Part shown: in pieces, positions 1-64,000 of the stretch
How the letters are laid out: every line of letters starts with the position of its first letter
How positions within the stretch are numbered: position 1 is the stretch's first letter
Assembly (NCBI GenBank): GCA_021613535.1
Contig: CP075494.1
Span: forward strand, 11,036,001 to 11,100,000
Direction: 5' to 3'
Length of the DNA: 64,000 bases
Source of the DNA: Adineta vaga
Lineage: Eukaryota > Animalia > Rotifera
Notes under the pieces: generated by a model
Told to the model about the DNA's origin: nothing
Seen by the model: the letters and a program-made list of their open reading frames with translations, nothing else
Databases searched by the model: none
Position numbers and translations under genes: made by a program

Positions 1-1929
1 TGTGTAAGTCATGATCGAGATAATCCTCGAAGACCATCACATTCATCTCGAAGTAGTGCAACAAGTAAGACTATTACATTTGAACCTTTTTTTGTTAATT
101 GAAAAAGAAATTATTTATGTTATTTAGCAAGTGGAACTGCCGCACGAAATAAACCTTTAAATCGGTCAGCTTGTCGTCCAAAATGGAAATCAGATGTCCC
201 AATTAACGAAAATCAACTACGTCGTAAACGAGAAGAGTATTGGGATACGGGTAAGTTTTTTCGATGAAGATTAATTCATTTCTTATCTCGGCAATACATC
301 ATACGGTCGTCTGTGTTGACATAAGATTTATATAGAGTAACAATCTTATATTGGATAGTTACAAAATTTCAAAATAGACAGACTTCTTAGCTTAGTCGTA
401 GTCATCTGATTATCTAATGTTTCGATATAAAAAGGGAAAAAGAATGTCTTATACACATCAACTTAAACATGACTAAAGATATACTTCAATTAATGATCTA
501 ATTGAAAAAATAAATATATTTTGGTAGGATGTTTGTATTTCTTGAAGTTTTAGAATAGTTACATATTTGACTTACACATGTAGAATATTCTTGCAGTGTT
601 CAACAAAACTAACATATTAATCAAATAGACGTCATTGATGTTTTGTTTGACAAACAAATCTATCACTCACCATGTGCATATGTTTTTGTACGTTGTTGAT
701 CTTCATACGACATCGAGACATATGCGAAGTAGTCGTCTTTTGAATTTCCGTTTCTTAATAACTAATGAAAGAATCTAGGGTTTATTGAATCTTTCGTCGC
801 CTCGCCAGAAAATTTTCTTATAAAACCCAAAGATCAATCGAGATTCCTTAGCTATTGTCTTTTCTTATATTTATGAGTGACAAATTCTAATATTATTTGA
901 TTTTGATGAATTACTTTTAGCTCCTGCATTTGAAGGTCGAAAAGAAATCTGGGATGCTCTTCGTGGTGCCTGCTTTGCAGTAGAACAGAATGATATTGAT
1001 TTAGCTCAATCAAGTAATCATCTTTTTCTCTCAATTTTCTTCTTCTTTCATTGTTTTTATAGTTATCAATTGTGCAAATATTTCACTTCCTCATGGAACA
1101 CTTCTGGATTGTTATGATGAACTTGGTACTCGTTATCAAATACCGGTGTATATTTTATCAGCACCAACAAATGTAATCGATGGTGAACAATCCTCAATGA
1201 ATGAGAATGAATCCAATGCAAGTGATATCGATTTGGCAGCAACAGCAATTGCTGATCGTGAACGCGATTTTCGAGACAATCAAAGTACACCAACACAAAG
1301 TCAACAGTGGACAACAAGTAAATCAGCAACCGGAGGAGCTCACAATCCTATTGTTCGGGAAATAAAAAAACATCGTCGAAAACAAAAATCACACGTTGAT
1401 TCAAGTGGAAATGAATCATCATCAACCAATACTCCAACACCACCGGTACTAGTCAATCAACAACAAGCAAATAATGATCAAGATGTTGAAATTCCAATTA
1501 AATTTCGTCTATCAAATGGAAAAGAACATCGTTTATATTGTAAACCAAGTGAAAAATTTCGTAATATTAAAAAACGTTTGGCTATGCTGGAAAATGGAAC
1601 TATTGATTCACAAGTACAACGGCTATTTTTTGGTGGAAAATCATTACGTAAGTTTTGTTTCATCTACAAAATTGATTTGATTCAATCGATGAAGTATCTT
1701 CTAAGAACCTTTGGCATTGTAATGATTGATTGACTTTTATCTTTTAGGAGATCGCATAACTATTGGTGAAACTCGTTTACAACGTAATTTTGTTGTACAA
1801 GTTATATTACAAGATCCTTCTACGCCACCTAATGGTGCAATAACAACAACTGGCCATTTAACAATTACTAATGATCATGTAACACATTCTCCACCCATTG
1901 AATATCCAGATTCTTCAATAATAGAATAA
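1..1929 (+). CDS. UBTD2: Ubiquitin domain-containing protein (UBTD1/2, DC-UbP), 5' end outside window; exons ~1-63, 128-250, 922-1013, 1062-1647, 1748-1929
   Basis: Spliced translation gives [40 protein letters not shown]...[25 protein letters not shown] and a C-terminal ubiquitin-like domain (QRLFFGGK...FVVQVI), the UBTD signature. Confidence 0.9.
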
Positions 1930-2335
1930 ATCTTTTTTTTCAAAAACAAACAAATGATCACAACAATCAGACGCGCATTATTCTGTCCATTTTTAATTCC
2001 CTACATGCTTTTCATACTACTTTGTACAAAAGAAATTTTTATTTTTCTTTTTCGTTAAATGTTGTTAGCTACTGCACAGAATCATTTCTCTTCTATCATC
2101 ATTATTTACTCGCCTTTGCTCAACCAGTCAATATTATCATTATATTAATGTTGTATTTTATTGTTTCAAAAAAAAAAGACAAGAAAACCTATGACAAAAT
2201 AAGAAGAATTTTGTCTTGATCAAATCAATTCATATTCTTTTTATTTCAGATCGATATTATTGTTATTATTATTATTTTATTTTTCATTTCTTACTTCCTT
2301 CTCTTTATTCCTTAATAATTCTAATAATTCTAATA

Positions 2336-3715
2336 ATGTCCGATCTCTCGGATCTTGATCGACAATTGGACCAATTACGACGATGTGAATTAATTAAAGA
2401 ACATGAAGTTAAAATGCTTTGTACGAAAGCAAGAGAAATCTTAGTGGAAGAAAGTAATGTTCAATGTGTTGATTCACCTGTTACAATTTGCGGAGATATC
2501 CATGGACAAATGTTTGACCTATTGGAATTGTTTCGAGTTGGAGGTAAATCTAAATAACTGAAAAATTTGAATCGTTAAGTCAAATATCATGTAATTTATA
2601 AGACGATAAGTGTTGACTCTTTGAAATGTTGAAGAAACGTGCTTTTGTGTCATTTCATTCAGTCGAGATTTGTTATTTTAATAGGAAAACGTTTCCAGTA
2701 TAAGAATGTCTTTTGCAGATGCACATAAGACATCTTTGTCATGTCTTAGAAGGATTTCACAGATGGGAGTAGAAGTGAATGATGTGAAATTAGTCGTTGT
2801 CGGTTTTGTCTACGTTGTAAATATAATATTTTTAACCAATGAAGAGATAGATATTTAAAAGAAAAAAGAAAATCTTTTGTCGACAAGTATTTGAAAGAAG
2901 TTTTTTACGTGGCGAATTGTGAGTTTGAGGAAAATTATTTTATTTTAGGTGATGTTCCACAAACAAATTATTTGTTCTTGGGAGATTTTGTTGATCGAGG
3001 TTTCTATAGTGTAGAAACATTCTTATTATTATTGGCACTTAAAGTACGGTATCCTGACCGTATAACTCTGATACGTGGCAATCATGAATCCCGTCAAATA
3101 ACTCAGGTCTATGGTTTTTATGATGAATGTTTGAGAAAATATGGTTCCATTATGGTTTGGCGTTATTGTACAGAAGTTTTCGATTATCTAAGTTTATCAG
3201 CTGTTATTGATGGAAAAATCTTCTGTGTACATGGTGGACTCAGTCCATCGATCAATACTCTTGATCAAATCAGACAAATTGATCGAAAAATGGAAGTACC
3301 ACATGATGGACCTATGTGTGATCTTTTATGGTAAGTAAATTCAATTGAAAAGAAATCAAGTAAATCAATCCGTATTCATAGGTCGGATCCTGAAGAAACA
3401 CTTGGTTGGGGTGTTAGTCCTCGTGGTGCTGGATATCTATTTGGTAGTGATGTTGTTTCACAATTTAATCAAACGAATAATATTGATTTAATTTGTCGTG
3501 CTCATCAACTTGTTATGGAAGGTTATAAATGGCATTTTAATGAAACAGTGTTAACAGTATGGTCAGCACCGAATTATTGTTATCGATGTGGAAATGTTGC
3601 TGCTATACTTGAACTTGATGAACATTTAAATCGAAGTTTTACAATATTTGAAGCTGCACCACAAGATCAACGTTCATCAGCAACAAAACGTGTCGTACCC
3701 GATTATTTTCTTTGA
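2336..3715 (+). CDS. PPP4C: Serine/threonine protein phosphatase 4 catalytic subunit; exons ~2336-2543, 2950-3330, 3382-3715
   Basis: [23 protein letters not shown]-terminus; GDIHG, GDFVDRG, RGNHE, RAHQL and [11 protein letters not shown] motifs; C-terminal DYFL; VGGDVP and GFYSVETF match PP4. Confidence 0.93.
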
Positions 3716-4445
3716 AAAAAAAACAATAATAACAAATGATGATAATCTATATGTATGTGATGATAATGTGTGTCTTTTCTTTACACCCTGTATGATCGGT
3801 TGTTCAATTGAACATAAAAACAAAAGACACAAAAAATATGATGTCTATAAATGAACAAATATGTCTTATTTTGTTTTGTTTAATTCTGAATTTTTTTTGT
3901 CTTTCTATCGGACAAAAAAGAAGGATAGGTCAGTCTTTTCTTTTATTCATTTGATTGATGGCATATTTCTCATGAGAATCGTGTAAATTTGTCACATCAT
4001 CTTCTTTCTCGGACAGTAACGATAAGAATACAACGGGAAAATAGAGCGGAAGCATCTCGTTTCCTCTTTCTTTCTTTCTTTCTCTCTTTCTTTTTTCCAT
4101 AGTTAGAATAAATTCGCAGCAAATAGCTCAAGTTATCTAAAGATACAGATCTACTCTTCGTCGAAGTTATTTCTTTTTTCTTCCCTTTAGCATCAATCTA
4201 AGATAGTCAAACAAGCACGCACATACGAAACAGGAAAAGATGATTATGATAGAAAAAAGCGTGATAATTGAGCTGTCTAGTAAAGAACATATCCAAGTAT
4301 TCATCTACGTTTTCTGTTCATATCAATGAACAGTTGAAAATCTTAGGTTGATATTGATTCAGTCTATATTGTCAGTTTATTGGTAAAGAGAAAAAAACAA
4401 ATGTCTATCACTTGTCTTCTTCCTTTTCTTTCAGATGGTCGGACG

Positions 4446-5746
4446 ATGAATTCACTTTCTATACGTGATCTTTGCTGCCTTTTTTGTTGTCCACCATTAC
4501 CATCACGTATTGCTGCTAAACTTGGTAACTAGTATATGAAAAATGATAAAACAAAACTCTTGAAACTTTTCTTCTAGCATTTCTTCCTCCCGAACCAACT
4601 TATTCATTAATAGCTACTGATAATCAAACATCAGTCAATGGCAATACTGATCAAACAACAACTTCATCGTCCATAAAAAAATCACCAAATGATTCGTCGA
4701 ATCTTTTACGATATACAATGTTCTTTTCTGACAAAGCCGAATGGCAACATTCACCAAATGAAATGACAAAAATAGAGCCTTATTTTGTGACTACTTCACG
4801 ACATAATCAAATTGCTTGTGTATATGTTAAATGTACAACAAATCCAAAATATTATATTTTATTTAGTCATGGAAATGCGGTAGATCTTGGTAGGAACAAA
4901 AGTGGTTTTTTTCTATATGAAAGAATGACGGAGTTCTTGTCTCTTTCTTAGGTCAAATGTCTAGTTTTTTTATCGTTTTGGGTGCACGTTTACAATGTAA
5001 TATATTTAGTTATGATTATTCCGGTTATGGTGCTTCACAAGGCAAAGCCAGTGAAAAGAATATGTACGCAGATATTGAAGCAGCATATAATTCCATGAAA
5101 CAACGATTTCAAATTCCTGTATCACAAATCATTCTTTATGGACAAAGTATTGGTATAAGATTCATCTTTTTCTCTTCTTCTTATTTCATTAAAAATAATA
5201 ACAATTATTATCATAGGTACTGTGCCAACTATTGATTTAGCTTCACGTATAAATGATTGTTGTGCCGCATGTGTCTTACACAGTCCATTGACATCAGGTA
5301 TGCGTGTCGCATTTCCTGAAACGAAACGAACATGGTGCTGTGATGCATTTCCTTCCATTGATAAAATTCATCGAATACGTTCCATTGTTTTAATTATACA
5401 TGGAACTGAAGATGATGTTATTGATGTTAGTCATGGATTTGCATTATATAATCGAATACATACTCCACATCAAACCGAACCACTATGGTTAGATGGTGCT
5501 GGTCATAATGACATTGAAGTAAATCAAACTCTAATTCTCTTTTTTTTAAAAATAATATTATCAATTTTTCTTTTACAGGCACATGGACAATATGTTGAAC
5601 GACTATTACGATTAATTGATACGGACATTCCACAAATACGATTAAAAAAGCCCCAGGAACAACAACCAATAGCAACGTCAACAGCATCAACAACATTAGC
5701 ATCAACACTTATTATACCATCTTCAACAACAAATGGAACAAATTAA
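4446..5746 (+). CDS. ABHD17: ABHD17 depalmitoylase (alpha/beta hydrolase), 5 exons
   Basis: N-terminal [27 protein letters not shown]; SHGNAVDLG; YDYSGYG; GQSIG nucleophile; HGTEDDVID; GAGHND. Confidence 0.93.
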
Positions 5747-6050
5747 TCATTCGAAAGTCAAGCAGTTCAACTGTTGATTTCTTGGTTGTCGAGAAGATAA
5801 AAAGATAAAAAAAATTGATGCGTGCAATGTGCTCGAAACATATTTCTTCTCTACCTTCTTTTTTCTTATTTTCTCTTCTTTATAACAAACAAACGAACGA
5901 AACGATTTCATTTTTCTCTTCAAACAAACACGATATTTTCTCATAGCAATCATATCTTTTATATGAACGAAAAAATCTACTAGTTCTCGTTGATTTATTT
6001 GTATAACTTTAAATGAAAACAAAACAAAAAAAACATGTAAACTATAAAAA

Positions 6051-6896
6051 TTAAGTTATTGTATAAATATCAACTCTATTTATTGTTCGTAGAACGATAT
6101 TATCTTGTCGAAATTGTTCTATTCTATAGATGGGAAGTTTATATTGATAATATTTTTTTTTCCAATTGAAATCAATTGCTATAATCTTAGTACTTGAGGG
6201 AGAATAGATAAGCCAATTAATAGTTGATATTGGTTTTTCTAGATGAATCATTCTATAATCATTCTTTAAATTGATTTCCGGAAGTAGTATTTGTTTTAAA
6301 CATTTAAAATTTTCTAAATCTCGCAATTCCATTCGCCATTGCTCAGTTAAATGATTATAGATTGTTATTGCTATATTATTCTCTCTTGATAAGATACTTC
6401 CAATGAATTCATTCAATGTTAAATCTACGGAATAGTTTTTAATCAATTTCCAATGAGAATGATCATCATTCTCTTCTTCAGAGATTTGTTGTTCCCATCT
6501 TTCAATAAATTTCGATTCCCATTCATCATACGCAATCAATAATGTTGATTGATTGTTGACTCTTGTAAAGCATTTCAAAGGTTTATTATCTGTAGGTTTT
6601 ATATCTAAGATTGGTTTAATCAATTGTGTTTTCAGATTATATATAAAGATAGTTGTTGATGTCAATAGAAAGACTTTTTGTATATCATCATACCATAAAC
6701 AATCAATAATATTTCCATCGATAAAACAAGGTATGGAAGTCTTTTGAAAATCTTTATCGAAAAGAATGAATTGCTTTCTTTTCTTTGTATTTTCATCAGC
6801 AAAAATATGATTGGATGAAACAGTTAATTGTGGTGTTGATGATATAAGTGGAATTTTCATCATAGAGATTGAATACGACATTGTATCTTCAAACAT
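6051..6896 (-). CDS. Uncharacterised protein, beta-strand-repeat (propeller-like) character; start codon uncertain
   Basis: 281-aa uninterrupted ORF in very AT-rich DNA; alternating hydrophobic strand segments and spaced Trp residues; no family motif recognised. Confidence 0.6.
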   Translation of the reverse strand: MFEDTMSYSISMMKIPLISSTPQLTVSSNHIFADENTKKRKQFILFDKDFQKTSIPCFIDGNIIDCLWYDDIQKVFLLTSTTIFIYNLKTQLIKPILDIKPTDNKPLKCFTRVNNQSTLLIAYDEWESKFIERWEQQISEEENDDHSHWKLIKNYSVDLTLNEFIGSILSRENNIAITIYNHLTEQWRMELRDLENFKCLKQILLPEINLKNDYRMIHLEKPISTINWLIYSPSSTKIIAIDFNWKKKYYQYKLPIYRIEQFRQDNIVLRTINRVDIYTIT

Positions 6897-7373
6897 CGTT
6901 ACTTACGTTTAGTAAAAAGACATAAAATCAAATGTAAGTGAAATGAATGTATTTCTTATATATAGGTATAAAATACCCATTTTGAATTCTTATCGAAGAG
7001 AAGAGAAGAAAATGAGTAATACTCGTTGTTTTCTTCAAAATATGTTTTACTTATTTTTACATGACAAAATTTTTCTTTTCATCTACTTGCCAGAGAATTC
7101 TTAGGAAATTACAAAATTGTTATTTCTTTCATTTAAATATACGTGCATCTATGTATGCATTATGAATTATATTCGAAAAAAACAAGCATATTGTGATTCA
7201 TCAATTACAGATCGTTTTCAAATCAATAGAACTCAATCTCGAGATCTTCCTTATCGATTTCTCTTAGATAAATAACTGACATATCAGAAGTATCATCTGG
7301 AGAATGACCTTTGAATAGAATCCGAATTATATATTAGAGAGACACTCATAAATAAATAACAATTGTCAGTATC

Positions 7374-7940
7374 ATGCATCCAAGGACTTTAGTTGTTTTG
7401 TTTTGTACTATTACAATATTTTTCATTGAATTTAATCATAGTGCACCAACGAAAAAAACACCGATTAAAACAACTGTCAAAGTACAAAAAACATCACCAG
7501 AAGCAAAGTAGGATGAATCATTTCCTTGACTTTGTCATAGATGTCTATTGCTTTTGTTTGTAAAGATCAAAACTTGTCGGTGGTCATACGGCATGGGACA
7601 AAAATATCAAAGCAAAACATAAGAAAATCTTTGATGATGTAAGTAATATCTTTTGTTGAAATGTATATTTATATTCTTATTTATTTCATAGTATAAAAAA
7701 ATAACCTTGAAGCAACTTCAAGAAGTTCACAATGTCTCGAAAGCATTCAATCCGAAACCGGAGAAGTTTGCTACTCAAGTTGTTGGTGGAATTAATTATT
7801 TGTTTTTAGTTAAACTACCGATTAACAAATATGCAGTTGTATCAATTCATCATGTTATATGGAAAAAAGATCATTATGGAAAAGAAGAAAATGTTCGAGT
7901 ACGACCACAAACATATGAATTAAATGATAAAAACATTTAA
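7374..7940 (+). CDS. Secreted cystatin-superfamily cysteine protease inhibitor; exons 7374-7507, 7566-7638, 7692-7940
   Basis: Signal-peptide-like MHPRTLVVLFCTITIFFIEFNHSA; N-terminal LVGG; QVVGGINY (QxVxG) loop; HVIW second loop; introns join in frame. Confidence 0.8.
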
Positions 7941-8026
7941 TTTCGGTTTTTATTTCAATAATTAGAAATAGATCTACGGTTTTTGCTTTGCATTAGAAAT
8001 AATAGAAATAAAATAAAATCAATCTA

Positions 8027-9804
<1,778 letters not shown>

Positions 9805-9969
9805 TTATACAATTTCAATTGATCCATTCAAAGACTATGAAATGTTCTATTTATATTGTTGTTTGTTGAATAAAGTACTGTATTTTTTCTGACAATAGTG
9901 AAGAGAATATCAAGATTATTTTATCGTAAATTTCGATACTAAAATGAAAAATATTCTTTGATTAAAACA

Positions 9970-10920
9970 TCAATTATTACTAAATACGTTACCCTCAATC
10001 CATTCGTCAAGATTCAATTTGAATTGAATTGCTTGTTTATCTTTCGTTTTTTCATTAAGAATTTGAATAAAAAGATCTTTTTCAATCATTGTCAATGATT
10101 GAAATAGAATATATTTATCTGCATGAAATGTATCAAAACGTAGATCATTTGTTAATGAAAAACTTTCTTCGAAATTCTTTTTTCGTTTTGTCATAGGTGA
10201 AATTAAACCATTGATGATTAATATCGATTGTTTTTGTGCAAGACGATTCAATCGATAAGTTAATTGAAGAATTTTATTTCTAATTCGTCGATCAAGATTT
10301 AAATACGGACGAATTAAAGCAAAGAAATCATCGATGATTAAGATTTGAATTGATTCATGATTATTTTCTAAGAAATTTAATTGATCTTCAAATGCTTCTA
10401 AAGTAAAACATGTTTGAAAATAAAAAGATTCTTCAAAGAAATTATTTCGTTGAAAAATTAACTTCTCATTTAATGAACAATAATAATTATAAAAATAATG
10501 TAGATCAAATAAACTTATATTTGTATTTAAATATTTGATTTTTATTGAATCATTGATAAGAAATAAACGAAGGAGAAAGAAATTGAAAAATTCATTCCAT
10601 TGTTTTTGATTAAAATATCCATAAATAAAGATTAAATGACGAGAAGTTTGTAAAAGTTTTTCATTATCAAATTGATTATAATTCAATCGATAAGAATCGG
10701 ATTTAGTCGTTAGACGATAATGAATTTGAGCGGTATGAGCAAGAATACATGACTGAATACATTCGATAGTTTTTAATGATAGATCATCAATATTCTCCGT
10801 AGATTTTGTTAACCATAGAAGAAAATCATTCGTTGTATGAATAGAATACTTTTCATGAAGATGATTGAGATAATCAATTGTTAAATATGGACAATCGATG
10901 GAATGTAATGAAATTGACAT
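9970..10920 (-). CDS. Highly divergent RAD51-paralog (RAD51D-like) protein, intronless
   Basis: Colinear with RAD51D as recalled: CPYLT..YSIHTTNDFL (cf. CPGLT..RIKTVVDLV), LSLKTI..ILAH, IKYLNTN (cf. VLYVDSN), Walker B IQILIIDDFFALIRPYL (cf. VVVVDSVTAVVSPLL), ILQLTYRLNRLAQK (cf. MMQLARELKTLARD); Walker A is degenerate. Confidence 0.65.
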   Translation of the reverse strand: MSISLHSIDCPYLTIDYLNHLHEKYSIHTTNDFLLWLTKSTENIDDLSLKTIECIQSCILAHTAQIHYRLTTKSDSYRLNYNQFDNEKLLQTSRHLIFIYGYFNQKQWNEFFNFFLLRLFLINDSIKIKYLNTNISLFDLHYFYNYYCSLNEKLIFQRNNFFEESFYFQTCFTLEAFEDQLNFLENNHESIQILIIDDFFALIRPYLNLDRRIRNKILQLTYRLNRLAQKQSILIINGLISPMTKRKKNFEESFSLTNDLRFDTFHADKYILFQSLTMIEKDLFIQILNEKTKDKQAIQFKLNLDEWIEGNVFSNN

Positions 10921-11178
10921 GAATATATAATGATCGAAAGAGAAGAATAACTCAATCTATAAACAGATTTATCATCGAGAAGATGTTGTATTTATGATTT
11001 TAATAAACAAAGATTTGTTTTATTTTGTCTAAACTTTTTTTTTCTTCTTACTCTTTTGAATAACAAAAAACAACAAACAAACAAGACCAGATATTCGAAA
11101 GTCCATAAGAATGATTATAAAACGACGAAAAAAAAAGATTCATCGCGAAGGAATGAAGTATCATGTTTTCTTTTCTTT

Positions 11179-13225
11179 CTATTCAACTTTTGGTTTGCTT
11201 GGTTCATCACGATGATAAAGAACAATAAAACTAAGTAGGAAAGCACCAACCATCATGGAAAATGACGAAATATAATATGGATATGCTGATGTAATAAATC
11301 GTTCGTATTCCGTGTGACGTAATGGATGAACAGAGACCTGAAATGAAGTTTAATAGTGATAAAATTAGAAATGAATTGAATGTTATATTATTACTTGTGT
11401 TGCTGAATATAGATTTGTATAACCAATACGAGAATAATCAATAATAAATTTATAAATTCCATAGGTATCAGGAACACGAAAATTTGCTTCAAGTTGTCCA
11501 CCTAAGTATTTGATTATAGATATAATTTTTCGTCAAATTTTCTTTTACCTTTATTTTTTAATGTTGTTCGAACAAATGGATCGATACGTACAAATTCCAA
11601 TTGAACATCAGTTCCATTAAAAGGTACCCATTTATCATAAACAAATTCATCGAATTGTACATTAAATATCTAAATACAAAAATTGAATGAAATCGTTCAT
11701 CTATTTGTTTGTACTTACAATATCATTTCGAATGGTATAATAACTCGGTGTTGTTTTATCATCTTTTAAATAGTGACGAATATTTCTTGCTCGTAAAACA
11801 CCACGTTGTTTGAATACCCAATCCGTTAATGCTAAAGCTAAATCTTCATTACCAGATTTTGTTGATCTAAAATCACAAGAGAAAAAAAGGTTTATTTTTC
11901 TTTCGAATGAAAATAAAATTTCATTAATTACTTTTTATCCGTATTGGATTGAACGGAATTTTGAAAGAAATCATTACTGAAAAAGTCCAATGAACCAACG
12001 AAACCAACACGTGCATTATTACGAGCTTGAAGAACTGATATCAATAAAGTTCGTTTACCAACAGTAGCGGGATACTAAAAACAAATGAATAGTCTATGAA
12101 TAGAATATCTATCAAAATTTTTACTTCAGTCAACGTTTGTTGATCAGGATTAGCTGTATATGAACTTGATGAACCAGTCAAAACATCCAATAATAATGAA
12201 TTTTCTGAATCGGATGACATTCTTTAACAGGAGAGAAAAAGAATTAATTATTTTATTAAACTTTCTTTTACCCAATGCCTCGAAATAAGAATGGTAAACC
12301 AGCTCGTTTCGATTGTCCAGTGATTAATTCTGATCCAAGAAGATTATCTGGAGTAGCAACAATTAACGTATGCTAAAAGAATTCAAACATTCATTTTGAT
12401 TGAAAATCAATAATTCATTAGAAATTTTTACTTGTCCATCATCATTAACATCATAATTAAGATGATCAATAACAGCATTTTTATCATCAGCAAATTCAAT
12501 ACCACATTCACCAGCAAATTCACGAATAGCATCACCTAAAAAAAAGAGTCATTATTGAAATGAGAAGACGAATTTTGTTTTTGTACTAATTCTTCTTACC
12601 AATTAAATTACTACCAGCAACAAGAACATTACCACCTGCATCAACAAATTCTGTTAAAGTTTCCGCATCCAAACGACCACCAAATTCTTCATAAATTATA
12701 TTGATTATTTACATAAAAACCTCACTATAATTACCTTTTGTAGCTGGAGCAAAGAGAATTATATGATCGTAAATATATTCACCATATTTGACGATTTGAA
12801 GACTACTATCATCTGATGATCTGTAAGTTAATTCAAATCCACGATCTAAAGAAAATGATCGATAAAATCTTCTGTTTTCTTCTATGTATTAAAAAAGATC
12901 ATAAATGGCAATCGTCAGATTGAATGAATATAAATTCCAATCAAAGATTATTCAGAATGTGAACAGCTATGTAAAATAACTTCATCATTCAATTGCCAAT
13001 ATGTAGAATCGAACAAAATCTTTCTTCATTATCCTAGTGAACTAAATTTGTCTAGTGTCTGTTCTTACCTTTTAATTGTTTAAAATAAAACGAATGTGAT
13101 TCTCTTAGAGCCAAATTATCAAGTAAAACTAAGACACGCTTTGATGAACCTTCAATATTTAATGAAGATGACCAATGAATTGCTAGAAGAATCAATCCAA
13201 TATAAAGAAATGATGACTGTGCCAT
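11179..13225 (-). CDS. DDOST: Oligosaccharyltransferase 48 kDa subunit (OST48/WBP1), multi-exon
   Basis: Signal peptide; [17 protein letters not shown]; [14 protein letters not shown]; LQARNNARV; [14 protein letters not shown]; [20 protein letters not shown]; C-terminal TM helix and KPKVE tail. Confidence 0.95.
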
Positions 13226-13674
13226 GACTAAAATCTAAAAAATGAATACTGTCGATATAGAAAATCCATTCTTTATCAATAAGACATGCCACATTCGTCT
13301 CAACATTGTATTGGTTTACTGACTAGACAAACAATAACGACTGTAGATGTCGGATATCTTTAAACATTGGTGATTTGTCGTTTTTTTCTTTTTCATGTAT
13401 AATAATTAACAAAAACAATATTTTCAATTGGAAACTGTTAATTTACTTATCGAATAAATCGTATCAATCATTTTTTCAATACTTGAACATCATTGCTTAA
13501 CCTACGTGAACAAATCACGATATTATTTTCTCCGTAAAATGAATTTTTCGATTATTTGTGAAAACAAATGATCTGAATGAAATGTATAAAAAAGAATTTA
13601 TTTTTATGTCGGAATAAAAAATATAAACTGTATTCACATACAACTAACATAACATCTGATAAAAATAACAACAG

Positions 13675-14821
13675 TCATATCAATGGTAAATTATCTAATG
13701 GACATTGTGTTGAAAATTCTTTGAGATATGTTTCAATACAATTTATATGAAATATATGATTACATGGTAGTATTTTTAATTGCTGTCCAAGAAGATATCC
13801 TTCCATACAGATTATACAGTGATCATTTAAATGTGTTTCGTTAACATGAATTGTTTGAAGTTTATTGATAAGACTATTATCGAGCGTTTTACGTTGTACA
13901 CGTTCATCAAGTCGTAATAACATTTCATAATCATTAGGTGAACTAAAATAAGAATAGAAGAAATGAAATCTATTGAAAAGAAATTGATTCAAATACTTAC
14001 AGATCACGATTTTGCATATCGAGAAGAAAACTAATCATAGTATCATCGAATGTTGGTTCATTTGGAATAGTATGTTCATTGATTGTATAGTCACGAAATT
14101 GATTTGGAGGATTCGTAGCCGGCGGATGAACTACTGGTTGATTATGAGTATGACTATTGGCTGTTACTGTTACTTGTCGACGATTTTGAACTTCTTCATT
14201 AAATTTTTTAATTTCGATTGTTCGTGCTGATGGTGTAGAAAGAAAATGATATGATGGTGGATCAAGTTGAACTTGTTTAAATAAGCGATGATGTATATAT
14301 AATTGTTTATTATGTGAATTATATCGAATTGATTTCGCATATTTTGTTTTAATCTGACATTGTGCTTTGATTTTTTTATTTGAACGTTTTGAACGTTGAC
14401 ATGTTGTTTGTTCCAATTGATTAATCTCATTCAATTGTTTATAATTGAGATGTTTATTAAGATATTTTTCATCATTTTCATCATCAGAAGAATATTCATT
14501 ATGATCATTATCAACATCATCTGGCCAAATAAATTGAGCATAATAATCATCATCCAATCTAAATAGGAGAGAATTGTTTTTCAGAGAAAATCGTATGAAT
14601 AGTTTCGTAATAATCTACCCATGATTATCTTCAATTTCAGGTAATTCTGATGTTGATACAATACTATAATCATCTAAAATTGTTTCGTCTGTACTATTAT
14701 TACTATTTGATTGATTATAATGAGGCATCATATCTTCACTTGTTGACATCCAATCTACACAACTCTTCGTATTCACTGATGGATAAACAGGAAGTATTTC
14801 TACTTCACTATGCATCGCCAA
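13675..14821 (-). CDS. RING-H2 finger protein (putative E3 ligase); exons 14821-14619, 14558-14001, 13942-13675
   Basis: C-terminal CIICMEGY..LKILPCNHIFHINCIETYL..CPLD (RING-H2 with terminal Asp ligand), preceded by RDLSPNDYEMLLRLDE; junctions in frame. Confidence 0.85.
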
Positions 14822-15235
14822 GCCTCTATTACTGTTGTTTTCGTGTGAATTATTTTGATGAAAATATCACAGTTAAATAGAAGAATGATGAAATGTTCTT
14901 GCGTAATTTTGATGAGATATAAGAAATATTCAATGGTTAATAGAAGAGAAAAAAACCTGAGTTGGCTGACGTCATTATAATGAGTCATCGATACTTTTTT
15001 TAAGATGAAAAATAAAATATGTTACTTTTTTGTACAATTCAACGTGAAACACAAAAACAAATCGAAAAAGCAAAATTTCATTACAATAAACTGCTCGGCA
15101 GAGTTCAAAACAGAAGAAATAAACGATATGTACACAGAAAAAACGTGAATTTTTGAAACATGAATTTGTTATTTTGATCGAAGAAAAACAGAACAAATAT
15201 ATTCACTATCGAAATATAAAGATCACTGAATGAGA

Positions 15236-19491
<4,256 letters not shown>

Positions 19492-20914
19492 CTAGAGAGT
19501 AACGAGAAAATAAGGTATGAAATACACGTAATAGATGTCTCCGACGTCATCATTACATGACATCTATTTATTCTATCGTTTGATTAAATCGAACTAGCGA
19601 TGCGTTGTAAACAATAAAGAATAAAAAGTTTATGTATGAAAACGAAAACTCTGTAATTACTTTTGTCATATTATGAAAGAAAAAAATGTGCATATATGTT
19701 TGTTTGCGCATAATTTCCAAGTATACGTGCATATGTTTCTGCTGAAAAGGCAAATCAAAAGAGGAGAGAAAAAAAATGAGCAGAAAGACGTAGAAAAAGA
19801 GAAGAAAAACGGGTAAAATCTTTTCCTCTTTTTTTTGCTTTTTCTTCTTTTCAATATGGTTTAACAAAGAACAGTTCTCGAAAAAAGAAATATTCTCTTG
19901 TCGTTCTTTTGACACATATAGACACAGGAAAAACACCTAAGGATAGATTTAACAAGATTAAATATCATCGAGAAAACGACTCGAATCGTAAAGATACACC
20001 TACGTTCATCTGTAATCATATATCAATACGTTTTTGCTTTTCTTGAGCTTCAATCCAACTAATAATGTTATTTAAAATAAACAAAAAAAACTTGTCATTG
20101 TCCTCGTCTACAATCATTTGACAAGAGGAGTATATGTTGCTTAGCAAGTGATGAAACTTCAAATCACTCTCTTCTATTCAAAAACAGAAGTTCTTTTTAG
20201 ACAGATTAAAAAAATATCCGAACTAAAATATTAATGTTTATCCACGCAGAAGAAAGTTACAAATATTTTTTTGTTTAAAGATAAACAAACTGTACTTACT
20301 GCTTTTCTCGCATGATATCATTTATATAAAGCAATCGAGATATTGTCTTCAAACAAAAAAGTCATAGGTTAAAAAAGAAAACATTGTACTCATTGGCTAT
20401 GTCGGTCGAGAAATATAAAGTAATCACTATATTTCTAATTAACTGTGAAACTTTTCACCAACTTCTTGCGTAAATTGTGATAAGAAAACTAAATTTTTCC
20501 TAAGAGCTTCTAGTTTTTTTGTGACTTTTGAGTTGATTAAATAATGAACTTGGAGAACATCTAGATCACTTGAAAAAAATGAAAAATCTTATGGTCGAGT
20601 TCTCTTCTCCTTCTTCTACTACGATAGAATTGAATAAAAATGAAAAGGATATTTCTCGCGGTAAAAAACATTTTCGAAGGTCGATTTATCTGATTTGGCA
20701 TTTATGTATTTCTAATCTTCAACAAATGAATACATCGAACGCAAGAAGTATAAGATCATCAAGTTTGTTTGTAATGCACTGAGAGTACTAGAAAAAGAAA
20801 ATAAGGTCAATATATTTTTTTCGTCGATATTTTTTTGCTTTTTCTCTTTTTCTTTTCCTGTTACATCTCCGACTGTTTGTTGTGTTCGTTTATTCTCTTT
20901 TTCTGCGTTTTTCT

Positions 20915-20940
20915 CTTCTTCTTCTTCTTCTTCTTCTTCT
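20915..20940. repeat. (CTT)n microsatellite upstream of the SIK coding region
   Basis: About 8 CTT units read directly; explains the spurious poly-E and poly-F ORFs at 20712-21020. Confidence 0.8.
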
Positions 20941-22066
20941 GCTTCAATGTATGCACGCAAACACGCATACACACACAGACGAACCAAAGCACCATATTTT
21001 TCAACGACACAAAGGAATGATGTTGATGATGAAAAGCTTAACAGAGAATAGACAATAAGATGCGACTAAGCAAGGAAAGAGAGAAACGGGGGTGTTGACA
21101 CGCGCAATTATTTTAAAAGAACTTCTCGAAAACAATCAGGAAAAAACAACATGAACGAAGATGGCACTAACATCATTGCTTTTATCAAATTAAAAACAAA
21201 TTTTCTTGACGATAGACATTTAGATTAGAAGATTTAAATGTCATTTAGTTGCCCGATGAATAATAAACAGTCATTCAATGAAAAAACAAAGAATTAATTA
21301 GTTATTCCATCATTGAAATTTTCTATTTCATGAACAACAACTCGATTCAATTTGTAATAAACATGACATCAAACGGGGTCGCATTCTTTTTTTTAATTAT
21401 ATAAATTCTGATAGGGTTTATTTGATGTTATTAAAATACATGAATTTCAACAAAAGATCTTATCCGATTAAATCTGATTCTGTTTGACCTAATAGTTAAT
21501 TAATTTTTCTCGAGAAAAATCAATGTTAGTATAAGAAAAACAATCACTGAGGATTTAACATATTTCATTCATACATTTATCAAATGTTATTCTATGATAT
21601 ACTCGATGATAAATATTCTGTTGTTATTTTATATCAATAGTAAATAATGTCTGTTCACTGCATAAACTCTCCAGCTTTCTTGAGTTTGATAAATCTCGGG
21701 AGATGTAATTTCAAACCATCACGTGGCTCACATGTGATCAAGTCAAAATTCTCTTTATAGTACTCTTCACTCTGGATCTCCTAAGTGTTCTATTTCTTTC
21801 TGCATGTATATGGTTATTAAGACTTGAATGTGTGCTTCTTCTCTCGATATTTCGAGCTATCTCATATGGTATTGATATATTTGAAATGAGATTCTGAATA
21901 ATTTATACTTTGATTTGAATATATAATACGTTGTTCTCTTGTATTTCAATCGAGTGATGTGTTTTCGTTATTCATTAAAGAGAATACAAGAACAATTGCG
22001 TTTAGTTTTTAATCTGACAACAAGAAGAAGGAACGAGAAAAGAATTTTATCGCAGTTTTGTTTTTT

Positions 22067-25000
22067 CTAAGGTGATATTTGATATTCTTGAAATGGTTGA
22101 ATACGATATTGAACAAGTGATTCAAGAAACCTAGGTAAAAAGAACAAAACAAAAAGCAAGTAGAAGAAATGAAATCTCTTTCTTTTCGTTCATATTTACC
22201 ATTCAGGAGTAAGAAAATGAATACCAGAATTGATACATTTTTCATACATTTCACGTCGATTAATAAGATATTCCTTTTCGCAAAGAACAATACGTGTAAT
22301 ACCTGGTTGTAAACGAGAAAAGTGAGAATCGGTTGTATGTTTAGCACCAGATAATTGAACTAATTCAATTAATTCTTCATTATTCATCATTTCTTGACAT
22401 CCATTACATTTTAACATGATAGAAAAATGTTCTAATAAAAGGTTTTTCGGTAGATTATTTGGTAAAATACTTTGTCGACTTCGTTGCATACCTATAAAAA
22501 GCAAAGTTTCATTCAAACAAAATCAAACTTTATCATCAATTACAAACCATTATGATCAGATGAAAGTGTTAAATCACCTTGAATTTCAAATGATTTCTCA
22601 TTGATAAGTCGATTGGCTTCTAGACAAGCTTCAATCCATCGATATGTAACAATATACATATGACGAGCAACAGATTGAATAACTTTCTTCGATAATGGAC
22701 AAACAAGTGTTTCACCTTCTTCTTCGTCGGTTATTAAATGTGTCGTTGTTTCATCGACAACATTACATAATTCAATTTGAAATTTTGAACAAAAATCCTT
22801 GACACGTGCCTAAAGGTAAATGAGATAATACATACTACAACATCTTATTGACCTCAATTTGAAAATGCCTGTAACAAAGTTGTTCATTAAAAACTAAGTA
22901 CTTTCATTTCAGGATTATTTTGCCTTTCCGCTCATGATAATCGTTCTAGAGACATGACATTTGTTTTGTGACATATTTCTGTCAATAACATATGCACGTC
23001 ATAGACTTTTTTTAATTATAGTATCATTTTATCTTTTCTTACCATTTGATCATCATCTAAACAAGTTGTTGTAATAATAGTTTCTCTTTCTTTGTCGTCG
23101 TCGTCATCATCATCTTCAGTTTTAATACCATTCAATGAATATTCATAATTACTAGTTCGTTTTAGATTGTTGCTTGTTGTGACATGTGGTGATGGAGTAA
23201 TAATTCGTACCGTTCGATCTGATATCAATTCAGAATCAGTCATAACAGAGATTTTTGTTGATGTTAGAGTCGTTTGATCAGCTGTCGATGGATTACATTG
23301 TACACCAATTGAACGACAACTAACACCATTAAATAAAGGTATAGATCGATTTCCTAAAATTTCATTGAATATTATTATAAATTTCAATAGAATGTCTTAC
23401 CTTTTCGATTATCATATGATAAATGTTCATCACCTTCATCTTCTTCATCATCATTATCATCTGCAGTATCAAATGAATGTCGTAATTTTGCTTGTCGACG
23501 CCGAAGAATAGCTCGTGCGTTATTAAACCATGTTGTTACTTGATCATACGTAATTGATGATTGTTTAGCTAACTGTATCTTTTCATGATTACTTGGATAT
23601 GGATGTGTACGATGTTCTCGAAGCCATTTTTTTAAATAAGCTTAAGTTAAAATAAAAAAGTAAAAACTATAATGTCATGATAGAAATGTTCATACTTGTA
23701 GGAAATTTTTCTCGACTAGCTGAAAGTGCATTGATTAATGTATGATCAATATGTGTACCAAAAGTATCTTCTTCAACTGCTGAGGACTGTTCTTGTTTAA
23801 TATGTATATCTTCATCTAAAGAAAAAAGAATGTCCATTTGAAAGAAGAAGAAGAAGAAAATAAACGAACCTGAAATACTATAACTGTTAGATATATTATC
23901 GGTTTGTAATTCTTCTTGTTGATTATAATCATAATCCATAGATTCATCTTTAACATTCGAAACAAGATCTTTATCAAAATTGATATTGTGAACGTCTAAA
24001 AAGGAAATCAAAGAAATTTTCGACAATATTGAAAAGCTTTCGCTTAAAAAAAAAACTTGAAATATAGGAAAATAATTGTATATAATCAATTACCTGGTGT
24101 TTCATCGAGCGATGAACTACTATTAGCTCTTGCCGTCAACATTGTGCCTGTACTGATCATATTTGTTGCCATTGTAGGTGCTGTATTAGGTTTTCCATTA
24201 AGTTTAATAAAATGTTTTCGACACAATTCATTTCGTTGTGCAGCAATGAAACATCCTGGCAAAGAACAAATTGTTCGCCATACAACTCCATCAAATTTTT
24301 TTCTTGAACCATTTTCCATTTCAATAATGTCACCTTTATTTGGATGTTCAATATTGACCGATGGGGGAATAACGGCAATCGATAGACGACGATTAGGTTT
24401 TGGTACAAAACTTTTACTGATTATATCAAATGTTGGCACTTGAGATAAATTACCGGATAATGGAGAACTTGGTCGATGACGTTTACGTGATGATGAAGAA
24501 ATCACAGGTTGTTTTTGTGGAATCGATGGTGAAATAAATAATTCTTGTTCATCTTGAGGTAATGATTGAGTTATAGTATTGAAACGATGTTCATTATAAT
24601 GATGAGGACATAAACTAAAGTTATATTGATATTCATTGAAAGAAATCAAGTTATAAACAAAAATACACACCCATTCTGATATTCAAGACTACCATGTACA
24701 ACAACAGTACAAGAAGGTTTAGCACAAATACGTCGATATTGTCGTCCATCATATTTCTTTCGAACGCCATTTGGTAAAGCAATAATATCACCTTTTGTTG
24801 GCTCTTTTTGTTCAGATAAAACTGAATCAATCACGGGTAATTCATTGTCACTTTTGGAGAGTTTACGCTTTTTCGATGCAGCTAAATGTGGTTTACATAA
24901 ACCTTGACTCTGAGTATAATACGTACAATTCGGCTTTGAACACATTCGACGCCATGATGAACCATTATATTTTTTTCTTGTACCATCACTTAAATGTATA

Positions 25001-25230
25001 ATATCACCTGTATTTGCTGTTGTTGGTAAAGACATTTCTTCTCGATAGATTCGATTATCAAATGAAATACTTTTATGTGGTTTTAATGAACGAATGCGAT
25101 TAGAATTATTGATATTATTACGAGGAGATGCATTATTATTCGTATAAGATGCAGATGTTAAAGGTAAAATACGTTCAGATAAAGAAAGAAGATCATCATC
25201 TTCATTAACATTCATTTCTTGATTCATCAT
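22067..25230 (-). CDS. Multidomain protein: 3x Capicua-L-like Cys3His repeat + TALE homeodomain + tandem BRCT; exons 25230-24671, 24614-24094, 23995-23870, 23815-23696, 23640-23401, 23353-23043, 22809-22548, 22491-22200, 22130-22067
   Basis: All eight GT-AG junctions checked by hand keep the frame. Repeats GDII....G.RKK(Y/F).G..(W/Y)R..C....C...LC..H; homeodomain YLKKWLREHRTHPYPSNHEKIQLA..ITYDQVTTWFNNAR; BRCT pair with TTHLI, YRWIEAC, EIQGD..HNG and PEWFLESL. Confidence 0.85.
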
Positions 25231-27792
25231 AAATAAGTTTAAATAGAAATTTGTATCGAATGCATACGATACCCTTCAAACATTTGTTGACAAACAAGTA
25301 AGTAACTCGTCCTATCTGCCAGATCAAACGGTCAAACTTATCAACCAATTGAACTTAATCATGCGGTTTTTCATTTTGACGACAACGACATTGAGCGACC
25401 TCTATCGACACTATGTCAGTATCGAATCATTTCATATATTTCAAAAGTTCACATTCGAATTAAGCCCTCATCGGAAGCTTTTGTGCAAATAGAACAAAGA
25501 AAACCTTTTTAATATTAGTCTATGAGATACTATGATCAAATGCATTCTTGAGGAGAGACAACAATAATGATTTGTTTTCATACTTTCTAAACTTTATATA
25601 TGCATCCATAAAGAAATCAAGTGTTTTATACTAGAGAGAATTTTTTTCCTGTCAATTATAACCTTTTGAATAGCAGTAGAAATATGACAACTAGAATAAT
25701 AAACTTCTTACATAGAAGTAAATATTTGACGAATATGAATCAGTATAGATTATTATAAGATTAAAAACGATGTTAAATGACGCGTTTTTCTTTTGATAAG
25801 TGGCATATAGTTGACGTATATAAATGAGGTGATTATCTGACGAAGTTTTATATAAATATATGTATATCGTATGAAGTTGTTATTTGCTTTACTCATTTCG
25901 AAAATAAGAGTTTTCAATCTCTCATAATCATCAAAGGTCATATTGAGCTCTTTTCAGTTCGAACCGAGTTATTTAAAACGTATGAATCATGCCATTTGAC
26001 TTTCTCGTTGCCATTTATTGTTTAATATTGGTATTATTTTCTTTCTTAATTAAATATATTGTAATCATTTCCAACAATTCTTATATTATTAGACTAAAGC
26101 CACATTTGAAAGAGAGAATATCTGTTTTATTCTGATCACGTATCGAATATATATATATTTGGATGAAATGAATTAATCTTGATAACAAATAAATAAATAA
26201 TATGTTCGTTTCTATTCAATTAGATTCGATCTTTCATTTTTCTTCGTAGCAAAAAAAAGTCACATATGCGCTTCTCCCTCGATCTTTCCATGACTTTCTT
26301 TCCGCTATCTATAGATAAAAAAAGAAAATGCTTATATCATTCACACATGTTTGAAGATTAATCATCTATTGATAGATTTTTATTCATCCTTACGTCGTTT
26401 CGGAAGCACATTATATTCATTCACTATATAATGTATGTTTATTTATCTAAGAGGATCTTATTGAAATTCTGATATGATTTGTCTTAGAAAAGAAAAACAA
26501 CTTAAATAATAATCGATTTTTGTTATTCATCAAGCGCGTGTTATAGATTTTAAAGTCTATTAATACGAAAAACGATAAACGATATCGTTATTGTTAATTG
26601 TCAATTAAATCCAATGTCTATATTTATCTACTCGTACAAAGTTTCTTTTTGTTGTTATTGTTATTAAAACTAAGCTTGATAATGAAAAAAGTGAAATTAT
26701 ATCTTTTGTCTGACAGAAATCTGAGATCATGTATTAGAATTGTTACGTTATAGCTTATTTTTCGAAATGATCTAAAATTTAATAACAATAGAGAAAAAAG
26801 AAAATTCTAAAAGAATGAATAAATTTATATGAGATACTATTGAATCAGAATAAAAATCGATAAGATTCGCTTTTTATTCTACAGACGAGAGAGAAATATT
26901 TGATAGGAATGTTTTTATGTTTGATTATTGATTTCATGTGATATTAATCGCATGAATAGGACTTGATCGCGACCTCGAATCTGTAAATAAACAATAATAA
27001 TTATAGTTTAGTCGAAGTATAAAAAGATGTATATTATTGTATTTTTTTGTCCCTGAATTTCTTCATCTTGGCAACGTTTGACATTTGATCGACGACAATG
27101 TATATATACATATATATAGAACTAGCAACAGTATTTGTTCTCCTTAGGTTTTTTTGTTTCTCTTCTGCTCTTAATAAATCTTTCTTTTTTCTTCTTCTTC
27201 TTCGCTGTTCTTTTATGTTGAATTTCTGTTCGTTCTGATAATGGAGAAAAGTCGAACAATTCTATGCAGTACGAGTGTATACATAGCGAAGAAGATCTTG
27301 TAATCGCATGGAGAGAAAAAATCGGAAGAGAGACATGCGGTTGTATTCTTTGCCGACTAATAAATAGTACCGGCTGTTGTGTTCGTTCCTACAAAATTCT
27401 TTTTTCTTCATTTTTTTTTTACATATTTGCATTTAGCACGTCAATGTTTCTCTAGTTGAGTACATCCTTTCTATTCCATCATTCACAAAAAATTGATGAT
27501 TTGTTTCTTTTCAATCACATTCGATACTGACATCTACCTACAGAAGAATCCTTATTAAATTAGATCGCACAAAAATTCAAGTAATGAACAGTTAAGTGAA
27601 TTGTTGAGTAGCAGTTTTTGCAAAATAAAATGACAAGAATTTCAATGAATGTTTATTCATTGATCGATTGATTGATTGATTGATCTCTAAGAATTGAAAT
27701 CAATGATTCATCATGACTTTTTTTTTGTTTATCTATCTATTTGTGATGTCTGTTTTCTTTTTTTCTTCTTCTATAGAATAGAATGTAATGTA

Positions 27793-30281
27793 ATGTTATC
27801 TTCATTTGCAACTGCATCATCTTCTTCATCTTCCTCTCCGTACGAAACTCCAACATCTTGGTGGAAAATTAATTTCATAAGTGGTTCATGTGCAGCTGCA
27901 GCTACAACTCTTCTTCCATCATCTCCTTCTTTAACGCAAGATTCATTAACGTTTACGACGAATACCGATCATTATCATCAATGTGAGTAACTGAAAGAAA
28001 GAAAAAAGAAAAATTGGTAATCATAACTCAGTATGTAGAATGATGACAACGTATTTTTCTATACATATATCGTTGCTGTACAACACAATCACGCATTTCG
28101 TGCGAAGAAGTATTTATTGTACGACAGAAAGCAAAAAGAAGAACGAGAGAAAAAAACGAAGAAGAAAAAGAAAAGAAAAAAAGAATTGATTTCATCTCTC
28201 GAATACTCATTTCATAAGAATATATGACGAAGACGAATGAATAAAATGTCTCTTACTATTTTTTATTTGCATTGATTTATTCAACTTCATTTATTTTGAG
28301 ATATATTTTACCTTGCTTACTCATTTATATTCAATGATTAGCAACGGAGGTATACTTCTAATTAAAAGACAAACAACTGTTTTTGATGATAATAAACATA
28401 TTTTCTTCTTCTTCTTTTTCGAATAGCTCATACAAATGGTTTTGTCCATAATGAAAATGACGAATCATTACGAGTACTTATTTTTGCTGAAAGTTTTCCT
28501 TCATTTACAAGTGGTATAACACGTCGATTTAAAGAAATTATTCGACGTTTAGCAAAACGAAATCATTACATTCATGTAATTACTGGTTGTACAGTAAGTT
28601 AAAGAAAAATTCAAAGCATTCTTAAATGTTTTATTTGCATATCTTTAACTTGAATAAACCTTGTTTTATTTTGTTTCTATTTAGAATGCCTTAACATGGG
28701 TTGAAGGAAACGATATACTTAAAAAATATGTTACATTTTCAGTTTTACCATCAACAGAATTTACAAATAAAATCGATTGTGCTTGTCCATTTCTTTTTCC
28801 TAATGTACGTATTTATACGAACGAATATTTGTGCATTCATGCGTTGAAACTGCCGTATTGTGGTTTTATACGAATGATCGAAAGCAAAGTAGATAAATTT
28901 AGTAAAAGCAAGGTCAATCTTTCCCCCCGCTTTTTTTTGGATACAGTACATAAAACTAAAGTACGATGGAAAAAGAAAAGAAAAGATAAACATCTTAACA
29001 TTCAATGAGTAGAGAATGTGTTGAGAAGAAAAAGAATGAATAATATTTATTTTCAAGATAAAAATATTTGAAGAGAGAAAACAATCGATTGTTTTACTTT
29101 AGCCAACTGTGTATTCAGCCGTTCGTCGATTTGCGCCTGATGTTGTTCATATTGTTGAACAAACTCCAGCAGCAATGTTATGTGGTGCCATTGTGAAATC
29201 TTTGAATATCCCAATTGTTTGGTCATCACATACTAATATTGATTTTTATCTCTCGACATACATTCGGTCCTATGCAGTTGCTATGACTCGACGTTTATAT
29301 CAATTGATTCGTTTGAAACATTTAATTTATTCCTCAGTGAATTTAACAGTTAGTAAAGATTTTGCTGATTTTATGGAACATACAGGGGTACAAAAACCAG
29401 TTATTGTATGGAAAACGGGTGTTGATTCCGAATTATTTAATCCGATTCGACGTTCACGTTCAATGCGTTATCGAATGTTTGGAACATATAATAATTTTAG
29501 TGAAGAAGAAATGGATTCAATAACATTATTTCTTTGTGTTGGTCGAATATCTCCGGAGAAGAATTTCGAATTTTTATCACTTGTATTAGATCGTATTCCG
29601 GAGCAAACATTTCTTTGTATTATTGGTGATGGTCCATATCGACAGGCACTTGAACCAATTTTTCCGAAAGATCGTGTCAACTTTTTTGGTTATCTGGGAG
29701 GTGAAGAATTAGCAAGTGCCTATGCAAGTGCTGATTATTTTCTTTATGCATCCGTGAGTGAAACATTTGGACAAGTTTATTTGGAAGCAATGGCGAGTGG
29801 TACACCAGTTATTGCTGCTGAAGGTGGACAATTAAAGGAATTTTTTGTTAATGGTGAACATGGATATTTATGGACGCCAGATAGTTTAGAATCAGCTGAA
29901 GAAGCTGTACGTGATGCCATGAAAGATAGAAAATATCTTTCGATAAAAGCTCGACAACAAGCATTAAAACATTCATGGGATTCAGCTAGCGAACAATTAA
30001 ATGATATTTATTATGATGCAGTTCGACGAAGTCGTCAGAAAGATGAGAAGAAAACAATGAATATCTTTACTATTGGAGTACGATTATTTTATTATGGACT
30101 CAATTGGTTAATATTAATGACACTTGCATTACTTTTCATGGCACCATTTGTAAAAGTTTCATCACCAAAACCAAGTGCTACACAAAGGAATGATCGAAAT
30201 AATAATCCATGTTATCAAAATCAACATAATTCAGTAGTGACAAAAGAATTCTCTTCTTCTTGTTCTTCTTCTTCTTCTTGA
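27793..30281 (+). CDS. GT4 (GT-B) glycosyltransferase, SQD2/sulfoquinovosyltransferase-like; exons 27793-27982, 28427-28593, 28685-28804, 29103-30281
   Basis: LRVLIFAESFPSFTSGITRRF; WSSHTN; VWKTGVDSELFNPIRRSRSMR; VGRISPEKN; IGDGPYR; GEELASAYASAD; SETFGQVYLEAMASGTPV (E-x7-E); C-terminal hydrophobic helix. Confidence 0.85.
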
Positions 30282-32172
30282 TAATGACAAATAATTTTAT
30301 TTGTTTTTTCTTCCTTCTCGTTCGGTTGTCACTAGTTCTCAGGCTTACAATAACATTCATAGATTGATATATTCTACTTATCATTTTTCTCTTTTATCGT
30401 CTTCTATTTTCTGCATATAACAGTAAGACTTGGTTCATGATCACTTTGTCTTATTCTTCTCCTTCTCTTGTGATGCATCGTTTGTATAGAGAAAGAAACT
30501 TTCCAATACATTTGACGTATTTGACCTGGTTTTTTACTCATTTGACGATCTTCTAACTGTTTAGTTTCTATAATCTTCAACGTCCGTTGTCTTACGCATA
30601 TCTAATAGGATAAAGAATCGAACTGTTTTATCGATGATGTGCAAACAGGTTTATCTTCGTTTTCTTCTTTTTGTTAACCTTGCTATTATTCTATACTTTG
30701 TGTTTTTTTTTGTTTATTAACAAAAAAACAGTTCAATAGAATTTATTTCATATAAAAGAAAAATAAACTCATTTGAATTTTATCTGAATATAGATCAAAC
30801 GTCATGTATGTCTCATACGTACGTTACTTGTATTGACGGCAATTTTTCTGAGTTTCTCAATCGATATATCTACAGGATAGATCAAGTTACTCTACATATT
30901 AGATGAAACTCTTTAGTTTATTTCAATAATCTAAGATTTTACCAATTTGTATTTAAGAATACACAATCAAGCAAAACTGAATCCGATCGATGCTTTTTAG
31001 AAAATGAGACGATTTCTAGCGGCACGAAAAGTAAAATTAAAAACAATTGAACGGAATATAACAAAGCATATGACCAGTCCAATCTATTTTGTCAATTCGT
31101 TTATTCACACACCAATCATGCAAAAACAAATTGATTTCTAGTTATCATCGTGAAAATTTACACATATTGAATTATCGCCATCATGAAATATCTTAATAAC
31201 GTCAAAATGATTCAGATCGTTCAAAAACTCCTGATTATTCTATCACTCTAAAAATTATTACAATATATGAACTGTCTTTTGTATTGATCATCGAATACAA
31301 TTTTAATTTTTGTTCAAATGATAGAATTCTTAATGACACTAGGTTATCTAAAAGTTGCAAAACCTGATATTGCTCTGATGCGTGACATTTCTGCAATTGT
31401 CGATCTGATCCATTGAGATATTGATATTTTAGATCGCAAAATAGATGATAATTAATAATTCCACGTAGAAGTTCTTTGTTATGCTTTAATCATTTGATAT
31501 GTGTTATCGATTAACATGTTTTTGTTCTTTAAATTAGTATAAAGGTATGAACACATAGTTGCTCTTTGAACGCAATTCATATTCTGTCGATCGATCAACC
31601 AATCAAGCAATTGGTATGAATTATTTAACATCCAACTGAGATAAAACGAATCGTGTGATTCTTCCTAATGATAAGAAGATCTGTAATTCCATCAAACTAA
31701 AATCATACTCCTAATGTTTTTCCGATCAACATGACAAGTAAACAACGAATAAACCATTTCAAAGCAGATGGTCACTTCTTCATCCTTCAATAATCTGTCA
31801 CAATTTAACCTGCTGTTTTCTTACACCAATTTTTCTAACAAGCATCTGTATCATTACATTGATCTCTAAATAAATATATGCCCAAAGGTATATCCAGCTC
31901 ATTAAAGAAAAGGAAAGTAAATACATATGTATCAATGTCTACTTCTTCCCTCTAGCATTGAGTACCTAGCCGGATTTTTGCTTGATTACTTTTCAAAAGT
32001 AGTCTGTGAATGAAAAAATGCTTTCTTATGCTTGATCAAGCAGAGACAAATCATCTTTTTTGTACATAAGTATGAACATACATATAAATAGAGAAGAAAA
32101 AAAAATCGAATGGAACTGTTACTCGGTCCAAGAAATACATCTGACAAATAAATAGAACAAGAAAAGAATTTT

Positions 32173-33838
32173 TCATTTACAAAAATGTCGTTCAATTCGT
32201 TTTACACAACGTTTGCAACGTACTTCACAGCACCAATGAAATTGACAATCACAATCTTCTTCGATTGTTGAGATAATTGTTTCATATCCACGATCACAAC
32301 ATAAGACTGAACAACTTCCAGGTTCATTTCTGGTTAAATTACATTCACGTCCTTGTGTACCTAATGAACCAAGACGAGGATTTTTTTCACAAAACGATGG
32401 AGATGTATGAATGTGGATAAGATCAGTTGTATTGAAATCCTTTTGTGATGATTTTCGTGGTTTAAGAAGATTCAAATGACGATTGAGTCGTACTTGTGTT
32501 GCACTTGCATATTTTGTTCGTAAATCCGAACCAATCAGACGAAAGTCAGGTAATGTACGCCAACAAACACGTAATGTACATGATCCACTAACACCATGGC
32601 ATTTACATGTTAATTGAACATTACGTTCAACAGCCTAAAATAAATTTTCATTAATATGAATAAAAAAAACCTTTTCTTCTTCTTCTGTTCTTACCTGTCT
32701 TCCAGCTTCATTATTATGTAAATTAACCATTCGAACAATACGACGACGAGTAATAAACATTTCTTGTCGATCAATAAATGACATACTAACATTACGACCG
32801 AATTTTAAATCATCTGAACATCCACCCCATTCAAAACCATCTGTTACAGCCTTATTCAAAGGTGTTGTTGATATTGCTCGTATAGATCGACTTCTTGCTT
32901 GACTTTTATCACAGCCGCATTCTGTTAATTCACCTTTCGCACAAGCCTTTGCAATATTATGCATGACTGCCGCTGATGTAAGTGCATAGATGAAAGCTAT
33001 TTCAGGTGTTTCTAGAAAAAAAAATGTACATAAATATACATCACTTCAGGTGGTCTAATTATCCTCTCTCTCTCTCTCTTCCTGTCGCTGAACATATTGT
33101 TTGGGAAGAAAAGAAAGAGTAAGATCAGGGTCTTATCGAATGGTATGTTTTAGCTTCAAGGCAAATTGAACGAAGAGTATTCTTGTCTCGAGTTGTATAT
33201 CGATGACGACATCAAATAAAAGAGAAAAACTTCAACGATACATGATGTAATATAATTACATGTTCTCAATATTCACTGACAACTTCTTCTTCCTCTACAG
33301 TTAGAAACAGAAATCTTACTTCTTGCAATTAATTTTCCAAAAACTTCAGGTTGATTAAAAAGTGAACAATTCCATCGTTGATTCCGAAATTGATATTGAC
33401 ATTCATCAATAGCTAAACGTATTGAACGAGTAATAATTGAGAATATTTTTGGATTATTTTGACATTGAAGACGTTGTTCAATAGTTAAAAAAGTTAATGA
33501 TGTACAGAATTGTTTTTGTTCAATTGAACGTTGAGACGATGACCATAGTTGAAATGAAGGTAAACCAAGAGACCTAGAACAAAATTGACATGTTAAAAGA
33601 AGAAACGAATTTGACAGATCAAAGAAGTCGAGTACAAACGATAGAACGTTCGTTTTTCTCACCACAGCTTGCTTAAGAACTAGCAAAATGTGTGAGAATG
33701 CTCTTTGATGTGATCTTGACTTCAAAAACAATCTCTCCTACTGAGACATATCTCAGATACTTACCACCAAAATCCATCACAATATTGAATAAGAATAATA
33801 ACAATGAAGATATATTGGTGATAATGTAGAAGATGCAT
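32173..33838 (-). CDS. Wnt: Wnt ligand (closest by eye to Wnt4-type; subfamily uncertain), 4 exons
   Basis: Signal peptide; ECQYQFRNQRWNCS; WGGCSD; NLHNNEAGR; CKCHGVSGSC palmitoleoylation motif; SPSFC; CCDRGY; CQFHWCCEVRC. Confidence 0.95.
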
Positions 33839-35103
33839 TAGATATGTATATAAATTGAACAAATGACAAATTTTTCTTGTCTACGACAAACACACCTATA
33901 TGTATGTATGTATGTATGTGTATATAAGAGAGAATAGGATAAAGTGAACATTTCTCTACCTTTTATAACAAGAGCAATAGAGAGGAAGCCAATCTGTATG
34001 GACAAATTTTTCTTTTCTCTCTCTCTCTCATGACGAAAAAAAAGAGGAGAGTAAAGTGAAAGTGATGCGATTATATTCAAGAAAAAATTGATTGGTCTTT
34101 AAAAATTTCAAAAGAAATAAAACATCCGGTCTACAGATTGCTGGTTTCAAACAAAAAACTTTCAAGTGATTAAATGCAATCAATTCCCTCGTGAGTTTAT
34201 TGAACAATGTTAATCTTTTTTCGTCTACTTGTTCGTTATACTCTAACTTCAAAGTCGAATTTCATGCTGATTAGTGATTAAATTGCTCGATTGAATATAT
34301 GCATGCATGAGTTCAATATCATCAATGTCATTACATCTGTCCACTTTTTCCTCTTTCGTCTTCTCATCATTAAACCTTTGAAGAAATTTCCACAGCTGTG
34401 TGTCGATATTAGATCATCATATTTTGACAGGAAGTGAGGTATCATAACGTTCATGTGACAATAAAACGAAACTTTTTGAGCAATGTTTATATCCCGCTAG
34501 TACCAGCTTGTTTCAACCTTTAAAGAAGAAAAGTTTTTATCACCTTAATCGTGTCGATTAATCAGACAAGTGTCAAGTGATAATAAAACAACGACGATGA
34601 CTTCTTCTCTCCGGGACATAAATGATTCATATCGCGCAACCGGCTTAGTTTAGTTGTTTAATTTTTGTCTTGAGATTGTATCGTGATGTTTGTATATTTG
34701 TTAGAAAAACAGTTTGCGATTATGATCGAACCACAGGAAGATTCTTTTGAAAACAAATAAGATCATGAGACATGATGTCGAATACTTTCATAGACAATTT
34801 CGAAACGAACGAAAATTTGTCTAATCGTTAATGACTTTGTCAAAGATAATTAACATTAGTATCAACTAATTGCTTTTTCATGAGATTTAATTGATGGTTA
34901 AAATATAGCTTTCGTTCGATTGATAGGAGAAACAATGTATTGATTTTTTATTGACCTTATTGTTTAGAAGATAGAAGAGAGAACAAAAAAAAATCAGAAA
35001 GGTTTGCTTTGATAATAATGTCAAGTGATTTCTTTCGATCGTATGTGATGTTAAATGAGAAAATTTAAAAATAAAAACTGTTTCAAGTGTTTTTATAATC
35101 ATA

Positions 35104-36651
35104 TTATGGACAGTTGAAAGGTTGACCACAAGTTTTACTATGTCCACCACCTGATCTTAAGACATTTTGCTGCCATGTCCATAAAATTTCTGGATCTAAG
35201 CCATGTAAAACAAGATAATAATTTACAAGACATTCAATAGCACAATCGCCGGCACCAGGTGTATCACATCCATTGTCACCAACGGTACCTTCACATACTA
35301 TTGTATTATATTTTGCTTGTTTCCATACATTTTTATATTGACCAGTAATGATACGAACTAGATCTGAAAATTCTAAATACATATTCAAATAAGTTTGCAT
35401 ATTTGATAAAGTACCATAAGCGATTTGATCCGTTACACCTGTACGTATTCGTCCATCATGATGTGAACACCAATAGTAGTGTTCTCTAAAAGGATGAGGT
35501 AGAAAAATTCGTGCTTCATTATCGAAAGCACTGAAAGTAGGCAGATCAGGAATAGTTCCCCAAAAATCTGTATCTGGTCGAAGACGAAGCACATAATCAT
35601 ATGTAATACCTTCCGATAACATGTAATTTCGCATTAATTGACCTGCTAAATATACTGTTTTAAGTTGTGATTGTAAACGATTTAATTTAGTACCACATTG
35701 TTTTATTTCTGAAGCATCAACTCCAGAAAATTTTTCTTCTATTTCATTGACATGTCGAACACGAGCAATCTTTAAATTTTCTTTATAACATTTTTGTAAT
35801 TCTGCAAGAACCGTCTCGTTATTTACGAGAGTATTGCGAGGAAGATACGCGTCTTCCACGTATGTAAAGACAAAAACATCCACTGAATTGTTATATTTTT
35901 GTTGCCATTTCTTTACAATCTTCTCAGTATGCGAAAGACATGCTACAGTATTTGTACGAAAGAAACCAGCAATTACCATTGCCAATCGAGGATTTTTTCC
36001 TTTACTACTCGTGATCATCTGTGTGGGCATTGTATGAGATTGATAGATAACTTCAGGATGTAATATGCATACTTGTTTTAAACTTTCTCTCTGAGCATAG
36101 ATTGCTAATAAACCAGAATCTTCAATTGATAAAAATGGAGAATTTTTAGTTGTGCTAAGTTTTTTACATTGCGGTAATAAACTAGAAGTCCATGTTGTTT
36201 TCCATTCTGATAGAAATGTCGGTTTTATACGAACTCGAAGAACTCCATTGAACGTTATATCAACAATGCGTTCACCAGGCCATGAGTCACCAGTTGATGT
36301 AGAAAAGAGTGATTTTTCGAATAGATATGTTGATGTGAACGTATTACTACTTTGTATATAACGAAGGTTACCTGATGATTCTAATCGCAGAATAAATTGC
36401 CCATTTGGTGACCTAAGTTCTGGATGTGTCATATTCAACGGATTTTTTAGTGTTAACTGCGATCGATTTTTAACAACGGATTTACTTATCAGTGAAGAAT
36501 ATCCTTTATTTAGAGACATTTGTAATGTTAATTGATATAAATAAGAAAGTTTTGATCTGTCAAAGAATATGTAATAGATAATAATTAAACAAAATACTGC
36601 AGACAAGATGAATATCATGACGCAAATCGATCTAAGATGGGTCTTCATCAT
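35104..36651 (-). CDS. Intronless type II membrane protein: bulb-type-lectin-like domain + putative glycosyltransferase-like domain
   Basis: 515-aa ORF; N-terminal TM; LRSPNGQFILRLESSGNL and LSIEDSGLLAIY B-lectin-like strands; RLAMVIAGFFRT, VDVFVFTY, YDYVLRLRPD and TDQIAYG motifs of an uncharacterised GT-A-like family. Confidence 0.75.
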   Translation of the reverse strand: MMKTHLRSICVMIFILSAVFCLIIIYYIFFDRSKLSYLYQLTLQMSLNKGYSSLISKSVVKNRSQLTLKNPLNMTHPELRSPNGQFILRLESSGNLRYIQSSNTFTSTYLFEKSLFSTSTGDSWPGERIVDITFNGVLRVRIKPTFLSEWKTTWTSSLLPQCKKLSTTKNSPFLSIEDSGLLAIYAQRESLKQVCILHPEVIYQSHTMPTQMITSSKGKNPRLAMVIAGFFRTNTVACLSHTEKIVKKWQQKYNNSVDVFVFTYVEDAYLPRNTLVNNETVLAELQKCYKENLKIARVRHVNEIEEKFSGVDASEIKQCGTKLNRLQSQLKTVYLAGQLMRNYMLSEGITYDYVLRLRPDTDFWGTIPDLPTFSAFDNEARIFLPHPFREHYYWCSHHDGRIRTGVTDQIAYGTLSNMQTYLNMYLEFSDLVRIITGQYKNVWKQAKYNTIVCEGTVGDNGCDTPGAGDCAIECLVNYYLVLHGLDPEILWTWQQNVLRSGGGHSKTCGQPFNCP

Positions 36652-37413
36652 TTTATGAAATGGTAGTAAATTAAACCTGAAATAAAAGATATGAAGTGTA
36701 GCGTGTATTTTGAGTGAAATTTCAGTTTGAATGCGTTCATATACTGTTCTTCAACGTACGTCGTTGATTACAGTATAGAATGTCTAATATCTACTGCTAG
36801 GGTTTTATTTGATGATGATGAAAAATACACACCACATCAGACCGACTATAGAGGATAAAACGAACGCATATGTATGATCGATCGAATCGAGAGTTGAGAC
36901 ATGATACAGTGAAATGATGATACGTGATCGAATAGATATCATCATGAAGAAAGAAACATATCTGATCGAGAGAAAAGAAGAATAAGAGAAACACTATGAA
37001 CGCTCTCGTAAAATTCATTTTTAAAATTATCAATGAAAACTTTAGTATAATTTTAAAAAAATCTAAACTTATAATAAATAACAAAACGGATGACAGTCAA
37101 GAAAAGCTGTCGCGCGGCTGCCGGGCCGCTGCGGACATCTCTGCATCATAACTCTTTTTTTGACAGAAATAGGCAAAGAAACACTTTGTCGAAGTAGAAC
37201 ATAAATAAATAAGTTTCTCCTTTTCTTATATTGTTTAAGTGACATATTCTTGGTTCTCGCTGTCATGAACGATTCATTAGCATAAAGTAGCGCCCTCTAT
37301 TATTGATTCTCATGATATACTTCTATCAACCATTCAAGTTCTTCTCGGATATTTTTAATATTTTACGTACCAAAGAAAACAGGCAGAGAAAGAAGAAAAC
37401 TACGATTTCAATC

Positions 37414-37668
37414 ATGTCTATTATTGATAAACAATATCGTGAAAAATGTTGGCTAGCACGTGATGATTATTGGAAATGTCTCGATCTGAGTAAAGAAGAA
37501 AAAGACAAATGTTTAAAACTCCGTCAACTATTTGAAACAAGTTGTCCAGCAACTTGGGTAACACATTTTGATCAAAAACGTGAATATGATATATTTAAAC
37601 GACAACTTGCAAGTGGACAAGTCGAAACAGATAAATTAAAATCTATCAAAAAACAATCAACATCTTGA
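37414..37668 (+). CDS. COA6: Cytochrome c oxidase assembly factor 6
   Basis: REKCWLARDDYWKCLD..CLKLRQLFETSCPATWVTHF: the CX9C-Xn-CX10C motif. Confidence 0.9.
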   Translation: MSIIDKQYREKCWLARDDYWKCLDLSKEEKDKCLKLRQLFETSCPATWVTHFDQKREYDIFKRQLASGQVETDKLKSIKKQSTS

Positions 37669-37857
37669 TTTTTATTGAAATAACAGTCCGTTGAATGTTC
37701 CAGTAGTTGTTCTTTTTCCGAATAAAAATCTATACCATTTAGGTAATTTATTGAATTTGTTTTCTTTATTTATTTCATGAAGTGAACAATTTATTTTCGA
37801 TCCTATCATCACACTTACATATCACTAATTAATATGAAGGTAGGTTATCTAAATATC

Positions 37858-38361
37858 TTATTTGATTTTGATTTTGAAACTCTTATTTGTAATTGCTGAA
37901 ATTACCGATCGAATTGTTAGTATGAATGTAATACAAGTTAAAACAAAGAGAATTGTATGTTCCGTATCAGGAATTACTTCATGGTCTCTGAATGGAGGTA
38001 AAATTCGATGATGATGCGCATGATACTGTTGATACTGTTCTAATTTTTTACCACTTTCATCCATATACCAAAGACCTTTCCGAAAAAAATAAGGTAACCA
38101 CCATGTAAAGATCTGTCCAACAGTAAAGAGCATTAGATAAGGTATATAGAGTAACATTGCCCATTTAATTCGATGATAATAAACATAAGCAGCGGCTAGA
38201 TGAGGTAAGGAATTGATTTGAACTGTTAGAAAATATGCATTCGTACCAAATAATTGACGATGATGACTATGTGTTGTATAGTTTTTGATTTCTAATTGCC
38301 ATGCAAGATATTCATAGAGAAATAGAATCAATTGAAATATACATACATTTAATAACGACAT
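37858..38361 (-). CDS. Intronless small multi-pass membrane protein of unknown function (HGT candidate)
   Basis: 167-aa ORF with about 4 hydrophobic helices; motifs QIFTWWLPYFF and ILPPFRDHEVIPDTEHTIL. Confidence 0.7.
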   Translation of the reverse strand: MSLLNVCIFQLILFLYEYLAWQLEIKNYTTHSHHRQLFGTNAYFLTVQINSLPHLAAAYVYYHRIKWAMLLYIPYLMLFTVGQIFTWWLPYFFRKGLWYMDESGKKLEQYQQYHAHHHRILPPFRDHEVIPDTEHTILFVLTCITFILTIRSVISAITNKSFKIKIK

Positions 38362-38502
38362 TTTGGATTTTGTTTCGCGATAAGTATCCTATGAGTATTT
38401 ATACATGAAAAAAATGACGGCTTTTTTCTGATGCAATGTTAATATTCTTTATCTATGACAATTGTATACATTTGTTTATCGGTTGGTTCTTATGTTCGTT
38501 AT

Positions 38503-39390
38503 TTACAATAATGGACTTTGCTGTGACATTGATAGTTGTAGATAATTTTGTATTGCTTCTATGCCCATTTTACAGATATGTAATGGTGGACAAGTTAAAG
38601 GATTCTCATCAATATTCGTTGATAAAGGATTAAGTGTCCAATCTAAATGCTTCAATTGCCCAAAACGATCTGGTAAACTTTTCAATTGATTCCTTCCTAA
38701 CCATAATGTTTGTAATTGAGTTAAATCACAAAGAATATCAGGCCATTCATTTAAACTATTTCTGAATAATAATAATGTTTGTAAATATTTCAATTTCACT
38801 AATGAACATGGTAAAATTTCGATTTGATTACAACTTAAATCGAGAAATTTCAATCTTTTCATATGACATATAACAAATGGAAAGACTTGAAAACAATTCG
38901 ACGCTAAATGTAAACTTTCTAATCGTATTAATGCTTGAAATGACAATGGTAATGTTTGTAATTTATTGCATGATACTGTTAAACATTCAAGATTTCTCAA
39001 TTCACTGATTTCATTTGGTAAAGATGTTAAAGCATTAACATCAAGATTAAGAATACGTAAACGATACAGATAGCCAATTTCACGTGGAAGATAATCAAGA
39101 CGAAAGTCTAAACCAGATAGGTGTTCAATAGATAAATCAAGGATTTCTAATTCAGATAAACGAAAGATTTCTGAAAAGATAAATGAATTTTTAGATGAAC
39201 ATGTTTCTTGTCTCTTACTCCTACCTGATGAAATTGGTAAAACAGAACGACCACTTAATTTCAATCGTCGTTTATTTCTTTCAACTTGATAAGTATTCGA
39301 ATGAGATATAAGAGCTTTAAATTTCGATACAGCCATTAAAACTGTAAAACTAGCAGCCGCACGACGAACAGTAATGATATTTCGATACAT
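38503..39390 (-). CDS. Leucine-rich repeat protein (start probably ATG 39390)
   Basis: About 8 LxxLxLxxNxL repeats and an NPL..PP..I...G..AI..YL C-terminal cap. Confidence 0.88.
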   Translation of the reverse strand: MYRNIITVRRAAASFTVLMAVSKFKALISHSNTYQVERNKRRLKLSGRSVLPISSGRSKRQETCSSKNSFIFSEIFRLSELEILDLSIEHLSGLDFRLDYLPREIGYLYRLRILNLDVNALTSLPNEISELRNLECLTVSCNKLQTLPLSFQALIRLESLHLASNCFQVFPFVICHMKRLKFLDLSCNQIEILPCSLVKLKYLQTLLLFRNSLNEWPDILCDLTQLQTLWLGRNQLKSLPDRFGQLKHLDWTLNPLSTNIDENPLTCPPLHICKMGIEAIQNYLQLSMSQQSPLL

Positions 39391-39847
39391 CTTGATAGTA
39401 TTTCTTTCTCTTTGTTCTAATGTAGAAGTGAAATTATTTATGAGAAAGAAAATATTCACACTAAATTGAAAGGTGTTATTTTTATTAATAGTTCATTTCC
39501 GTCCAAATGACAAAACATAGAATTTCTTGTCAAGAATAAGTTTGATTGTTACAGTTACAGATTTGTTCATCAAAATGAATCATTGATATGCAGACATAAA
39601 TAATAAAAAGATTTTCTTCTGATTTTTTGTTTCGGTTGATGGTTATTTTTTTTCTTAAATCCTCTTCTTTTTTTGTTTCTTCAAAGAATATAACAAAACA
39701 CACTAGCTCACTGTTTTCACATGAATAATACATACAAAAAACAATGGAAAAAAACCAACACACACACATATAGAGAATTTTACGCATGTTTCTGTATTGA
39801 TTATTATGTGAATGGCTAGTGAGTCCAGAACCAATTGTTGAATCATT

Positions 39848-40860
<1,013 letters not shown>

Positions 40861-41849
40861 GATGATATGATTATAAGTTTGGAATTTTTTACACACGGAT
40901 CTAAAAAAAAATAGATATGAAAGATTATATAGAATAGAATTAAGTAAGTATGCGTTTTTTGTTTTTTATTTATTATTTGTATGTGAATCGATTTCTATAG
41001 CCATGTTATATTGCATGTTTAAAAGTCCTCATATTCGTCTTTGATGGATTGTGATTGGTCGATGAAAAAGTCCAGCAAATATCGAGGTTTTTCTCGTTTT
41101 GGATCGATGTCAGAACAGGAAAAAAAATGATGCGAATGCGAAGTGAGTGTGTAACATACGTGTTGTTCTTCTTCGTGATTAATCAATCAACCTTATGCTC
41201 ACCCTTATCGGTCAATAGATCGAATGATTGAGATTCTTTTTCTCTTCTTCTTCTTCTTATTATATTGTTATTATTACATAAAAGAAACCGTAGAATTGCA
41301 AGTTTTAAAAGATCTTTTTCATAGGAAATTAATATATTTTCTCTATCCATACGATGTTAATGTTCTACAATGAACTATTTCCTTCATGTCATAGTTTAAA
41401 AATCCATTGTAGGATGCTTCTCTTCCCTTTCATGTATAACAGTGACATTGGAGTTGGACTATTTAATGGAATTAATAATGTCACAACCATTATCAACAAT
41501 GTATTTCTCTTGAGGAAAGTGAAGGTGGAAGTGAGAGAGTATGTAGTCATCATCGTCCTGAATAAATTCAATAGGCGACAATTGATTTTACGCAAGACAC
41601 ACACGATAAATGCGTTGATTTACCTATAGGTTAAAGCATGAAGAAAAAAGAAAGAGAGAAATAATTCTCGTCGCTTGATGTAATCTTTCTATATAGTAAG
41701 TTGAGCGGTCGACAAATATATACAGATGAAAAGAGAAAGAACAAAATGGACAACCTGACACAATTTATTTTTCTTTCAACAATGTACAACATACGAACAA
41801 TGAAGATATAAAATTTATGTTCTATTTATCACACGTCTCTATTTTTTAG

Positions 41850-44715
41850 ATGGCTAATCAACAAGCTCAGGCACGTGGATCAAAAGGTAGCTATTTTTCT
41901 CGGAAAAAAAGAAGATTCTTTTCTTCATGGATAATATTCTTTTAGAATATGTTGTTTTAATTCCTTTACAAAAAACTTCGACTCTCAATACTGTTCAAAT
42001 CGAAAGACGAAATGTTACAGATATAACGGATAAAAACATTCTTCATATCGGTAGTGGACGAAATGTGGATTTCATTATATATAAAAATTCTTATCCAGGT
42101 AGATATTTTTCAAACGATTCATCTATTTTCTTCTAGAAAAAAATCTTGTTTCATAGCGCAACGTGACAATGAAACAGCACAATTCTCTTCTCAATTTAAA
42201 GTCTTTATGACTGACAAACAAACAGAAGAATATCATCAAGAAAATCGTACTTTACGTTTTTGGTTTTATCATTTAACACCCAATGATTGTTTATCTGATG
42301 CACATAAATTTATTCGTACATTATTCAAATCTGATGAATTTCCTCGCGGTAAATAAACATAAAGAAATTTCTTCTTGAAGAATTTTCTTTTGCAGATTAT
42401 TTTTCTTTTATCAAACGACTCATGGAATTATTACGTATGTTTACACGAATTCGAAAAATTGAATTAGAAATTCAAACATTGAATGGTCAAAATCCCGAGA
42501 TTGAAGATCATCCAAGTAGGTTGATTTATATTTTCATATGAAAAAAAAACAAACAAAATAATACATAATTATCAATTTTCAGCTGAACAATATATTTCAC
42601 GTCTAATGCTATATGATAATGATTATCTTTCCGAAAGTAGTATTTTCGAATACATAACTAACGTAGATCTAATAACAGCTAGGCTTATATTTATTATCCG
42701 AGAAAACGTTTTTTTTTTCGGGGGAAAAGAAAATAAATATGTTAGAAATAATTGATTTAGTAATGTTAGTTGTAGTTGAATCAAATCAGGATATCATGTA
42801 TGATTTATTTGATTACTTTAGTGCATGGAAAGAATCCGAAAAGATATGCTGATTTAATTAAAGAAAAATTATTGGATTTACTTGAACAAGCATTTCCCAA
42901 TCCAATGTCAGTCAATGATTTAGCTAAGTATGTTCATGAAAATTGTTCTTATTGTTTCATACATGAGATTTGTTTCAAGATATGTTGAATGTGATGGTCA
43001 AACAGTATTTCAATATCTTATTGAATTAGAAAATAAAAATCTTGTGAAAAATCTTGATCAAGATGGTCAACAATGGATACGTGTGATTATTGCAGCAGAA
43101 GAAGAAGACACTCATAGTTTGTTTGAAAAAAGAATTCATTATCTTTCATTGCTGTCTTTTTCTTTGTAGAAGTAATACTCTATAAATCAATTGCAGAACT
43201 ATCATCGTCATTCCAACCAACAATTGCTATTATAACTGTAAATTATTTTGAAAAATTAGCAGTTGATGCTATGATTGAAAATAAAGTGACTTTCGTTCGA
43301 CATAAAGCTGGTAATGAAATACGATTTGATATAAGTTATTTCCATACTTGATTTCTTTTTCAAGGTGAATCAAATGTTTATACAATTGGTACGATCGGTT
43401 CACATCATGTTGTTTCAACAAAATTACCTTTAATTGGTCGTAGTCGTACAGCACAAATATCTACAGGAAGTACAACAACTCGATTATTAGGAACATTTCA
43501 ACATGTTCAACATGTGTTTATTCTGGGATGTGCCGGTGGTGTACCACATTATACAGATGCAACAAAGCATGTTCGACGTGGGGATGTTATCGTTGGATAT
43601 CCTAATGAAGAAGATTATGTTTATGGTAAGTAATTATATTATAGAAATGAGATATTTCTCGATCTCGAAAGTCTCTGATGATATAATTAGCAATGGAAAA
43701 GATATGGATCAATAATTGATTGAACTTTTCTTCTTCTTCATTCTAAGATAAACACTTCATTTCTTTGCTTGTGAACACTTGTAAATGAGTTTGGACCGTT
43801 CTATCATGTCGGGTATTAAATGGCATAGAATAATGGAAAAGATTATATAACACGAGTAGGTGAGACAAGTTAATCAGGTCACACTATATGTCAAACATGA
43901 GAAATGGATTAGAAAAAGGAAAAGAGAATAAATAAACGACATTTTTTTCTTTCTCATAGATTTATTCTAAAGTAATAGTGACTAAAGAAATGAGTTATTT
44001 TATCCTTGTTTGAGGATGAATAACAGATCAATAGTTTGATTTTGATTAACAAAAGATTTTATTTTCGATTCATTTAGGTATCTATGAAGCTGAACAATCA
44101 CCAGAAGGTTATGAATTTATTTCTACATGTTATAAACCAAAAAGTTTTCAATTATATCAACTTATGGAACCAATTAAAGAAAATTATCAACAAACAAATT
44201 CAACTCGACCGATGACACATAAATATCCATGGGAAAAATTTCTTGAAGAAGGTATTCAATACTTACTTTCACATAATATCGATTGTTTACCACCATCAAC
44301 TGATCGTCTTCATATTAAAATGGATAATGGTGAAATAGTTGAAGTTAAACATCCTGATCAAACTCGAAAAGATTATCATCGACCAACAATACGTTTTGGT
44401 ATGATTGCTGGTGGTAAAAATCTTCTAACAAATGATTATTTAAAAACAACATTATGTGATCGATGTAATGTCTTATGTTTTGATTCAGAAATCGATCAAG
44501 TTATTGCTGCTGTTCAAGGTAATCGAACGGAATCATTTATGATCATACGTGGCATATCTGATTATCATGATGGAACTTTAAATAAAGAATGGCAACCATT
44601 TTCATCCTTATGTGCAGCTGCATTCATGAAAACAATTATCTATAAAATACCTAAACCGTCCAGGCAAAATCCTCTTGTACAATCGACAAGTGATCATGAT
44701 GAAGATATTCTTTGA
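41850..44715 (+). CDS. Winged-helix + nucleoside phosphorylase-fold (PNP/MTAN-like) protein, multi-exon
   Basis: LLDLLEQAFPNPMSVNDLA...LIELENKNLV (HTH-like); PTIAIITVNYFEKLAVDAM, YTIGTIG, LGCAGGVP, VRRGDVIV, IIRGISDYHDG, WQPFSSLCAAAF. Confidence 0.82.
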
Positions 44716-44799
44716 AAATCGTGAACTGTCTACATTTCATTTTATATACATACATATATATATAAATATTGTCTTCTCTGTTTTACTTTTTTTTCGTAA

Positions 44800-45956
44800 A
44801 TGATCAATAATAATAATAATAATATGAGTATCTTTCTAGATGAAATGGATTTTTGTCGATCTGATGGTAGACAACGTCTATCAGTGACATTAGATGCTGG
44901 TTATGTCTCTATAACACCAATATCTATTGATCAATTAACAAAAACATTAGGTTTACATGGAAGAAAATTGGTTTGTGTTATTTGCGCAATTCTTACACTC
45001 TTCTTAATTAGTTGTATTAATTTAACAGTAGGTCGACTAAATTGAGAATAATAGAAGAAAGAAAATCTGTATTTTTCAGTGTCTTTTATGGTTTATGTAT
45101 CGACTTAATTGGTCACTATTCGACAGCAATCGATCAAAACTTTTTCATTATGATCAACTTAATGAACAGATAATTTTCTTCAAACAAATGACATGTCAAG
45201 ATCTCATATACATAAATAAGTCAGATCATTCAACTCAAGTAGATATTATCTCAAATAAACACGTAATGATTTATCTTTCGTTGAAATATTTCTACCAAAT
45301 AATCCTACTTTTGTTAATCTAGATCGATATATCAGGTGATCAAAATTCCATTCTCTTCGATGATGATCAAATTCTATTCAATACTGATAATTTCTATTTT
45401 AATAATCATACAGTAGTTGATTTTGCAAATCTTGAATCTTTTAAATTTGATCATGAAATCAAAACACGTGTTCATATAAATCGACTGAATTCTCAATATG
45501 TATGAATACATGTTTTCATAAACTTTCATCGTTTTGTTTTCTCTTAGATACATGGTAAACATTTGAATATTACAGCCACAAATCAATTGACAGTATCGAA
45601 TATTCAACATGCACGTATTTTAAGTTCTATGGTAGTATTAGAAGCGAATCGTAACAATCGTCGATCAGTTCTTCGTTTTAATAATTTCCGTAGAAATGAA
45701 GAGAAATCTTTCGATCGTCAACAGGTTTATATTCATTCTTTTCATATAGATGAATTTTTGGGTTATTTTTTTTTCATAGAAAATTTCTAATGGAAATATA
45801 CGGTTTCGAAGTGATTTAATCTATTTTGATTTACCTCGATTTCCACTTTTAAATACAAATTATCGCAGTGAATCTGGTATTTATCGTCTATGTATTTGTA
45901 ATACAACACATTTATTTTTACGCAGTTTGGCTCATCAACCATGTCCTCGTTGTTGA
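44800..45956 (+). CDS. SGCB: Divergent beta-sarcoglycan-like type II membrane protein, ~5 exons (start 44800 or 44824)
   Basis: AGYVSITPI..L..TLGLHGRK followed by a TM helix with INL (cf. AGYIPIDEDRLHKTGLRGRK..INL); last exon 45780-45956 ends YRLCICNTTHLF..QPCPRC, the sarcoglycan Cys cluster. Confidence 0.75.
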
Positions 45957-46339
45957 AAATATTTTTGCAATTTATTTTTATTTGTCTCAGGTGCTTCACT
46001 GATCGTTTTGTTTCTTTTCTATTGCTCAAAGATCTCGCCGTTTTGATTTTGTAATTCACTTGCTCAAATATATTTGTCATGAATAATTTAATAAAAATCT
46101 ATCGAATTTACGAATTTGAACAGATAATCAAAAAATACATTTTGATGAATCATTTTTATAACGTTGACTTGAATAAATGATTGGTTTGAAGAATGTTATG
46201 CTTGATTGATTTTTGTTATTTTACTTTCAAACACACATAATATTGCGGACGTGCGCCTTGATATATTATTAACGCGTAATATGTTCTGATGAACTGACAG
46301 TTTTTGTTCAAATATAACCATATCTAGGGAACACCCATC

Positions 46340-49300
46340 ATGACATCAACCGAATTAACATCAGAAGATCGAGAAATGGCTGCTCCGGTCGGAGGTAAAT
46401 TTTGTGGAATGAATTTTAGTTAGGAATTGTTTCGGCTTTTAGCACTGTCTCCTGTTCAATCAGCATCATCATCAAGACGTAGTAGTATGTATCAGAGAGA
46501 CGAACAATCAGACGACAAATTGCCAGAATCAGCTTATTATATAATTATTCTCGATGGATGTGAACATTTTTGTTTTGGTGGTCTTCAAGGAATCCTACTT
46601 TTATACTTTATGCAATATTTTCATATGAGTGAAACTGATGCCACAGCGGATTATCATATATTTTCATCTATTTATCATTTTACACCACTTGTTGGTGCAA
46701 TCATAGCTGATGGTTTTCTTGGCCGTTATTCAACTATAGTAATACTCGCTATTGTTTATTTGATTGGAGCATTTATCTTAAGTATTACAACAATACCAAA
46801 AATTGGTCATATGCAATTGTATGTTTCATAGATAAAAACTTCTTCGATTACTTCTATTCGTTTAGAATTGGACCGGTTTTGGGCTTATTTTTAATTGCAG
46901 TCGGAGCGGGTGGAATGAAACCTTGTTTAAGCACTTTTGGTGGTGATCAAATACCCAAATCGAATGTAAAAAATCGAGAATATATTAAGTTCAAAATAGA
47001 TTTTTGTTTGTCTTTCACTAGATGCAACTATTGAATCATTTGTTTAGTACGTTTTATCTTGTAACACAAATTGCTGCATTAGTATCCAGGACTTTAACAC
47101 CTTTACTTCGAAGTAAATATCATGATATACAATTAAGACTTTTTTGTAGAAAATAAAATTTCAGGTGATGTTCAATGTTTTGGTTATGATTGTTATCCAT
47201 TAGCTTTTTCCGTATCATCATGTGCAATATTATTTGGAATTAGTAAAACTTACGAAAAAACAATGTTTGAAATCATCTTATTTGATTTGTTGTATTCTAG
47301 TTCTATTTATTATTGGTACTCCATTGTATAAACGTATTCCACGAAAAGATAATGTCATTGCGCAATTTGCATATATTATATGGGTAATATCAATTGATGC
47401 TACCGATTAGTAAGATAGTCATTAAAACTTCTGTTTTGATTAGAGAGCATTACGCAATAGAATATTTCGTTCTAAAACGGAGACGAAAGAACATCTTTTA
47501 TATCATGCTGATGATAAATATAGTGTAAGTCGAGAAATATCAATGATAAACAAAATTGTATGGAATGTTTTCTAGAAAGTTGATATCGACGAAGTTCGAT
47601 TGGTCCTTCGTGTTCTTCTACTTTTTCTACCAAACGCAGTATTTCAGGCACTACAGAGTCAAAAAGGTTCACGTTGGACTTTACAAGCATCTTTAATGAG
47701 TGGTAACCTAGTATGTATCTATTTTTAAACACAAAAGAAGAAAGATGATGTCACACATATATATATTTAGGGACCACTTTTTACACTTCAACCTGATCAA
47801 ATGCAAGTCTTATCTTTTGCACTTGTGCTTTTGTTCATTCCATTATTCAATCGAGTTATTTATCCAGCAGCGGCTCGATTTAATTGGTTATTACAGTAAT
47901 ATAATCTTATGGAAAAAAAAAACTTTTAATTAATTTAAATATAAATAGACCGTTACAACGAATCTTTCTTGGATTAATTCTTACGGGTATTGCTTTTGTT
48001 ATTGCGGCAATTCTACAAGAAACAATTGAAGTATCAGATTCTTTTTCCGAATTCTTAATAAGACAAGTGTAGCATAGTTTTTCTTCTCTAGAGAAAAGAA
48101 GATGCAGTTCCTGTACGTTACTTTACAGATGTTTACAATGGTTATCATTGTTCAATATCAATCAATTCGGATATTCAACTCCCAGTTGGAAATGTTAGTT
48201 TTTGTTTGTTTTCTAATTGTTTTGTTTTACTATCAATATTGCTCATTTAGATTTATCAATTTTCCTGTACAGAATTACAGGAAAGTAAATTAAGTATTGC
48301 TTCAACATGTGGTAATCAAACTATCACCTATAAATTAGCCAAAGATAAACTTTGTCCATCAATAATAATCATAGCCGATGAGAACAAGACATTATCTGAC
48401 TCAGCAATCAAACTAACACCAGTTAGAAAATCATTTTTTTCCTTGAGTATAATTCTCAGTTTTCTTTTATTTACTTTAGTTAACAAATCCAATTTCAAGA
48501 TCTCGCGGTGTAAAACAATATGCTTTATTACGGTAATAGAATTTAATAGAAATTTTTTTTTGACATCGTCATGTTATCCTATAGTATGGCAGCTTTTGAT
48601 AATGTAACCGACGCGTTAATTACCATAACCCCGAATCAATATCAGTTTAATGTAACTGGAGAATTAGAACCAACTGAATATCAAACTTTTCTCGAAGCCA
48701 CGTAATTCTCTTGATAATAAAAAAAAAATTTTATTCAAATTATTTAATCTTAATGTAGGTATAGAATTAGCACGACAAATACAAATCGGACACCATATGG
48801 ATCATTCTATGTTCGGAGAACTGCTGTTTATACCGTACTTCTTGTAAACCATGGTGAAAATGAGGTATGTACACAAATTCCTACGCACAGCGATGTTGCG
48901 AATGTGTTTACTCGATTTACTCATCTTTTTCTATTATCTTCAGATACATACAGTTCTTTTCGAAGATGTCCCACCATTTACAGTGCATATGTTCTGGCAA
49001 ATCTTTCAATACATATTTTTGGCAAGTGGTGATGTTTTAGTCAATGTAACTGTTCTTATATTTGCTTATTCTGAGGCACCAAAACGTTATAAAGTGATTA
49101 TTTCATCATTATGGATATTAACAGCATCTCTTGGTGATATTCTTGTGATTGTAGTAGCTGAATCTCACATTGCTCGAACTCAAGTAAATGATCACATTTT
49201 TAATAAGAAAATTCATAAATGGATTTTAACGATATTTTTTTTCTTTAGACTGGCGAATTTTTATTTTTTGCTGCTTTAATGGCTTTTGCTACATATATTT

Positions 49301-49404
49301 TTGGTATGTTAGCTATTCATTATGAGGAAAATCGTTTATTTGAAGATATGGACGAGCCAACTGAAGATCAACATTTGCTTACTGAACAAAATACACCGCA
49401 TTAA
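46340..49404 (+). CDS. SLC15A: SLC15/POT family oligopeptide transporter (PEPT1/2-like) with extracellular domain, many exons
   Basis: FTPLVGAIIADGFLGRYSTI; LIAVGAGGMKPCLSTFGGDQ; PLLRSDVQCFG..CYPLAF; QKGSRWTLQA; QPDQMQ; PLQR; WQIFQY; FAYSEAP. Confidence 0.92.
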
Positions 49405-49504
49405 GTTCGCTTGATTTTGTAATAAAATTCAAATTTTATTTCATCAAAGTCTTTCTTTTTTTCTTTCATATTTTATTTTAACAGAATTAGGTATCAGTTT
49501 GATC

Positions 49505-49878
49505 TTATGCTGATCGAATAGAACGACGGCCGACACGCGGTAACATGATTATACGTTTAGCCAATTGAACACTATCAGGATTGAATTGTTTTTTATGATA
49601 ATAGTAATCATCATAAGAAAGTTTACCGTTCAATCGATCATTAAGAGCAGAAGCATAGTTATTGATGAAGGAATTTTCGATTTGTGTTTGGACTTCATCA
49701 TCAGCAGCAGTAGCAATTGTTGGTTGAGTATTGCCAATTTGAATAAATGTGCAAAGAAGCACAAGACAAAACATTACTAATAGAAGAAAAAAAGAAAATA
49801 TCCGATAATCAAGTTTGTAAATTAAACATCAAATGTTTATTAATTACATGTTAAATTGGAGAAGATTTTCGAATTCAT
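49505..49878 (-). CDS. Neuropeptide precursor encoding the PRXamide IIMLPRV-amide; exons 49878-49848, 49776-49505
   Basis: Signal peptide MNSKIFSNLTLMFCLVLLCTFIQIGNT; KR-IIMLPRV-G-RR cleavage and amidation cassette. Confidence 0.82.
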
Positions 49879-51102
49879 CTTTGTGTCGAAGATATTGATA
49901 TGAATGCGAGAGAAGAAGCTAGTACGCACGTCTGTATGTGTGTGTATCGAAATGAGTATGAAAGAAGATGTTATTATAATTCTTCAGGAAAGCTTGCTTA
50001 TCAAATATGAATATCTATGTGAAGGTTCTGTGACGCACGGTTGCTAGAAAGGTGTTAAAGAGGAAAAAAAGAGTTCAATACAGAGATTGACTTTGTGACG
50101 TCTTTCTTTTTGTTTTCCGGGCGAATTTAAGTGAAAGAAAAAGATATAGATGATCTCATGTCACCTACAAATAAATAAAATAATCAACTTTTCTGAAACA
50201 ACCATAAAAAATGTACATAAGTCAATATTTGGTTAATTTTCTTTTTGTCATTCTTAGAAATGTGTAAATATCTAGAGATAGGAATAGTGTGACATGCTCT
50301 TCATTGAATTATTGATAAACCACCTTCACAGTAAAAAAATTATGACGACTTAAGAAACCAAATGATACTGTCAATACTCTAGATTTTTTTGTGAAATTAG
50401 TTTTGAATAGATAATCAAAATAATCTTTGATCTCGTTTTCATGAGAAGAATGAAAGAGTTTTAGTATCGAAAAAATCTTATGAAAATCAAAGCAAAAGAG
50501 TTGAAGAATGATATAATCTGATCTTACATTACTGAAAAAATTGATTGAAATTATTCTTGCTTATTTCAGTGCAGTATATATCCTTCAATGTTAATTACAT
50601 CATGAAGTCTATTTTGAAGTTATACTAGATGATTTTTGTATCTACAATACAGATTTGCTATTATTAGATTATATTTTTTTAATCTCATTTGACGTTTCTC
50701 TTCCGATGCGAATATTAATAAACATATTATCTTTATTTCTAAATTAAAAAGAGATTTTAGATTGTAAATTTTTGTCAAATTGCGTATAATTCGACTATTT
50801 CTAGCGCTGATTCGTCTGGTTACTGATTCCAAATAGATCTCGATAAGCTCTACGGATTTTACTAGTCATTTTCTGTTCTATCTTATTCATCGTCACTCAA
50901 AAATGTAAAATAATCCAAAAAAATCCATGTAGATTCATCTCTAAACTAATATGTCATCGTAGTGAACGCTCTCAATTGAATAGCTAAGTTCATTTATTTA
51001 TAAATATGTTACTATAACAAAAACGAAGATTGAGATAAAAATCTACTAAAAAAAGTTCTATCGCAATGTAAGTTTTAAAAGTGAGAAGAAAAACTAAGGA
51101 TT

Positions 51103-51108
51103 AAAAAA
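51103..51108 (-). terminator. RNA polymerase III oligo-T terminator of the 5S gene
   Basis: TTTTTT on the minus strand at the 5S 3' end. Confidence 0.85.
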
Positions 51109-51226
51109 GCTTACGACACTCGGTATTCCCAGGCGGTCACCCATCCAAGTACTAACCGAGCCCGACGTTGCTTAACTTCAGTGATCGGACGAGAACTGGT
51201 GTATTCAACGTGGTATGGCCGTAAGC
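51108..51226 (-). rRNA. 5S rRNA: 5S rRNA gene, single copy
   Basis: GCTTACGGCCATACCACGTTGAA...CCGATCACTGAAGTTAAGC...GTTAGTACTTGGATGGGTGACCGCCTGGGAATAC...GTAAGCT; 119 nt; paired ends; box A and box C intact. Confidence 0.97.
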
Positions 51227-51794
51227 GACAACCTTACTTCAATATTCAATAGCCATCATGAAAAAAAAAAAGTTATCTATTAGTCACATAAACACTTGAA
51301 TTCATCAGAGAATATTAATATCAAAATCTATTCATATTTCAAATTAACATGTTTTATTTTATTTTATTTAAATTGATTGATTGCACAAATGTTCGTTTGC
51401 TTTCACTAACGTTCTTTTTCTCATTTGGTTGAACGTCCAATCAAAGGTATCATGCATATACACATCGAAATCACATCAAACAACAAGAAAGATACAGCAC
51501 AAACACATCAATCAATTGAATACGGTTGATCAAGAAGCAGATATCATGAAGATAGCATAAACAAACGAACGAATAGAGAAAAGAATTTTGCTTTTACAAA
51601 TCATCAATGAAAGACACAGAAAAAGGAGAAGACAAAGCCGACAACAATAAATGTATTCTATTCACAAATTTCTGATTAAGGGGAATGAGAAAAAAAAGAA
51701 GAGTTTTACGTGTATGTAAATAGAAAGAGAAATTAGGAAAAGCAGGACTTTATACACAGAACACATACACGAAGAACAAAAGAATTAGTTTCTT

Positions 51795-53144
51795 TCAAGC
51801 TTTGATTTCTTTCAATTCACTGATCTGTTTAATTAGATAAGCTTTCTCATCATTGAACTGTTCATCATCGGTACCTATTTAAATCGAATAATTATAAGAA
51901 ATATTCTAAATAGATAACTTACGATCTGTATGAAAAGTATTTAGAAATTCAATCAGCTTCTCTCGATTACGAATAAGTATATCCGAAATAGCTTTGGGTT
52001 TCGAAGGATTTGCTACAAATATCTAATCAATAAAAAGAATAGAATTTGATTAAAATTCCATATTAATCAAACCTTGAACACATGAAATGCTTCGAATTGA
52101 ATATTTTTACTTTTTTCTTTCAATAAATTCATTTGTTGTTTTAAATTATCAGGATTTGTTATAAATTTTGTCATTACTGAAAAATTATAACGATCAAGCA
52201 ATAGTTCACCGAGTAACTACAATGAATGAAAATTTTCGATTGAAAAAACTTGAAAAATTTAATTTAATTTACTTTCAAAGATTGTCGACGTGTTACATAG
52301 TTCTCTGAATTTAATAGATCACGATATTTTGTAAAAAATAAATCGTAATTACGTTCAAGAAAATCTGCACATAAAGATTTATGTTTAGTTAATAAATCCT
52401 AAATAGAAAAAGATTACAAATTTAACACTAGAAAGAAAACGTCTCATATTCAATTCATACCTTGAAAGTCGCAAAAGCATCACTAGCAATATCGAATGTA
52501 GATTTTTGTACATAATCAAAAAATTTATAAAATTCATCTGATTTCAAAATAATCTCTGCTAATTCTTGAACACGTATACATTCACGTAACATCATACCAC
52601 AATTAAGTGCGATATCAGCATTCTCATATCTAGAAAGAAAAGTAAAAAAAACTAAGTTCAAAAATCTTTTGGAATGATTATTACCCTTCAATTAATTTAA
52701 ATAATATTCCCTGTCTTTGAATAATATGATCAACAGCGGGATATTTCGTTCCAACTTGTCGACGTAGAAGATTGTTAAATATTGCCACAATTTCTTTTCG
52801 ATCTTCAAATGTTACTCGACTTAAGTTATTAATCATAGTTGTTAAAAGTTCGTAGGAATATATTCCACTACATAATTGTGACACATCACTTATTGCTGGT
52901 TCGCTACTTCCATCACGTGGACCAAATAAACCATCCTTTAAAGCAAGTAACGCTTTATGAATACTTTTAATTGCCTAAATTTACCAAAGATTGAAGAAAT
53001 TCATGCGAAAAAGAATCCTATTTTTACCTCATCATAGTTCTTCTTCTCTTTATCTTGTTCAGTTTCAATAACTGTGAAACATTCTTTAAGATGTTTTACA
53101 TAATCTGTCTTCGAACGAGACGATAATAAAGCACTAAACGGCAT
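51795..53144 (-). CDS. CAB39: MO25/calcium-binding protein 39, multi-exon
   Basis: [11 protein letters not shown]; [14 protein letters not shown]; [21 protein letters not shown]; [23 protein letters not shown]; [16 protein letters not shown]; [16 protein letters not shown]. Confidence 0.95.
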
Positions 53145-54091
53145 TTTCGACAAAATGCCAATGAAATAAATATATCACCTGAAAAAAGATGTATGCGTGT
53201 TTCTTCTTCAATCAGAACAAGATGCGAAGGAATATCTAAAACAGATATCGAAAACGAGAACAAATTATTCAAAATAAGTCTTTTATCAGTGATTACGTGT
53301 TAAGAAAAAGAAAAATATACTTCCCAAACAACACAACAAATAAAACATATCATCATCGTATCTTGTTTCGCCCACACGCACACGCTTGCGATTCTTGTCA
53401 AAAGACGAAGATTGGTGATTGTTTCCTTTCCAATCCAAATAAATAAGCATCAGAGGGCACCACTGGAAATTTCACTACTGAGAAGATTCAATGAGATTTC
53501 TTACACGACTATTCAGGCTCAAAGAAAAAATAAGAAGAAATGAATAAGTTACTTGTTACCAACTCTATAACAAAAGTATTCGATCCGAAGTTGAGGTACG
53601 AAGATTAAATATAGACATCTTCCATAGAATGAAAAGAAAGTACAAATTGATATTTGCAATGAGTGTACTCGTGACCATTTGCAATAACGAAAGACGTCAT
53701 AAAACGTCAGCAGACAACAATTTACGATCATTTACAATGTTCGATATGACTTACCGTTATAAAATACAAAGAAATTGCGTTAGAAGTCAAATATATACTA
53801 TGAGTACTCTCGTGTAAATCATTTCTTCATAAACTATTGAAAGAAATATCAATAAAATGTTTAATCGATCGAATTAGTTTCCATTTTAAAATCGGTAAGT
53901 TTGATATAATAATATTTTATTTTTTGGACTGTTCTTTTATAATAAAATTCGAATAGAAACACATAGAAAATCTGAATAAAAAAAGAAGCGAGAAAAAGAA
54001 TGATTTTGTATTGTTCTTTTTGAAACAAATGAATTATTTCAAAAGAAAAAGAACGAAATCCATTCTTTTAAATAGTTTTTATTAATAAAAA

Positions 54092-55255
54092 TCAATCAAC
54101 TGGTTCATAACGATGTTTACTAAGTTGATGAGCCAAACAACACGAAAGAATAATACCCATCAGTGGAAAGAGAGCAATAGCTAAAATAATACCACCAAAA
54201 ATTGGATAATTACTTTTAATTGCCGATAAAACCGTTGGATAACATCCCTAAAATATAAATGAACTTCAATGTCTGACAAAATCTATTCAAATAAAACAAT
54301 GTATCATTCAATTTTCTTACATTTATATTAAGATCCGTTGGAAGATTATCTTTTTGAAGGTTAGTTCGTATACATGTATGATTTAATGATTTTTTACAAC
54401 ATGATAATGGAACTTGATTTTGTGAACTACCATAGGATGTTTCAAACCAATCTGTATATGAATCAACACCACAACATGATAACTAAGGAACGAAAATTTA
54501 AACTCGAATTGAAACTTTATTTCATTAAATAAACCTACTGCTCGTTGAAGATGATCAACATGTGAACTCATTGATGTTCGAGGATATTGCAACATAATTT
54601 TTCTTACACTTGTTTTAAATGAACTCTCGTACTAGAGAAAAAAAGTATGGATATATATAGACAATAATATATGCCTGAAAGTTTTTTTATGAAACTTACT
54701 GTTTGTTTTTTCATTATAATAGTAACTGCCAAGATAACTTCCGCAATTAAGATTAGTAGAATAATAATTGAATACTATAATAAAGGATAATATTTATCAT
54801 CGACTATTAAATTACAACTTACAATATATAGAAGAGTAATGTGACCTCTTATTGTACACCTAAATGTAAAAGAATGATTTTGATTTTGGCTAATTTAATC
54901 AATCATACCAGAATGCTAAAAGACCAATAAAAAGAACGGCAATTCCAAGACCCATCTAAATTGATAAATATTATTTTCATTGAAATAAAGAAATAAATGA
55001 TAACATACTACAACATAAGGTGATGATGATTTCATCTCGGGTGTAATTTCTAAAAACTCCTTAAAATGACTTCGTAAAGCAATGCCAAGTATAACTAAAA
55101 GTCCACCACTAAGCTATGGAAAGAAAAAAAAAAGAAATATTTAGATAATTTACGTTGTTGATAAAATAGTTTACTATAAAAATCAAATTGACAAAAAATA
55201 ATAATGTACGAAGAAAGGCAAGGCTTGCCGAAGTTTGAACGTGTCGCCAAGTCAT
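54092..55255 (-). CDS. Tetraspanin, multi-exon
   Basis: Four TM segments; large loop with CCG..SYTDW, VPLSCC and GC; C-terminal YEPV sorting motif. Confidence 0.9.
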
Positions 55256-56180
55256 TTGAAATTGTATTAAAAAGTCACTGAATGTACTAACGGATTAAAT
55301 TCTTTGTATAGAACTGTTATTTTCACAGTTTGATTGGAGATTATATAGGCATCAGATAGATTTTCTTTCATTCTTCTCGTCGATTTCACACTGTAGAGAT
55401 AAATAAAGATATATGCATGTCTTATTAACATCGGTATGCATATAGTCCGTTCGTCTTGACCAAGAAATGAAATTAAAATAAACTAAGGAGAATAAGAAGA
55501 TCACGTATAGTTTCGATAACTTTTTATGCATTTATAATCATGAATGAACCAACAAAATATTACCACAATAGCTCAGATTTGAATACATTTCATTTGTATT
55601 TAAAGAAATCAAATCACACATGAAAATTCATTCGTCTTGTTAAGACTGAACGATTACCATCCTATTATATTTATCGTTTTAAGTAGACATACTCTATTCC
55701 ATCATTAAATCGAAATAAGTCTCTTATCTGACGACATATATATTGAATGTGTCTAGCAATTCAAGGACACATACTTAATAATGTATGATTAATGGCAATT
55801 TACCTTCTTTCTCTCTCTCTCTCTGTCTATATCTAGATATCTTAAGTAGATATTTGTTTTTAATAATTTATTAGGAAAGAAAACCACGACGATTAATTAC
55901 AAGCACAAAAAAAAGTGTGAAGTTCGTGTCATCTGCATATAATACAAGAGATCAAAGAAAAACGAACGAAAAAAATCTGTATTGTGTAATCTACCAAAGA
56001 AAAGAAAAAGTGATGAGAATATTGAAGGTTATCTGTGTCAATAGCCGAAAAAAGAATCTCTACAAATATGTGTATATCTATTATGAATAAAGGAGTATAC
56101 AAACAAACCCTGAAAAAAGAGAGAGATACAACATCAATGACAACAGAAAAAAAAATGCTATTGGAAATCGATTATTGTAA

Positions 56181-59100
56181 TTAACATTTAGGTGTTTGAT
56201 TTTCGAAAAATTTATATGTGGGATTTTCATAGCCATTCATTTGTAAAGCATGTAAAGCTTTTTCTTCAGGTGTACATGAATCAACTTCTGTGAAAACATA
56301 ATTCTTTTCATATTTATGTCCATAGGAACGATTTTGTCGAATAAATCGAAAGATGAATAAACCAATCATCATACATACAACAAGTAAACATCCAAATACA
56401 TATGGTAAATATGTAATAAAAATATTTTTCGGAACACGTTTTATTGGGATTATTGGACGAATATCATTCTAAAAGAAAAGATATAATAAAATAAATTTTC
56501 TATTAAATATCATCATTTTTTTTACTTCATTAATAAAGGCTTGTTGATTTTGATCATCAATTTTAATATCAAAGATGGCTTCATTTTCATCATTACTATT
56601 ATCCCAATCACTTTCGCCAGGTTCTATTTGATCATAATTAATTGGTTCAGGTTCACTTGTTGTTACTGTACTTGTTGAAGATTTATCTTCACCTTCATCT
56701 TCAACATCATATTCATCATTACTAGCGTAATCGTATTCACTGTCATTGTCAGTATCATAAGAATTTGTTGTTGTTGTTGTTGTTGATGATGATTTTGAAA
56801 ATGGATAGATCTTCTTTTCATCTCGACCGAGTGGTGAAAGACGAATTTTCTTTGTCGTTGCAACTGTTGTTGTTGTTGTTGTTTTTGTTGTCGTTGAAGT
56901 AGCTACATAATCACTTAATAATTTATCAGCTGCTTGATTAACTTCATCATATTCCGTGAAGAGAGTATCTTTAAGAATGAAATGAATATGCATATATTGA
57001 CAAGAATATCATGTTTCTTACCGATACGAGGTTGAATTTTCGATTGAAGATTTGGATATCGTCGAAGTTGATTTAATGCATCATTGATACGATTAACAAT
57101 TAATCGTAATCGTTCATGTATTGATACTCGTTTATGGTCGGCTTGTTCTCGATCAACGGCACGTAAACGTTCATAACGATTAACTAGATGAATACGATCA
57201 CGTAATAAAATTTGAAGATAATTATAAAGACATTCTTGAATATCTTCAGTCTAAAAATAATTATAGATCAGAAGAAAAGAATTCTTTGTGTTTTCTTCTA
57301 TTGATAAATATGTCGAGAGGAAAAAGAAAAAAAAATGTTATAAACAGAATGAAGTAGAAAAAGAAAAAGCAATTAAAAGAAGTCTCCTACTTTTTCCTTC
57401 AAGTATATACTCTACAACGGACGTTCAGTTCAACAATTACGTTCGTTCGTTTCTTTCTTCCGTTCATTCACACTAGGCCATTTATGTACTTAATAAGTAG
57501 CTCTCTTTCATTCTCAAGTACGCACACTACTCCTATTATTAATAATCAATCTCTATGTTCATGTACATATGTTTCTTTCTTTCTTTCATTCGCTTGTCAA
57601 ATATACATAGATACATAAAACAGATACAATCGACCTTCTCTGTCTTTCTGATAGATAAGCGAATTGTTGATTCATTTTGTCAATAATGATGTAACAATAA
57701 CATATTCAACATACCTTCAGTGGTTGATTGTTCCATGCATTAATGAGTTTTTGATTAGCTTCTGTTTTTGCTGAATTAAATGCTGTATCTAAATGAATTT
57801 CATGTAATTCATTAAGACGTGTTCGTTCACGATTAGCAGCTTGTTTGATAAAATCATATTCTCGACGAAAATCAATATCACTCGTTTCATATTGTTGTTG
57901 AGCTGCACTGGCATTACGATTCGCTAACAATTGAATTTCATTTTGACGAGTTTGCCAACGAGTTTTTAATTCATCAATTTGTTCTTTATATTTTCGTTTG
58001 AAATCTTCTTTATCTTTAGTAAATCGTTCACGTTCTTCACTTGATGGTGGGTCATCATTTGTGTCTTCATCATCTATAATTATGAAATAAAAGAAAACTA
58101 TAGATGCTAGAAAAATGTTCATACCAGCAAAATATGCCGAATCAGTATTCCATCGACGATAATCTTCCATCCAATTGGGTTCACCTTGATCGAAGAAAAG
58201 AGAAAAAAACGAGACATTTTTTTAATTTGTTTCTTCAAAGTATAAAAATTCGGTTAAGATCTAAGACTAATTCATAGAAAATTACATACGCATGAATAAA
58301 TATCAAGCGAGTATCTATCAAGGATCTTTTCTTTTTCTCACACCGGAAGTTTAAAACTGAACTTCCTTTTCTTGTCAAAATAATTTTTCAGTTGTATATT
58401 CTTACGTGATGCAAGCGTCATCGCTATAATTCGTCGATTGGATGTGGGTGAGGAATCTCGAATAGGATCATCTTCAGCTAAATCATTGTCATCTTGTTCA
58501 TCGAGACTTGTTTCATAATCATTATCAATAATTTTTTTTGATGGACAGCAAATAAATTCGATACTACCAAATGTTGCAAGGCCACACCAATCGAATGACA
58601 TGATTGAATTATTTAAACTCATACTTTTATTTTCACATTCACGAGATGCTAATTGTTGCCATTTTTCAGCACGTGAGCATTCACCTGTACCAATAATACT
58701 ATGCATTGAACAGTCAGTTGCTGGTAAAATGATATCTTCGCGTTTAGCATTTGCAGATAAACAACGATATGGTTGAACAACTTCTTCGGTTCCACTACCT
58801 TGTTTACATCGATGAATATTATCACCATTTTTGTCAATTGGAGAGATTAATTCACACCAATTTTCGAAACGTAATACTGTATCTAGGCGAACAATATTGC
58901 CAATACGAAGTGATGGATAAGCCTAAGAAAAGACAGATTCAATTTTTGACAATGAACTTTTCAGTTGTTTTTCTTTTACTTGTTGACAAAATTCTAAAAT
59001 ACTTTGTTCATTATTTACACATGAACTGATTAAATGTTCAACCCAAACATGCTTGTCAATATCATAATACAAATTAGCTTTCGAACTTTCGCAACCTAGA

Positions 59101-59256
59101 ACTGCTATTTGAGGATATTTATTGTTCATAGTTGATTTGAGCACAACGGCATTTGCCTAATGATGAGAAAGATAAATGAAATGAATGATTTAAAAGATCA
59201 ATACATACCACATAAGTAAGAAATAAAACGGAAAGAAGGTGCAGTAAAGACTGCAT
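56181..59256 (-). CDS. APP: Amyloid precursor protein family member (APP/APL-1), multi-exon
   Basis: Signal peptide; E1 domain (ILEFCQQAYP, TFSKIWC, VQPYRCL, IEFICCP); E2 helical domain; acidic/Thr-rich linker; TM; EVD..TPEE..L..LQMNGYENPTYKFFE tail. Confidence 0.95.
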
Positions 59257-59735
59257 CTTGAACACAAGATATAACTAGACTAAGTTAAAAGTTCAAGTCA
59301 CGTAATAAACATTTAATATATGATTTCGGCCATTAGCCATGAACGAAGCCTTCGTAATGAGGAAATTTGTAAAAAATATTTAAACTAAATCAAAATAAGG
59401 AAATTGTAATGAAACATTAATGTTAAAGATTTTTTGAAGATTAATTCTTGAAATTTTGATGTACGATTTTAATAGTTTGTAAAAATAAATCTGATTGGTC
59501 AAATAAACAACCAATCTGATTATAACTTTTTTCGTAATATGATCGTGCGGACGACGTCGATGAGTCGAGTGAACTAACAAACATTCTTCTTCGATAAATG
59601 TTCATGAATTATTTTCAAGGAAAATATGTCAACGAATATCGATAATTCATTAACTATTAAACGGAATCATTACTCGTTTCCTTCATAGCTACAGCTATAC
59701 ATCGTTTATTTTTCATTTTAGAGAAAAAGATTAAC

Positions 59736-60488
59736 ATGCGTCCATTAACTGACGATGAAACGAAAATTTTGTTCGAAAAACTTTCGAAATAGTAAGTGAT
59801 CTGTTCTATATTATTTTCAATTTAATAATGAACATTTTAGTATCGGTGATAATATTCGTATGCTATTAGAACGACCTGATGGTCTCTATACATTTCGTTT
59901 ACATCGTGAACGTGTCTATTATTGCAGGTTTGATTTAAAATTAAAAAACAAGTCGATTTTGACAAATCTAAATTTATATTTTAGCGAAACAATTATTAAA
60001 TTCGCAAGTAATTTTCCTCGAAAAGAATTACTTAGTTTCGGTACTTGTTTTGGTCGATTTACTAAAACACGTAAATTTCGATTACATATAACTGCACTCG
60101 ATTATATTGCTCCTTACGCTAAAGTAAAACTAAAAATTTTCTCTTTACTAATTCTTTCTACTCTAATTATTAGTTCAAAATTTGGTTAAAACCAAATGCT
60201 GAACAACAATTTCTCTATGGACATAATGTTGTCAAATCAGGTTTAGGACGTATTACAGAAAATACACCAAAATATAATGGTGTCATTGTGTATACAATGA
60301 ATGATGTACCATTGGTAAGTATGATTTTTTTTATTGAAGATATCGATATAGATAAGGATTTCGTATAGGGATTTGGTGTTGCAGCAAAATCAACTATTGA
60401 ATGTCGAGCAGCTGATCCTATGGCATTGGTTGTTTTTCATCAAGCCGATGTGGGCGAATTTCTTCGTAATGAAGATGCATTAACATAA
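59736..60488 (+). CDS. NIP7: 60S ribosome biogenesis protein NIP7, 5 exons; divergent from APP
   Basis: [21 protein letters not shown]; [15 protein letters not shown]; [18 protein letters not shown]; [11 protein letters not shown]; [12 protein letters not shown]. Confidence 0.96.
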
Positions 60489-61065
60489 TATCTGTTTCGT
60501 TATGTTTTTGTTATAGAAAAAAAATAAAAAAATTTGGGAAAACTATTGAGTTTTACTTGCTTTTGCCAAGAAAGAATGTCTACATTTAAATTTTTGCAAT
60601 CATACTAAATCAAACGAATAGAGATCGTAAAAGTTAAGATGGTTGACGAAATGATAAATACTGCTCTAGCAGATATTCTATAGATTTGACTCTTATTATT
60701 ATCGAATTACCGTATGATAAATTGATAATATCCGTTTTTATTTGTTTGATCGATCATTTTCAAACATCTCTATGGATTCATAAGGTACTTCATTTTTATA
60801 TTGATCTTGTTCACATTCTTGCTGTAAACATAATTCCATATTCAAATATTGACTCTTATTTTCTTCTATTTGATTTAATTTCCTTCCTAAATGACTATCG
60901 AAGTATATGATTTGATAGTTTCTCCTGTTGTGATATGTAAAGAATGAATAATGACCAATAAAATGATTGATTCTTCTCGAAAAAAAAACTTTTGTACAAA
61001 CGTTATTCATCACTTTATTTCGGCTAGTTGTTATGGCCAACATTGACAACAGATAAATTTCAGCA

Positions 61066-62406
61066 ATGATACTACGCATGAATCCCAATTCATCAAATTA
61101 CGTTGGTTTGCTAACATCAGTTCGATCATGCATTTTTACTCTCCGAAGAAAGCATTATCTTCGTCGTTTTTTTATACTTTTCGTATGTATATTCGTTATT
61201 TTGTTTTCATATACAATTTACAATCAGCAAGGAAATGATATAGAACAAGATATTTTCTCGTTACCTACGCATATCTTTTATACGAACATATCTATTTACA
61301 AACCATTGACACAAAATAAACAACCATCTTATCAACTTGTACTTCTATGGACAGATCTTTTCAATGAATTTTATTGGCATCAACCATTATATTTTAATTC
61401 ATCTATTATTGTTTCATGTTCTTCTATGTATCAATGTCAATTTACACGTAATAAAAATCGATTGTCTCAATCATCGATCGTCGCATTTCATCTCTATGAT
61501 AGTAATAGATATCGATTACCGGATCGAACTTTATCAAAAAATACTTACCAAAAATGGGTATTTGTTACTGGTGAAAGTCCAATTAATTTTTATTATCAAA
61601 ATCCATCATTTTCTCCTCGAATGTTAGATAATTATTTTGATCAATCGATTTCATATAAATACGATTCACCGTATTCCGTATTTTCGCCTATAATAAAATC
61701 TCGAATAATAATGGGACAAAATTTCAATCGTAGTCAAGAATTGAATAGAATGAGTTTAAAATATAAGAATAAATCTATCGTATGGATTGTTTCGAATTGT
61801 AATACATTTTCTCAACGTGAAAAATATGTTGAAGAATTAAAAAACTATATTTCCATTGATATTTATGGTAAATGTGGTCAATCATGTTTCAATCGAACAT
61901 GTCAAATAAATCTTCATGAATATTATTTTTATTTATCTTTCGAAAATTCTCGTTGTAATTCGTATATAACAGAAAAATTTTGGAATATTATTTCGGACAA
62001 TATTCATCGTCTTGTACCGATTGTTATGGGAGCACCCGAAAATAATTATAAACGAATTGCACCCAATCAATCTTATATTCACGTAGATAAATTTCCAACA
62101 CCGAAAGATCTTGCCGTATATTTACATTACCTTATTAATCATCCGGAAAAATATCTTGAATATCTTAAATGGCGAGAATCTTATGTGATTGATCGAAAGA
62201 ATTCACAAGGATGGAACAATATGTTATGCCCTCTTTGTCAAATGGCATATGAACGTCAAATCGATTCGAAAACTCGAATAAATTTTTCAACATGGTATGA
62301 ACCAAAACTTGAATGTCATTCGGATGATGTTCAAGTATTCAAACAGTGTAAACAAGTTAATTTAAGAGACTGGATGGCTTGGATATATGGTAGAAAGTGT
62401 CCGTGA
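61066..62406 (+). CDS. Alpha-1,3-fucosyltransferase (GT10), intronless type II membrane protein
   Basis: N-terminal TM; FH, GESP and WIVSNC motifs; IDIYGKCG; YYFYLSFENSRCNSYITEKFW; VPIVMG; SYIHVDKF; YLEYLKWR. Confidence 0.93.
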   Translation: MILRMNPNSSNYVGLLTSVRSCIFTLRRKHYLRRFFILFVCIFVILFSYTIYNQQGNDIEQDIFSLPTHIFYTNISIYKPLTQNKQPSYQLVLLWTDLFNEFYWHQPLYFNSSIIVSCSSMYQCQFTRNKNRLSQSSIVAFHLYDSNRYRLPDRTLSKNTYQKWVFVTGESPINFYYQNPSFSPRMLDNYFDQSISYKYDSPYSVFSPIIKSRIIMGQNFNRSQELNRMSLKYKNKSIVWIVSNCNTFSQREKYVEELKNYISIDIYGKCGQSCFNRTCQINLHEYYFYLSFENSRCNSYITEKFWNIISDNIHRLVPIVMGAPENNYKRIAPNQSYIHVDKFPTPKDLAVYLHYLINHPEKYLEYLKWRESYVIDRKNSQGWNNMLCPLCQMAYERQIDSKTRINFSTWYEPKLECHSDDVQVFKQCKQVNLRDWMAWIYGRKCP

Positions 62407-62595
62407 ATAAATTTTTTTTTAATGATTTTTTCTTGAAAAGAATAAGTCGTACATATGTGGCTTTACTGTGTATTATATAATTTTGTTTTATATGAAATAA
62501 ATATTTGAAAAGAAGATCAAAGAATATTTTCAGTGAATGAACTTTATTTCTTCTTTGTATAAAAGATATTTGAAATGTTATAGTGGAAAACTTGA

Positions 62596-63030
62596 TCATA
62601 ATGAAATATGCGGATCATCTACTACAATTGGTTTCAAATCAGGAGAAATAAAGGAACGTTTTGCATCAGTTGAAAACATTAAGCCTGGTGAATAATATTC
62701 TTTCCATAAAGACGAATTCAGTAGATTGGAATTTTGAACAAGAAAAATATTCGAATCTGATACAGATGAATCACATTTTTGTGTTGCATTCCAAACTAAT
62801 GTTGTCCATAATTGAGTCATAGTTTCATGAAAACCGACAGTTAATTTCGATGCATGAATTCCATTAAAATGTTGTATACCTTGACGAATTTTTGCTAAAG
62901 CTTCATCAAAATTTCTTGATGATTTACATACTAAATATGCCATACGAATATGAGCTGCATGTGTCCATTGTTCAAATGGTAAAACACCAGTTTGAAAATC
63001 ATCTAAAAACTGTATATCAGCATCCATCAT
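62596..63030 (-). CDS. Intronless conserved hypothetical protein of microbial type (HGT candidate)
   Basis: 144-aa ORF with WTHAAHIRMAY, GFHETMTQLW and YYS..LMFS.DAK..F..PDLKPI motifs. Confidence 0.75.
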   Translation of the reverse strand: MMDADIQFLDDFQTGVLPFEQWTHAAHIRMAYLVCKSSRNFDEALAKIRQGIQHFNGIHASKLTVGFHETMTQLWTTLVWNATQKCDSSVSDSNIFLVQNSNLLNSSLWKEYYSPGLMFSTDAKRSFISPDLKPIVVDDPHISL

Positions 63031-63729
63031 TCAATTCTCTAGATACAAAAATAAAACATCAATAATTTACTTATCTTTCGTACAAAACATTTCATAATGA
63101 TAATAGTAGATAAAAATTTGAAGATTGCGTTATTTAACCGCTAAATGACACAGCAATCTTTTCAAAATTTCTTCTTATCGTAAAACTTCCAAAACAAACT
63201 ATAACACCTTTACGGTTTCTAATTAAATCGTATTCGTCGATCTTTTTTCTTATTTGAATTTGTTAATATTATGTTCGTCTATTTCTAGCTCAATTTGTTA
63301 TCATGACATTATATTGAAAGAAAAGAAAAGAAAAATCTGTTGTTAATGTAAATGAAAACTATTTCGAACATTTATTTCAAATAGAATGTGATTTTAAGGA
63401 GTAAAATAATACATATGAATGACAAAGAGAAAGATAAGTGTGTGTAAAATTGACTATATTTCTTTCCCTTTCTTGGCACTTAGCAGCTAATTCCATTCAC
63501 TAAAGTAGGGTCGATATATCAATAGATAGATTTGTTTGGGTTTTTTTTTCTTTTTTTCATATTTTTCAATAAATAAAATCAACCATATACAATACGTTCA
63601 TGTTTATCACATACAAAATGATCTTGATAATAACTGTTCGAATAGTCGAAACGTTGAATAAAAGGTTTTAATTTATCTATTTAAAACTCATATATCTCCT
63701 CAAAGCCGTTGTTGTCGAGCTGATTTTAT

Positions 63730-64000
63730 TTAAATCTTTGTTCTTGAATCAATTATTCCATTTCCATTCTTTTCATTATGAAAAATTTTCATGAGATCTT
63801 GAATGATACTTTCCAAATAACTATTTCCACCCAGTACATCAATTTCATCATAAATTTGTTTGGCTAAATCATCACAAACTTGTCGTGTATAGTCGAGTGA
63901 ACCAAATTCATGTAATAATCGTACACAATAACGTTTTAATTCCACATCTTCTGTACGTTGTTTAAGTATATGAATAATTCGCGTATCTGTTTCACGTGTA
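63730..64000 (-). CDS. GGPS1: Geranylgeranyl diphosphate synthase, 3' end only
   Basis: IIHILKQRTEDVELKRYCVRLLHEFGSLDYTRQ...IDVLGGNSYL matches the GGPPS C-terminus. Confidence 0.85.
   Translation of the reverse strand, partial: TRETDTRIIHILKQRTEDVELKRYCVRLLHEFGSLDYTRQVCDDLAKQIYDEIDVLGGNSYLESIIQDLMKIFHNEKNGNGIIDSRTKI

Follow-up and report, generated by a model that had tools for sequence, protein, structure and literature searches.

Does the minus-strand gene at 22067 to 25230 of the window (a 64,000-nucleotide stretch of Adineta vaga chromosome C5) encode a single protein that joins three Capicua-type repeats, a TALE homeodomain, and a BRCA1-type tandem BRCT pair, and what might such a protein do? 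A sequence-only reading had proposed this fusion and had considered that the host might be a bdelloid rotifer, as A. vaga is. Nine exons joined through eight introns of 47 to 233 nt, all eight of the GT..AG type, gave a frame open for 2,496 nt and a product of 831 amino acids followed by TAG. The proposed gene model was thus reproduced exactly from the ATG at 25230 to the TAG at 22067, the exons of the homeodomain and of the first BRCT included (Table 1). Besides, the exon-joined product was identical to a public A. vaga protein of 831 residues (P0165; NCBI I4U23_025467), which holds all nine exon translations in order, with one split-codon residue added at each junction lying within a codon. 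The exons were used one by one as queries, and P0165 served as the full-length reference.

Table 1. Features of the gene on the window (positions of the window, minus strand) and its short paralogs (chromosome positions).
Feature	Position	Strand	Details
Transcribed region	21933..25291	minus	spliced contigs X1 records 1+2, X17 records 11+12; 5'UTR ~61 nt, 3'UTR ~134 nt
Upstream ORF in 5'UTR	25239..25283	minus	14 codons; out of frame with main ATG
Coding region	22067..25230	minus	9 exons, 8 GT-AG introns, 831 codons + TAG; stop 22069-22067
Exon 1	25230-24671	minus	
Exon 2	24614-24094	minus	
Exon 3	23995-23870	minus	
Exon 4	23815-23696	minus	120 nt
Exon 5	23640-23401	minus	homeodomain exon
Exon 6	23353-23043	minus	
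Exon 7	22809-22548	minus	first BRCT exon
Exon 8	22491-22200	minus	
Exon 9	22130-22067	minus	
N1-type Cys3His repeat 1	24862..25026	minus	residues 69-123; C-x4-C-x9-C-x2-H
N1-type repeat 2	24575..24810	minus	residues 141-200; C-x4-C-x14-C-x2-H; split by intron 1 (24670-24615)
N1-type repeat 3	24188..24352	minus	residues 275-329; best conserved of the three
TALE homeodomain	23468..23732	minus	residues ~431-500; intron 4 (23695-23641) splits it near helix 1 start
BRCT 1	22549..23084	minus	residues ~613-713; beta-1 and Thr619-Cys620 pocket loop at exon 6 end, rest in exon 7; intron 6 (23042-22810) inside
Inter-BRCT linker and BRCT 2	22070..22548	minus	residues 714-831; exons 8 and 9
Short homeodomain-BRCT paralog	C5:13254807-13255926		
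Short homeodomain-BRCT paralog	C2:4194483-4195483		

Three studies (runs X1, X17, and X5) yielded spliced contigs of transcripts from the gene. One 2.2-kb contig extended from 25291 to 22546, lacking introns 1 to 7 and including 25 nt of exon 8, and a second contig extended from 22490 to 21933, lacking intron 8. Intron 6, the candidate break between two genes, was bridged in three of three runs with at least 255 letters on each side. Intron 3 was missing from the list of joints because of a masked simple repeat, and its removal was read from the contig coordinates, in which 120 nt (exactly exon 4) lay between adjoining pieces. No intronless copy able to mimic splicing was found in the genome, where the matches at 97 to 100% were exons of the gene's own locus only. 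It is true that the contigs are interrupted where exon 8 begins, that the exon 7/8 joint has an overhang of just 25 letters (under the 31-letter rule for listing joints), and that some ortholog models (P0171 to P0173) are truncated and lack the BRCT domains, as might be expected if the fusion were an artefact of annotation or assembly made from two or more separate genes. However, exons 1 to 7, which encode N1, the homeodomain, and most of BRCT 1, lie on one contig in two studies; strand beta-1 of BRCT 1 is encoded by exon 6, directly after the homeodomain exon; the alignment of the BRCT pair to BRCA1 runs through the exon 7/8 boundary without a break; and independent predictions for seven species and for the ohnolog show the full-length architecture. 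We therefore rejected the artefact, which we regard as extremely improbable, and conclude that the locus is one gene, as the sequence-only reading had claimed, and that it is expressed, with one mRNA encoding an 831-residue multidomain protein.

The consensus of the N-terminal repeats is GD-x8-G-x-RKK-[FY]-[ND]-G-x2-[WY]-RR-x-C-x4-C-x9-C-x2-H, which is also that of the single N1 in Capicua proteins from many animals. When exon 1 was the query of an exhaustive HMMER search, 402 matches were obtained, and those scanned with Pfam had DUF4819 and an HMG box, like Capicua. Both HMMER and motif comparison thus matched the repeats to N1 of Capicua-L (Cic-L), in agreement with the earlier assignment. 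The predicted structure of N1 has three strands and a helix, the arrangement described for N1 of zebrafish Cic-L (PMC9351367). A Foldseek search of the N1 model against the PDB returned nothing at an E value of ≤0.001. Residues 28 to 58 of the model could be superposed on A20 ZnF4, A20 ZnF7, ZNF216, and Rabex-5 with rmsd values of 0.8 to 1.6 over 31 to 33 residues and Z scores of only 2.1 to 3.4; A20-type zinc fingers were the best fold match (Z score of 3.4 over 31 residues), and the model had no clear solved relative. The ligands of A20-type fingers, C-x2-4-C-x11-C-x2-C, differ from those of the N1 repeat, and Pfam gave no zf-A20 match in P0165. A KKRK motif, a putative nuclear import signal, follows repeat 1.

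The homeodomain was recognized by Pfam as Homeobox_KN (E values of 1.2e-15 with the exon as the query and 1.7e-14 with P0165), and the three-residue TALE extension between helices 1 and 2 was present (HR-THP-YP, gap-free against MEIS and caupolican). Its best homeodomain-only match in a profile search was the Iroquois class; identity to the Iroquois protein caupolican was 49% over 57 residues, the [NS]A[ST]RE start included. In a search started from caupolican (50% identity), only the true A. vaga Iroquois genes ranked higher than this gene pair, and every other TALE gene ranked lower. These results uphold the earlier IRX/MKX-like assignment in that the domain is TALE and nearest to Iroquois, although atypical. 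A search of the ESM Atlas returned generic TALE clusters only, with scores below 0.85, for the homeodomain part and no usable match for the whole protein. In alignments, Trp48, Phe49, Asn51, and Arg53 were present and conserved, whereas the positions of Arg5 and Arg55 were occupied by Ala and Ile and position 50 by Asn; the missing Arg5, the missing Arg55, Asn50, and Ala54 were all fixed in the family. With Arg5 and Arg55 absent and Asn at position 50, DNA binding of the ordinary homeodomain type should not be taken for granted, and the domain may contact DNA in an unusual way or fail to bind it.

At the C-terminus, the BRCT-linker-BRCT unit aligned over ~210 residues to human and rat BRCA1 structures with an E value of 5e-17, the next family being microcephalin at 0.005; exon 8 alone had no match among PDB sequences, whereas the whole pair did. 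Thr619, Cys620, Ser666, and Lys668 aligned with Ser1655, Gly1656, Thr1700, and Lys1702 of BRCA1, and Thr619 and Lys668 were invariant in 12 sequences. Thus, the BRCA1-type tandem BRCT assignment of the sequence-only reading stands, and the Ser/Thr...Lys phosphoserine pocket is kept together with Met1775. In contrast, Gly1656 and Arg1699 of the BRCA1 pocket are replaced by Cys and Leu, respectively, so that peptide specificity cannot be inferred from BRCA1.

The architecture is shared among bdelloids. In an ohnolog on chromosome C2, the nine exons are all retained in the same order, with 39 to 80% amino acid identity per exon, and orthologs with Homeobox_KN and BRCT domains were found in Adineta ricciae, Adineta steineri, four Rotaria species, and Didymodactylos carnosus. 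Between this protein and the Adineta and Rotaria orthologs, identity was 82 to 96% in the domains and 41 to 74% in the linkers. The gene has been maintained by purifying selection at least since the sampled bdelloids last shared an ancestor. The searches made found no non-bdelloid protein combining N1, a TALE homeodomain, and a BRCT pair. The earlier statement that no protein was known to combine these modules therefore holds outside bdelloids but not within them, where the gene is publicly annotated in at least seven species; it is undescribed rather than unseen. Indeed, literature searches found no paper joining homeobox, BRCT, and rotifer, and none joining TALE homeodomain and BRCT domain. 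The A. vaga genome has four homeodomain-BRCT loci. Each of the two short paralogs has a TALE homeodomain and, some hundreds of bases downstream of it, a BRCA1-like BRCT pair whose BRCT 1 is 50% identical. These genes are far shorter, and a genome search with N1 gave no match at either locus. Besides, BRCA1-like BRCT pairs occur at at least 15 loci in the genome, and Pfam detected no domain in the ORFs upstream of three BRCT-only paralogs. Attachment of BRCA1-like BRCT pairs to other domains is a broader bdelloid habit, of which this gene is one case.

Some members of this family have already been given a name in the DNA repair literature. Table S8 of Moris et al. 2024 (PMC10809525) lists Homeobox_KN-bearing A. 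vaga genes under homologous recombination (HR) as BRCA1, with the automatic KEGG label K10605. Two of them (FUN_020908 and FUN_007433, which may be either pair among the four homeodomain-BRCT loci and not necessarily this gene) were flat after X rays and desiccation, with log2 fold changes of -0.12 to 0.39 and FDR of >0.05; PARP, ligase E, PCNA, and Pol beta rose by 3 to 7 log2 units in the same table. A survey of bdelloid DNA repair (PMC6264785) does not mention BRCA1. When the A. vaga genome was searched with the BRCA1 RING, none of the 63 RING matches lay near a BRCT-pair locus, and canonical BRCA1 may therefore be absent. The "BRCA1" entries of A. vaga DNA repair inventories seem to be RING-less fusions of a homeodomain and BRCT domains, in which case bdelloids, famed for mending shattered genomes, may have no canonical BRCA1.

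With moderate confidence, we consider this protein most likely to be a chromatin-tethered, phosphopeptide-reading transcription regulator or a nuclear adaptor tethered to DNA or chromatin. Judging from its domains, the N-terminal half would act as the tether through three zinc-binding N1 modules, of the kind seen in the chromatin-associated N terminus of Capicua-L, and a divergent Iroquois-like TALE homeodomain. Indeed, the N terminus of Drosophila Cic-L alone binds chromatin (PMC9351367). The C-terminal BRCT pair would read a phosphoserine motif on a partner, so that either the partner would be brought to the genomic sites of the protein or the protein would be brought to phosphorylated chromatin.

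Any link of the protein to DNA damage is speculation. One could imagine a damage-coupled transcription factor in which the BRCT pair reads phosphorylation by damage kinases, leading to promoter binding or activation and aiding bdelloid tolerance of double-strand breaks. The retained phosphoserine pocket of a BRCA1-type pair, a host that tolerates radiation and desiccation, and the expansion of BRCA1-like BRCT pairs would fit this idea, but known ligands of the BRCA1 BRCT pair are CDK-type pSer-x-x-Phe sites and not the SQ/TQ sites of damage kinases, and the Homeobox_KN "BRCA1" genes were uninduced (although these rows may be the other pair, and a phospho-reader need not be induced); we find it unlikely. 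Quite unlikely, in our view, is a broader version, a bdelloid-specific class of transcription regulators that permanently couples a BRCA1-type reader of phosphopeptides to DNA- or chromatin-binding modules such as N1 fingers and TALE homeodomains, with other modules perhaps also used, so that kinase signals sent after chromosome breakage or during rehydration would be read directly at target genes and this gene and its paralogs would stand upstream of the large repair gene response. As an extra and speculative layer of this version, the N1 modules could be A20-like ubiquitin readers, making the protein a combined reader of ubiquitin, phosphate, and DNA. That the protein functionally replaces BRCA1 in bdelloid homologous recombination, as the KEGG label implies, seems highly improbable: BRCA1 is the top outside match of the BRCT pair, no RING match lies near the BRCA1-like BRCT loci, and Homeobox_KN genes are filed under HR/BRCA1, yet the likeness to BRCA1 does not extend beyond the BRCT pair, transcription factor modules make up the N-terminal half, and, with no RING, there is no reason to expect heterodimerization with BARD1 or activity as an E3 ligase.

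The chromatin-tethered phosphopeptide reader that we favor is assembled from modules that are each well known, and their union in one polypeptide was found in bdelloid rotifers only, among the searches made. It offers a natural experiment on two questions, one on the role of a BRCA1-type BRCT pair once it is tethered to DNA-binding domains and the other on the role of the Capicua-L N1, which is here triplicate and apart from an HMG box. That the gene might be an ortholog of Iroquois or of BRCA1, or a Capicua paralog that has an HMG box, was considered and rejected, as each identity fails on a defining feature. The true A. vaga Iroquois homeodomains are 83 to 85% identical to caupolican, compared with 50% here, and this homeodomain differs from Iroquois by a two-residue insertion ahead of helix 1, the absence of a basic N-terminal arm, Asn50 instead of Ala50, and Ala54 and Ile55 instead of Arg-Arg. 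BRCA1 has an N-terminal RING, a family that Pfam did not detect in P0165 at E values up to 0.1, and its BRCT pair is 23% identical to the one here; nothing in a fish BRCA1 (P0179) aligned beyond the pair in BLASTP with query residues 600 to 831 only. Unlike in BRCA1, the N-terminal partners of the pair are DNA- or chromatin-binding modules. Cic-L has a single N1, a Tudor-like DUF4819, and an HMG box, whereas P0165 has three copies of N1, the second with a longer Cys spacer, and neither of the other two domains by Pfam. Besides, A. vaga has true Capicua orthologs separate from this gene: Capicua-type HMG boxes lie at other loci (C4:871971 and C1:10727161), and the orthologs also carry N1, just upstream of such a box. 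Thus, none of BRCA1, Capicua, and Iroquois has its ortholog in this gene, which is instead a lineage-specific shuffle with one module from each.

Translation of the exons on the minus strand at window positions 25230-22067 gave one continuous reading frame: the eight introns (47 to 233 nt) all start with GT and end with AG, and the exons, which sum to 2,496 nt, stay open from ATG 25230 to TAG 22069-22067, as the sequence-only reading had proposed. That reading was also right that the mechanical ORF list breaks the gene into fragments. The host, Adineta vaga (genome of 100.8 Mb in six pieces; the window is G000:C5:11036001-11100000), is a bdelloid rotifer, the case which that reading had raised. 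The exons were searched singly, and the annotated product P0165 (I4U23_025467, 831 aa), which includes the translation of each of the nine exons in sequence, plus one residue at every junction that splits a codon, then served as the reference for the full-length protein. We found no discussion of a homeodomain-BRCT protein in the literature; the gene is undescribed there yet present in public annotation.

Features of the gene, its protein and related loci (exons from the sequence of the window; G000, A. vaga genome; residues, protein P0165)
Feature	Position	Strand	Remark
Exon 1	25230-24671	-	
Exon 2	24614-24094	-	
Exon 3	23995-23870	-	
Exon 4	23815-23696	-	
Exon 5	23640-23401	-	
Exon 6	23353-23043	-	
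Exon 7	22809-22548	-	
Exon 8	22491-22200	-	
Exon 9	22130-22067	-	
Upstream ORF	25239-25283	-	14 codons
ORF elsewhere in window	29109-30281	+	390 aa
N1 repeat 1	residues 69-123		Cys3His motif
N1 repeat 2	residues 141-200		Cys3His motif
N1 repeat 3	residues 275-329		Cys3His motif
BRCA1 Ser1655	Thr619		invariant, 12 aligned sequences
BRCA1 Gly1656	Cys620		
BRCA1 Arg1699	Leu665		
BRCA1 Thr1700	Ser666		
BRCA1 Lys1702	Lys668		invariant, 12 aligned sequences
BRCA1 Met1775	Met		kept
Short homeodomain-BRCT paralog	G000:C5:13254807-13255926 (L017:3308-4427)	+	TALE homeodomain WFTNARVKMRK, BRCA1-like BRCT pair
Short homeodomain-BRCT paralog	G000:C2:4194483-4195483	-	same
BRCT-only gene	G000:C2:7216965-7219000 (L009:5966-8001)	+	directly downstream of ohnolog
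Tandem BRCT locus	G000:C4:11975214		BRCA1-like
Tandem BRCT locus	G000:C2:4684871		BRCA1-like
Tandem BRCT locus	G000:C1:2802932		BRCA1-like
Tandem BRCT locus	G000:C4:11598423		BRCA1-like
Tandem BRCT locus	G000:C6:12279331		BRCA1-like
Tandem BRCT locus	G000:C6:12232847		BRCA1-like
Tandem BRCT locus	G000:C2:4112754		BRCA1-like
Tandem BRCT locus	G000:C2:13831252		BRCA1-like
Tandem BRCT locus	G000:C5:13334285		BRCA1-like
Tandem BRCT locus	G000:C5:13337157		BRCA1-like
Tandem BRCT locus	G000:C1:2805358		BRCA1-like
Capicua ortholog	G000:C4:871011-872174	+	
Capicua ortholog	G000:C1:10727161-10727589	-	

Public sequencing runs containing the stretch, whose RNA nature was guessed from their records, were compared with window 21500-25800. 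Runs X1, X17, and X5, from three different studies, yielded contigs lacking introns at exactly the predicted boundaries. The longest (2,228 nt in X1 and 2,226 nt in X17) spans 25291 to 22546, has introns 1, 2, 4, 5, and 6 listed as joints, and reaches 25 nt into exon 8; removal of intron 3, unlisted because a masked simple repeat hides it, is implied by the 120 nt between the flanking pieces, which are exactly exon 4. Intron 8 is removed from a second contig (22490-21933). Since the genome holds no intronless copy, its only near-identical matches being the exons at their own locus, these contigs come from spliced RNA. A break into two genes had been considered at intron 23042-22810, but all three studies bridge this intron with at least 255 letters on each side. 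The weakest joint is that of exons 7 and 8, with a short side of 25 letters against a 31-letter rule, and it is further supported by independent gene models and by the BRCT pair, which aligns to BRCA1 straight across it. The gene gives one mRNA and one protein, and it is very unlikely that the fusion is an artefact.

The upstream ORF (MFEGYRMHSIQISI), whose frame differs from that of the main ATG, lies within the 5' untranslated region covered by transcript contigs and could affect translation. Word depth in X5 was 1 to 6 over the 5' exons (23400-25291) versus 21 to 67 over exons 6 to 9, which may reflect 3' bias or a shorter 3' isoform, between which contigs cannot tell. The 2013 run X15 gave unspliced, DNA-like contigs (22528-22654, in two variants, and 21500-22490), which differ from the window by A>G, T>C, and A>C changes; allelic or strain variation is the probable cause.

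Residues 600-831 matched BRCA1 BRCT structures over about 210 residues (E 5e-17), with microcephalin as the next family (0.005), so that the likeness to BRCA1 noted from the sequence alone stands. The beta-1 strand and pocket loop of BRCT 1 are encoded by the last part of exon 6 and the remainder by exon 7, a layout that in itself links the exons on the homeodomain side with those of the BRCT domains. Pfam detected neither a RING nor an HMG box nor DUF4819 in the protein, and for want of a RING the automatic label "BRCA1" does not hold.

For the homeodomain (Pfam Homeobox_KN, 1.2e-15), a profile search of full-length proteins gave Drosophila caupolican as the best homeodomain-only match, with 49% identity over 57 residues and a two-residue insertion before helix 1 in the rotifer protein. 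As a query on the A. vaga genome, caupolican recovered three genuine Iroquois loci at 83 to 85% identity, followed at 50% by the studied gene and its ohnolog, above all other TALE genes. This rank bears out the term Iroquois-like, whereas, given the gap in identity, "Iroquois ortholog" would be wrong. In alignments, the homeodomain has no Arg5, and its positions 50, 54, and 55 are Asn, Ala, and Ile; these features are invariant or nearly invariant in the family, which argues for constraint on a putative unusual binding mode rather than decay.

The Cys3His repeats follow the pattern GD-x8-G-x-RKK-[FY]-[ND]-G-x2-[WY]-RR-x-C-x4-C-x9(14)-C-x2-H. With exon 1 as the query, exhaustive HMMER searching matched 402 proteins (E up to 0.001), most with a single motif copy; those scanned with Pfam had DUF4819 and an HMG box, as in Capicua. 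We identify the motif as N1, a domain described in the long Capicua isoform, Cic-L (Rodriguez-Munoz et al. 2022, PMC9351367), in keeping with the resemblance noted earlier, and every named protein that has more than one N1 copy is from a bdelloid. An AlphaFold model of repeat 1 (63 N1 sequences; pLDDT 85) predicted three strands and a helix, like Cic-L N1 in that study. Foldseek found no solved structural relative of this model, and an exhaustive aligner placed its Cys3His half on A20 ZnF4, A20 ZnF7, ZNF216, and Rabex-5 (rmsd 0.8 to 1.6 Å over 31 to 33 residues) with Z of just 2.1 to 3.4, so a possible relation to A20-type zinc fingers is a lead only. The most canonical N1 copies of A. vaga itself directly precede the HMG boxes of its Capicua orthologs (C4:871971 and C1:10727161). 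Each ortholog has one N1, with the HMG box following no more than about 0.65 kb away on C4 and sharing its open frame on C1; the C4 HMG box best matched human Capicua among solved structures (E 6.7e-23).

In the ohnolog on C2 (P0169, 816 aa), the nine exons are all present in the same order at 39 to 80% identity per exon, and the same Pfam architecture occurs in Adineta ricciae, A. steineri, Rotaria sordida, R. magnacalcarata, two Silwood Rotaria isolates, and Didymodactylos carnosus. Compared with the Adineta and Rotaria orthologs of its own copy, the studied protein is 82 to 96% identical in the domains versus 41 to 74% in the linkers, the pattern expected under purifying selection on every module; these alignments show long-term purifying selection on all three module types. 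In P0021 (D. carnosus, 820 aa), which has the BRCT pair and four N1 repeats, the fourth N1 aligns at the homeodomain position, a hint that modules have been swapped within the family.

At least 15 loci in the A. vaga genome carry BRCA1-like BRCT pairs, and a genome search found no BRCA1-RING-like sequence near them; canonical BRCA1 may be missing from this species. At the two short homeodomain-BRCT loci, the genome search for N1 gave no match, so the homeodomain-BRCT union has two paralogous forms here. The BRCT-only gene beside the ohnolog encodes a BRCA1-like pair that is 45 to 47% identical to exon 7, and tblastn found no counterpart downstream of the studied gene in the window. The further tandem BRCT loci, at least 11, are mostly single ORFs of about 200 aa; at the three tested, upstream ORFs had no Pfam domain.

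The kind of domains present, together with a KKRK motif that follows repeat 1, would place the protein in the nucleus, N1 and the homeodomain would tether it to chromatin or DNA, and the BRCT pair would read phosphopeptides. We therefore favor, from its domains, a putative chromatin-tethered, phospho-dependent adaptor or transcription regulator. The specific idea of the sequence-only reading, that such a protein might relay DNA damage to transcription, is possible but speculative; published expression data reveal no induction if they concern this gene. In Moris et al. 2024 (PMC10809525), Table S8 places FUN_020908 (BRCT, Homeobox KN, BRCT_2) and FUN_007433 (Homeobox KN) under HR / BRCA1 / K10605, with mean counts of 245 and 316 and log2 fold changes of -0.12 to 0.39 (FDR above 0.05) at the X-ray time points and in the hydrated-irradiated condition. 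The increases given there for PARP, ligase E, PCNA, and Pol beta are 3 to 7 log2 units. Four loci share the homeodomain-BRCT architecture, and these rows may describe the studied gene and its ohnolog or the short pair. Supplementary file 9 of that study also lists FUN_026293 (BRCT, TFIIA-gamma, and 53BP1-Tudor Pfam domains; mean count 7859), whose induction by irradiation is strong (log2 fold change of about 2.4 to 2.8) and which may be a fused gene model.

In three large protein searches, of which the word-based ones can miss distant relatives, and an exhaustive search, N1, homeodomain, and BRCT were combined only in bdelloids and unnamed environmental contigs, with direct genome searches among rotifers confined to bdelloids. 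The earlier statement that no known protein joins these modules thus holds outside bdelloids in the searches made, and a widespread known family was not seen. We regard this as a genuine lineage-restricted domain architecture assembled from known parts, its three module types each having an identifiable nearest family; the best non-bdelloid matches are BRCA1 for the BRCT pair, caupolican for the homeodomain, and Capicua for N1.
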